Shown piece by piece: positions 1 through 45,924 of a DNA stretch of 45,924 nucleotides. A program made the position numbers and the translations under genes. Position 1 is the first letter of the stretch; each line of letters begins with the position of its first letter. Under the pieces are notes generated by a model. It was not told where the DNA came from. It was given only the letters and a program-made list of their open reading frames with translations, and made no database searches. Source of the stretch: Desulfobacteria bacterium (GTDB lineage: Bacteria > Desulfobacterota > Desulfobacteria > Desulfobacterales > C00003060); contig JAQYVR010000239.1 of NCBI GenBank assembly GCA_030145395.1, forward strand, positions 1 to 45,924, read 5' to 3'.

Positions 1-558
1 ATCCGGATTATCGGGATGGTAAATACAAGAATCCTGAGCGTCACAATTCGCCTTTATGTTCCTCCCTCCCCAACAGCCAAACTTTCTTGCCTGCCTAAAA
101 TGTTCAATAGTCCGTGTGCAGCTAGTAAGTCCATTCTTCTCACCCTTATACGGGGCTCGCATCCAGGGGTTTCGATAGGCTCCTGAAAACATCCGTAAAT
201 TTGCGTTCTCCAAGAAAGGAATTATGTCTGAAGTCTTGTAGTTACCCTGTGCATTGTGGAATTTATCCATCAAAAAAGTAAGGAAGCCTGGATGGGTATT
301 TGCCGAAGCTCTTCGAAGCTGTTCGACGGCACCTGTAACAGAAGAGACATCTTCAGCCGCAATCCTAGTTACTAGATCGTTTTTCATTCCGGTCATGACA
401 TGCGGACTAGAGCTATAAGGTTGCTCTCCTATATCTTCTGTCGGAAGACCTAACAGCCGACGTATAACCAGATTTGGGCTTGTGTCAACAAAGGGTATGG
501 CTATTTCCCTTATTCTTTCAAACACTTGTCCATCAATTTCGATTTTTATTGTTTCCAT
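1..558 (-). CDS. Hypothetical protein, partial (runs off the left edge); N-terminal SeqA-N/ribbon-helix-helix-like segment and Cys-containing C-terminal part
   Basis: Not in the ORF track. Manual translation from ATG 558 (AGGAGG upstream) stays open for 186 codons: METIKIEIDGQVFERIREIAIPFVDTSPNLVIRRLLGL...GCWGGRNIKANCDAQDSCIYHPDNPD. Confidence 0.8.
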   Translation of the reverse strand, partial: METIKIEIDGQVFERIREIAIPFVDTSPNLVIRRLLGLPTEDIGEQPYSSSPHVMTGMKNDLVTRIAAEDVSSVTGAVEQLRRASANTHPGFLTFLMDKFHNAQGNYKTSDIIPFLENANLRMFSGAYRNPWMRAPYKGEKNGLTSCTRTIEHFRQARKFGCWGGRNIKANCDAQDSCIYHPDNPD

Positions 559-840
559 GTCGTTGGCCTCCTGGTGCCTTTTTCAGTGTTACGCAGACCA
601 CGGTAAAGTCAATAGTCAAGCGGCACAGTTACTAGTGGTATCTGTGCAGTTATACCATCCTGCCTGTGAAGTCAAGCAAATCACCTTTTTAAAAAGGGAA
701 AGATTGGAGATAGGCCCTTGGCACGCTAAGCAATTAATATCACAAAGGATAGCGATACAAAAGGGGTAATGGGGGACGTTGGTGCAGAAAGTGCGTAGCT
801 TGTGGAAGTTGATGAGAACAAGGGGAACCTCCATGAAATA

Positions 841-917
841 TTGACCGGCGTGCTCCCCGCGCACGAAGTGCTGCCGTAAGGCAGAACCCCCGCCCGGAAG
901 GGCGGGGAGGCTTCACA
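841..917 (-). mobile_element. IS200/IS605-like non-autonomous palindromic element, copy 1
   Basis: Minus strand reads TGTGAAGCCTCCCCGCCC-TTCC-GGGCGGGG...CCGGTCAA; shares both ends with 16464-16638. Confidence 0.6.
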
Positions 918-938
918 TTTGGAGTGGATAGTCGACTT

Positions 939-2945
939 TCATCTCAAATCCAAGTCGAGCTCTCGAAGCTCTTTAATCCGATCTCTCAGCTCTGCTGCCC
1001 TCTCAAAAGCCAACTCCTTGACGGCCTCTTTCATTTCAGACTCGAGTCCCTGAATGATATTTTCCAGATCGTCCACCGAGCCAAACTCAGCAGCCGGTTC
1101 TGAGACCTTCCGCACTGTAACGTAGTCTGCCTCATAGACCGAGCTGAGTATGCTCGTGATCTCCTTCTGTATGGTCTCGGGGGTGATCCCGTGCTTCTTG
1201 TTATATGCCGTCTGAAGCCTTCGCCGCCGATTCGTCTCATCAAGAGCCTTCTGCATGGATCGAGTAACACGATCGGCGTAAAGGATTACCGTGCCAAAGA
1301 GATTTCTGGCCGCCCGGCCGCACGTCTGGATCAAGGAGCGTTCCGAGCGAAGAAACCCCTCTTTGTCAGCGTCCAATATAGCTACCAGGCTGACCTCGGG
1401 CAGGTCCAGGCCCTCCCTGAGCAGGTTGATACCTATGAGTACATCAAAGACTCCCCGACGCAGATCCCTGATTATGTCGACTCGTTCCATGGTAGTAATA
1501 TCAGAATGAAGATACCGGACCTTGACCCCCAGGTCGCTGTAATAATCGGTCAGATCCTCTGCCATCCGTTTGGTCAGGGTTGTCACAAGCACCCTCTCCT
1601 TGCGCTCTTCGCGAGCCCTGATCTCATCGAGGAGATCATCCACCTGACCCCCGGCAGGCCTAACCACAATGCTGGGGTCAATAAGCCCGGTGGGACGGAT
1701 GACCTGCTCAACGACCTGTCCTCCGGCCATCTCAATCTCGTAGTCGCTCGGTGTGGCCGACACATAGATCACCTGCTTTATCTTCTCTGTGAACTCCTCA
1801 AAGGCAAGGGGCCTGTTGTCCAGGGCCGAAGGCAGCCGGAATCCATATTCGACGAGTGTCTCCTTTCGAGACCGATCCCCGCGGTACATACCCCTCAGCT
1901 GGGGAACCGCTATGTGACTTTCATCAACAAATAGGAGAAAATCCTCAGGGAAATACTCGAGCAGGGTCGGCGGCGGGTCGCCCGGCTTTCTTCCGGTCAA
2001 ATGGCGTGAATAGTTTTCGATCCCCTGGCAGTATCCCATCTCCCGCATCATCTCCAGATCAAAATCGGTCCGCTCCTCGATCCGCTGGGCCTCAATCAAT
2101 TTCTTGGCATCTCTGAAGTATGGTATGCGCTCTTTGAGTTCTTCCTTTATCGATTTCACAGCATTATTCAAAGTGACCCTTGAGGTGACGTAATGCGTCG
2201 CCGGATAGATGAGCACCCGTTTAAGCGGCCTTACCACCTTACCCAGCAATGGGTCGATTTCATATATGTGCTCGATCGTGTCACCAAAAAACTCCACGCG
2301 GACGGCCTTGTCGTCCTCATAGGCCGGGAAAATCTCAACTCTGTCTCCCCTGACCCGGAAGGTATCACGGTGGAAATCGTGGTCGTTTCTGGTATACTGC
2401 ATAGCTACCAGACGCCTTAACATGGAGTCCCGCACAAAGTCGGTGCCTTGCTTGAGTTCGAGGCACATCTCCAGGTAATCTTCAGGAGCACCCAGACCAA
2501 AGATGCAGGATACGCTCGCCACCACAATCACGTCTCTCCGAGCCATAACAGACCGTGTGCAAGAATGTCGCAATCTATCGATCATTTCATTTATCGAGGC
2601 ATCTTTTTCAATGTAGGTGTCGGTGACAGGCAGGTAGGCCTCAGGCTGGTAGTAGTCATAGTAGCTGACAAAATACTCGACGGCATTGTCCGGAAAGAAG
2701 TTCTTGAACTCTTCGTAGAGTTGGGCGGCCAAAGTCTTGTTTGGAGCGATTACAAGGGTGGGTCTGTCCAACAGGGCTATTACGTGAGCCATGGTAAAGG
2801 TCTTGCCCGAACCGGTCACACCCAGAAGCACCTGATTACGGAGGCCCCCTCTGACCCCCTGACTTAACGCTTCAATGGCTCTCGGCTGGTCGCCTTTAGG
2901 CGAGAAGCTTGAAATCAGTTTAAAGGGAGACTGAGACCTTTCCAA
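939..2945 (-). CDS. uvrB: Excinuclease ABC subunit B
   Basis: GVTGSGKT Walker [11 protein letters not shown] beta-hairpin, DESH, C-terminal UVR domain (FERAAELRD). Confidence 0.98.
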
Positions 2946-3255
2946 AACGCCCTCTTTTGCCCAATCAGCGCCAAAGCTTCACTATTGTAATTCTGATAAC
3001 GACAGTCTTCTCGGCCCCATAATGGTGCAAAACGGAATATATTTCTTAGAACCCCTGTAAAGTGCCTGCGTTAGACTCAGATTTTGGTCGTTGAAGTCTC
3101 GAAATTTGTTTGGCGCGCCGTTGTGATTTACGGCTTGAGAAAATGCACTTCGTGTCGATATTCAGATTTCGGGTTTTCCTTAGGTGGGGAAAAACTGGCA
3201 GCAACTGGAAGCGTCTATAATACTCCTAAATCTAATAACTGGCACAACATAGATG

Positions 3256-5574
3256 TTATCTTATACAAACTTTCCGGACCTCTTTCAGGTCGGTGTGGCC
3301 GGTAAAGACCTTCTCAACACCGTCCTGTTTCAGTGTCCTCATTCCGTCCTCGACAGCCTGCTCCCGAATGAATTCCATCTGGGCCTTATCCTGGATCATC
3401 CTCTTCATCTCGTCGGTCCCCATTAAGAGCTCATGAATACCCATACGACCCCGATACCCGGTATTGCTGCATGCATTACAACCTACGCCCTTGCATAGCC
3501 TTATGTCATCTGAATAGGGCATATTAAGTTTTTCAAAAGCTTTTGGGCCATACTCCCGAACCAGCTCATCATATTCTTCTTGAGAAGGATTGTACTCCTT
3601 CTTACACTCTTTGCAAAGCGTACGAACCAGCCGCTGGGCAAGGATACAAAGTATGGCATCTGCAAAGTTGAAGGGATCCATACCCATGTCCAGGAGTCGT
3701 GTAATGCTCTCAGGGGCGCTGTTGGTATGCAGGGTGGAAAAGACCAAGTGGCCTGTAAGTGAGGCCTCGATGCCAATATGCGTGGTCTCTTTGTCACGCA
3801 TCTCACCGACCATAATGACGTCAGGGTCAGCCCTCAAGAACGCTCGCATGGCAGTGGCAAAATCAAAACCTATCTTGTGCTGAGTCTGAACTTGCCTGAG
3901 GCCCATTTGAGTGATCTCCACAGGGTCTTCAGCCGTCCAGATCTTGAGGTCAGGTTTGTTGATGTAGGCAAGGGCCGAATGGAGAGTTGTGGTCTTTCCA
4001 GACCCGGTAGGCCCGCACACAAAGATGAGCCCGTATGGGGTGGTAATTACGCTTAGGAAGTTATCATAATTCACCTGTGAAAATCCCATCTTACTGAGCG
4101 GTATAGGCTCACCTGCCTGTAATATACGCATAACCACGTCTTCCATGCCGCCCGCTGTCGGTACCGTGGCAACTCGGAGTTCAATTGCCTTTCCACCGTA
4201 CTTTTTGAAATCTATCTTGCCGTCCTGTGGCTTGCGACGCTCAGCAATATCCAAATTGGACATAATCTTGAGGCGGGAAACGACTGCCGCACGATAATTG
4301 TACGGAACGGTCTGATAAAGCTGGCATGCGCCGTCAACCCTGAACCGCACTTCCGTATGTTTCTTCCCAGGGTAAGGTTCGACGTGAATATCTGAGGCAT
4401 TCCGCTCATAGGCATCCAGAATCATCTTGTTAACCATTTGGACGATGGCGCTGTCCTCTTCGTTCACACCCTTTTCCGCCTCTATAATCTCATCCTCCTC
4501 TGCCTCCAACTGCCCGAGGATATCTTCAATAGAGCCCAGCTCCTTTTCGTCCTGGTAGAAGAGGGTGAGGAAACTTTCGATGTCTTCTGCAAGCGCTACA
4601 TGGAATATAATTTCCTTCCCGGGAAAGAGCGGCTTGATCATATCTACTTTTTGGAGATGGTATGGATTGTCAATCGCGATAATAACTCTTTGGCCTGCTT
4701 GATCCTGTCCAATCGGAACCCAATTGTTCTGCTTCATGAACGGTACCTTCAGACCGGCCAGAAGATCACCCGGAATTGGAACCCGCTCGTTATACTCAAC
4801 AAATGGGACCCTGTAATAGTGGCTCAAAGCCTGCCCGATGTCTTTCTTGGAAATCTTATAGGCTTTCATCAGGAGTGCTTCAATGTCCTGCCTGGTCTTC
4901 CGGGCCTCCAGTACCGCTTTGTCCAACTCCTTTTGTGTTACGAGCCCATTTTCTATTAGATAATCAAATTTACCCGGCCTGGCCTTTGCCATCCTCTTCT
5001 GATTGAACAGGGCGATCCCAAGGGTCTGGGACAGTTCCTGGACAGCCGCTTCGTCCTTCTCGCTAAAGGCCGTCCCATCCTTGCGATTGATAAGCTGGAT
5101 GGCACCCATGAGATACTTTTGAAAGCTTACAGGCGTCACCAGGACCTGTCGTGTGCGAAAACCGGTCTTTTTATCCCAGGCTTTATCGAAGCTCAACTTC
5201 GCATCGATCGCGGATAATTCCTTTTCATCGTACACGTTGTTGATGTTGATCAACTGTCCTTTATACGCTGAGTAACCTGCAACACTTGTGGTGGAGATGG
5301 GCACGCGGATCTCGCTGATCTCATCTCCTGACTTGACCCGGGACACCAGGTCCTTCTTTATTCCGTCCACCACGTAGATTGTTAGCCGCTCAGCGTCGAA
5401 CAATTTGATGATATCATCCTTTAGATCAATCAGAATCTCATCGATGTTGCTCGCGGCATGGACACGGTTCGTAATGCCCAAGAGCCTTTCTTGATGGCCC
5501 ATGGCTTCTTCAGAAGAAGAGCCATTCTCCACGGCGTTGTCAGCTGTCTGCTGTTCGGCTATCTCTGCAGCCAT
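3256..5574 (-). CDS. GspE/PulE/PilB-family secretion ATPase with N-terminal GAF domain
   Basis: ASDIHVEP, LDIAERRKPQDG, GPTGSGKTTT, EDPVE, LRADPDVIMVGEMRD, STLHTN, two CxxC; GAF motifs (DKKTGFRTRQVL, QLINRKDG..FSEKD). Confidence 0.93.
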   Translation of the reverse strand: MAAEIAEQQTADNAVENGSSSEEAMGHQERLLGITNRVHAASNIDEILIDLKDDIIKLFDAERLTIYVVDGIKKDLVSRVKSGDEISEIRVPISTTSVAGYSAYKGQLININNVYDEKELSAIDAKLSFDKAWDKKTGFRTRQVLVTPVSFQKYLMGAIQLINRKDGTAFSEKDEAAVQELSQTLGIALFNQKRMAKARPGKFDYLIENGLVTQKELDKAVLEARKTRQDIEALLMKAYKISKKDIGQALSHYYRVPFVEYNERVPIPGDLLAGLKVPFMKQNNWVPIGQDQAGQRVIIAIDNPYHLQKVDMIKPLFPGKEIIFHVALAEDIESFLTLFYQDEKELGSIEDILGQLEAEEDEIIEAEKGVNEEDSAIVQMVNKMILDAYERNASDIHVEPYPGKKHTEVRFRVDGACQLYQTVPYNYRAAVVSRLKIMSNLDIAERRKPQDGKIDFKKYGGKAIELRVATVPTAGGMEDVVMRILQAGEPIPLSKMGFSQVNYDNFLSVITTPYGLIFVCGPTGSGKTTTLHSALAYINKPDLKIWTAEDPVEITQMGLRQVQTQHKIGFDFATAMRAFLRADPDVIMVGEMRDKETTHIGIEASLTGHLVFSTLHTNSAPESITRLLDMGMDPFNFADAILCILAQRLVRTLCKECKKEYNPSQEEYDELVREYGPKAFEKLNMPYSDDIRLCKGVGCNACSNTGYRGRMGIHELLMGTDEMKRMIQDKAQMEFIREQAVEDGMRTLKQDGVEKVFTGHTDLKEVRKVCIR

Positions 5575-5626
5575 GACAGGTCAAATCTCCATGCCAAAAG
5601 GTTTTGGTTCCAAATCTATGTCCGAC

Positions 5627-5854
5627 TTACCCGCCTGAATGGGGTTCCTTGTCCTTGGCAGAATAGAACCCGTACAATTTCTTGGCACCGGCGACTATGA
5701 GGAGGACTGCAATAAAGTATCGCGCAAAGTTCAAAAAAGCGGAGTCCGCTGATACGCGCAAGGCATACGGTGTAGTGACGCAGAGGAGGACCCCCATTGC
5801 GATAAAAAGGACGCCCCATATCACTTGCGTTAGGTTGCGCTGATCAGAGGCCAT
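5627..5854 (-). CDS. Small hypothetical membrane protein (2 TM helices)
   Basis: MASDQRNLTQVIWGVLFIAMGVLLC...; AGGGAG upstream; co-oriented directly upstream of the ATPase. Confidence 0.65.
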   Translation of the reverse strand: MASDQRNLTQVIWGVLFIAMGVLLCVTTPYALRVSADSAFLNFARYFIAVLLIVAGAKKLYGFYSAKDKEPHSGG

Positions 5855-6148
5855 TGTCGAGGTCTCCCTTGTCACCCATACAGCTCTGTGGCAGGCGCAA
5901 TGTTTGACTTTGGTTCTAAAACATTCTTGCCTTGATTATAGCGACTTCCTGTTTTGCGTTGGATATGACCTTATATCGTATGATAACCCTAGCATATTGT
6001 CAATCTCTAATGCCCAAAGCACCCCACGGTCCCGGCTGTATCTTCCGTGTCTTATTATAATTCCCGGAACCATGTTCCAGCATCCAAGTTTCGGGAGACC
6101 CTTTCGCCTTCCCAAGAAGTCCTTTTGTGAAAACTACTCTAACACCCG

Positions 6149-6391
6149 AGACCTTTGCACAACCCCTTTGAGAGGACATTATGAACTTTTTGGGGCACCC
6201 ATCCCGGCAAAGCGAACGGCCCACGCCAGTGGGCAAATCCTAAGCTGTTTGAGGCCATTGGGCCGAGTTGTGGCGCTCAGGTTGCGCCTCACGGCTTGAA
6301 AAGAGGCACTACGTGCAGGATTTAGTGAGCAAGCCAGTGGATGGGTCAAATAGTTCATACAAAGGACGGAAAAGGAGTTTTGCAAAGGTCT
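6149..6391. mobile_element. MITE with IS5-like terminal inverted repeats
   Basis: AGACCTTTGCACAACCCCT at the left end and AGGAGTTTTGCAAAGGTCT at the right end (17/19 complementary); no credible coding content inside. Confidence 0.65.
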
Positions 6392-6450
6392 TAACCCTCC
6401 ATCCCTTGAGTTCACCGCAAAAATCCTAAGGCGAACTGAAAAACCATAGC

Positions 6451-7746
6451 TTACCCAACTTCCTCGACTCTCAAAACCAGCTTATCGACACCTGTGACAC
6501 GGACCTTGGCGCCTGCCTCGATCGGTTCCGAGCCCTCAGCGTTCCATAGCTCACCATGGACAAAGACTTTGCCTCCAGGTGCAAGCCTTTCTCTGACCAC
6601 GCCAACCTCCCCAATCAACCCTTTGTCTCCCGTTCGTGGTTTGGACATCTGGGAACGAAACACAAGGCCGGCCACGACAACAAAGAACCCGGAAACCATG
6701 ACAACCGTGGAAATCAGTACACGCCAGGAAAGGCGCATCTCGGGCCCGGGCCCCTGGAACAGCATCAAGGACCCCAAAAAGAGGGAGATGATACCGCCCA
6801 AGCTCAGAAGACCGTAGCTGGTCACCTTCATCTCGAGGATGAAGAGGATGAGGGCAACCGCGATCAGCAAGATTCCAGCATAGTTCACCGGCAGTGTTTG
6901 AAAGGCAAAGAAGGCCAGAATAAGTGAGATGGCCCCAATAACGCCCGGAAAAATAGTGCCGGGGTGAGAAAGCTCAAAATATAATCCGGCCATGCCGATC
7001 ATCATTAGAAGATAGGCAATGTTGGGATCACTTAGTGTCTTAAGGATCTTGTCCCTGAAACCTTCCGTCAGAATCACCCGCTGGACGTCCTTGGTGCGCA
7101 AAGTTCCTTTGTCCTTTAAGCCTTTACCATCTATCTTTTCAATCAGATCGTCCAAATCCTCGGCAATGAGGTCAATAACCTTGAGTTCCAAGGCCTCCTT
7201 TTCTGTGACGGAAACACTTTCCCGAATCGACTTTTCCGCCCATTCGCTGTTGCGACCCCGTTTTTCTGAAATGCTTTTGGTGTAGGCTACCATGTCATTG
7301 ACCACCTTCTCGGCCATGGTCTTGTCCATCTCCTTTTGGCCGAGGTTGACCGGATGGGCAGCACCAATATTGGTGCCGGGAGCCATGGCCGCAATATCAG
7401 CCGCAAGGGTGATCATCACACCGGCAGAGGCTGCCCGTGCCCCGCTCGGCGATACATAGACGACCACAGGGATCTTCGAGGCCAGCATGGCCATGACGAT
7501 TGAACGCATAGATAGGCCCAGTCCACCAGGGGTATCAAGCTGAATAACGATACAGGCAGCTTCCTCCCCCTCAGCCTTTTCAAGACTTCTTATCACATAC
7601 GCTGCCAAGCCCGGGTTGATCGTGCCAGAAACTTCAACTACATAGACCTCTCCTTTGGCAGCCTGGGCTGCCAGGGGAATGGCGCTAAGAAGCGTGGCCG
7701 CAATCAGTACCACAAATAAGGTCTGTCTAATTGTTTTCATACTCAT
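6451..7746 (-). CDS. nfeD: NfeD-family membrane-bound serine protease (ClpP class)
   Basis: LDTPGG, AASAG, IGAAHPV, TM region, C-terminal OB fold (VHGELWNA). Confidence 0.93.
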   Translation of the reverse strand: MSMKTIRQTLFVVLIAATLLSAIPLAAQAAKGEVYVVEVSGTINPGLAAYVIRSLEKAEGEEAACIVIQLDTPGGLGLSMRSIVMAMLASKIPVVVYVSPSGARAASAGVMITLAADIAAMAPGTNIGAAHPVNLGQKEMDKTMAEKVVNDMVAYTKSISEKRGRNSEWAEKSIRESVSVTEKEALELKVIDLIAEDLDDLIEKIDGKGLKDKGTLRTKDVQRVILTEGFRDKILKTLSDPNIAYLLMMIGMAGLYFELSHPGTIFPGVIGAISLILAFFAFQTLPVNYAGILLIAVALILFILEMKVTSYGLLSLGGIISLFLGSLMLFQGPGPEMRLSWRVLISTVVMVSGFFVVVAGLVFRSQMSKPRTGDKGLIGEVGVVRERLAPGGKVFVHGELWNAEGSEPIEAGAKVRVTGVDKLVLRVEEVG

Positions 7747-8470
7747 CCCTAAGCTTTTTCATATCTTCCCACACGTCGGCCTTCTTTGCGGGATTCCGGA
7801 GAAGAAAAGCCGGGTGATATGTGGGAAGAAGACGACTACCTTCATAAGTATAGAAGTTACCCCGCAACCGAGATATCGGAGTTTTGGTCGCCAGAAGTGT
7901 TTGGGCCGCAAAGCTGCCCAGGGCACATATCAGCCCAGGTCCTATAGCTCTCAACTGTCTTCGGAGAAAAGGAATGCACGCGGCGATCTCGTCCGGTTCA
8001 GGATTCCGATTCCCCGGAGGCCTGCACTTTATGATGTTGCAGATATAGACATCTTCCCGGGTCAATTCGATCGCCCGAAGTATCTTGGTAAGCAGCTGAC
8101 CAGCCTTACCCACAAACGGCTCGCCCTGCATGTCTTCTTCGTGGCCCGGCCCTTCACCTACAAAAACCAGCCTTGCCCTTGGATTCCCGACTCCAAAAAC
8201 GACATGTTTGCGCCCCTTGTGGAGTTTGCACCTCTGGCAGGCGCCAAGATCCACCTGAATTGTGTCCAGAGTCTCTGCCTGAATCGTGCCAGGAGTCTCT
8301 GCTGCTCCGCCTTCATTCCAGCGTTCCAGGATCCTGACAGAGTTTTCAGACAATGCCACGCCCTGATATCCCAATCCTTTCATATATCGGAGATAAGCCT
8401 TCAGATCCTCTCGAATCTCAGGCAAGAGTTGTGTGGAACTTTCATTGAAGGCTTTAATCGCTTCCGTCAT
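7727..8470 (-). CDS. Uracil-DNA glycosylase family 4 (Fe-S)
   Basis: [31 protein letters not shown]; start placed at MTEAIK. Confidence 0.93.
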
Positions 8471-9674
8471 CCGCCCTTCTCTTAATCCCCAAGACTTTGT
8501 TGAATAATACTTCTGCAAGTGCCCCCTTGTCCATAAGCGGCAAAGCCTCGTTGCGACCGTCTTGGTAAAAAAGACTTACCTGGTTGGTGTCTGAGCCAAA
8601 CCCCGAATCAGCGTGTCCGACCAAATTGGCCGCAATAAGATCCAAGTTCTTGGCAGACAGCTTGGCGCAGGCATTTTTCTCCAGATCTCGAGTTTCAGCG
8701 GCAAAACCGACCAGAATCTGCCTGTTCTTGTTCTCCCCCAGTACCCTTACAATATCAACAGTCTGCTCCAGGCTCAGATCCTGCACCATCTCCTCCTTCT
8801 TGACCTTGTGTTCAGAGAGACTGGCGGGCCGCCAGTCTGATACCGCAGCGGCCATTACTATGATTGTGGCCTTTGCCGCCGTTTCCATCACCGCGTTATA
8901 CATCTCTTCGGCTGTCCTGACCCGGATCACGATGACGCCTTGAGGGTCAGCAAGCACTGTAGGCCCGCTAACCAACGAGACTTCCGCCCCCCGCCTCCGG
9001 GCAACGCGCGCAAGCACATATCCCATCTTGCCCGAAGAAGGATTGCTGATGAACCTGACGGGATCGATCGGTTCCTGAGTGGGCCCGGCAGTTACCAGGA
9101 CCCTCTCTCCAGCCAAATCCTTGGGACACAACAGTGAGCGAACTTCTTCTGCTATTGTCTCGACATCCGGCAACCGACCTGGCCCCTCGTCGCCACAGGC
9201 GAGTAATCCGGTTTCGGGACGGAGCACCTTGATGCCGGTCCGCTCAAGCTTCTCAATGTTGTCCTGGACGAGACGGTTTTCGTACATGTGAACGTTCATG
9301 GACGGACAGACCAAGATTGGCGCTCGAACCGACAGGACAAAGGTAGTCAAAGGATCATCCGCAATCCCGTGGGACATCTTGCCAATGATATTGGCAGTGG
9401 CCGGCACGATGACAACAGCATCGGCCTCCTCTGCCCATGCGATATGTCGAAAGGGTGCGTCTTCTTGCTCCCCAAACATTTGGGTCCATACCGAATGTCC
9501 GGAGAGAGCCTGAAACGTGGTCGGGCCAACAAACGCCTGGGCCGCCCCGGTCATAATCACCCGGATGTGGGCTCCGGCTCTGACAAAGACCCTGAGAAGG
9601 TCCACGGCCTTGTAAGCAGCGATCCCACCGCACACGCCTAATACAATATTCTTATCCTTCAGGGGATCCGACAT
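8454..9674 (-). CDS. coaBC: Phosphopantothenoylcysteine decarboxylase/synthetase
   Basis: GGIAAYK, PATAN, PSMN, LACGDEGPGRL, TAGPTQEPIDPVRFISNPSSGKMG, GFAAET. Confidence 0.97.
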   Translation of the reverse strand: MSDPLKDKNIVLGVCGGIAAYKAVDLLRVFVRAGAHIRVIMTGAAQAFVGPTTFQALSGHSVWTQMFGEQEDAPFRHIAWAEEADAVVIVPATANIIGKMSHGIADDPLTTFVLSVRAPILVCPSMNVHMYENRLVQDNIEKLERTGIKVLRPETGLLACGDEGPGRLPDVETIAEEVRSLLCPKDLAGERVLVTAGPTQEPIDPVRFISNPSSGKMGYVLARVARRRGAEVSLVSGPTVLADPQGVIVIRVRTAEEMYNAVMETAAKATIIVMAAAVSDWRPASLSEHKVKKEEMVQDLSLEQTVDIVRVLGENKNRQILVGFAAETRDLEKNACAKLSAKNLDLIAANLVGHADSGFGSDTNQVSLFYQDGRNEALPLMDKGALAEVLFNKVLGIKRRADDGSD

Positions 9675-9752
9675 TTGCCTCTTTGCTATCTTTGGCGGAT
9701 AAAATATAACGACAGCGAATAGCCAAAAACTCTATGCGCTCTGCGCTTTGTG

Positions 9753-10232
9753 TTATTTCAGTAGAGTCTCTCTCTGAGTCCTTGTGGTAGGGGCGACCCA
9801 GATCTCTACTTCGGCCTTGAATTGTTTTTCGGTGATGTTGATTATGCAGTCCCGATTCGGCTTTTGGAACATCATCATCGTACGGGGAGATCTGAAAGTG
9901 GTCACGAGTCGCCAGTTATCCTGTGCCATGTTGTCCTCAAAGAATCTGACCACAGAGCTTATCTCAACGCGCCCTGTCAACACCAGGACTCCGGCTCTGA
10001 AGTCTGGGGCATGATGAACAAAAGTCCTCTTTGTGTCTACCTTGAGCTCCGAGGGGACTAGAACATCTTCAAAGTCATGGTAAAGAGGTGTTGGTTCCAC
10101 ATCCTCCGCGGTTTCAGCAGATTCTGAGCTTGTAGTAGTACTGCTCAACCGAGCGCAGCCCAAAGAGATTACGAGGACAAGCAATAGCGCTGAAATCCTA
10201 ACAAGAATCCTAACCCTTCCAAAATCTGCCAT
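9753..10232 (-). CDS. Conserved hypothetical lipoprotein
   Basis: GGGAGG RBS, hydrophobic signal and ISLG-C lipobox; upstream of coaBC. Confidence 0.75.
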   Translation of the reverse strand: MADFGRVRILVRISALLLVLVISLGCARLSSTTTSSESAETAEDVEPTPLYHDFEDVLVPSELKVDTKRTFVHHAPDFRAGVLVLTGRVEISSVVRFFEDNMAQDNWRLVTTFRSPRTMMMFQKPNRDCIINITEKQFKAEVEIWVAPTTRTQRETLLK

Positions 10233-10334
10233 GACAATCCCTCCCATGCATTAGATTTGTTTCATATTTCGCCCGTGTGCTGTTACCCAAATCCTTTCTA
10301 CCAATGTCACACAACATAGTCAAGCGACACGACC

Positions 10335-10419
10335 GAATGCGGAATGTTCTGAACCCGACAGGCGCAACACTTAAAGAGTTTTTCATCCCGCACTCCGAAA
10401 TCCCCATTCCGAATTCCAA
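10335..10419. repeat. Degenerate heptamer tandem repeats with a short complementary arm
   Basis: GAATGCGGAATG ... CGCACTCCGAAATCCCCATTCCGAATTCC; same unit as 43818-43890. Confidence 0.5.
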
Positions 10420-12114
10420 TCATTCTTCCAGCTGACAGAGACTCTCCGACCCCAACCGCATCGGCCAGAAAACCGCCACCCCATTAATGACTGCCACCAA
10501 TATGAAGGAACCGGTGATCCAGATCCAGTGAACGACAGGTACGGCCTCCCCGCGGAGTCTGGCCATAAAGATTGTATAGACGGGACCTGCCTCAAGAACT
10601 ATGACTGATCCAATGAAACCCACGCAAAGGAACATAAAGAGCAAGCCCCCAAAACTGGTAGCCACCTGGGCCATGTTCTCAAGACGAAAATTGGGATAGG
10701 CGGCACCCAGACCCACTCCCATAGCCGTAATACCAAAGACCATGAAAAAGATGGTAATCGTGGAAAGCCCCATCATAAAGGGGGTCACTGAAAGTAACTT
10801 GTTTGTCAGCACGATAAGTATTTCAGATAAGATGAGCAGGGGCACCAGGTACGTCCAGAACTTCACCCACAGGAATGCCTTCGGAGGAACCGGTGACGAC
10901 CTTACGATCCAGAAGGCTTGCCCCTCGATACTCACAGCCGGAAATACAAAACGCACGGCCATGGCGGCAAGCACAAAACCGGCCAGGCCCATGTTCAAGA
11001 ACGACAGAATGTTTTGAAGATAAAAGGTCTTGATCGGAGCCTTGTCGATGGGCAGCACCATGAAGTTGTAAAGATATACGATAATAAGAGCCACCAACAG
11101 AAAGAGCTGAGACCACTGGGTGTTATCCCGGAAGAATGTCTTGATATCCTTCGAAAGGAGCGCGCCAACCTTGCCGGAAGTCAGCAGGGATTGTTTCCCG
11201 TGAATTCCAAAGGATCTCTTTCTGCTTCGCTTACCCCGGCGGGCCACCTGCGCCTTTGAAACCCCTTTGAAGTAAAACAGCCCTGCAAGCTTTGTGTTAA
11301 TAAAGACCATAGATAAGGCGCCTGTCACACAAAGTCCCAGGTAAAACAAGGCCATGCCGCTTGTGCGTGTCAGAACCGGCCACAAGGCCTCGAGTATCCA
11401 CGTGGTGGGCAGGAAAGGAGAACCTGGGGCCTCAAGAGACCCGAGATAGCCGGCCAGGCTCGCCAATGCAGTCGGGTCTACTAGCCGTTCAGGCCTCATG
11501 AAGCGAAACATGAAATATAAAAGGATGACCAGCACTACGGAAAGGAAGACAAAGATGTCTCTCATCCGGTTGGCCGGAAGAGAGACTACCAGCAACATAA
11601 CAATCAGTGTGCCGACAGCAGAAGCAAGCACGCAGAACGGAAGGAGTGAGCCGACCAGCGCCAGATAGAAATTCACGCCTGCGCCATATACCAGAGCGTA
11701 CGCCAAAAAGACCGGCAGGCCGAACAGAAAGGGCATCCATGAGCTGTCAAAGGTACTCTCAATCCATCGGGCCAGGAACACCTTTTCGACTGAAACGGGT
11801 GCCGCGTGGATCAACGGCAGGTCTCTTGAAAGATAGAGTGTGGAGAGGGCCGTAAGGATACTGCTGAATATGAGTATGGAAAAGAAGGTAAGGAGCACCA
11901 TGGACAGCAGCTTGCGGGCCAGAATGTCGCCAAAACCTTCGATTCCCTGGAAGTAAACCAGCACTCGATAAACCACCGCAAAGATACCCGCCCAAAAAAG
12001 GAAGCTTATCAGAGCAAGAAGAATCCTCACCCATGCCATGCCCTCCAGCCGCCCCTTGAACCGGTGCCTGAAAGCCCATACACGAGGTTTTATCAATGTC
12101 AGTACGGTTTCCAC
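10420..12114 (-). CDS. Putative ABC transporter permease (ABC-2-like, many TM helices)
   Basis: 564 aa, highly hydrophobic; LYLSRDL...P and SIEGQAFWIVRSSP motifs. Confidence 0.8.
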   Translation of the reverse strand: METVLTLIKPRVWAFRHRFKGRLEGMAWVRILLALISFLFWAGIFAVVYRVLVYFQGIEGFGDILARKLLSMVLLTFFSILIFSSILTALSTLYLSRDLPLIHAAPVSVEKVFLARWIESTFDSSWMPFLFGLPVFLAYALVYGAGVNFYLALVGSLLPFCVLASAVGTLIVMLLVVSLPANRMRDIFVFLSVVLVILLYFMFRFMRPERLVDPTALASLAGYLGSLEAPGSPFLPTTWILEALWPVLTRTSGMALFYLGLCVTGALSMVFINTKLAGLFYFKGVSKAQVARRGKRSRKRSFGIHGKQSLLTSGKVGALLSKDIKTFFRDNTQWSQLFLLVALIIVYLYNFMVLPIDKAPIKTFYLQNILSFLNMGLAGFVLAAMAVRFVFPAVSIEGQAFWIVRSSPVPPKAFLWVKFWTYLVPLLILSEILIVLTNKLLSVTPFMMGLSTITIFFMVFGITAMGVGLGAAYPNFRLENMAQVATSFGGLLFMFLCVGFIGSVIVLEAGPVYTIFMARLRGEAVPVVHWIWITGSFILVAVINGVAVFWPMRLGSESLCQLEE

Positions 12115-12198
12115 GGTCTGGTTTCTCCTTGACAGTGCTGTGCTTTACTTAATACACTCATTTTCGACCGGAATAAAGACCTATCGGGAGGAAAGACC

Positions 12199-13215
12199 TT
12201 GAAAACATCCATAGGCATGACGGTTACAGAGCATATTCTCGAACAGGAACGCGAAAACCCTGAAGCCACAGGTGCTTTCACTTCACTCCTTTCAGAGCTG
12301 ATTGTGGTTGCAAAGATCATCTCAAGGGAGGTGAATAAGGCGGGGATCGCGGATATCCTGGGCTATGTCGGTCGTCAAAATGTCCAAGGAGAAGAGGTTC
12401 ACAAGCTTGATGAATTTGCCAACCGGACAATAATTCAAAGGATGGGGCATCTTGGGCAGCTCTGCACCATAGCATCTGAGGAAAATGCGGATCTTATTAA
12501 AATCCCTGCCAAGTACCCCAAAGGGAATTACGTCCTCATATGTGATCCCCTGGACGGCTCATCCAACCTCGATGTCAATGTAAGCATCGGAACCATATTC
12601 TCGATACACAGAAAAATCAGTTCCGATGAGGACTGCATTTTAGGCGACGTCTTACAGCCGGGATACAAGCAGGTGGCTGCCGGCTATTTTATTTACGGCT
12701 CCAGCACCATGATGGTTTTCACTACCGGCCCCGGCCATGGGGTCCACGGCTTTACACTCCTTCCGGGCGTAGGGGAATTCTTGCTCTCCCACGAAAATAT
12801 TCGAATTCCGGAGAGGGGGAGAATCTTCAGCGTGAATGAGAGCTATTACAACTACTGGAGTGAAAACGTCAGGCGTCTGGTCGACCATTTCAAGTCCCCG
12901 GACAACAAACCGGCCTATACGGCCCGATATATCGGCTCTCTGGTCTCAGACTTTCACCGTAATCTTTTGCAGGGCGGCATCTTTATGTATCCTTCAGATA
13001 CGAAAGATCCCAGGAAGCCCCATGGCAAACTGCGCCTTATGTGCGAGGCCAATCCTATGGCTTTTGTGGTGACCGAGGCAGGCGGCTATGCCAGCAACGG
13101 GGAAAAACCGATCCTTGAGATAGAGCCTGAAGAACTCCACCAGAGGGTGCCCCTCTTTATCGGCAGCAAAGAAGACGTGGAATTGGCAGAAGAGTACTTG
13201 CAAGGGAAGATGTAG
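12199..13215 (+). CDS. fbp: Fructose-1,6-bisphosphatase class I
   Basis: [35 protein letters not shown]; TTG start after GGGAGG. Confidence 0.97.
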
Positions 13216-13325
13216 GATTTTGGATTGAAGATTGTTGATTGTTCCCCGCCATTTGACTGTGTTCAGCAGTATAGGGAACAGGACGAGCAGTAAAGCGCGG
13301 TGCGCACCGGGGCAGGCACAACGTA

Positions 13326-13523
13326 AGTTTCCAATCCATAAATATGGATGGAAACGACCTGCGGTGAACTCGTAACAAGTCAACAAACGGACGGCACAGT
13401 AAAAAGCCCCAGATGCAAGGCGCGCAAGTCTTGAGGAATGAGGCGTACCGAGGTACGTCGCACAAGCAACCCCGCAGTTTGACGCCGAGATTGCCGAAAA
13501 GGGCCATTTATGGATGGAAACTA
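13326..13523. mobile_element. MITE/repeat cluster with GTTTCCATCCATAAAT-type termini
   Basis: GTTTCCAATCCATAAATATGGATGGAAAC palindrome, and GGGCCATTTATGGATGGAAACT; 13439-13523 matches the reverse complement of 45737-45842. Confidence 0.65.
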
Positions 13524-13524
13524 G

Positions 13525-14337
13525 TTATAGGCCCTGAAGCTGTTCCAATATACGGCCCTTTTCCTTTTCAAAGTCTTCGTCCGTAATAAGGCCCTTATCC
13601 TTCCATTCTTTCAACGTTTCCAGTTTCTTTTCCAGCTGGTCCGCACCACTAGTAGAGACAGGCTCTTTAGTTATCACCTCTCTCGACACGGGTTCGGGCG
13701 ACGGTGCTACCCTCTCCTGGAAGGTCTCTGCCGCGACTTGCGGCTCCATGCTCAGATCCCGGACCACTTTCATGACCTGCAGGTGAGAGTCCTTTCTCAC
13801 GAACATGCCGACTTTTTCTTCGATCCGCCAGTCCTTGCTGTCGAGCCTGAAGGGGTTCTCGCCCACCCACCTCAAACCGTCGATCTCCTTGAATACCCAG
13901 ACCAGCTTATCATCTTTCAGATAGACCTCTCCATTGGTGGGCCGACCGCCCCTGCCCGGCGCATCAAACACGATCTTGTCCGATCTTGTGGCCCCTTCGA
14001 AGGCAACAGCCAGTGCGGGAACCAGTCTTTCCCTGGCCGCCTGCGTGAAGACCGGCCTGCTGACCCACTTGCTCCCCATGCCGTAGTTGCCCCACTTGTG
14101 CTCCATGACGACGAGCAGATCGACCTCGCTTCTGATCGTCTCCTCGCCGAATTCATGGGGATGCTGATAGTCCATGTTGACCGGAACACCGTCTTTGCTG
14201 CGGCTCCGGTGGAGCTTGACAATGTCATCAGAGAGATCGGCCAGGGGAACGGTCAGAACCTCGGACGAACGTAAACCACACCCGATCATCATCACGGAAA
14301 TGATAAGGCAGATGGAAATGGAAAGCGTCTTTTTCAT
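13525..14337 (-). CDS. Lipoprotein with C-terminal SHOCT domain
   Basis: MKKTLSISICLIISVMMIG-C signal; C-terminus LETLKEWKDKGLITDEDFEKEKGRIL. The longer ORF-track start runs through a terminator. Confidence 0.8.
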   Translation of the reverse strand: MKKTLSISICLIISVMMIGCGLRSSEVLTVPLADLSDDIVKLHRSRSKDGVPVNMDYQHPHEFGEETIRSEVDLLVVMEHKWGNYGMGSKWVSRPVFTQAARERLVPALAVAFEGATRSDKIVFDAPGRGGRPTNGEVYLKDDKLVWVFKEIDGLRWVGENPFRLDSKDWRIEEKVGMFVRKDSHLQVMKVVRDLSMEPQVAAETFQERVAPSPEPVSREVITKEPVSTSGADQLEKKLETLKEWKDKGLITDEDFEKEKGRILEQLQGL

Positions 14338-14370
14338 AGGGCACCCATAAGAGGTAACACTGTTGATGGT

Positions 14371-14403
14371 AAAAAAAGCCCCCTCCGCAATGGAGGGGGC
14401 TTT
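14371..14403 (-). terminator. Rho-independent terminator
   Basis: Minus strand AAAGCCCCCTCC-ATTGC-GGAGGGGGCTTTTTTT, just after the stop at 14429. Confidence 0.85.
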
Positions 14404-14428
14404 AGTCATAGAGCCTTAGCACACAAGA

Positions 14429-14668
14429 CTAAGGGAAGATAATGGTAAAAGAGGCAAAGAGCACGTCGGAATTCACATAACCGGCGTTCCCTGAGAACAT
14501 CAGGTCAAACTGGAGGTTCTCGGTGAAGTAGTAACCCAGGCCAAGGTTGTACGTCGTGTAGTCCCAGGTCTCTTCGTCTTTAGTGGTAAGGCCGGATCCA
14601 TAAGCCTCTGAATCCCATGGAATTGCAGTGGCACCGCCAGAATTTTGCTGATCCTGGGGGCCGACCTC
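14429..14668 (-). pseudogene. C-terminal remnant of an outer-membrane beta-barrel-like protein, fused in frame to wecE
   Basis: ...TYNLGLGYYFTENLQFDLMFSG...VLFASFTIIFP*: alternating beta-strand pattern unrelated to aminotransferases. Confidence 0.55.
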
Positions 14669-15381
14669 TTCGCTGGGCAAGAACGACGACCCAATATCCA
14701 CCCAGGTGTATTTATCCACCTCACCCCTGAAGAACTGGCCGCGGTTGGTCCCTTTCTCACGGACTATTTCCGCCCTCTCAATGAACCGGGAATCGTTTAC
14801 AAGCAAAGCCCCTCCCTCGCCGCTGATGATGTTTTTGGTCTCATGAAAGCTCAGACAACATAGGTGGCCGATTGTACCGAGGAATCTCTCTTTGTGGGTG
14901 GACAGCAGTGCCTGGGCTGCATCCTCTACCACCCACAAGCCGCGGCTATCGGCGATTTCCATGATCTTCTCCATAACACAAGGTATGCCGGCATAGTGCA
15001 CCGGCACAATCGTTCTGGTCTTTGGAGTGATGGCCGACTCTATTTTCCGTTCGTCTAGGGTCAGGGTATCCGATCGGATGTCAACAAAGACAGGGATTGC
15101 CCCGCGCAGGACAAAGGCATTGGCCGTGGAGACAAAGGTGAAAGACGGTATGATCACTTCGTCTCCAGGCTCAATGTCACACAGAATGGCGGCCATTTCG
15201 AGTGCGGCAGTGCAGGAATGCGTCAGGAAAGCCCTGGCACATCCCAGTTTGTCCTCCAACCATTCATGGCAGCGTCCCGTAAACGGGCCGTCACCGGATA
15301 GGTGAGATCCACCATGACCGCCTGGGCAATATAGTACAGCTCTTTTCCTGCGATAAACGGCTTGTTAAACGGAATTTTCAT
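14669..15381 (-). pseudogene. wecE: dTDP-4-amino-4,6-dideoxygalactose transaminase, frameshifted and 3'-truncated
   Basis: MKIPFNKPFIAGKELYYIAQAV from ATG 15381, frameshift near 15310, then HLSGDGPFT..SCTAALEM..EDAAQ..SFHETKN..VDKYTWVDIGSSFLPSE, where similarity stops. Confidence 0.88.
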
Positions 15382-15446
15382 GTTCTTTTCCCCATTAATC
15401 CTTGCCCTTAGTTCACAAATACAACGGCCTTTCTATCCGGATGACA

Positions 15447-16460
15447 TCAATTCTCACTGATCATGCTGTAGAAAACAATTCCAAAACCGCTTGTGTTCCT
15501 GAAATCGTGAACAGGAACCAGCTTCGCATTGCGCCCCGGCGCTATCCGCCTCGCAAAATACGACTCCCACAAATACTTGACTATCTGATCTCCTTTTTTC
15601 CCCTCTTGGACAAAAACAAAAAGCACCTCCTCGTTGTTAATTGTCCATTGGAGAAATTCCCGCCCCCCTCCAAGTCCAATGCGCCTCAATGCATCGAAAT
15701 AGGGTCGCGAGTTAATTCTAGTTCCGCCTGGGAATATCCTTACATCAGGAAAGTCCGAAAACTCCAATAATGGATGAACAGCTTCAAAGGCCAGGCCGGA
15801 CGTAGGCTTCATCAATACCAAGAGCGGATCACCGTGAATACTTCTTTTCTTTGCCACACCAAGGTATTTGTGAATATAGTCCTTAGCCCTTTTGGAAGCT
15901 TCCAAGATACGATAGCTATCTTTGGCCTCGGCATGGATCTGTCCCAATGTCAGCACCACGAGGACTACTATGGAAACCACACTGATTCTTCTTAACCTCG
16001 GCACATTGTTTTGGTGTTGTAGCAGCTTGTTTTCAACCTGGAAGATCAGAAAGGAAATCCCAGCCAAATAGGCATACAAAGGCACGAAGACTCTGCGCGG
16101 AAAACGATAATACATAAAGAAGACAATACCCGCACCAATAATTCCCATGGAACAGATGATTTTCAGTCTATCATACCTTGATAACCCAAGCAGGACATGA
16201 AATCTATAAACGAAGAGGGATAGAATTGAAAAGGCCAGGACAAGAGTGTGGTGTTTGCTTTTGTCAAGGCTCTTCACGATTCTCTTTGGAATTAACTCAA
16301 ATATTGAAGCCCTCTTTTTGGGATCATTTGCCTCTGTAAAAGTCGTTATGGTTTCGGTGTTGAAAACCTTCTCATCGTACAAGATCTATTTGCGGATTAG
16401 CGCCCTCGGATATAATATCGAATGCATACGAAGATGGCGGGCCCTATCACCTATACCTGT
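15447..16460 (-). pseudogene. Probable 5'-truncated membrane protein of a surface-polysaccharide locus
   Basis: 311-aa ORF with about 4 TM segments; frame continues upstream past a TAG at 16386-16388 up to the element at 16464; no clear RBS; visibly AT-richer than the flanks. Confidence 0.45.
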
Positions 16461-16463
16461 AAT

Positions 16464-16638
16464 TGTGAAGCCTCCCCGCCCCGAAGGGCGGGGGGACGCT
16501 TCACGGGCTTACACGCCCGGCAACAAAGTTGAACATCTTTGCACAGCTCGCCTTGACCCCGTCCGGACTTGTCCCGATGTATCTCCATTTATCGGGATTC
16601 ATCGGTATCGCAGGGATCTTCAATTATGAACCGGTCAA
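16464..16638 (+). mobile_element. IS200/IS605-like non-autonomous palindromic element, copy 2
   Basis: TGTGAAGCCTCCCCGCCC-CGAA-GGGCGGGG ... CCGGTCAA. Confidence 0.6.
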
Positions 16639-16694
16639 GAAAGATTCTCTGTTGCTTTTGTACGTTCTGTTTGTCCGGGAGGGGGGATGAGCGA

Positions 16695-16976
16695 TTACTC
16701 TACAGTAATTCGATCCCTGTTTTTCTCACAAGTCTTGGGACCTATGCCCGGAACCTTCGTCATATCCTCAGCGGATGCAAAGGGACCGTGTTCTTCGCGA
16801 TACTGAACAATACGCTGGGCGTATTGGTGCCCTACCCCTTTCAGGCGCGTAAGTTCCTCTACGGTTGCCTTATTAATATTGATCTTTTCTACTTCCTCAG
16901 CCCATGTGGGAAGGGCCAGTGCCATAACCACACACATCACCAAGCATAACGCTACGATCTTTTTCAATGCCTTCAT
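16695..16976 (-). CDS. comEA: ComEA-family helix-hairpin-helix DNA-binding protein
   Basis: Signal peptide, ININKATVEELTRLKGVG, GPF, VPGIGPK; AAAGGAGG RBS. Confidence 0.9.
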   Translation of the reverse strand: MKALKKIVALCLVMCVVMALALPTWAEEVEKININKATVEELTRLKGVGHQYAQRIVQYREEHGPFASAEDMTKVPGIGPKTCEKNRDRITVE

Positions 16977-17314
16977 TGTAATCCTCCTTTACTCAATTCT
17001 ACTCTCTTTCCGACCCCCCTGCATCATCCCGGTTTGGCCAATTGCCACGCTCTTTCGAATCCAGTCTATTCTTCTCAAACTACCCAACAACCTTCTCCCG
17101 CGTTTCACCATGGCACAAATTCCTCTGATTGCAACACTCGATTATTGCGGGCAAAGTACGCATTGAAAACTAGTGGCATGGCAAAGACACAGGGCCTTAT
17201 TTTGTCTTGACGATCTTCATTGTACCTTATATCTGTGTAGGACCCGAATAGCTGAATCGGCACATCACATTGAATATACAAAATAATCGGATCTTGGCGG
17301 TATTAGGGGGATAA

Positions 17315-17764
17315 ATGAATAAGGAATGGGCTGAGTTCCTAAAGAGGGATTTTGTTAAGGGCTTTCCCGCCTACTGCGGTTATCAAGTCGACATAGTAGA
17401 ATACGGCAAGTTTCATACCAGCCTTAAGATTCGCCCGGATCACAAGCAACAGGATGGGTTCGTGCATGCAGGCGTGATTGCCACTATGGCAGATCATACA
17501 GCGGGATATGCAGCCTTTACAACTGTCACAGAAGACTTTCGCATTCTGACCATCGAATTCAAGATCAATTACTTTAGGCCTGCCATGGAAGAGATAATAG
17601 TCTGCCGTTCAAAAGTGATCAATAAAGGCAAGAGAATTATCGTGTCAGAGTCCGAGGTATTTAGTGTATCAGGCGGAGACGAAAGACTTGTCTCCAAGGC
17701 CATGGTAACGTTAATGGCAGTGCCAACATCCAGTCTTGCCAACACACAATCTGATGGCAATTGA
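17315..17764 (+). CDS. PaaI-family thioesterase
   Basis: QQDGFVHAGVIATMADHTAG, TIEFKINYFRPA (hotdog fold). Confidence 0.9.
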   Translation: MNKEWAEFLKRDFVKGFPAYCGYQVDIVEYGKFHTSLKIRPDHKQQDGFVHAGVIATMADHTAGYAAFTTVTEDFRILTIEFKINYFRPAMEEIIVCRSKVINKGKRIIVSESEVFSVSGGDERLVSKAMVTLMAVPTSSLANTQSDGN

Positions 17765-18278
17765 TTATATTAGAAATTCGAAATTGAGTGACGTGAGATT
17801 AACCGGATATTTTCCGGGCGTAATCGGGAAGATAACTGATCTCCATGCAACATATTACTATGACAACTGGAATCTTGATACCTCATTCGAAACCCAGGTT
17901 GGAAGAGAATTGTCAGAGTTCATCGGTGAATTTGAGGAGAATCGGGATGGATTTTGGGTGGCCACTGTAGCAGGCGAGTTCACAGGTTCCGTTGCAGTAG
18001 ACGGACGACACACAAGCCAGCAGGGCGCACGCCTGCGGTGGCTTATTGTTACTCCAAGTCTTCAGGGGCGAGGGATAGGCGGTGTTCTGATCAGAGAGGC
18101 TATCGAATTCTGCAAACGTGTGGGTTACAAAAAAGTATATCTATGGACTTTCAAGGGTCTGGAGGCAGCTCGTCTTCTTTATGAACGTGCAGGATTTCGG
18201 CATTGTGAAGAGCACGATGTCAACCAGTGGGGGAGGCGGTTAACCGAGCAGATGTTTGAAATGCATTTTGATATATAG
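17736..18278 (+). CDS. GNAT-family N-acetyltransferase (start uncertain)
   Basis: ARLRWLIV, QGRGIG acetyl-CoA motif, VYLWT, LYERAGF. Confidence 0.88.
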   Translation: MPTHNLMAIDYIRNSKLSDVRLTGYFPGVIGKITDLHATYYYDNWNLDTSFETQVGRELSEFIGEFEENRDGFWVATVAGEFTGSVAVDGRHTSQQGARLRWLIVTPSLQGRGIGGVLIREAIEFCKRVGYKKVYLWTFKGLEAARLLYERAGFRHCEEHDVNQWGRRLTEQMFEMHFDI

Positions 18279-18354
18279 ACGCGAAGTGAACGTAAAACCG
18301 ATCGGAACTTCGTCACACAAGAAACTCAATACGCTTTCAGGGCAATCCAACACA

Positions 18355-18394
18355 TGTGAAGCTTCCCCGTCCTTCAGGGCGGGGGAAGCTTCAC
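18355..18394. repeat. Short palindromic copy of the TGTGAAGC element overlapping the 3' end of the SAM hydrolase gene
   Basis: GTGAAGCTTCCCCGTCC-TTCA-GGGCGGGGGAAGCTTCAC. Confidence 0.65.
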
Positions 18395-19192
18395 TTTTAC
18401 GGTCTGACCGACTCTGGCCTTGAAATGGCTGCGAGCATCTCCCTGGTTCAAGGAAATCTCAAGAAGCTTGCGGCTTCCGAAGATGGCGACAGAAGAGCCG
18501 GCCTTTACTCGCTCATAAGACTTTGACACCCCTCGAATCTTAAACCTTCCCAGCCTGACTACAACCCCTTTTGATCTTGTATTACCTTTATAGCCCTCAA
18601 ATACTGCCTGGCTGATATTTGTGACAAGATTCCCGAAATGATCAATCGATATCACGGTTCCAACGAGTTCATCTCCTGCAGAGACAAATGGTGCAGGGAT
18701 CTCAATCCTATTTATGTCCTTGAGTTCAACCTCCTGCCCCAAGCGTAGTATATCCAAGCCCTTTGACAGGTGGGCTGCGACCGGAGCCAATATGTCACGG
18801 CCGTGAAATGTGTCACTCACCGGCTTCAGGAAATACTTATGGTTTGTTATCGCACAGATCTTCTCGACTTTCTTATCCTGTGTGACCATCGTCAGGACGC
18901 CATTGTCAGGCGCCACGAAGAAATGGCCTTCCTTTTTCAGACAAATGATCTTCCTCTTTCCACCAACACCGGGATCTACTACGATCACATGAATGGAACC
19001 TTTTGGAAAATACTTAAACGACGCGCTGATGGCTATGGCTGCCTGCCTGATGTCATGTCTGGCAATGTTATGGGTAATGTCAACCATATGAACGTTTCGG
19101 TTTATGGAGAGGATGACTCCCTTCATCACTCCCACATACTCATCCTGAAGACCAAAATCGGTCAAAAGGGTGATTACCGCGTCCTTTTTCAT
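18374..19192 (-). CDS. SAM hydroxide adenosyltransferase / SAM-dependent chlorinase-fluorinase family (DUF62)
   Basis: ITLLTDFG, VVDPGVG, APDNG, TFHGRD, IDHFGNLVTN; start placed at MKKDAV. Confidence 0.92.
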   Translation of the reverse strand: MKKDAVITLLTDFGLQDEYVGVMKGVILSINRNVHMVDITHNIARHDIRQAAIAISASFKYFPKGSIHVIVVDPGVGGKRKIICLKKEGHFFVAPDNGVLTMVTQDKKVEKICAITNHKYFLKPVSDTFHGRDILAPVAAHLSKGLDILRLGQEVELKDINRIEIPAPFVSAGDELVGTVISIDHFGNLVTNISQAVFEGYKGNTRSKGVVVRLGRFKIRGVSKSYERVKAGSSVAIFGSRKLLEISLNQGDARSHFKARVGQTVKVKLPPP

Positions 19193-19261
19193 GTTAGCAC
19201 TTACTCTAATCGCAGAGATTCCCGCGTTTACAGACGCCACGGAGCAATGAAGCATGTCAGA

Positions 19262-19300
19262 GTACTCCAATACTCCATTACTCCAACACTCCATTACTCC
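19262..19300. repeat. Octamer tandem repeat with core ACTCCA
   Basis: GTACTCCAATACTCCATTACTCCAACACTCCATTACTCC immediately after the ruvB stop. Confidence 0.8.
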
Positions 19301-19301
19301 G

Positions 19302-20354
19302 CTATTTGAAAAGCCCTGGCTGGACTGGCAAACCAAAATGTCGGTAGGCTTCTTCTGAAACCCTCCGGCCAGATGAGGTGCGAGTCAAAAATCCGATCTG
19401 CAACAAATACGGCTCCACAACATCCACCAGGGTATCAGCCTCTTCTTGCAGTGTTGCTGCAATTGCCTCGATTCCCACGGGACCGCCTTTGTAAAAGTCT
19501 ATGATGGCTTTCAAAAACTTCCTGTCCAAGGCTGTCAGGCCATTTCCGTCCACTCCTTCAAGTTCCAATGCCTCCTGAACCGTGGCCTTATGGATGATCC
19601 CATCTCCCCTCACCTGGGCAAAATCCCGTACCCGCTTCAACAGCCTATTCACGATTCGAGGCGTTCCCCGTGAACGGCAGGCAATCTCTTGAGCACCATC
19701 GTTGTCGATGCTTATATCCAACAGGGCAGCAGAACGCTTGGCAATATGAGTCAAGTCCTCGTCACAATAGAAATCAAGGGTTCTGAATATCCCAAAGCGT
19801 TCACGAAGGGGTGGCGAAAGCGAGCCTGCCCGCGTCGTGGCCCCGACTAAGACAAATTGTTCCAGGCGATAACGATGACTCCTTGCATGAATTCCCTTGT
19901 CAAAGATAAAATCGACTGCAAAGTCCTCCATGGCAGGATAAAGAAACTCCTCAATAACCCTGGGAAGACGATGCATCTCGTCGATAAAGAGCACATCTCC
20001 TTCTTCAAGATGAGTGAGTATACCCAGGAGATCGCCCCCTTTTTCAAGGGCAGGCCCGGAGGTTACTGTGATATTAGCACCCATCTCCTCGGCAATAATG
20101 TGGGCAAGGGTAGTCTTCCCCAAACCAGGAGGGGCGTGAAACAGGACGTGATCCAGGGGCTCTTTCCGCCCAAGCGCCGCCTCGATGGCAATCTTGAGGG
20201 TCTCCACCACCTTCGCCTGACCGACATATTCCTTCAGACGTTTTGGCCTTAGGCTAATAAACTCTGATTTCTCCTCCATATCTACTGATCCCGAAGAAAG
20301 TGTGGAATGGGTGGTGTCATCAGCCGCACCTTTTCGAGAGTTGTCCTGTCCCAT
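19302..20354 (-). CDS. ruvB: Holliday junction branch-migration helicase RuvB
   Basis: [46 protein letters not shown]. Confidence 0.97.
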
Positions 20355-20971
20355 CAGGAGGTCTCTCCGCGATAGACTTCTTCAAACAGCTCCTCTGCTG
20401 TGGCTATGTTCCTGTTTCTTCTTAAGGCTGCGGTGATCATCTCCCTGGCCTCCCTTGCCTTATGGCCGAGCTGCTTTGAAAGGACTTCCTGCACCTGATC
20501 AACAAAATCTTCAGAAATGGAAGCCGCGGTGGGCTCTTCGGCCTGACGGATCAAGGCAAACTTGGCCACCTTACCTTCCAGGGTAGCCAAAACCTTCTGG
20601 GCTGTCCTATTACCTATCCCTTTCAGTCGCTTAAGATACAACGAGTCCCTCGATTCGATCGCCCGGGCAATATCGCGAACCGGCAATGAGAGGGCCTGAA
20701 CCGCCTTCATGGGTCCTATATCTTCGACCGAAATGAAATGACGGAAGAACTCCCTCTCCACCTCTAAGTTGAAACCGATCAGGGTCGGCTTAGGCTGTCG
20801 CTCGGTCTGGTGATAGTAGATGTACAAGGCAACATCGTCTCCAGTCTTTTTGGCATTAAAGGTCTTTCTGACAAAAAAAGGCAGAAGTATTTCGTAACCA
20901 ATTTGATTGTTCAGCAGCAAGATTCGATCCTCATCCTTCTTTAGCAATTTGCCTTCCAAATATCCAATCAT
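20354..20971 (-). CDS. ruvA: Holliday junction DNA-binding protein RuvA
   Basis: MIGYLEGKL, HhH motifs IGP and LKGIGNRTA; TGATG overlap with ruvB. Confidence 0.93.
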
Positions 20972-21075
20972 CTTCTGCCTCTATTATCCCTGAGCCTTAA
21001 AACCGCTACAACTGGTGGGTATTATCGCATACTCAATACCCCAGGCGTGTTGTTTATGCAACGTTAGGGTAATTG

Positions 21076-21324
21076 GAAGCCATTGCAAAACCTCAGATCG
21101 CGTTCGAGGGCAAGGCGAAAGCCGATGAAAAAGCGCAGCATACACGGGAGTATGTGAGCATTTTGCATAAACCGCCAGACCGCCCATTGGCGGGATGGCC
21201 TTAAGTACAAAGCGAAGCGAGTACTTAAGGGCGCGATTAGGCGCTTAGATTTAAGTTTTGCGCAGCAAAACAACAGGTTTTCAACACAGCCATCGAGCGT
21301 TAGATGGGGTTTTGAACTGGCTTT
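21076..21324. mobile_element. MITE between ruvC and ruvA
   Basis: Imperfect TIR GAAGCCATTGCAAAACCTC / GGGGTTTTGAACTGGCTTT (15/19); core AAAAAGCGCAGCATACACG..AGTATGTGAGCATTTTG shared with 22711-22884. Confidence 0.65.
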
Positions 21325-21809
21325 TATGCATGCCTGAACATGCCCACCAGGGCGAGGGCTACGGCGTCAGATGCGTGTGACGGCGTAATGGGTGTATCTC
21401 TCTTCAAGAGATGTCTGACCGCCCTCTCCATCTGACTCTTTGTGGCATTGCCGTTTCCGGTCAGTATTCGCTTGACTTCCCGAACAGGGACCTCAATTGC
21501 CGCTATGCGGCACTGAGAACACGCCAGCAGTATTACCCCACACACCTTTCCGAGGGTAATGCCCGTTTTAGGGAATTGCTTGACGGAAAAGATGTCTTCG
21601 ATGACCATCAGGTCTGGTTTCTGGGAATTAAGGACGGAACAAAGCTCAGAAAAGATTTGTTGCAGCCTGTCAGGCAAGGTCTCGGCCTTTGAAGTTCGAA
21701 TCGTGCCGAAGGTATATTCTCTAATCCGGGAACCGGACCCTTGGACTATCCCATAACCTGTTGCGGCTAGGCCAGGATCTATTCCGATAACCGTGAGTGC
21801 TGGTTTCAA
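21324..21809 (-). CDS. ruvC: Crossover junction endodeoxyribonuclease RuvC
   Basis: IGIDPG, IED, VK..LTGNGNATK, HASDAVALA. Confidence 0.95.
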   Translation of the reverse strand: MKPALTVIGIDPGLAATGYGIVQGSGSRIREYTFGTIRTSKAETLPDRLQQIFSELCSVLNSQKPDLMVIEDIFSVKQFPKTGITLGKVCGVILLACSQCRIAAIEVPVREVKRILTGNGNATKSQMERAVRHLLKRDTPITPSHASDAVALALVGMFRHA

Positions 21810-21827
21810 ACCCAGGTGCCGGCCCCG

Positions 21828-22655
21828 TCAATCTTTTAGTGTCTTCAATTTGTTCTTGGCGACATTAGCCTCGTTGGAATCCGGAAACTTTCGAATCAAT
21901 TCCTTTAAGATAAGCCCCGCATTCGCGTTGTCACCGAGATTAAGAAAGGCCAAACCTTGCTTAAGCAGGGCGCTGGGGGTCTTATTCCCCTTGGGGTAGC
22001 CTTCAATCACCTTTTGATATTCTAGTATGGCCTTTTCGTACCACTTCTCGTGATAGTAGATCTCCCCAAGCCAGAACTGCGCACCGTCAGCCATTTCGGA
22101 CTTCGGATACTGTTTCAAAAAGGACCGAAACAACTCTCGAGCATTCTCATACTCACCCCTGTCAAAGCGTTGTTTGGCCATGGAATAGAGGGCTTCCGGG
22201 GTTTCCTCTACTCCCTCGTCTCCCTTTTCAGGTTCATCCTGGTCCGCATCCGAAGCGACAAGGTTTTCTGAAGGCTCCATCCCTAAATATTGTTCTATCC
22301 GGACAAGTCGATCTATGGTGCTTTGCAGAGACTCTTCCAGGCCCTGTATGCGAGTCTCCAACTTACCGGCACCATATTGGCTTTGTTCAAACTCCCCACG
22401 AAGTTGTCCCATTTCGTCTCTGAGGTCATCTGCGAGCGCATGGAGCTCGGCATATCTGTCGCGATAGTCCTGATCAGACTTTGTCCGCTCTTCTTGATAA
22501 CGCTCAACTTCAGACCGAAGCGATGCCTTCTCCCGCTCCAAGGATATCACTCGGTCATTGACCGTTACGAGATCGTCTTGGAAGGCGCAGCCGCCTGATA
22601 AGATGAGCCCAAATACTACAAGGGCCATCCACGATACACCTATCTTGTTGCTCAT
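21828..22655 (-). CDS. cpoB: Tol-Pal system protein CpoB/YbgF
   Basis: Lipobox SGG-C, coiled coil, TPRs (AQFWLGE, ALLKQG); follows pal. Confidence 0.92.
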   Translation of the reverse strand: MSNKIGVSWMALVVFGLILSGGCAFQDDLVTVNDRVISLEREKASLRSEVERYQEERTKSDQDYRDRYAELHALADDLRDEMGQLRGEFEQSQYGAGKLETRIQGLEESLQSTIDRLVRIEQYLGMEPSENLVASDADQDEPEKGDEGVEETPEALYSMAKQRFDRGEYENARELFRSFLKQYPKSEMADGAQFWLGEIYYHEKWYEKAILEYQKVIEGYPKGNKTPSALLKQGLAFLNLGDNANAGLILKELIRKFPDSNEANVAKNKLKTLKD

Positions 22656-22710
22656 TCCTTTAGACCCTTTGAAAATTGCAACTTGGCTAAGTTTAGGCAC
22701 GTTGAGCGAT

Positions 22711-22884
22711 TAAAACTCATCTCAAGAATGTGGATCAGGGTTCAGGGCAAGTCGTAGATCCCGAGCTTGCGGTCGGGGGCGCGGGACGGCGAAAAAGCGC
22801 AGCATACACGTCAGTATGTGAGCATTTTGAGCCGACACGCAACGCCGCCATGGGGACTCAGACGCATTTTTGAGACGAGTTTTA
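22711..22884. mobile_element. MITE between pal and cpoB
   Basis: TAAAACTCATCTCAAGAATG ... CATTTTTGAGACGAGTTTTA inverted termini (18/20), TA at both ends. Confidence 0.75.
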
Positions 22885-23010
22885 GAATCTTTGCTCCTGG
22901 CATAAAAAGGTCAGGTATCTTCTCTTGAGAGAAAAGCTGAAGCGAGACTTTTCCTCCGATCCTTTTCCTGAGAGATCAACGGGAAAGCCGATAATGATCT
23001 TACTAATAGT

Positions 23011-23556
23011 CTACTCTAGAACAAAATGAACTCGTCTATTCTTGGCCCATGCCTCATCATTGTTGGCTGGGTCAAGAGGTTTCTCCTCACCATAACTAAT
23101 GGTCGTCAGGCGTTGAGATGCAATCCCGACATTAACCAGAAAACTTTTGGTGCTACTAGCACGGCGATCGCCCAGGGCCATATTGTACTCACTGGTCCCG
23201 CGTTCATCACAATGGCCTTCAACAATGACTGAGGTGTTAGGGTGTGCCATCATCCATTTTGCCCTATCCCTAAGAATACGCTTGGCCTCAGGCAAGAGTC
23301 CTGACTTATCAAATTCGAAGTGGATATCTTCATTCTGGAACTTTTGCCTCGCAGCCATCTCTGCACGCTGCTCCCGCAAACGCTCCTCTTCCAAGGCCCT
23401 TGCTTGGGCGTCCCCTTCCAGACGTTTTGCCCCAGTGGACTCTGTCCCAGTCACCCCTGGCTCAGACTTAACCTGTTTCTTGGCACAGGAAGCTGTGAAT
23501 ATGAGCCCCGGAATCACCAACAAAAGCGCCAAACCTATCCAGAACCTTTTTGTCAT
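23011..23556 (-). CDS. pal: Peptidoglycan-associated lipoprotein Pal
   Basis: TAS-C lipobox, IHFEFDK, EGHCDERGT.EYN.ALG.RRA, SYGEEKP, KNRR; GGAGGAGG RBS. Confidence 0.97.
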   Translation of the reverse strand: MTKRFWIGLALLLVIPGLIFTASCAKKQVKSEPGVTGTESTGAKRLEGDAQARALEEERLREQRAEMAARQKFQNEDIHFEFDKSGLLPEAKRILRDRAKWMMAHPNTSVIVEGHCDERGTSEYNMALGDRRASSTKSFLVNVGIASQRLTTISYGEEKPLDPANNDEAWAKNRRVHFVLE

Positions 23557-23650
23557 AATCCTACCTCCTCCGAAGCAAAAGTTGATTGCTGAAACCTATT
23601 CCCAACGGAATGTCGTCCAAACGTGTTGGACCCGGGAAAACCGATTAATA

Positions 23651-23701
23651 TTGAAGAACCCCGCAGCAACCTGCGGGGAATGCGCTCGCTGTTGCGGTTC
23701 A
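23651..23701 (+). repeat. REP/IS605-end-like palindromic element
   Basis: TTGAAGAACCCCGCAG-CAAC-CTGCGGGGAATGCGCTCGCTGTTGCGGTTCA; related starts at 38069 (+) and 40261 (-). Confidence 0.55.
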
Positions 23702-23787
23702 CAACTCATCTATGCTCCTGAAATCTCATGGTTACTTGAAACCCGGGAAAAAGTCAAGTGCCCAAATTCCGGAATCTCCTCGAGATT

Positions 23788-25113
23788 TCAGTAACCAGTG
23801 AGCCTTGGCGACCAACTCGGGTTGGTCTGTTCACCATTAAGGATCAAGAGGCGACGCTGGTCAGTCCCGTTAGCATTCATCACATAGATCCTGGATGGCC
23901 CTTCCCTGTTCGAGCTGAAGGCAATGAGAGTCCCATCCGGAGACCACGTTGGCGATTCATTATTCCCGGCACCCTGGGTCAGTTGAATTGGGCCCTGTCC
24001 TTCCGCCCCTATAAGGTAGATATCAAACTGACCCTTGCTCAAACCCACGTAAGCTATGAAATTACCCCGGGGTGACCACTGGGGTGAGGTATTGTAGCGT
24101 CCTTCATAGGTAAGCCTACGGGCATTGCCGCCTGCGACGTTTTTTACGTAAATCTGGGGAGATCCGGATCGGTTTGAAACAAAGGCAAACTTTTTGCCAT
24201 CAGGCGACAATGTGGGGGCAACATCAATACCCCAATGTCGTGTCAATTTCCTCATGATCTTCCCGTTTCCGCTCAACAGATAGATCGATGGGTTGCCTTC
24301 ATGGGAAAGAGATGCCAAAAGTGCAAATTGTCCTGGAACCCAAGCCGGAGTAATACTTGTCGATCCCTTGAGACTGACAACCGTGCCCCGCTTTTCCTTG
24401 ATGTGTCTTATGAAAATATCCGGTTTTCCATGCCTGTAATCCGTATAAGCCAGCCACTTGCCATCTGAGGACCAGGCAGGAAACAGCGTAATCGTTCCGG
24501 TGTCTGTAAACCGCCTTGGATTGTATCCGTCGAAATCTGCAATGTAAATCTCCTTGGACCCTGTGGTGGTCGACACAAACCCAATCTGACTACTGAAAAT
24601 GCCGCGGTGGCCCGTCAGACGAAGGATCATTTCATCACAGAACCGATGGATAATTCGCCTCTTGTCCTCCTGTCGACCTGTGTATCGCTTGCCCATAATT
24701 AGACGGCCATCAAAGGCATCAAACAGCCGAAGTTCCATCTCAAGCAGGTCCCCGTTATACTTGAATCCGCACTTTATGAGGAGTTCGGCGCCGACGTCGG
24801 TCCAGTTCTTGAAATTTATTTCACGCTGCACTAGACCAGCTTCTTGGGGGTCTTCGAGAAAGCTTTCGCGATCCAGAATCTTGAAAAAACCGGTAAAGTC
24901 TGTTGATTCTGTCAGGAGTTCAGAAAGGGTTTTAGCAAGCTGACTGTGGGGCTGGCCTCCGCTCATGTCTTTGAAAATCGGGATGGCTGTTGGGATTTTC
25001 CTCAGATACGGGGCGTTAATATCGATATAGACCCTCGCCTGGCAAGGCCTATTCAAACAGACAACCAGTATAACAAAAAGTGCCAGAATTACAAATAGAT
25101 GTGATCTCTTCAA
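23788..25113 (-). CDS. tolB: Tol-Pal beta-propeller protein TolB
   Basis: TolB_N domain plus PD40 repeats (PAWSSDG, PTLSPDG, PQWSPRG, PTWSPDG). Confidence 0.95.
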   Translation of the reverse strand: MKRSHLFVILALFVILVVCLNRPCQARVYIDINAPYLRKIPTAIPIFKDMSGGQPHSQLAKTLSELLTESTDFTGFFKILDRESFLEDPQEAGLVQREINFKNWTDVGAELLIKCGFKYNGDLLEMELRLFDAFDGRLIMGKRYTGRQEDKRRIIHRFCDEMILRLTGHRGIFSSQIGFVSTTTGSKEIYIADFDGYNPRRFTDTGTITLFPAWSSDGKWLAYTDYRHGKPDIFIRHIKEKRGTVVSLKGSTSITPAWVPGQFALLASLSHEGNPSIYLLSGNGKIMRKLTRHWGIDVAPTLSPDGKKFAFVSNRSGSPQIYVKNVAGGNARRLTYEGRYNTSPQWSPRGNFIAYVGLSKGQFDIYLIGAEGQGPIQLTQGAGNNESPTWSPDGTLIAFSSNREGPSRIYVMNANGTDQRRLLILNGEQTNPSWSPRLTGY

Positions 25114-25191
25114 CGTTCTTCAACCCTCCAAAATATTAATGTACAGGAAGCATATACAAACGGGCTTTGAAACCAGTTCCCCAAAAAAAAA

Positions 25192-26034
25192 TCAGAATCC
25201 CCTCTGTAATTCAGAAAGGTTGAACCTGAAACCGACCTCATAAAAAGGCCCGCGATATCCTTCAGGAAGCGGGGGTAGTGGATCAGCCTTTTTCACAGCC
25301 TTAAAGACTGAATCGTCAAAATAGCTGTTGCCCGACCTCTTTTCAAACCAGACGTCCCTTATCTCGCCTCTCTTCATGATCTTCACTATTATGGTGGCTT
25401 CCAGGCCCGTGCGGCCCCTGGCCATCTCATTGGAAAAAGCCCAGTTTTTCTGTATCCGGTGCCAAATTTCTGCGTTGTAAATATCCAGAAGTTCCACCGT
25501 CTTCTTACTCGCTCCGCCTGAGGCCAACCCTCCCCTGATGATCACACCTTCCTGACTTTTGACTTCCTGTTCCAGTTTACCAATGGCCTCAAGCACGGAA
25601 CGGGGCCTTGATTTGGGGGCTTCTTTCTCGATTCTTGCAATAGCACTCTTGATTACCTTCGATGCATCATAGGTCTTTTTCTTGAGCGACCTTTTGACTT
25701 CCATCGGCTTTGGGGCCATAGACACTGGCTGCTCAGATACCTCTGCGGGCTTTACGGCCTTAATAGGTTCTTGCACTGCTTTTGGTGCTTTCTTCGGTCT
25801 TGCGGGAGGGGGTGCCTGATAAGAGGCTCTCTGTGACTTGGATACCGCTGGCGGGAGGCTTACCAAATCCACCTCAACTGAAGAAGGTATGTAGTCTCTA
25901 TCAAATCGCACCTGCGGCAGAAAGATAAAACCCGAGAAAAAAAGGACATGGCACAGTATGGAAAGGCCCGTCATCCCGACCCAGATTCGGACTGTGACAC
26001 GGTCTTGGTCCAAAGCATCTGTACGGGCATGCAT
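25192..26034 (-). CDS. tolA: TolA/TonB-family energy transducer
   Basis: SILCH TM motif, Pro/Lys-rich linker, SGNSYFDDSV..AV..ADPLPPLP; lies between tolR and tolB. Confidence 0.85.
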   Translation of the reverse strand: MHARTDALDQDRVTVRIWVGMTGLSILCHVLFFSGFIFLPQVRFDRDYIPSSVEVDLVSLPPAVSKSQRASYQAPPPARPKKAPKAVQEPIKAVKPAEVSEQPVSMAPKPMEVKRSLKKKTYDASKVIKSAIARIEKEAPKSRPRSVLEAIGKLEQEVKSQEGVIIRGGLASGGASKKTVELLDIYNAEIWHRIQKNWAFSNEMARGRTGLEATIIVKIMKRGEIRDVWFEKRSGNSYFDDSVFKAVKKADPLPPLPEGYRGPFYEVGFRFNLSELQRGF

Positions 26035-26051
26035 GGGTTCAGTTCTTCATG

Positions 26052-26474
26052 CTATCGGCTCTTAGTTTTCTCTTTCAAAGGCTCGGTGACCATTCCCAGC
26101 CTTTCCACGCCAGCGTTCTTCACTTCTGACATAACTCGGACTACAACCCCGTATGGTACCCCCTTGTCCGCACGGAGGTAAACCTTCTCATCGGCACGGC
26201 CCTCATAGATCTTCTTTAGTTTGGCCTGGAGGGCCTCAATCTCTACCTTATAATCATTGATATAGATCTGCTGGCTGCGGTCGACAGTGATAATTAGATG
26301 TTCCTTTTCTGACGGAAGGGGCTTGGATGTGGTCTTAGGTAGTGACACATTGACTCCCTGCATCATCATGGGAGCCGTAACCATGAAAATGATAAGGAGT
26401 ACCAACATCACATCTACCAGCGGCGTTACGTTGATATCCGACATGAAAGGGCTGTTGCCTTGTTCCATAGCCAT
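26052..26474 (-). CDS. tolR: TolR
   Basis: INVTPLVDVMLVLLIIFMVTAP, LRADKGVPYG. Confidence 0.95.
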   Translation of the reverse strand: MAMEQGNSPFMSDINVTPLVDVMLVLLIIFMVTAPMMMQGVNVSLPKTTSKPLPSEKEHLIITVDRSQQIYINDYKVEIEALQAKLKKIYEGRADEKVYLRADKGVPYGVVVRVMSEVKNAGVERLGMVTEPLKEKTKSR

Positions 26475-26478
26475 GAAC

Positions 26479-27204
26479 CTATGCCCCCCCTCGCCTTATC
26501 AGATCACGTTCTATGAGATTCAAGAAGTCAGCAGAAAAATTGTGCATTTCCGACTCCAGAACACGAACCTTATTTGTGAAATAATTATATGCCACAACCG
26601 CCGGTATTGCGGCAGCCAGTCCCGCAGCTGTGGCAATGAGAGCCTCTGAAATTCCCGGGGCCACAACGGCCAAGTTTGCAGAACCCTTCAAGCCAATTCC
26701 GGTAAAGGCGTTCATGATCCCCCAAACAGTGCCGAAAAGACCTATGAAAGGTGTTGTATTCCCAGTGGTTGCCAAAAAAGGGAGCGCCTTGCCCAGTCCG
26801 GTGAGTTCCATGTTCACAGCCCGCCGAAGCGCCCGTTTAACGTTGTCAACCCCAACCATCTTTTGACTCAGCGAAGCCTGGCCTGTCACCTCACCACCTG
26901 TGGAAGATGATTGCGAGCTATTGACCTTTTTGAGCTCAACATAAGCCACACGAAACACTTTCGCTAAGGGACTCCTCCTGAAACGCTTTGAGGATGTAAA
27001 CGCCTCAGAAAGATCACGGCTGTTCCAGAAGAGATCAAGAAACTGGGCCGATTCTTTGCGTGCCTTCCTAATAGAGAAATGCTTTGCGAAGATGATGGCC
27101 CAGGACATTACCGAGAAGAACAACAAAAGCAACAGGACAAACCGCACCATGGGGCCTGCGTAAAGAATCATCTGGATGATTTCACTGCTGGTCGCGACTT
27201 GCAT
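26479..27204 (-). CDS. tolQ: TolQ
   Basis: TPFIGLFGTVWGIM, VAPGISEALIATAAGL..AIPA. Confidence 0.95.
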   Translation of the reverse strand: MQVATSSEIIQMILYAGPMVRFVLLLLLFFSVMSWAIIFAKHFSIRKARKESAQFLDLFWNSRDLSEAFTSSKRFRRSPLAKVFRVAYVELKKVNSSQSSSTGGEVTGQASLSQKMVGVDNVKRALRRAVNMELTGLGKALPFLATTGNTTPFIGLFGTVWGIMNAFTGIGLKGSANLAVVAPGISEALIATAAGLAAAIPAVVAYNYFTNKVRVLESEMHNFSADFLNLIERDLIRRGGA

Positions 27205-27493
27205 GGCACTCCTCTCGAACATATTGCGAAATATGCAATTTTGAGCGGAAGTTATATGAGGCACATAAGGGTGTCAAGTCATTTTCGGGTTGCCTTCGTA
27301 GCGCCAATTGTATAAATGTAGGCCTTACGAAAAAGGCTCTCGGGTTGTAACGGAGCATGGGGAGAGTCACAGCGCTACGGTCAAAACAACCAGGCTCAAG
27401 CGCCATCAGCTTTTACTTGATCGCAATAGAAATGACGCGATAAGGACATCAAATAATTACTGATAAACCTTTTACAAAAGAACGATAGACATT

Positions 27494-28057
27494 ATGAAAG
27501 CCATAGCAAATCTGCTCTTTGAGGCAAGGATTCTGAAAAACATCCCCAGATCCGGGTTTCACTTCTTGGGATCTGGTAGCGAGTCAGTAGCTGACCATAG
27601 CTTCGTTGCTAGTTTCATCGGATTCGTCTTCTCACAAATCGTCCCTGAAGCGAACGCTCTCAAACTGCTGCAGATGTGCCTGATACATGACCTCACAGAG
27701 GCCAGAACAGGCGATCTCAACTATGTTCAAAAGAAATACCTTTCGGTGGACGAATCCCAGGCTATTGCGGATCTGACCGAGAACCTTCCCTTTGGTCAGG
27801 CGGTGGGTGATCTCATTGAAGAGTTTAATGCGGCAAAGACTCTGGAAGCCCAGCTTGCCCATGACGCAGACCAGTTAGCGCTCATCCTGGAACTAAAAGC
27901 CTTGCATGATACAGGCAGTAATGGGCCGGAGGGCTGGCTTCCGCATGTAGTGCATCGAATGAAAACCAGTGTTGGTAAATCGTTGGCAAAGGAAATTCTA
28001 AACACTGCTTCTGACGAATGGTGGTTTACAGAGAAGGCAGACGCGGATGACCTTTGA
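27494..28057 (+). CDS. HD-domain phosphohydrolase (YfbR/HDDC2-like)
   Basis: R.G, ESVADHS, IHDLTEARTGD, DADQL. Confidence 0.9.
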   Translation: MKAIANLLFEARILKNIPRSGFHFLGSGSESVADHSFVASFIGFVFSQIVPEANALKLLQMCLIHDLTEARTGDLNYVQKKYLSVDESQAIADLTENLPFGQAVGDLIEEFNAAKTLEAQLAHDADQLALILELKALHDTGSNGPEGWLPHVVHRMKTSVGKSLAKEILNTASDEWWFTEKADADDL

Positions 28058-29039
28058 ATCTATCATTGGGCAGGATCGCCCCATCCGGTTCTTGACCCAA
28101 ATGCTCCAAAAAGGGAGCATTCCTCACTCTTTGTTGTTCACAGGGATCGATGGAATCGGCAAACGAAAAACGGCGATAGCCCTGGGCATGGCCCTCAACT
28201 GCTTGAGCCCTGTGGGCGTGTCGGCTTGTGGAGAGTGTCTCTCCTGTCACAAGGTAATCTCTGGATCCCACCCGGATATGATCACCGTAAAACCAGCCGG
28301 TGTCTTTATCAAGATCGACCAAGTCCGGGATGTATCTAGGGAACTCAGATTTGCGCCCCTTGAGGGAAACAAACGGATCGTAATCATCAATGACGCCCAG
28401 GCGATGAATCTTCAAGCATCGAATGCTATTCTAAAGATCTTAGAAGAACCGCCCAGGCACACTATGCTGATTCTCACGGCAACCCAAACAACGGACCTTC
28501 TGCCCACCATTGTCTCCAGGTGCCAGCAAGTAGCTTTCAAGCCGATTCCGTACGACAAGGTCGCTGAGGTGCTTGTGGATCTGCGCGGGCTGGAGATAGA
28601 AACAGCAACAACGCTTGCTGTGTTGACGAAGGGAAGTCTGGGCAAAGCCCTGTCAGTAGACGGAGAAGAGTGGACCGTTTGGCGCTCCAGCCTCCTTGAG
28701 CAAGTTTCATCCTTTTCGACGAGGTCGATTCAGCCTGTTTTCGCCTTCGCCGAAACCTTATCCGGTGATAAAGACAGGTTAGCCGATGCCTTGGACGTGC
28801 TTATGACCTGGTTCAGGGATGCTCTTATGTACAAAGTTTCACCTGAAAGAATCATTAATAAGGACTTAATGGACAAGATACAGCATGCCTCAAGGGGGCA
28901 ATCAATCAGTGAACTTTTGGGGAAGATAGAAGTTGTAAACTCGGCACAAGCCGCAATTTCCCGGAACTCAAATCCGCGGCTGGCCCTGGAGGTCATGATG
29001 ATGCGTCTCTGCTCAGGTCAAGAGACAGAAGTAGAGTGA
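28047..29039 (+). CDS. holB: DNA polymerase III subunit delta'
   Basis: CGECLSC, HPD, ILKILEEPP, TIVSRC. Confidence 0.95.
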   Translation: MTFESIIGQDRPIRFLTQMLQKGSIPHSLLFTGIDGIGKRKTAIALGMALNCLSPVGVSACGECLSCHKVISGSHPDMITVKPAGVFIKIDQVRDVSRELRFAPLEGNKRIVIINDAQAMNLQASNAILKILEEPPRHTMLILTATQTTDLLPTIVSRCQQVAFKPIPYDKVAEVLVDLRGLEIETATTLAVLTKGSLGKALSVDGEEWTVWRSSLLEQVSSFSTRSIQPVFAFAETLSGDKDRLADALDVLMTWFRDALMYKVSPERIINKDLMDKIQHASRGQSISELLGKIEVVNSAQAAISRNSNPRLALEVMMMRLCSGQETEVE

Positions 29040-29043
29040 GACA

Positions 29044-29184
29044 AAGTGCATAGAATGAGCTACAGTGAACTACAGTGCCTATCGTGCATAGAGTCAAAAG
29101 AACAACAAAAATCCTAACAAGAAGTCTTTTCAGGTCTTTAACCTTAACTCACTTTAGGCATTTCAGTTAACTTTAGACACTTTT
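29044..29184. repeat. Degenerate 9-mer tandem repeats in two complementary arms
   Basis: AAGTGCATAGAATGAGCTACAGTGAACTACAGTGCCTA... and ...AACTCACTTTAGGCATTTCAGTTAACTTTAGACACTTT. Confidence 0.55.
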
Positions 29185-29199
29185 TTTTGTGGAGATACC

Positions 29200-30006
29200 A
29201 TGGGCAAGACTGTCGCTGTAAGCGTGGAGCCAGGAGGCAGGATGTACCATTATGATGCCGGCCTTTTCGTCCTTTCATGCGGCAGTCGCGTGATTGTGGA
29301 AACCGAGAACGGTTTGGAGTTCGGTACGGTAACTACTCCTCCCAGATCCGCCAGCGAAGGGGAATCAGATATCCGTCTGAAGAAAGTCTATCGATTGGCA
29401 AATGATGCAGATATCGCCAAGCACAGGAAGAATGTTGAGTTGGAGAAGGAATCTCACGCATACTGCATAAAATGCATCGATGAATTGGGGCTTGAAATGA
29501 ACCTGGTTTCTGTAAGAAGCCAGTTCGACGGAAGCAAGCTGACTTTTTATTTCACAGCCGATGGGCGTGTCGATTTTCGAGAATTGGTAAAGATGCTAAC
29601 CAAGGCCTACCGCATGCGTATTGAATTGCGCCAAATCGGAGTGCGCAATCGAGCCAAGATTTGCGGCGGCATGGGAAGATGTGGAAATCAGCTTTGCTGT
29701 TCTGCCTTTATGAATGACTTTGAACCAGTATCAATCCGAATGGCAAAAGAGCAAGGTCTCTTACTGAATCCCACCAAGATCTCAGGGTTGTGTGGCAGGC
29801 TGATGTGCTGCTTGGCATTCGAACATAAGACTTACTGCGACCTTAAAGGCAAGTTCCCCAAATCCGGAAAGCGTGTCCGCACAAAAAAGGGAAACGGAAA
29901 GGTCGTGAGGCAAAACGTATTAAAGGAATCAATTACTATCAAGACGGACGATGGAGATGAGGTTGACGTGGGTATAGACCAGATAATCGAGGAGACAGCG
30001 GCGTGA
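29200..30006 (+). CDS. PSP1-domain protein (RicT/YaaT family)
   Basis: FYFTADGRVDFRELVK, RIELRQIGVR, CG..LCC, KISGLCGRLMCCL. Confidence 0.93.
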   Translation: MGKTVAVSVEPGGRMYHYDAGLFVLSCGSRVIVETENGLEFGTVTTPPRSASEGESDIRLKKVYRLANDADIAKHRKNVELEKESHAYCIKCIDELGLEMNLVSVRSQFDGSKLTFYFTADGRVDFRELVKMLTKAYRMRIELRQIGVRNRAKICGGMGRCGNQLCCSAFMNDFEPVSIRMAKEQGLLLNPTKISGLCGRLMCCLAFEHKTYCDLKGKFPKSGKRVRTKKGNGKVVRQNVLKESITIKTDDGDEVDVGIDQIIEETAA

Positions 30007-31922
30007 ATCTGTTTTACGTTACAACACCGATCTATTACGTAAATGCCCGTCCTCACCTGGGTCATGCCTACACCACAGTGGTAGCCGATGTCCTGAATAG
30101 ATTCCACCGGATGTGCGGTCGTGAGACCTATTTTCTGACAGGGACAGATGAACATGGTGACAAGGTAGTGCAAGCAGCCAAGCGAGAAGGCCTGAGTCCG
30201 CTGGTCTACGCGGACCAGATCAGTGATCTCTTCAAAGCGTTGTGGCCTGAACTCGACATAGAATATGATCACTTCATACGAACCACACACCCTGCCCACA
30301 TGAAGGTTGTCAAGGAAGTCCTGCAAAAAATCTATGACGCTGAAGATATCTACTTCAGCGAATACGAAGGCGCATACTGTTTTGGATGTGAGCGTTTCTA
30401 CACAGACCGCGAGTTGGTAGACGGGAGATGTCCGGACCACAAAACTGTTCCCCAGGTGATCAAGGAGTCCAACTATTTCTTCAGAATGAGTCGATACCAG
30501 GACTGGCTCATCGATTATATCAACACGCATCCGGATTTCATCCGCCCAGAGCGTTACAAAAATGAGGTGCTAGCCTTTTTACGGGAGCCCCTTGAGGATC
30601 TGTGCATATCCCGCCCTAAGAGTCGCCTTCAGTGGGGGATTGCCCTTCCCTTTGATGACCAGTACGTCACTTATGTCTGGTTCGATGCCCTCTTGAACTA
30701 TGTCTCTGCCCTGGGATATCCGGATGGTGAGCCGTTAAAGAAATTCTGGCCGGCCGTTCAGCATCTTATAGCCAAGGACATCCTCAAACCACACGGAATA
30801 TACTGGCCGATCATGTTGAAGGCAGCGGGCATTCCTCTCTTTCAGCACCTTAATGTCCACGGGTACTGGAACGTGGACGAAAGCAAGATGTCCAAAAGCA
30901 TTGGAAATGTGGTGGAACCCCTTGAGCTCAAGAGTCAATACGGCACGGATACTTTCCGATACTTCCTCATGCGCGAGATGGTTTTCGGCCTGGATTCCAG
31001 TTTTAGCGAAAAGGCCCTGGTGCAGCGTATTAACTCTGATCTTGCCAATGACCTGGGGAATCTCTTCAGCCGGAGCCTGACCATGGTCCACAAGTACTTC
31101 AAAGGGATCGTGCCCAAAGGTGATGCAGCTCCAGAGAGTAACCTGGATCTCAATATAAAGTCGGAGGCCGGCAAGGCAGTTCAGGAGTATAAAAAAGCAA
31201 TGGAAGACCTTGCCTTCCATAAGGCCCTCATGGCGATTTGGGAATTTATAAACCATATCAACAAATACATAGACCTAACTGCCCCGTGGGAACTGGCCAA
31301 GAGAAAGGCCCAGAACCAAGAGCTCCAGACAGTCCTTTACAATATCGTGGAAGGTCTCCGCATCATTGCAGGACTGATTTACCCCATTATGCCGCGGACC
31401 TCCCTGCTTATGAACGAACACCTTGGGATGTCTTCGCCCCAGACCTTCCAGAAACTGGATGACCTCATCGTTTGGGGGAAGACACGAGCAGGAACAGAAC
31501 TGCCAAAAACGATTACGCTGTTTCCCAGGATTGACGAGGACAAACTGAAATCTCTGAACCAGGATGCCATCATGTCCAATGAAACGTCGCCTTCGCCAAA
31601 GCCTCAGATCTCAATGGACATGTTTCAGAAAATGGATCTAAGGGTTGCCACCGTGATCCATGCCGAGCCTGTTCCAAGGTCCAAAAAGCTTTTGAAATTG
31701 AAGGTCAATGTGGGAAAAGAGCAGACAGTCGTCGCCGGCATCGCGGAGAACTATCAGCCCGAGGACCTGATCGGGAAACAGGTAGTTATCGTGGCCAATC
31801 TCAAGCCGGCCAAGCTGATGGGCATCATGTCGCACGGGATGGTCTTGACAGCCTCCGACGGCAGTACCTTCAGGCTGGTGACCGTGGACGGCCCGTCTGA
31901 GCCAGGCACTCCCCTTGCATAG
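30003..31922 (+). CDS. metG: Methionine--tRNA ligase
   Basis: PHLGH (HIGH), GTDEHG, YVWFDAL, KMSKS, C-terminal tRNA-binding OB domain. Confidence 0.98.
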   Translation: MNLFYVTTPIYYVNARPHLGHAYTTVVADVLNRFHRMCGRETYFLTGTDEHGDKVVQAAKREGLSPLVYADQISDLFKALWPELDIEYDHFIRTTHPAHMKVVKEVLQKIYDAEDIYFSEYEGAYCFGCERFYTDRELVDGRCPDHKTVPQVIKESNYFFRMSRYQDWLIDYINTHPDFIRPERYKNEVLAFLREPLEDLCISRPKSRLQWGIALPFDDQYVTYVWFDALLNYVSALGYPDGEPLKKFWPAVQHLIAKDILKPHGIYWPIMLKAAGIPLFQHLNVHGYWNVDESKMSKSIGNVVEPLELKSQYGTDTFRYFLMREMVFGLDSSFSEKALVQRINSDLANDLGNLFSRSLTMVHKYFKGIVPKGDAAPESNLDLNIKSEAGKAVQEYKKAMEDLAFHKALMAIWEFINHINKYIDLTAPWELAKRKAQNQELQTVLYNIVEGLRIIAGLIYPIMPRTSLLMNEHLGMSSPQTFQKLDDLIVWGKTRAGTELPKTITLFPRIDEDKLKSLNQDAIMSNETSPSPKPQISMDMFQKMDLRVATVIHAEPVPRSKKLLKLKVNVGKEQTVVAGIAENYQPEDLIGKQVVIVANLKPAKLMGIMSHGMVLTASDGSTFRLVTVDGPSEPGTPLA

Positions 31923-32144
31923 CTGCGACTATCCAAACACCCTCTAATACACGCTAAAAGCATCCCTCCGTACACGCCAGTGCCCATTTCCTCAAGAACA
32001 CACCACCTTGATATTGATATTTTCTATATCATAGCCAAGCTTTTATCGATATTAAGTATTGGACTTCCTGCACCTGCTTCTAATAATATACTAAGTCAAT
32101 ACGTCACAAAGGGGCGACCAAAGGAAATCATCAGAGTGCAAGAT

Positions 32145-32651
32145 ATGAAGAACATATTTATCTCGCTTTGGCCCTATCGTTTGATCCGCCTTGGCCTTGG
32201 CGTGATCTTTGTGTGGGCCGGCATAGTCAAACTAAGTGACCCGGAAGTCTTCGCCAACATCATTTCTGCCTATGAATTGGTGCCGGAGGGCTTGCTGGTT
32301 CCGGTGGCTATTGGCCTTCCCGTCTTGGAGCTGGTTGCAGGGCTGGGTTTGATCTTCGACGTACGGGGCAGCTTGAGCCTTACGTTTGGCCTGTTGGTCT
32401 TGTTCGCGTTTGTCCTGTGGTTCGGCATCTTGAAGGACCTGGACATTGACTGCGGTTGTTTTTCTGCTGATGAATTACGGGAACATGGCGCATTGAGGAT
32501 AGCCCTTTACCGGGATCTGGGGATGATGGCCGGGGCGCTTTACCTTTTCTGGTGGCGCAGGGCCACTCGATCCTTTCCCAAGGGCGCGCTTTTCCTGCGG
32601 ACCATAATGGAAGGTAATGGTTTCCTAAAGAGGCTTAGACAGACAACATAG
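32145..32651 (+). CDS. MauE/DoxX-family membrane protein
   Basis: RLGLGVIFVWAGIVKLSDP, LPVLELVAG, DIDCGCF, RD; about 4 TM; start placed at ATG 32145. Confidence 0.88.
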   Translation: MKNIFISLWPYRLIRLGLGVIFVWAGIVKLSDPEVFANIISAYELVPEGLLVPVAIGLPVLELVAGLGLIFDVRGSLSLTFGLLVLFAFVLWFGILKDLDIDCGCFSADELREHGALRIALYRDLGMMAGALYLFWWRRATRSFPKGALFLRTIMEGNGFLKRLRQTT

Positions 32652-32671
32652 TGGAAGGAGGCACTGAACGT

Positions 32672-33193
32672 ATGTGTAACAGAAAGACTTTTCTGGTTGT
32701 ACTGATGTGTGCTGTGCTGGCGTTGGGTCTGGCAAGCAGCGGGCTTTGTTTTGGAAAAAAGGAGCTGGACACCGAAACCGTCGCCGTCAAATTTGCCAGG
32801 GAACTCCAGAGAGGTGGATACAAAATAGTAAAGACCAATGAACTAAAAGACTGGATTGACCAGAAGAAAGAGATGCTTATTATCGATACCATGCCCTATG
32901 AAGCAAGCTACAAGAAAAACCATGTCCCCGGTGCTGCTCAGTTCTTGTTTCCCATTATAGAGATGACGGAGTGGAAGACCGCTGAAACAGACGGAAAGAC
33001 CAAGGAAGATTTTGGAAAACTCTTGGGCAAGGATAAGAACAGGCTGATCGTCATATACTGCGGATTCACCAAGTGTGGCCGGAGCCATAATGGCGCTATG
33101 TGGGCAGTCAAACTCGGATACACCAATGTCTATCGGTATCCGGGCGGAATAAAGGCCTGGAAAGAAGCTGAGTATCCGGTCAAAGAACTCTGA
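32672..33193 (+). CDS. Exported rhodanese-domain protein
   Basis: AAGGAGG RBS, signal peptide, IID, HVPGA, active-site loop YCGFTKCGRS, GYTNVYRYPGGIKAW. Confidence 0.9.
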   Translation: MCNRKTFLVVLMCAVLALGLASSGLCFGKKELDTETVAVKFARELQRGGYKIVKTNELKDWIDQKKEMLIIDTMPYEASYKKNHVPGAAQFLFPIIEMTEWKTAETDGKTKEDFGKLLGKDKNRLIVIYCGFTKCGRSHNGAMWAVKLGYTNVYRYPGGIKAWKEAEYPVKEL

Positions 33194-33233
33194 TAGACAT
33201 GGAACCTATTTCAAAACCCTTTGAGGGAAACAG

Positions 33234-34289
33234 ATGACTTTTTTTAGGAGAAAGAAGACCCTAACCGGCCTGTCACGCACCTGCGGTTGAGCGGCCAAGA
33301 TTGGTCCGGCGGATCTGTCGGAAGTGTTGAAGTCATTACGGCCCTCAGATGATCCCAACCTGCTGATCGGTTACGAGACATCTGACGATGCCGCCGTTTA
33401 TAGGGTTTCACCCGACATAGCGGTGATCAGCACCGCCGATTTCATCACACCGCCGGTAGATGATCCATACTGGTTTGGACAAATTGCCGCTGCCAATTCC
33501 CTGTCCGATGTCTATGCCATGGGAGGCACGCCTCTCACAGCGCTGAACTTGGTCATGTTCCCTTCCAAAAAGCTGGACATGGGCGTGTTGAAGGAGATTC
33601 TTCGTGGCGGCACAGACAAGGTTCTGGAAGCGGATGCTTCCACGGCCGGAGGACATTCGGTGGATGATAATGAGCCGAAGTACGGTCTGTCTGTCACTGG
33701 GGTCGTGCATCCTGACCGGATTCTCACCAACAGCGGTGCGCAACCGGGTGACGCGCTAATTCTCACCAAACCTCTGGGCACGGGTGTTCTCTTTAATGCC
33801 AACCGTTCCGGTAAGCTTCCCTACCGCGAATTGGAGGCCATCCTTCCCCAGGTTGCCTCCCTGAATCGAAAGGCCTTGGAACTATCTTTGAGGTTCGACA
33901 TTCATGCCTGCACGGATGTCACAGGGTTTGCCATCATGGGACACACGCTCGAGCTGGCAAGGGGAAGCGGGGTTCAGATCGATCTTTTCTACGACAAGCT
34001 TCCTTTTTATCCAAACGCGCTTGACATGTACCAAAGGGGCGAAACCACAGGAAGCAACAAGTCCAACAGGAAACTGGCCGAGGGGTTCTGGGAAACCGAC
34101 ACAGAAATATCTGCTGAGCAAGAAGCACTCCTGTTCGATCCTCAGACATCCGGAGGACTGGTCATCTCCGTTGCAGAGGATCAGGCGGATACCTGCCTAA
34201 AGGAACTGCAGGATAACGGAATCCCATTGGCAGCGATCATTGGACAAGTAGTTGGTCACAATCCGAATGGAAGATTACGGATTACTTAG
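33234..34289 (+). CDS. selD: Selenide, water dikinase (selenophosphate synthetase), selenocysteine-containing
   Basis: ATG 33234 reads MTFFRRKKTLTGLSRTCG-UGA(33288-33290)-AAKIGP in frame with the tracked ORF; DDAAVY, DFITP, AANSLSDVYAMGG, GGHS, TKPLGTG, TDVTGF, DPQTSGGL. Confidence 0.95.
33299..33319 (+). promoter_or_regulatory. Putative bacterial SECIS hairpin
   Basis: GATTGGTCC-GGC-GGATCTGTC stem-loop with a G-containing apical loop beginning 17 nt after the UGA. Confidence 0.6.
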
Positions 34290-34515
34290 CAAATATCTTA
34301 ACACCACCTCAATCTGCTTTCTCGATTGTTTCTATTAGGCGCGGCCCATCCCAAACTACTGTACTTCGTCCCGTAAAATACAGAGTTTACCCCATTTACC
34401 TTGTACACTGCCCAGGTTATGGTACAAATCGACTCATACTTCTGTGCTCGGCTTCCGGAGTTAGCGTTATTGGGCTTACAGTCTATACTAAGCAATCATG
34501 TGACACATAAAGAAG

Positions 34516-35340
34516 ATGCCCCGCCTAAAAGAACTCTTTCTAAATAAACCGGAGTGCGTTATCGATCTTCCGGAATGGCTGCTTTCCCCGGAGAAGGTTG
34601 AAACATACCGTGCCATGTCCGGGCTCGCCATCGTTGAAATTGCAGGCCGCGACAGCGTGGCCGCAGTCGTGAAAGGTGTGGAGGCGGAGGGCTTCACCGA
34701 CCTCCTTCCCACGTACGTCTATACGGGGACAGAACACGGGCAATGGGAAAGTGTGGAAAAGGCGGTCGATCGTCTGGCAAGCCGGCTGCCCGAAGTGCGC
34801 GTCCACAATATGATGGTCCTGGGTTCTCCCGGTTTTTGGCATGCCCTAAACGGACGATTTATCAGTGAGTTGCGTTCAAGATATGGTTTTTCCACACCCT
34901 GTGTAGGCTGCCACCTCTATCTCCACACCGTTCGTATCCCGCTCTCCATAATGCTCGGTGAACCGCCTATCATCGCAGGAGAAAGGGAAAAACATGACGG
35001 AGCAATTAAAGTAAACCAGGTTTCGGAAGCCCTGGACGTCTACCAGAACATAGCCAACGATTTTGGGGTGCGGTTACTCCTTCCTATCCGCCACATCGTG
35101 GAGGGAGCCCGCATTGCGGAGATCCTGGGATTTGAGTGGCACGCGGGCCAGGAACAGTTGGGCTGCGTTTTGTCCGGAAATTATCGAGGATCAGACGGAA
35201 GCATCAAAACGACCGCCCAACAGGTTCAAAGATACCTGGCAGAATTCGCTGAACCGTGCGCCAATAAGATTATCGAGTCATATGTTGCAGGGGATATTCC
35301 GGATCATCTGGAAATAGCTGCCCGAGTCCTGAAGGTCTAA
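34516..35340 (+). CDS. Uncharacterised PP-loop-like (adenine nucleotide alpha-hydrolase) protein with CxxC and distal GC
   Basis: AIVEIAGRDSVAA resembles SGGxDS; TPCVGCHLY; IIAGE; LGCVLSG. Motif order matches ThiI/MnmA-like sulfurtransferases. Confidence 0.65.
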   Translation: MPRLKELFLNKPECVIDLPEWLLSPEKVETYRAMSGLAIVEIAGRDSVAAVVKGVEAEGFTDLLPTYVYTGTEHGQWESVEKAVDRLASRLPEVRVHNMMVLGSPGFWHALNGRFISELRSRYGFSTPCVGCHLYLHTVRIPLSIMLGEPPIIAGEREKHDGAIKVNQVSEALDVYQNIANDFGVRLLLPIRHIVEGARIAEILGFEWHAGQEQLGCVLSGNYRGSDGSIKTTAQQVQRYLAEFAEPCANKIIESYVAGDIPDHLEIAARVLKV

Positions 35341-35486
35341 TACAGGCTCCCACCTTTGAGCTTTCATGTTGCAGCTCCTTCAACCAATTATCCATACATT
35401 CACTCAGTAAAAGGGTCCCCCATTTATTGGTGTTTTCTATTTGCCTTAGCCCTCTTTTCAACGTACTGTGTAATTGAGCAAAGGAA

Positions 35487-36347
35487 ATGGTAAGAAAGAA
35501 AGCTGACAATCCGTTGACCGCATCCGAGAAACACTCTTCCACCATCACCAGTGTTCAAACTGCTGCCGAACCAAAGCTGGCGATGTGTAATATCTTTCCT
35601 GACGTTGACAGACTCAAGGCTTTTGCCCGTGAACACGGGTTTTCCGGGATTGACTGGTCCTTTGACATGCAGGCGTTACCCGACACGCCTGCAGAAGAAT
35701 CAATTTGGGCAAAGCAGTTCTCCCGCCTGGGCTCCCTTGAGATTCGGTATCATTGCCCCTTTTACAAAGTGGACTTGGGTCATCATGACCCGTGGAAGGC
35801 CGAGGCGGCCGGGGCCCTTTTTCGTCGGATTATCCGTCTTGTCTCCAAAGCGCAGGGGAAATGTTTGACTGTTCACATTGGGCTTGGCCGTGATTCGACT
35901 CAACCTCTCTCATGGGAAGCAACAACGGAAAACCTGGCACGGCTGGTTCAATATGGTGCAGACCGTGGTGTGAAAATATGCCTCGAAAACCTGGCCGAGG
36001 GCTGGACGAGCAGGCCGGATATTTTTGAAAAGCTTGTTCGTCGAGGTGGCAGCGCAGTAACCTTTGATATCGGTCATGCCCACGCATCCGAATCTATAAA
36101 GAGCCAACATTACGCCATCGAAGATTTTGTTGCACCTCACGCGGATAGCGTCATCAATGCCCACATATACCATACAGAGGTTTCCGGCCATGGACATACC
36201 CCCCCAGACCGCCTGGAGGACATTGAAGACCGCCTCTCCATATTGCGAAGAATCGGTTGTAATTGGTGGGTCCTCGAGGTGAGAGAAGCTGAGGGGTTAT
36301 TGCGAACAAAGAGGATTGTGGAAGAGTATTTGAAACGAGCAGACTAG
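35487..36347 (+). CDS. Xylose-isomerase-like/AP-endonuclease-2 TIM-barrel metalloenzyme (start uncertain)
   Basis: YHCPF, VHIG, CLENL, FDIGHA, AHIYH, H.PP, VLE metal-ligand pattern. Confidence 0.85.
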   Translation: MVRKKADNPLTASEKHSSTITSVQTAAEPKLAMCNIFPDVDRLKAFAREHGFSGIDWSFDMQALPDTPAEESIWAKQFSRLGSLEIRYHCPFYKVDLGHHDPWKAEAAGALFRRIIRLVSKAQGKCLTVHIGLGRDSTQPLSWEATTENLARLVQYGADRGVKICLENLAEGWTSRPDIFEKLVRRGGSAVTFDIGHAHASESIKSQHYAIEDFVAPHADSVINAHIYHTEVSGHGHTPPDRLEDIEDRLSILRRIGCNWWVLEVREAEGLLRTKRIVEEYLKRAD

Positions 36348-36452
36348 CAAGAATCTCCTGCCTAATCCCCCGTTGATAGGCCTCACATCCCCCTTCGTTT
36401 TGCCCGCAGACACAGCAGACAGCGCCAACAATCAGCTTTAGGGTTCGGACAT

Positions 36453-36487
36453 TTTGGCCTTGAGGGCTCTAAGCCCTCAAGGCCAAA
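36453..36487. terminator. Probable bidirectional terminator between convergent genes
   Basis: TTTGGCCTTGAGGGCT-CTA-AGCCCTCAAGGCCAAA perfect 16-bp stem. Confidence 0.85.
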
Positions 36488-36516
36488 TTTGTTCACGGTT
36501 AACGATCTGAGCAAAA

Positions 36517-37677
36517 CTAGAATCCAACGGCAATCTGAAACGTGAGGATGTCCTGGTCATCTCTTGTGAAGTCACTCTCTTGATTAACCTGGGTATAATC
36601 TGCGCTGATCTTGCAGTTGTGCCCTTTCATATAATAATTCACCCCAACACTGTAAAAGTCAGTCTCGAACTCCCTATCCACATCCACGGTTTCATACCGC
36701 ACGTAGGGTTGCAAATGGAAAGGGAAAAGATATCCTGCCTGAACATACCAGTTCTCGGCATCGTCGCCCTTGTCCAAAGAAGTGAAACCCTGATCTGTGG
36801 TACAGTGTTCAATATCGATATAAGCAGCCTCTGCTGTGACCGCACCGTCTCCCAGAGGATGGTCAAAGAAAACATCAGCCGTCCATACCGAATTATCGTC
36901 CTCAGCAACAGCACCCACCGGGTCGATATCGTCTTGACTATCAAAGCCCAAGCCTAGACTCAAGACCTTTTTCTTCCCAAGGTAAGTTCCCTTGTTGAAC
37001 CAACCCGTCTCTGGCTCTAGCAGACTGAGCGACACACGGCCGACGAACCTAAGGTTGTCGTCCGGATTCTCACTACTCTCAACCCCTTCAGAGACCATAA
37101 AGCGGTATTGCAGAAGCCCGTCCATAGGATTGCCCCATAGGGTTACACCGTCATCTCGTCCGACCTTGCTCGTATAAAAGATACCACCCCTGATGCCACC
37201 CTGGAGAAACGGGAGATCAGTGGTCAACATTGCCTTTGTGGAAGTTGTGCCATAGTTACGCGTCAGCGGCACATACATGCGTCCCGCCTGAACCATGAAG
37301 GCTGGATGGAAATTGAAGGTAATCCACAAATCGCGCCAGGCAACGCCACCCCCTAGCCCGAGGGAGGTGTCTTCTGTCAACTCATCCTGACCAACGCGGT
37401 CTGAGGCAATGTGGGTGAAAAAGCTAACCAGATCTGTCACGTCACCCTTCAGATAGAGATAGGCCCGGCGGATCAAAAAATCGTTCAAATCTTCGGTACC
37501 GCTGGCTGTGACCTTGCCGTCCTCAACCGACTGGAACCAAGCCTGCGCCCAGATGCCTGCCTCTAAGTTTGCATTGTCACCCAGGTCGGCCTTTATGCCG
37601 GCCGACGCCGGATTCATCATGCCACAAACAAGAAACGCCACAACGATTGTTGCGGAAAATACGGCTAATCTCTTCAT
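36517..37677 (-). CDS. Outer-membrane porin, OprO/OprP superfamily, ExtI-like
   Basis: Signal peptide, F.IRRAYL, GRDDGVTLWGN..G.LQYR, GTYLGKKKVL, NYYMKGHN.K, terminal Phe; AGGAGG RBS. Confidence 0.82.
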   Translation of the reverse strand: MKRLAVFSATIVVAFLVCGMMNPASAGIKADLGDNANLEAGIWAQAWFQSVEDGKVTASGTEDLNDFLIRRAYLYLKGDVTDLVSFFTHIASDRVGQDELTEDTSLGLGGGVAWRDLWITFNFHPAFMVQAGRMYVPLTRNYGTTSTKAMLTTDLPFLQGGIRGGIFYTSKVGRDDGVTLWGNPMDGLLQYRFMVSEGVESSENPDDNLRFVGRVSLSLLEPETGWFNKGTYLGKKKVLSLGLGFDSQDDIDPVGAVAEDDNSVWTADVFFDHPLGDGAVTAEAAYIDIEHCTTDQGFTSLDKGDDAENWYVQAGYLFPFHLQPYVRYETVDVDREFETDFYSVGVNYYMKGHNCKISADYTQVNQESDFTRDDQDILTFQIAVGF

Positions 37678-38174
37678 ACGTATTCCTCCTGTTGTTGAAA
37701 ATCATATCATCTACAGGATATCAAATGTCTTCCAGATCAGACGGGCATCACCTCCTTTTCACGGTAAACCAGCAAGCCGCCCATGGCGTTGCCTGTACTT
37801 CCCGTGACCGAACCCCTCTTAACGACAATCGTTTTTCAGTAATTGGCAATATTTCCTACTAAAAGGATAGGGTATTTGTCAAGTTTTTGGTTTCTTCATA
37901 GGTAAAGCCCAGGTCATCTCTTTACCCTGAGAAAAACCCAGAAGGGGGTTCTTGAGCCCCTTGGTTTCTGGCTGCCTCGAATGTTTCGAATATTTTCTAT
38001 GTATCACATAGAAATGTCAAATAGCTAATATCAGCAATTTGACCTGATCGTTATTAGATATCCTGATGGAAGCTCCCTGCAGCAAGATTTCGGCACACTC
38101 CTATCCAAACAAATTTCCTTAGAATCTATAGTATGATATGATTTCTGCAGCTTTCACCTGTTAGACAATTGACG

Positions 38175-39455
38175 ATGGAAACCGATCTGAACAAATGCAA
38201 GCGATGCGGCCAGTGCATGAGTGTGTGCCCTGTCTACCAAGCAACGTTCCAAGAATCTGATGTGGCACGGGGTAAATTGGCCCTGCTGGAGTGCGTTGAA
38301 GCGGGCACCATAAATGCGTCGGAGCGTCTTGAAAGCATCCTTTCCCGGTGCCTTATGTGCGGAGCCTGCTCCCAGGTTTGTGCAAACAAGGTTGAAACAA
38401 CGCTCATCATGCAAACAGGGCGCGAGAAGCTTTTTGAGACCGGAAAGAAAGGCCAAACCGAGAGAGCCTTGTTCGGAGCCGTACGGGAGGGGCGATTGAG
38501 CGCCAAGGTGCTCCTCAAGGGTGGTTCCCTCCTTCAGGCCCTGGCCTGCAAAAAGATCCCGGAAACCAGCGGACTGCATCTTCGGTTCCCTCTCTCATTC
38601 TTCACTGCAAGGAGGACGGCTCCTCCCATCGCCTGGAAACCATTTCTGCAACGCGCTCAATCTGAGCCGGCCGTTACGGGGGAAGGACCGCGGATCGGGC
38701 TCTTTGTGGGTTGCGGTGCCAACTACCTATTTCCGGATACATCCCGTGCCCTTGTGCGTATCTTGAGACGTATGGGAGTAACCCCGGTTATTCCAGGGGA
38801 CCAGATCTGCTGCGGCCTGCCTGCCTATGTTTCGGGTGATACTGAGACTGCACGAGAGTCGGCACTTAAGAATATCGAGGCGTTCAAGTCTCTTGAGCTT
38901 GATGCGATCCTGACCGTGTGTGCTTCATGTGGATCACACCTGAAGGCCCTCCCGTCCCTGTTTTCAGATGACTCTTCATCCCGTAATGCCGCTGCTTCAT
39001 TAGCAGGAAAGCACATGGACGCTATGACCTTTCTCGTAGACCATCTTGATTTTGAAGTATTTCTTAAGAATCTTCAGTCGGCTAAGCCACAGAAGGACAC
39101 GAGGCCTTTGCGAGTTGCCTATCATGATCCCTGTCATCTCAGGCTTGGCCAGGGAATCACCCAGGCACCCAGGAGACTCATCGAGGCATTACCCGGAGTG
39201 CAACTGGCAGAAGCTTCACACCCCGGCCAATGTTGTGGCCACGGAGGGGAGTTTAACCTCTCTCACTTTGCCCTATCCATGAAGATCCTGGACCGGCGTA
39301 CGGAGGACTTCAGAAAGGTGAACCCCGAGACGATTGTCACGGGTTGCACGGGGTGTCTTCTGCAACTGGCAGAGGGAATAAGCCGAAACGGCCTGGCAGG
39401 AAGGATTGAAGTTTGTCACCCGCTGGTTCTGGTAGAAAAAGCTATTGAACCATAG
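38175..39455 (+). CDS. (Fe-S)-binding oxidoreductase subunit, GlcF/HdrD-like
   Basis: Two CxxCxxCxxxC motifs, two CCG domains (CCGLP, CCGHGG), YHDPCHL. Confidence 0.9.
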   Translation: METDLNKCKRCGQCMSVCPVYQATFQESDVARGKLALLECVEAGTINASERLESILSRCLMCGACSQVCANKVETTLIMQTGREKLFETGKKGQTERALFGAVREGRLSAKVLLKGGSLLQALACKKIPETSGLHLRFPLSFFTARRTAPPIAWKPFLQRAQSEPAVTGEGPRIGLFVGCGANYLFPDTSRALVRILRRMGVTPVIPGDQICCGLPAYVSGDTETARESALKNIEAFKSLELDAILTVCASCGSHLKALPSLFSDDSSSRNAAASLAGKHMDAMTFLVDHLDFEVFLKNLQSAKPQKDTRPLRVAYHDPCHLRLGQGITQAPRRLIEALPGVQLAEASHPGQCCGHGGEFNLSHFALSMKILDRRTEDFRKVNPETIVTGCTGCLLQLAEGISRNGLAGRIEVCHPLVLVEKAIEP

Positions 39456-39594
39456 ATCAAGGACGTGCGTGTTGAGAACAAATAGTGCTCTAAAGAATAA
39501 GGGCCTATGCTGGCCCTGCCCCCCCTTGGAGATCGAATATGGACTTAGCTCTTAAACTTACTTCTCACCAGGAGTACGGCCCGAGCGGTCAAAA

Positions 39595-39837
39595 TCACTT
39601 AGAAACGTCTTCAGGCTTCCCAAGGATTAAAAGCACCTTACCTACTTGTGGCCACGTCATGGCGCCCTGTTCGCACAAAATTCTTCCGAGCAGTCGGTGG
39701 GGTTCCTCAGCAATATCATCTTCGACTTGGGTCTTCAATGCCACCAGAAGTTGCTCTAGTGCAATAAACCCCTCTTGTACTGCGATGTGTCCAAAACGCA
39801 CTTCGCTGTGAGCTATCTCTCCCTTTTTGTCTGACAT
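39595..39837 (-). CDS. Small standalone MshEN-like protein
   Basis: RFGHIAVQEGFIALEQLLVALKTQ followed by LLGRILCEQGAMTWPQVGKVL; GGAAGGA RBS. Confidence 0.7.
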   Translation of the reverse strand: MSDKKGEIAHSEVRFGHIAVQEGFIALEQLLVALKTQVEDDIAEEPHRLLGRILCEQGAMTWPQVGKVLLILGKPEDVSK

Positions 39838-39958
39838 GTAATTGTTCCTTCCGATTTATTATTGATATAGACCGAAGACTCCAAAAAAACCGAAGCAGCG
39901 ACAAATGCGGGGCTATGATGGCCTCGCCTTCACTTTTCGAAATGCCGTTAATGCTCTA

Positions 39959-40213
39959 TTACTTGTCTCCACAGGTTCCTTGGTCAGTCGCCTTTGCCCT
40001 TTCCTCTTGAGACATCCCCGATAGTCGTTCCACCCCCTTGATGCTCAGCTTTAGCCCTTTGGCGACCCGGCGACCGTAATCGGGATCAGCCTTGTAAAAA
40101 ATTGCTGTCTGACGCATCTGTATCCGTTTTTTCGCACCGCTGAGGTGGTCCACAATATTGCTGATTAGATGACTTCGATCCTTGGCGGTCATGACCCTGC
40201 GATAAAGCTCGCC
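39959..40213 (-). pseudogene. C-terminal fragment of a monofunctional heme catalase
   Basis: GELYRRVMT..DRSHLISNIVDHLSGA...IQMRQTAIFYKADPDYGRRVAKGL; no heme domain upstream. Confidence 0.8.
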
Positions 40214-40451
40214 GGAATTGCGGCGGAGATCCCGTCTTGACGGGGTTGCAGGGAGCTTCAATATTTGATGCGGAGATTTATTCGACCTTTCTTCCCATTA
40301 TCTTGCATTGGGTATTCCGAACGGCCATTCAAGATTCCTTGCCATTATCTATACTTTTTGAGAAGTCAAGTTAACAGAATCGTATCATGACATTTTATGG
40401 GGTCAGCAAAGGTTTGAGTATATGAGGTGTTTCAGGTGGGATCAGCATGGA

Positions 40452-40649
40452 CTATTGCACCCTATCCGACTCAAACTCAGCGTCGAAAAAACCTTCCAGT
40501 ATTTCAAGCTCTTCATACTGATGCTGCACGATAGCACAGCGAATGTTTTTCTGACACCAATTACGGCACACGGTGTCGTCAGGTTCATACTGCCCAAAAC
40601 AGTCGAATCTGCTCGTCAGAAGCTTTGAATCAAGTATCGTCTTTTTCAT
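40452..40649 (-). CDS. Small Cys-rich hypothetical protein
   Basis: DCFGQY...CRNWC...RC; ATGA overlap with the suhB stop. Confidence 0.65.
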   Translation of the reverse strand: MKKTILDSKLLTSRFDCFGQYEPDDTVCRNWCQKNIRCAIVQHQYEELEILEGFFDAEFESDRVQ

Positions 40650-41431
40650 GATAGTGCCAATAGGGCCATCATCTCCTGGTGAATAAGACCATTTGTAGCC
40701 AAAATTTCCTTTTTGTCAATACCATAATCTCCACTTGAGAAGTCAGAGATCGTTCCTCCCGCTTCCTGGACTATCATCCAACCTGCTGCGGTATCCCATG
40801 GAGCCAGATTCTCTTCCCAGAAACCGTCAAATCTCCCGCAGGCCACATAACACAGATCCAGGGCAGCTGACCCTAACCGACGAACTCCCTGGGCAGCCAT
40901 TATACATCGCTCAAGCCGCTGCATCAAAGGACCAATAACGGGCTCAAGGTCATAAGGAAAACCGGTGACCAGCAAACTCTCCGCAACTGTCTTTGTGCTT
41001 GAGACACGAATGGGTCGGCCGTTTAGTTCAACTCCCTGCCCACGCGTAGCGCAAAAGAGTTCTCCGGCAACCGGATTCAAGATCAGGCCAAATGCCATCT
41101 CGCCTTCAAGAGCGAAGGCAATAGAGAGGCTGAAATCGGGTAGGTGATGGGCGAAATTCGTCGTGCCGTCTAACGGATCTATGATCCATTCGTAAGGGTC
41201 TGTTCCGGGGGTAATGCCACTTTCCTCAGCCAGGATGGCGTGTCCCGGGAAAACAGCCCGGATAAGCTGGATAATGGCATCTTCAGAGGCCAAGTCAGCT
41301 TCAGTCACTAAATCGATAGCACCTTTTTTTTCTACTGTGTGGGCTTTGTCCCAGCGATTACGAAGAATTTCGCCTGCCCGAATTGCAGCCGCCACACCGA
41401 TGTCCCTGATTTTTCCCAGATCCACAGGCAC
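40646..41431 (-). CDS. suhB: Inositol monophosphatase
   Basis: DLVTEAD, WIIDPLDGTTNF, RRLGSAALD, WDTAAG. Confidence 0.93.
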   Translation of the reverse strand: MPVDLGKIRDIGVAAAIRAGEILRNRWDKAHTVEKKGAIDLVTEADLASEDAIIQLIRAVFPGHAILAEESGITPGTDPYEWIIDPLDGTTNFAHHLPDFSLSIAFALEGEMAFGLILNPVAGELFCATRGQGVELNGRPIRVSSTKTVAESLLVTGFPYDLEPVIGPLMQRLERCIMAAQGVRRLGSAALDLCYVACGRFDGFWEENLAPWDTAAGWMIVQEAGGTISDFSSGDYGIDKKEILATNGLIHQEMMALLALS

Positions 41432-41644
41432 AAACCCTATAGGATTGTAACTACCAAGTCAACTGTAACCCACCCGGAAAATGCTATCAGACATGTTGAA
41501 CAGACTCAAGGAGGAATGGCCTGGCTGAAACCGGCCAAATGCCGACAGAATGGCCTTTTAAATCGATTGACATATCTCGGTCCGTCCATTAACTTTCCGT
41601 ACATACACGCAATATTCAAGTATATCTTTGTGGGACAGCTATTT

Positions 41645-43852
41645 ATGTCGGAAACAATAGAAGGCCACCTGGAGCGAATTGTTTTCTCCAGCGAGCACAA
41701 CCACTATACGGTAGCGAAGATAAAGGTCGGGGGAGACCCGGATCTTGTGACTGTAGTAGGCGAACTGGCCGGCATGACGCCGGGACAGGGGCTCAAGCTC
41801 TCGGGAGCCTGGGAAACCCATCCCAAATACGGCCGCCAGTTCAGGGCCACCAACTACAGCGTCAGTCTTCCCTCCCAGATCCACGGAATTCAGAAGTACC
41901 TAGGATCAGGACTGATCCCGGGCATTGGCCAGGTAATGGCCGAACGACTGGTTGACCGGTTCGGGGAGAAGACCCTCCGGGTCATTGAACGCTCTCCCAA
42001 AAAACTCCTTCAGGTTAAGGGCATTGGGAAGAAAACCCTTAAAACCATCTGCACAGCATGGGAGGCTCAGAGGGAAGTCAGGGATGTTATGATCTTTCTT
42101 CAGGGCCACGGCGTAAGCACAGGCTACAGTGCCAAGATATTCAAGCATTACGGCCAAAATGCCATACGGGTGGTCCAGGAAAATCCCTACCGACTGGCAA
42201 TCGACATATTTGGCATCGGTTTTCTCATTGCTGATGGAATTGCAGAAAAAATCGGCATTGCCAAGGATGCCATAATACGGGCCGAGGCTGGTATCCTGCA
42301 TGTGCTGAATAAGGTATCCGACGAAGGACACCTGTTTCTTCTCTACGATCAACTGCTCGATAGGGCTGAAACTCTCCTCCAGATGGACCACACCGCACTG
42401 AAAGAGGCGGTGACGAACCTCGCCTCATCCGGACACATTGTGCTTGAGGACCTTCAGGTTGAAGATGATTCTGCCAGGGCTGCGATGGGCGTTTACCTGA
42501 GAGCTTCCTACGCGGCTGAGGTGGGTCTGGCCAGCCGCCTTAAGGCCTTCCTTTCTGTGCCCTTCGAAGGTCTTGGCAAAGATGTCACACGTATAGAGAA
42601 ACTGGTCCAACGCAGACTCGCTGTTATGCTTTCGAAAGGACAATGGGCCGGGCTGCAAACAGCGCTTTCCTGCAAGGTATCAATTCTAACAGGTGGACCT
42701 GGTACGGGCAAAACCACATTGGTGAAGGCTATCCTGGCGGTCTTTGAGGCAGCCGGAAAGCAGGTCAAGCTTTGCGCGCCCACGGGTCGGGCGGCCAAGA
42801 GGCTTTCAGAAGTCACAGGCCATGAAGCAAAAACGATTCATCGCCTTCTCGCCTACAACTTCAAGAGCGGCGGGTTTCAAAAAACCGAAACAGATCCGCT
42901 CGATGCCGATGTGGTAATTGTGGATGAAACATCCATGGTAGACTCCTTTCTGATGTATCATCTTGTTAAGGCGATCCCCATGACCGCCGTTCTGATCCTG
43001 GTGGGGGATGTGGATCAGCTGCCTTCGGTGGGACCCGGGAATGTACTGCGGGACATGATCGACTCCAAACAGGTACCTGTCATATTATTAAATGAGATCT
43101 TCAGGCAGGTCCGGGATAGTCTGATCATCGTAAATGCCCACAGAATGAACCAAGGCTTTTCGCCGACCATTCCGGATTCCAATCGCGATACAGTCGAAGA
43201 TTTCTACTTCATCCAGCAGGAAGATCCTGAAAAAGTGCTTTCCACAATATTGGACCTTTGCTGTGAGAGGATTCCAAACCGATTCAACCTGGACCCCATG
43301 TCAGAGATCCAGGTACTTACCCCCATGCACAAAGGCACCATAGGCACAACCAACCTGAACCGCGTGCTGCAGCAAGCCTTGAACCCGTCAGCAGACATGA
43401 TTGAGCGTATGGGTTACAACTTCAGGCGCGGGGACAAGGTGATGCAGATTAGAAACAATTACTTGAAGAATGTCTTCAATGGAGATATTGGAACCATCAG
43501 CCGAATCGATCGCGATATTCACAAGGTCTCTGTCCAATACGAAGGCCGTCCCGTCGACTACGAGTTTTCCGAACTTGACGAGCTAGTACTCGCTTATGCA
43601 GTCTCGGTGCACAAGTCACAGGGCTCAGAATACGGGGCCGTGATTCTGCCGGTGATGACTCAGCATTTTGTATTACTCCAAAGAAACCTTATATACACTG
43701 GGGTAACCCGTGCCAAGAAGTTGGTTGTCCTCATCGGCACTAAACAGGCCCTGGCCATTGCCCTGCGCAATGACAAGCCGCAGAAGCGCATGACCCGTCT
43801 TTGTGAGAGGATGAAACGAATGCAGAATGGAGAATTCGGAATTCGGAATTAA
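41645..43852 (+). CDS. recD2: ATP-dependent RecD-like helicase RecD2
   Basis: HPKYGRQF, HhH repeats, GGPGTGKT, APTGRAA, DETSM, GDVDQLPSVGPG, HKSQGSE, YTGVTRA; start placed at ATG 41645. Confidence 0.95.
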   Translation: MSETIEGHLERIVFSSEHNHYTVAKIKVGGDPDLVTVVGELAGMTPGQGLKLSGAWETHPKYGRQFRATNYSVSLPSQIHGIQKYLGSGLIPGIGQVMAERLVDRFGEKTLRVIERSPKKLLQVKGIGKKTLKTICTAWEAQREVRDVMIFLQGHGVSTGYSAKIFKHYGQNAIRVVQENPYRLAIDIFGIGFLIADGIAEKIGIAKDAIIRAEAGILHVLNKVSDEGHLFLLYDQLLDRAETLLQMDHTALKEAVTNLASSGHIVLEDLQVEDDSARAAMGVYLRASYAAEVGLASRLKAFLSVPFEGLGKDVTRIEKLVQRRLAVMLSKGQWAGLQTALSCKVSILTGGPGTGKTTLVKAILAVFEAAGKQVKLCAPTGRAAKRLSEVTGHEAKTIHRLLAYNFKSGGFQKTETDPLDADVVIVDETSMVDSFLMYHLVKAIPMTAVLILVGDVDQLPSVGPGNVLRDMIDSKQVPVILLNEIFRQVRDSLIIVNAHRMNQGFSPTIPDSNRDTVEDFYFIQQEDPEKVLSTILDLCCERIPNRFNLDPMSEIQVLTPMHKGTIGTTNLNRVLQQALNPSADMIERMGYNFRRGDKVMQIRNNYLKNVFNGDIGTISRIDRDIHKVSVQYEGRPVDYEFSELDELVLAYAVSVHKSQGSEYGAVILPVMTQHFVLLQRNLIYTGVTRAKKLVVLIGTKQALAIALRNDKPQKRMTRLCERMKRMQNGEFGIRN

Positions 43853-43890
43853 CTTCGTTTTTGCTTTCCGCGTTCCGAAATCCGCATTCG
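43818..43890. repeat. Heptamer tandem repeats in complementary arms spanning the recD2 stop
   Basis: GAATGCAGAATGGAGAATTCGGAATTCGGAATT ... TTCCGCGTTCCGAAATCCGCATTCG. Confidence 0.65.
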
Positions 43891-43905
43891 AGAGGGAGGC
43901 TTTTT

Positions 43906-44895
43906 GTGAAAAACGTTCTAGTTGTTGGTGGGGCAGGATACATTGGATCGCACATGGCCAAGTGCCTTTCCGCAAACGGCTACGTGCCTATTGTCCTTGA
44001 CAACCTTGATCACGGAAGCCGGCAAACAACGAAGTTCGGGCCTTTCTTCGAGGGATCAATGAACGATGCAAGTCTTCTCCAGAAGATATTTTCAGAATAC
44101 CCGGTTGCAGCTGTCATGCATTTTGCTGCGTTCTGTTATGTTGGAGAATCAATGAAACAACCGGCAAAATATTACCAGAACAATGTGGTCAATACCCTTG
44201 CCCTCCTTGAGTGCATGGTTGAAGAGAATATAAGCAATTTCATATTCTCGTCTTCATGCTCAATCTACGGGGAACCGGTCGAAACCCCCATAACAGAAGA
44301 TCACCCGAAAAAACCGATAAATCCTTATGGAAGATCCAAGCTCATGGTTGAACAGATACTTCATGATTTCAGACAGGCGTACGGGCTTGAATCGATTTGT
44401 CTCAGGTATTTCAATGCAGCCGGTGCAGACCCTGACGGAGAGCTGGGTGAAGATCATGATCCGGAAACACACCTGATCCCCCTGATTCTTAAGACAGCCC
44501 TTGGTCAACGGCCCCATATAGATATCTTCGGGGATGACTATCCAACGCCTGACGGCACATGTATTCGAGATTATATTCACATCGAAGACTTGGCCCAGGC
44601 ACACCTACTTGCCCTGGAAAGGTTATTGACAGGCTTGTCAGGCGGGCAATACAATCTAGGAAATGCTACGGGGTATTCCGTGAAGCAGGTCATTGAGATC
44701 GCTCGAAGTGCAACCAATGAAGAAATTCCCGCGAGAGTGGTGGAAAGGCGTCCTGGCGACCCCGCAGTCCTTATCAGTTCCAGCGAAAAGGCGATGAAGG
44801 ATCTGGGGTGGAAGCCAAAGTTTACTGACCTTGAGGCTATCATGGAAACGGCCTGGACCTGGCACAAAAATAATCCAAACGGCTATGCCCCTTGA
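43906..44895 (+). CDS. galE: UDP-glucose 4-epimerase
   Basis: GGAGYIGSH, HFAA, YGRSK, LRYFNAAGA, DGTCIRDYIH; GTG start after GGGAGG. Confidence 0.96.
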   Translation: MKNVLVVGGAGYIGSHMAKCLSANGYVPIVLDNLDHGSRQTTKFGPFFEGSMNDASLLQKIFSEYPVAAVMHFAAFCYVGESMKQPAKYYQNNVVNTLALLECMVEENISNFIFSSSCSIYGEPVETPITEDHPKKPINPYGRSKLMVEQILHDFRQAYGLESICLRYFNAAGADPDGELGEDHDPETHLIPLILKTALGQRPHIDIFGDDYPTPDGTCIRDYIHIEDLAQAHLLALERLLTGLSGGQYNLGNATGYSVKQVIEIARSATNEEIPARVVERRPGDPAVLISSSEKAMKDLGWKPKFTDLEAIMETAWTWHKNNPNGYAP

Positions 44896-44985
44896 GAAGA
44901 AGATCCTTTTGTCGTATCGGGCATTAGAGTGTATGAACATCGCCACGGTTAGCGTAATGAGGCAAGAGGGCATTAACGATCAGAC

Positions 44986-45077
44986 ACTTGATACTGGATG
45001 CTTGATACTGGGTACTGGATGATGTGTTCCAATAATGATATTGTTTATCCAGCGTCCGGCATCAAGTATCCAGCATC
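44986..45077. repeat. Heptamer tandem-repeat hairpin
   Basis: ACTTGATACTGGATGCTTGATACTGGGTACTGGAT ... TATCCAGCGTCCGGCATCAAGTATCCAGCATC. Confidence 0.75.
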
Positions 45078-45122
45078 GGTTTCTTACCTAAATGCATTAC
45101 TAATCAGCTAACGGAGTCCGAC

Positions 45123-45734
45123 ATGACGGATAAGATATCAAACAACAATAATGTTACCTGGTTCAATGGCCACGTCTCCCGCAAGGACAGAGAGAAACTC
45201 CATGGCCACAAGGGAGCCCTCCTCTGGTTCACAGGCCTTTCCGCCTCCGGGAAATCCACGGTTGCCCACCTGGCTGAAAAAGAGCTGCACCAACGAGGTT
45301 GCTCCACATACGTATTTGACGGAGACAACGTGCGTCACGGCCTCTGTGCGGACCTCAGATTTGGTCATGAGGACAGAACAGAAAACATCCGCCGCATAGG
45401 CGAGATGGTTAAACTCTTTGTGGACGCAGGCATGATTGTCCTAACTGCCTTCATCTCGCCGTACCGCAAGGACCGTCGGAAGGTTCGATCACTCTTAAAG
45501 GATGGGCAGTATCTCGAAATCTACGTGGAGTGCCCCCCTGACGTATGTGCTGCTCGCGACAAGAAAGGCATCTACGCCAAGGCCAAATCCGGGCTGATCA
45601 AGGACTTCACCGGCGTCTCCGCCCCCTATGAAGTCCCAAAGAATCCTGACCTCACTATCCGCTCCTCCGAGGAAGATGCACCGCAATCCGCCAAAAGAGT
45701 GATCAAGTTGTTAGAGGAGTATGACCTGATTTAG
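45123..45734 (+). CDS. cysC: Adenylyl-sulfate kinase
   Basis: WFTGLSASGKST, DGDNVRHGL, ENIRRIGE, FISPY, FTGVSAPYE. Confidence 0.96.
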   Translation: MTDKISNNNNVTWFNGHVSRKDREKLHGHKGALLWFTGLSASGKSTVAHLAEKELHQRGCSTYVFDGDNVRHGLCADLRFGHEDRTENIRRIGEMVKLFVDAGMIVLTAFISPYRKDRRKVRSLLKDGQYLEIYVECPPDVCAARDKKGIYAKAKSGLIKDFTGVSAPYEVPKNPDLTIRSSEEDAPQSAKRVIKLLEEYDLI

Positions 45735-45736
45735 CC

Positions 45737-45924
45737 AGTTTCCATCCATAAATGGCCCTTTTTGCGATGAGCGGCGTTCTCCTCGGGTTTGCGCCTGCGG
45801 CTTGTGAAGAGGCCGTCTGCGGAGTACGATCTGTACGCCTCAACGAAAACCCCTGCCCGCCATCGCTAAGGCTCAGGCGAGGCGGGCGGGCTTGTGCGGC
45901 CTTGCTCATCAGAAGAACTCCTCA
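45737..45924. mobile_element. MITE of the GTTTCCATCCATAAAT family, probably running off the right edge
   Basis: AGTTTCCATCCATAAATGGCCCTTTT and GTACGCCTCA match 13439-13523 in reverse; internal hairpin GCCCGCC...GGCGGGC. Confidence 0.65.

Follow-up and report, generated by a model that had tools for sequence, protein, structure and literature searches.

The locus lies in a stretch of DNA of 45,924 nucleotides (the window) from a marine-sediment relative of the sulfate-reducers, and is flanked by housekeeping genes, with metG upstream and recD2 downstream. It contains seven genes and one hairpin:

32145..32651, + strand: MauE/DoxX-family membrane protein with a CGC motif (PF07291, 86 bits)
32651..33193, + strand: exported single-domain rhodanese with the active-site loop CGFTKC, CxxxxC (PF00581, 66 bits)
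33234..34289, + strand: SelD, Sec-containing form with UGA at codon 19 (TIGR00476, 342 bits versus a cut-off of 125)
34516..35340, + strand: X274, a PP-loop-fold enzyme of 274 aa and the core gene of the cassette described below (predicted structure)
35487..36347, + strand: xylose-isomerase-like, metal-dependent TIM barrel, the second cassette gene (PF01261, 81 bits)
36453..36487, no strand assigned: hairpin with a 16-bp stem between the convergent TIM-barrel and porin genes (simple hairpin scan)
36517..37677, - strand: outer-membrane porin of the selenite/tellurite-linked ExtI family (NF040900, 169 bits versus 150; PF07396)
38169..39455, + strand: CCG/4Fe-4S protein, GlpC/GlcF/HdrD-like (Pfam and NCBIfam matches)

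All seven genes described in a sequence-only reading of this DNA were recovered at the positions and with the domains that it had assigned to them. The intergenic gaps between selD and X274 and between X274 and the TIM-barrel gene are 226 bp and 146 bp, respectively, and the simple scan detected no hairpin of comparable strength (16 pairs) in either gap. The hairpin at 36453..36487 is likely a bidirectional terminator that closes a predicted unit running from MauE to the TIM barrel. The same reading had listed the GlcF-like gene alongside the porin. Among relatives, this gene occurs close to the cassette in L064, the closest relative, and 5.4 kb away in L045, but in no other locus. The GlcF-like CCG/4Fe-4S gene is adjacent here, but its membership of the conserved selenium set is not supported.

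The selD gene is read from the ATG at 33234, and translation of the TGA at 33288-33290 as Sec yields the motif SRTCGUAAKIGP. The Sec residue is thus present in the N-terminal glycine-rich loop, and both AIRS domains (PF00586 and PF02769) are matched. A single in-frame TGA is found in almost all of the selD matches of the phylum, among the matches listed. The usual partners of selD had been reported as absent; while selA, selB and selU are indeed missing from the window, selA is encoded on another contig of the same genome (C21:2198-3613) and selB is split across the ends of contigs C33 and C135. Because the genome possesses selA and selB, SelD serves selenocysteine synthesis at least, and selD is not an orphan. 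No match to selU (TIGR03167) was obtained in this assembly, which is 89% complete, nor in any of 10 other genomes carrying X274; since selU occurs in only 26 of the 401 genomes of the phylum, its absence from these 10 genomes is uninformative. The Pfam and NCBIfam matches of the window include no SenB-type (TIGR04348) or EgtB-like genes.

The protein encoded immediately downstream of selD, X274, has no Pfam or NCBIfam matches, including to the Pfam PP-loop models. A total of 888 homologues were detected, and all of the 120 matches listed are named 'hypothetical protein'. The AlphaFold model of X274 (pLDDT 95) confirms by fold the assignment as a PP-loop protein made earlier from the sequence, and places the enzyme among the Rossmann-like adenylating enzymes of the PP-loop ATP pyrophosphatase superfamily. 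The closest structure is YcfA (Z 22.4, rmsd 2.6, 217 of 222 residues; Foldseek E 7e-9), followed by ThiI (Z 13.9) and QueC (Z 10.4), with MnmA, LarE, NcsA and TtuA also matched. The putative phosphate loop of X274 is GRDS, an A/S-G-R-D-S variant of SGGxDS that is found in all core-subfamily rows of alignment A1 and is absent from the efp-linked paralogues in that alignment. Furthermore, Cys129, Cys132 and Cys217 are invariant in 26/26 sequences of A1.

YcfA is described as a thioamide synthase of the YcfA-YcfC 6-thioguanine system of Erwinia amylovora (PDB 9kq6/9kq7), a system that could also yield a seleno analogue, and Arg18 and Asp19 are given as its essential residues (PMC12494993, in the sections drawn on here). 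Like YcfA, X274 is predicted to be an adenylating enzyme of the PP-loop type, and its putative phosphate loop likewise carries an Arg-Asp pair, with Arg45 and Asp46 roughly matching Arg18 and Asp19 in position. In contrast to YcfA, with which it shares 13-15% identity, X274 contains three invariant Cys residues and is partnered by a TIM barrel and an ApgM-like enzyme. Membership of X274 in the YcfA family was considered and rejected: the A1 profile returns no YcfA match among PDB sequences at E values up to 10, and no YcfC-type PLP lyase is found among the conserved neighbours. The [4Fe-4S]-dependent PP-loop thiolases bind their cluster through three cysteines. X274 has a fold class in common with these enzymes (TtuA, TtcA, NcsA and the LarE of methanogens; Z 7-9.5), and its CxxC...C triad appears to lie at the cluster-binding position of the TtuA/TtcA type. 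A comparison of the X274 profile with a TtcA-like protein pairs AGRDS with SGGKDS and PCVGC with PCFLC, at a non-significant E of 0.16. Unlike the TtuA/TtcA-type enzymes, X274 lacks the Pfam ATP_bind_3, zinc-finger and tRNA-binding domains, and it is much closer to YcfA.

The second cassette enzyme scores well above the gathering threshold of PF01261 (31 bits), and its predicted structure (pLDDT 89) resembles ketose epimerases, isomerases and endonuclease IV (Z 21-24). The conserved metal ligands are present alongside the TIM fold, and the invariant residues are His89, His130, Glu167, Asp194, His197, His226, Glu231, His237 and Glu264. The sole sequence match in the PDB is MJ1311 (E 1e-6), and the match to the CbiR phosphodiesterase is weak (42 bits versus a cut-off of 105). 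Prediction of a complex between X274 and the TIM barrel gave a score of 0.57, compared with 0.00 for the best control, with runs sharing at least 51% of contacts and a partner pLDDT of at least 90. The mark applied to such predictions is passed by 116/157 solved complexes and 2/215 mismatches, and scores of 0.60 or lower include only 18 of those 157 solved complexes, but both passing mismatches. The modelling thus hints that X274 may form a complex with the TIM barrel.

Conservation of these genes was probed using 101 X274 loci (at least 40% identity), which were reduced to 72 clusters at 85% identity and searched within 8 kb of X274; the metagenome loci were chosen by one conserved peptide pattern, so that the sample may be biased. 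An ApgM-like gene is found in 50/72 clusters and the TIM barrel in 44/72, indicating that X274, the TIM barrel and the ApgM-like phosphotransferase constitute a conserved, undescribed three-enzyme cassette. In the genome studied here, the ApgM-like orthologue is located at C21:7106-8410, 3.5 kb from selA. Being on another contig, this third core enzyme is invisible from the window. The C21 protein scores 309 bits, below the subfamily cut-off of 320 bits for ApgM phosphoglycerate mutase (TIGR00306), and the cassette partners elsewhere score 290-342. As canonical GpmI and GpmA are also encoded in the genome, the ApgM-like gene specifies a surplus PGM-like enzyme.

At least one selenium marker is found within 8 kb of X274 in 23/72 clusters, with selD in 16, YedE in 12, Se_S_carrier in 11 and YedF in 10. 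The control genes metG, holB and PSP1, scored in the same loci, appear only in the two closest relatives. In relatives, X274 and the TIM-barrel gene are therefore strongly enriched beside selD and further selenium genes; the sequence-only reading had named a lack of such enrichment as grounds for refutation, and its proposal passes this test. Where at least 4 kb of flank is available on both sides, 7/23 clusters contain a selenium marker and 6/23 contain selD; the selenium link of the cassette is facultative, as about two thirds of the well-flanked loci have no nearby selenium gene. At least five gene orders are seen: MauE-Rhod-selD-X274-TIM-ApgM (L092), YedE...X274-TIM-ApgM-selD-YedF (L093, L106), selD-YedF-X274 (L089, L090), ApgM-X274-selD(-YedF) (L136, L140) and X274-Mqn genes-selD (L049, L052). 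The selenium-linked label requires at least 8 changes on the X274 tree, at least 5 of which are forced by well-supported branches, and is present in both deep clades; the label is also clustered, as 0/500 shuffles needed as few changes. As selD is found in 368/401 sampled genomes of the phylum, its presence in all 16 other core-X274 genomes says nothing, and selD sits on a different contig from X274 in 9/10 genome-sample cases in which both positions are readable.

The first alternative to a selenium pathway is that the cassette inserts sulfur or has a general metabolic role, such as producing a thio-nucleotide or thio-cofactor, and lies near selD, YedE and YedF through shared chalcogen trafficking or regulation, with selenium not a substrate. 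The characterised structural relatives of X274 (YcfA, ThiI, MnmA, TtuA, NcsA, LarE and QueC) all insert sulfur or nitrogen, 16/23 well-flanked clusters are free of nearby selenium genes, and relatives that handle thiosulfate are known for YedE and the rhodaneses (weak TsuA matches), as are sulfur-handling relatives for YedF. However, the neighbours match selenium-specific models rather than thiosulfate models, far above cut-off (YedE, TIGR04112, 485 bits versus 200; YedF, TIGR03527, 221 versus 110; LysR_Se, NF040786, 291 versus 250), the Se_S_carrier neighbour matching PF11823. In addition, selD is the commonest conserved neighbour outside the cassette, and the displaced ApgM-like gene lies near selA. 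The sulfur module is viewed as doubtful, although as a reading to be taken seriously.

The cassette could instead act upstream of SelD, freeing selenide from a selenium compound, organic or phosphorylated, that is imported via YedE or ExtI, and so supplying SelD. Salvage routes are usually made up of kinase-like, mutase-like, and isomerase-like or esterase-like enzymes, and YedE, YedF and Se_S_carrier often flank the cassette even where no selD is in view (L081, L083, L088, L094, L118, L123). Nevertheless, adenylation by an ATP-dependent PP-loop enzyme typically serves insertion and not release, and the conserved neighbours include no lyase-type enzymes, making this route improbable. Least probable is that the adjacency reflects inherited synteny or chance among related genomes, with selD serving here only for selenocysteine: although the genome carries selA and selB, and the loci are mutually related (hence not independent) with a phylogenetically clustered selenium label, several gene orders occur, selenium-linked loci fall in both deep clades, and the estimated chance of a single-copy gene of a 3-4 Mb genome falling within 8 kb by coincidence is ~0.5% per lineage, compared with the 6/23 and 16/72 observed for selD.

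The genes upstream of selD and the porin had also been tied to the selenium locus by the sequence-only reading, and this was borne out, as the pair of MauE and rhodanese genes recurs among the loci of relatives, and so does the ExtI porin. Orthologues of the rhodanese are present in 53/401 genomes of the phylum, and a MauE homologue is directly upstream in 25/29 loci of other genomes; selD, YedF or LysR_Se is within 1.5 kb of the pair in 5/29 loci. MauE-rhodanese is therefore a conserved pair that recurs beside selD, YedF and LysR_Se, and MauE is proposed to be the membrane thiol-disulfide partner of the rhodanese. The top NCBIfam match of the rhodanese is the rhodanese part of the selenoprotein TsoB (NF045694), at 100 bits versus a full-length cut-off of 805. 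The alignment covers TsoB positions 5-157, and both systems have a membrane redox partner. In contrast to TsoB, for which the motif UxxxxU is tabulated (PMC13188914, table), the rhodanese described here has Cys in place of Sec (CxxxxC), and MauE is a separate protein where TsoB has a fused DsbD-like domain.

ExtI homologues adjoin the cassette in 3/72 dereplicated loci. A 2019 BBRC paper reportedly concerns the ExtH-ExtI pair of Geobacter. The part of PMC5877670 used here describes this pair as a rhodanese-like lipoprotein and a porin linked to selenite uptake. The porin of the present locus passes the ExtI equivalog cut-off (positions 3-392 of 403), and an exported rhodanese is likewise encoded nearby. 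In contrast to ExtH, this rhodanese is encoded together with MauE and most closely resembles the rhodanese domain of TsoB, and the porin gene is convergent to the predicted rhodanese operon and outside it. Among the ORFs around the porin gene, Pfam scans revealed no multihaem cytochrome ext genes.

Taken together, we consider it about an even chance that the region is a composite selenium locus of three modules, in which the cassette inserts selenium into a small molecule. The first module, for uptake and delivery, would comprise the ExtI-type porin and the exported CxxxxC rhodanese kept reduced by MauE. The second would be the Sec-type SelD, which would also feed the selA/selB machinery encoded elsewhere, while the third would consist of X274 and the TIM barrel here and the ApgM-like phosphotransferase near selA. 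Flow through these modules may follow the order of import, reduction, activation and insertion suggested in the sequence-only reading. The substrate, selenium donor, order of steps and product of the cassette pathway, as we infer them, would be as follows. First, at the expense of ATP, X274 would adenylate an oxygen of a carbonyl or carboxyl group in a phosphorylated small molecule, such as a nucleotide (compare YcfA with GTP). Next, X274 would swap the adenylated oxygen for selenium, with the donor being either selenophosphate or hydroselenide on an Fe-S cluster held by the three invariant Cys residues. The other two enzymes, the metal-dependent TIM barrel and the ApgM-like protein, may act on phosphoester groups in either the precursor or the product.

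Few specific routes of selenium into biomolecules are described: selenocysteine, 2-selenouridine, the molybdenum-enzyme cofactor and, recently, selenoneine and ovoselenol (PMC13188914, in the sections drawn on here). The corresponding SelD-dependent traits are marked by selA/selB, selU, yqeB/yqeC, and senA/senB or ovs, respectively, and none of these enzymes matches the cassette. The sen cluster was discovered through the clustering of selD with dedicated enzymes and carriers (bioRxiv 10.1101/2022.04.13.486033, in part), and the cassette loci similarly group selD with dedicated enzymes and YedE, YedF and DUF3343. The three cassette enzymes are unnamed among the selD-associated genes in the available portion of that preprint, and no mention of them was found by term searches of a 2015 comparative study or in the available portion of the 2026 review (PMC13188914). 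It is possible, and put forward tentatively, that the cassette represents a further SelD-dependent selenium utilisation trait, with Carb_kinase-like and DUF1858 helpers in other lineages. X274 would then represent a new type of enzyme forming carbon-selenium bonds, a PP-loop adenylating selenotransferase, perhaps Fe-S-dependent, and the product a seleno-nucleotide, seleno-cofactor or small selenometabolite in anaerobic sediment bacteria.

With its gene identities, folds and recurrent genetic linkage to selenium genes, the cassette offers a strong genomic lead towards a new pathway linked to selenium, and not a demonstration of one. Its recurrence beside selD, YedE, YedF, DUF3343 and LysR_Se makes it a concrete, clonable candidate for another selenium route, and offers a first functional handle on the family of detected X274 homologues. 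The MauE-rhodanese-porin set, in turn, provides a testable model of selenium entry where the YedE/YedF system is not found.

The sequence-only reading described this region gene by gene, and the description is accurate: all seven genes lie at the coordinates given, as follows.

32145-32651: MauE-family membrane protein (PF07291, 86 bits)
32651-33193: rhodanese with a CGFTKC loop and a signal-like stretch at the N-terminus; overlaps the MauE stop codon
from ATG 33234: selD, with TGA 33288-33290 read as Sec to give SRTCGUAAKIGP (TIGR00476, 342 bits against a cut-off of 125)
34516-35340: X274, 274 aa, after a 226-bp gap from selD
35487-36347: xylose-isomerase-like TIM barrel (PF01261, 81 bits), 146 bp after X274
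36453-36487: hairpin with a 16-bp stem, between the TIM barrel gene and the porin
36517-37677: convergent porin, scoring 169 against an ExtI equivalog cut-off of 150
38169-39455: divergent CCG/4Fe-4S protein of the GlpC/GlcF/HdrD kind

Housekeeping genes flank the locus (uvrB, coaBC, ruvAB, tol-pal, holB and metG upstream; an IMPase-family gene and recD2 downstream). An Rfam scan of 31000-40000 gave zero matches at E values up to 1, a simple hairpin scan found nothing comparably strong in the selD-X274 and X274-TIM gaps, and alignment of the selD-X274 gaps of six loci revealed no conserved element in common. A SECIS check downstream of the selD UGA yielded a hairpin that folds, yet not better than shuffled sequence (z -0.5). 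The 22 sequencing runs listed as carrying the locus are all DNA, mostly from marine sediment. Elsewhere in the window, the minus-strand region 13525-15259 may be a split or fused aminotransferase gene: ORF 14429-15259 matches the DegT/DnrJ/EryC1 type over profile positions 36-213 of 360 only, and the adjoining ORF 13525-14409 has no match at E 1e-8.

The absence of selA and selB partners near selD, remarked on in the sequence-only reading, is true of the window and not of the genome. In the same assembly (89% complete, 288 contigs), selA lies on contig C21 (2198-3613) and selB is split between the ends of contigs C33 and C135; selD is therefore not an orphan, and its product must supply at least selenocysteine synthesis. 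No selU was found in this 89%-complete assembly, and a tblastn search of it turned up none of YedE, YedF, Se_S_carrier, the Carb_kinase-like protein and DUF1858. Of 401 genomes sampled across the phylum, 368 have selD, and nearly all of the listed matches carry one in-frame TGA.

X274 has no match or model in Pfam or NCBIfam (June 2026 release), and a profile search of PDB sequences gave no significant match. Among its 888 detectable homologues, the best 120 come mostly from Desulfobacterota MAGs, and every source-given name is "hypothetical protein"; in the ESM Atlas, unnamed Thermodesulfobacteriota proteins make up the nearest clusters, and QueC/ThiI-like proteins come next. The predicted structure (pLDDT 95) is by a wide margin closest to YcfA (Z 22.4, rmsd 2.6 over 217/222 residues; Foldseek E 7e-9), with ThiI (Z 13.9) and then QueC, MnmA, LarE, NcsA and TtuA as further matches. 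YcfA is described as a PP-loop enzyme of 6-thioguanine synthesis that adenylates GTP and adds cysteine, and in which Arg18 and Asp19 are essential (PMC12494993). In an alignment of 26 sequences comprising the core X274 subfamily and distant efp-linked paralogues, a G-R-D-S loop occupies the PP-loop position in every core-subfamily row, and Cys129, Cys132 and Cys217 are invariant (26/26). In TtuA- and TtcA-type enzymes, a CxxC...C triad binds a [4Fe-4S] cluster; profile alignment of X274 with the genome's own TtcA-like protein pairs the motifs at a non-significant E of 0.16.

Two apparent Sec-containing X274 variants were discarded, one being a degenerate fragment (locus L062) and the other frameshifted (L082). 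A search for longer forms returned one fusion, the 526-aa metagenome protein P0126, in which an X274 domain (39% identity) is preceded by a further PP-loop domain of NAD-synthase, ATP_bind_3 or QueC type; the fusion gives no substrate clue. The distant paralogues (23-31% identity) reside in a conserved efp-epmA-like-X operon in seven genomes (loci L054-L061; for example L055:9567-10454 and L058:6818-7669), where the epmA-like gene encodes a truncated class II lysyl-tRNA synthetase of about 305 aa. These paralogues retain the three cysteines, are missing the GRDS loop, and may represent a factor, so far undescribed, with a part in EF-P modification.

The neighbourhood of X274 was compared in 29 loci from genomes, 80 from metagenome contigs and the window, scored with the window proteins and with neighbours met along the way; a single-sequence X274 scan of genome contigs had given four loci only. 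At 85% identity, the 101 loci whose X274 is at least 40% identical fall into 72 clusters, 23 of which are well flanked (at least 4 kb on both sides). X274 is the core of a tight cassette with the TIM barrel and an ApgM-like phosphotransferase; the gene order is X274-TIM-ApgM-like where identity is 53-91% and ApgM-like-X274 where it is 40-49%.

Neighbours within 8 kb of X274 (all clusters; well-flanked clusters)
ApgM-like: 50/72; 21/23
TIM barrel: 44/72; 15/23
Any selenium marker: 23/72; 7/23
selD: 16/72; 6/23
Carb_kinase-like: 14/72; 5/23
YedE: 12/72; 5/23
DUF1858: 12/72; 3/23
Se_S_carrier: 11/72; 5/23
YedF: 10/72; 3/23
MauE: 5/72; 2/23
Rhodanese: 5/72; 2/23
ExtI: 3/72; 2/23

By our own rough estimate, a single-copy gene would fall within 8 kb by chance in about 0.5% of lineages. 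Set against this, the selD counts show that the X274 and TIM barrel genes are strongly enriched near selD; the sequence-only reading had named a lack of such enrichment as refuting a selenium-handling locus. The control genes metG, holB and PSP1, housekeeping neighbours taken from the window, were looked for across these loci and turned up in the two closest relatives alone. In unbiased clustering of all neighbouring ORFs, selD, YedF, Carb_kinase-like, YedE and Se_S_carrier rank right behind the cassette genes. Within the phylum, X274 itself was found in 26 of the 401 genomes sampled, with a strong match in 17 of these, the window's own genome included. Phylogenetic profiling was set aside, since selD is so widespread, all X274 genomes included, that its co-presence with X274 carries no information; complementarity with selU (0/11 X274 genomes) is likewise uninformative given a background of 26/401.

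Several neighbourhoods hold further genes. Between YedE and X274, loci L093, L106 and L081 carry three additional genes, encoding Se_S_carrier, a 77-aa redox-disulfide protein with DUF1858 and a Carb_kinase/YjeF-C-like protein of about 295 aa (for example L106:7764-8651 and L106:8632-8865). In one genus, X274 and selD are separated by genes resembling those of the futalosine pathway (PF02621 MqnA/MqnD and a PNP_UDP_1 nucleosidase; L049:2048-3540, L052:3338-4809), and two metagenome loci also have such genes upstream of MauE (cf. L092:2265-4969). The closest relatives (L008:5898-7390, L065:7300-8776 and L130) have, between selD and X274, genes for a thiol-disulfide oxidoreductase of the ResA/TlpA type and for a short half-transporter resembling YedE (195 aa); the window has only its gap there.

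The TIM barrel (predicted structure, pLDDT 89) is about equally similar to ketose epimerases, isomerases and endonuclease IV (Z 21-24), and the PDB contains a single sequence relative of it, the uncharacterised MJ1311 (E 1e-6). Its invariant set is unusually histidine-rich (H89, H130, E167, D194, H197, H226, E231, H237, E264), a pattern that we take to be nearer to endonuclease IV, with its trinuclear site of nine ligands, than to the four-ligand sugar isomerase site. Because of this set and a weak match to CbiR phosphodiesterase, a phosphoesterase role is plausible. An X274-TIM complex was predicted with a score of 0.57, the best control reaching 0.00; at least 51% of contacts agreed between runs, and partner pLDDT was 90 or above. 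The pass mark is reached by 116/157 solved complexes and 2/215 mismatches, and scores up to 0.60 account for only 18 of those 157 and for both mismatches that passed. The prediction hints that the two proteins may form a complex.

The ApgM-like gene is absent from the window and has an orthologue at C21:7106-8410, 3.5 kb from selA. The encoded protein is 56-67% identical to the cassette partners of other loci and scores 309 bits against TIGR00306, just below the cut-off of 320. Canonical GpmI and GpmA are both encoded in the genome, so the C21 protein is a surplus PGM-like enzyme rather than the glycolytic one.

On the uptake side, rhodanese orthologues (53-72% identity) were found in 53/401 sampled genomes, with MauE directly upstream in 25/29 fetched loci and selD, YedF or LysR_Se in 5/29 (the flank being only 1.5 kb). 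A TGA flagged as Sec in one orthologue lies upstream of that gene's start. A C_GCAxxG_C_C family (seleno)protein follows MauE-rhodanese in about 7/29 loci (L008:3614-4327, L156, L160-L163, L171, L173); the window is without one, and selD directly follows the rhodanese there. The window rhodanese is closest to the rhodanese domain of the selenoprotein TsoB, its CxxxxC corresponding to the UxxxxU described for TsoB (PMC13188914). Contig C133 of the same genome (29598-30050 and 17965-18846) contains a rhodanese ORF resembling TsoB (603-aa open frame, two TGA codons in frame), and about 11 kb away a LysR-family regulator 48% identical to an NF040786-passing selenium-metabolism LysR. ExtI of Geobacter is reported to be linked to selenite and tellurite reduction (PMC5877670). 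The ExtI-like assignment of the window porin holds at family level and not for the ext-cluster context: no cytochromes lie alongside, so that only the porin family is common to Geobacter. In this genome, uptake may fall to the porin together with the MauE-rhodanese pair.

A term search of the accessible text of a 2015 comparative-genomics paper on selD neighbours found no mutase, isomerase, PP-loop protein or ATPase, and the one "kinase" there is an unrelated tRNA kinase (PMC5322559). The selD-context mining behind the sen cluster, as its available text describes it, counted only selD-overlapping genes and lists selA, TIGR04348, selU, yedF and duf3343 (bioRxiv 10.1101/2022.04.13.486033). The accessible part of a May 2026 review names only Sec, selenouridine, molybdenum cofactor, selenoneine and ovoselenol (PMC13188914). 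In the main text of openly available articles, searches that paired selD or selenophosphate with phosphoglycerate mutase, gene clusters or genome mining returned nothing relevant.

The link between cassette and selenium is facultative. No selenium gene is nearby in 16/23 well-flanked clusters, and selD is on another contig than X274 in 9/10 sampled genomes where both positions are readable. One rival explanation is a sulfur pathway merely sharing carriers with selenium genes; the cassette neighbours are genuine members of selenium-specific models (YedE, TIGR04112, 485 bits against 200; YedF, TIGR03527, 221 against 110; LysR_Se, NF040786, 291 against 250; Se_S_carrier, matching its Pfam model). 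Another is a salvage route that feeds SelD. Against a third, plain inherited synteny, stand at least five distinct gene orders connecting cassette and selD, and a maximum-likelihood X274 tree in which the selenium-linked label is present in both deep clades and needs at least eight changes, at least five forced by well-supported branches.

The region is best read as a composite selenium locus of three parts, which would comprise an uptake and delivery module (porin, rhodanese and MauE), a general SelD, and part (two genes) of an undescribed enzyme cassette that is linked genetically to selenium metabolism. Beyond the observed linkage and folds, we infer the substrate, donor and product of a pathway in which X274 would be an ATP-dependent adenylating enzyme that places selenium on a small phosphorylated molecule or a nucleotide, and the TIM barrel and the ApgM-like enzyme would handle phosphoester steps.
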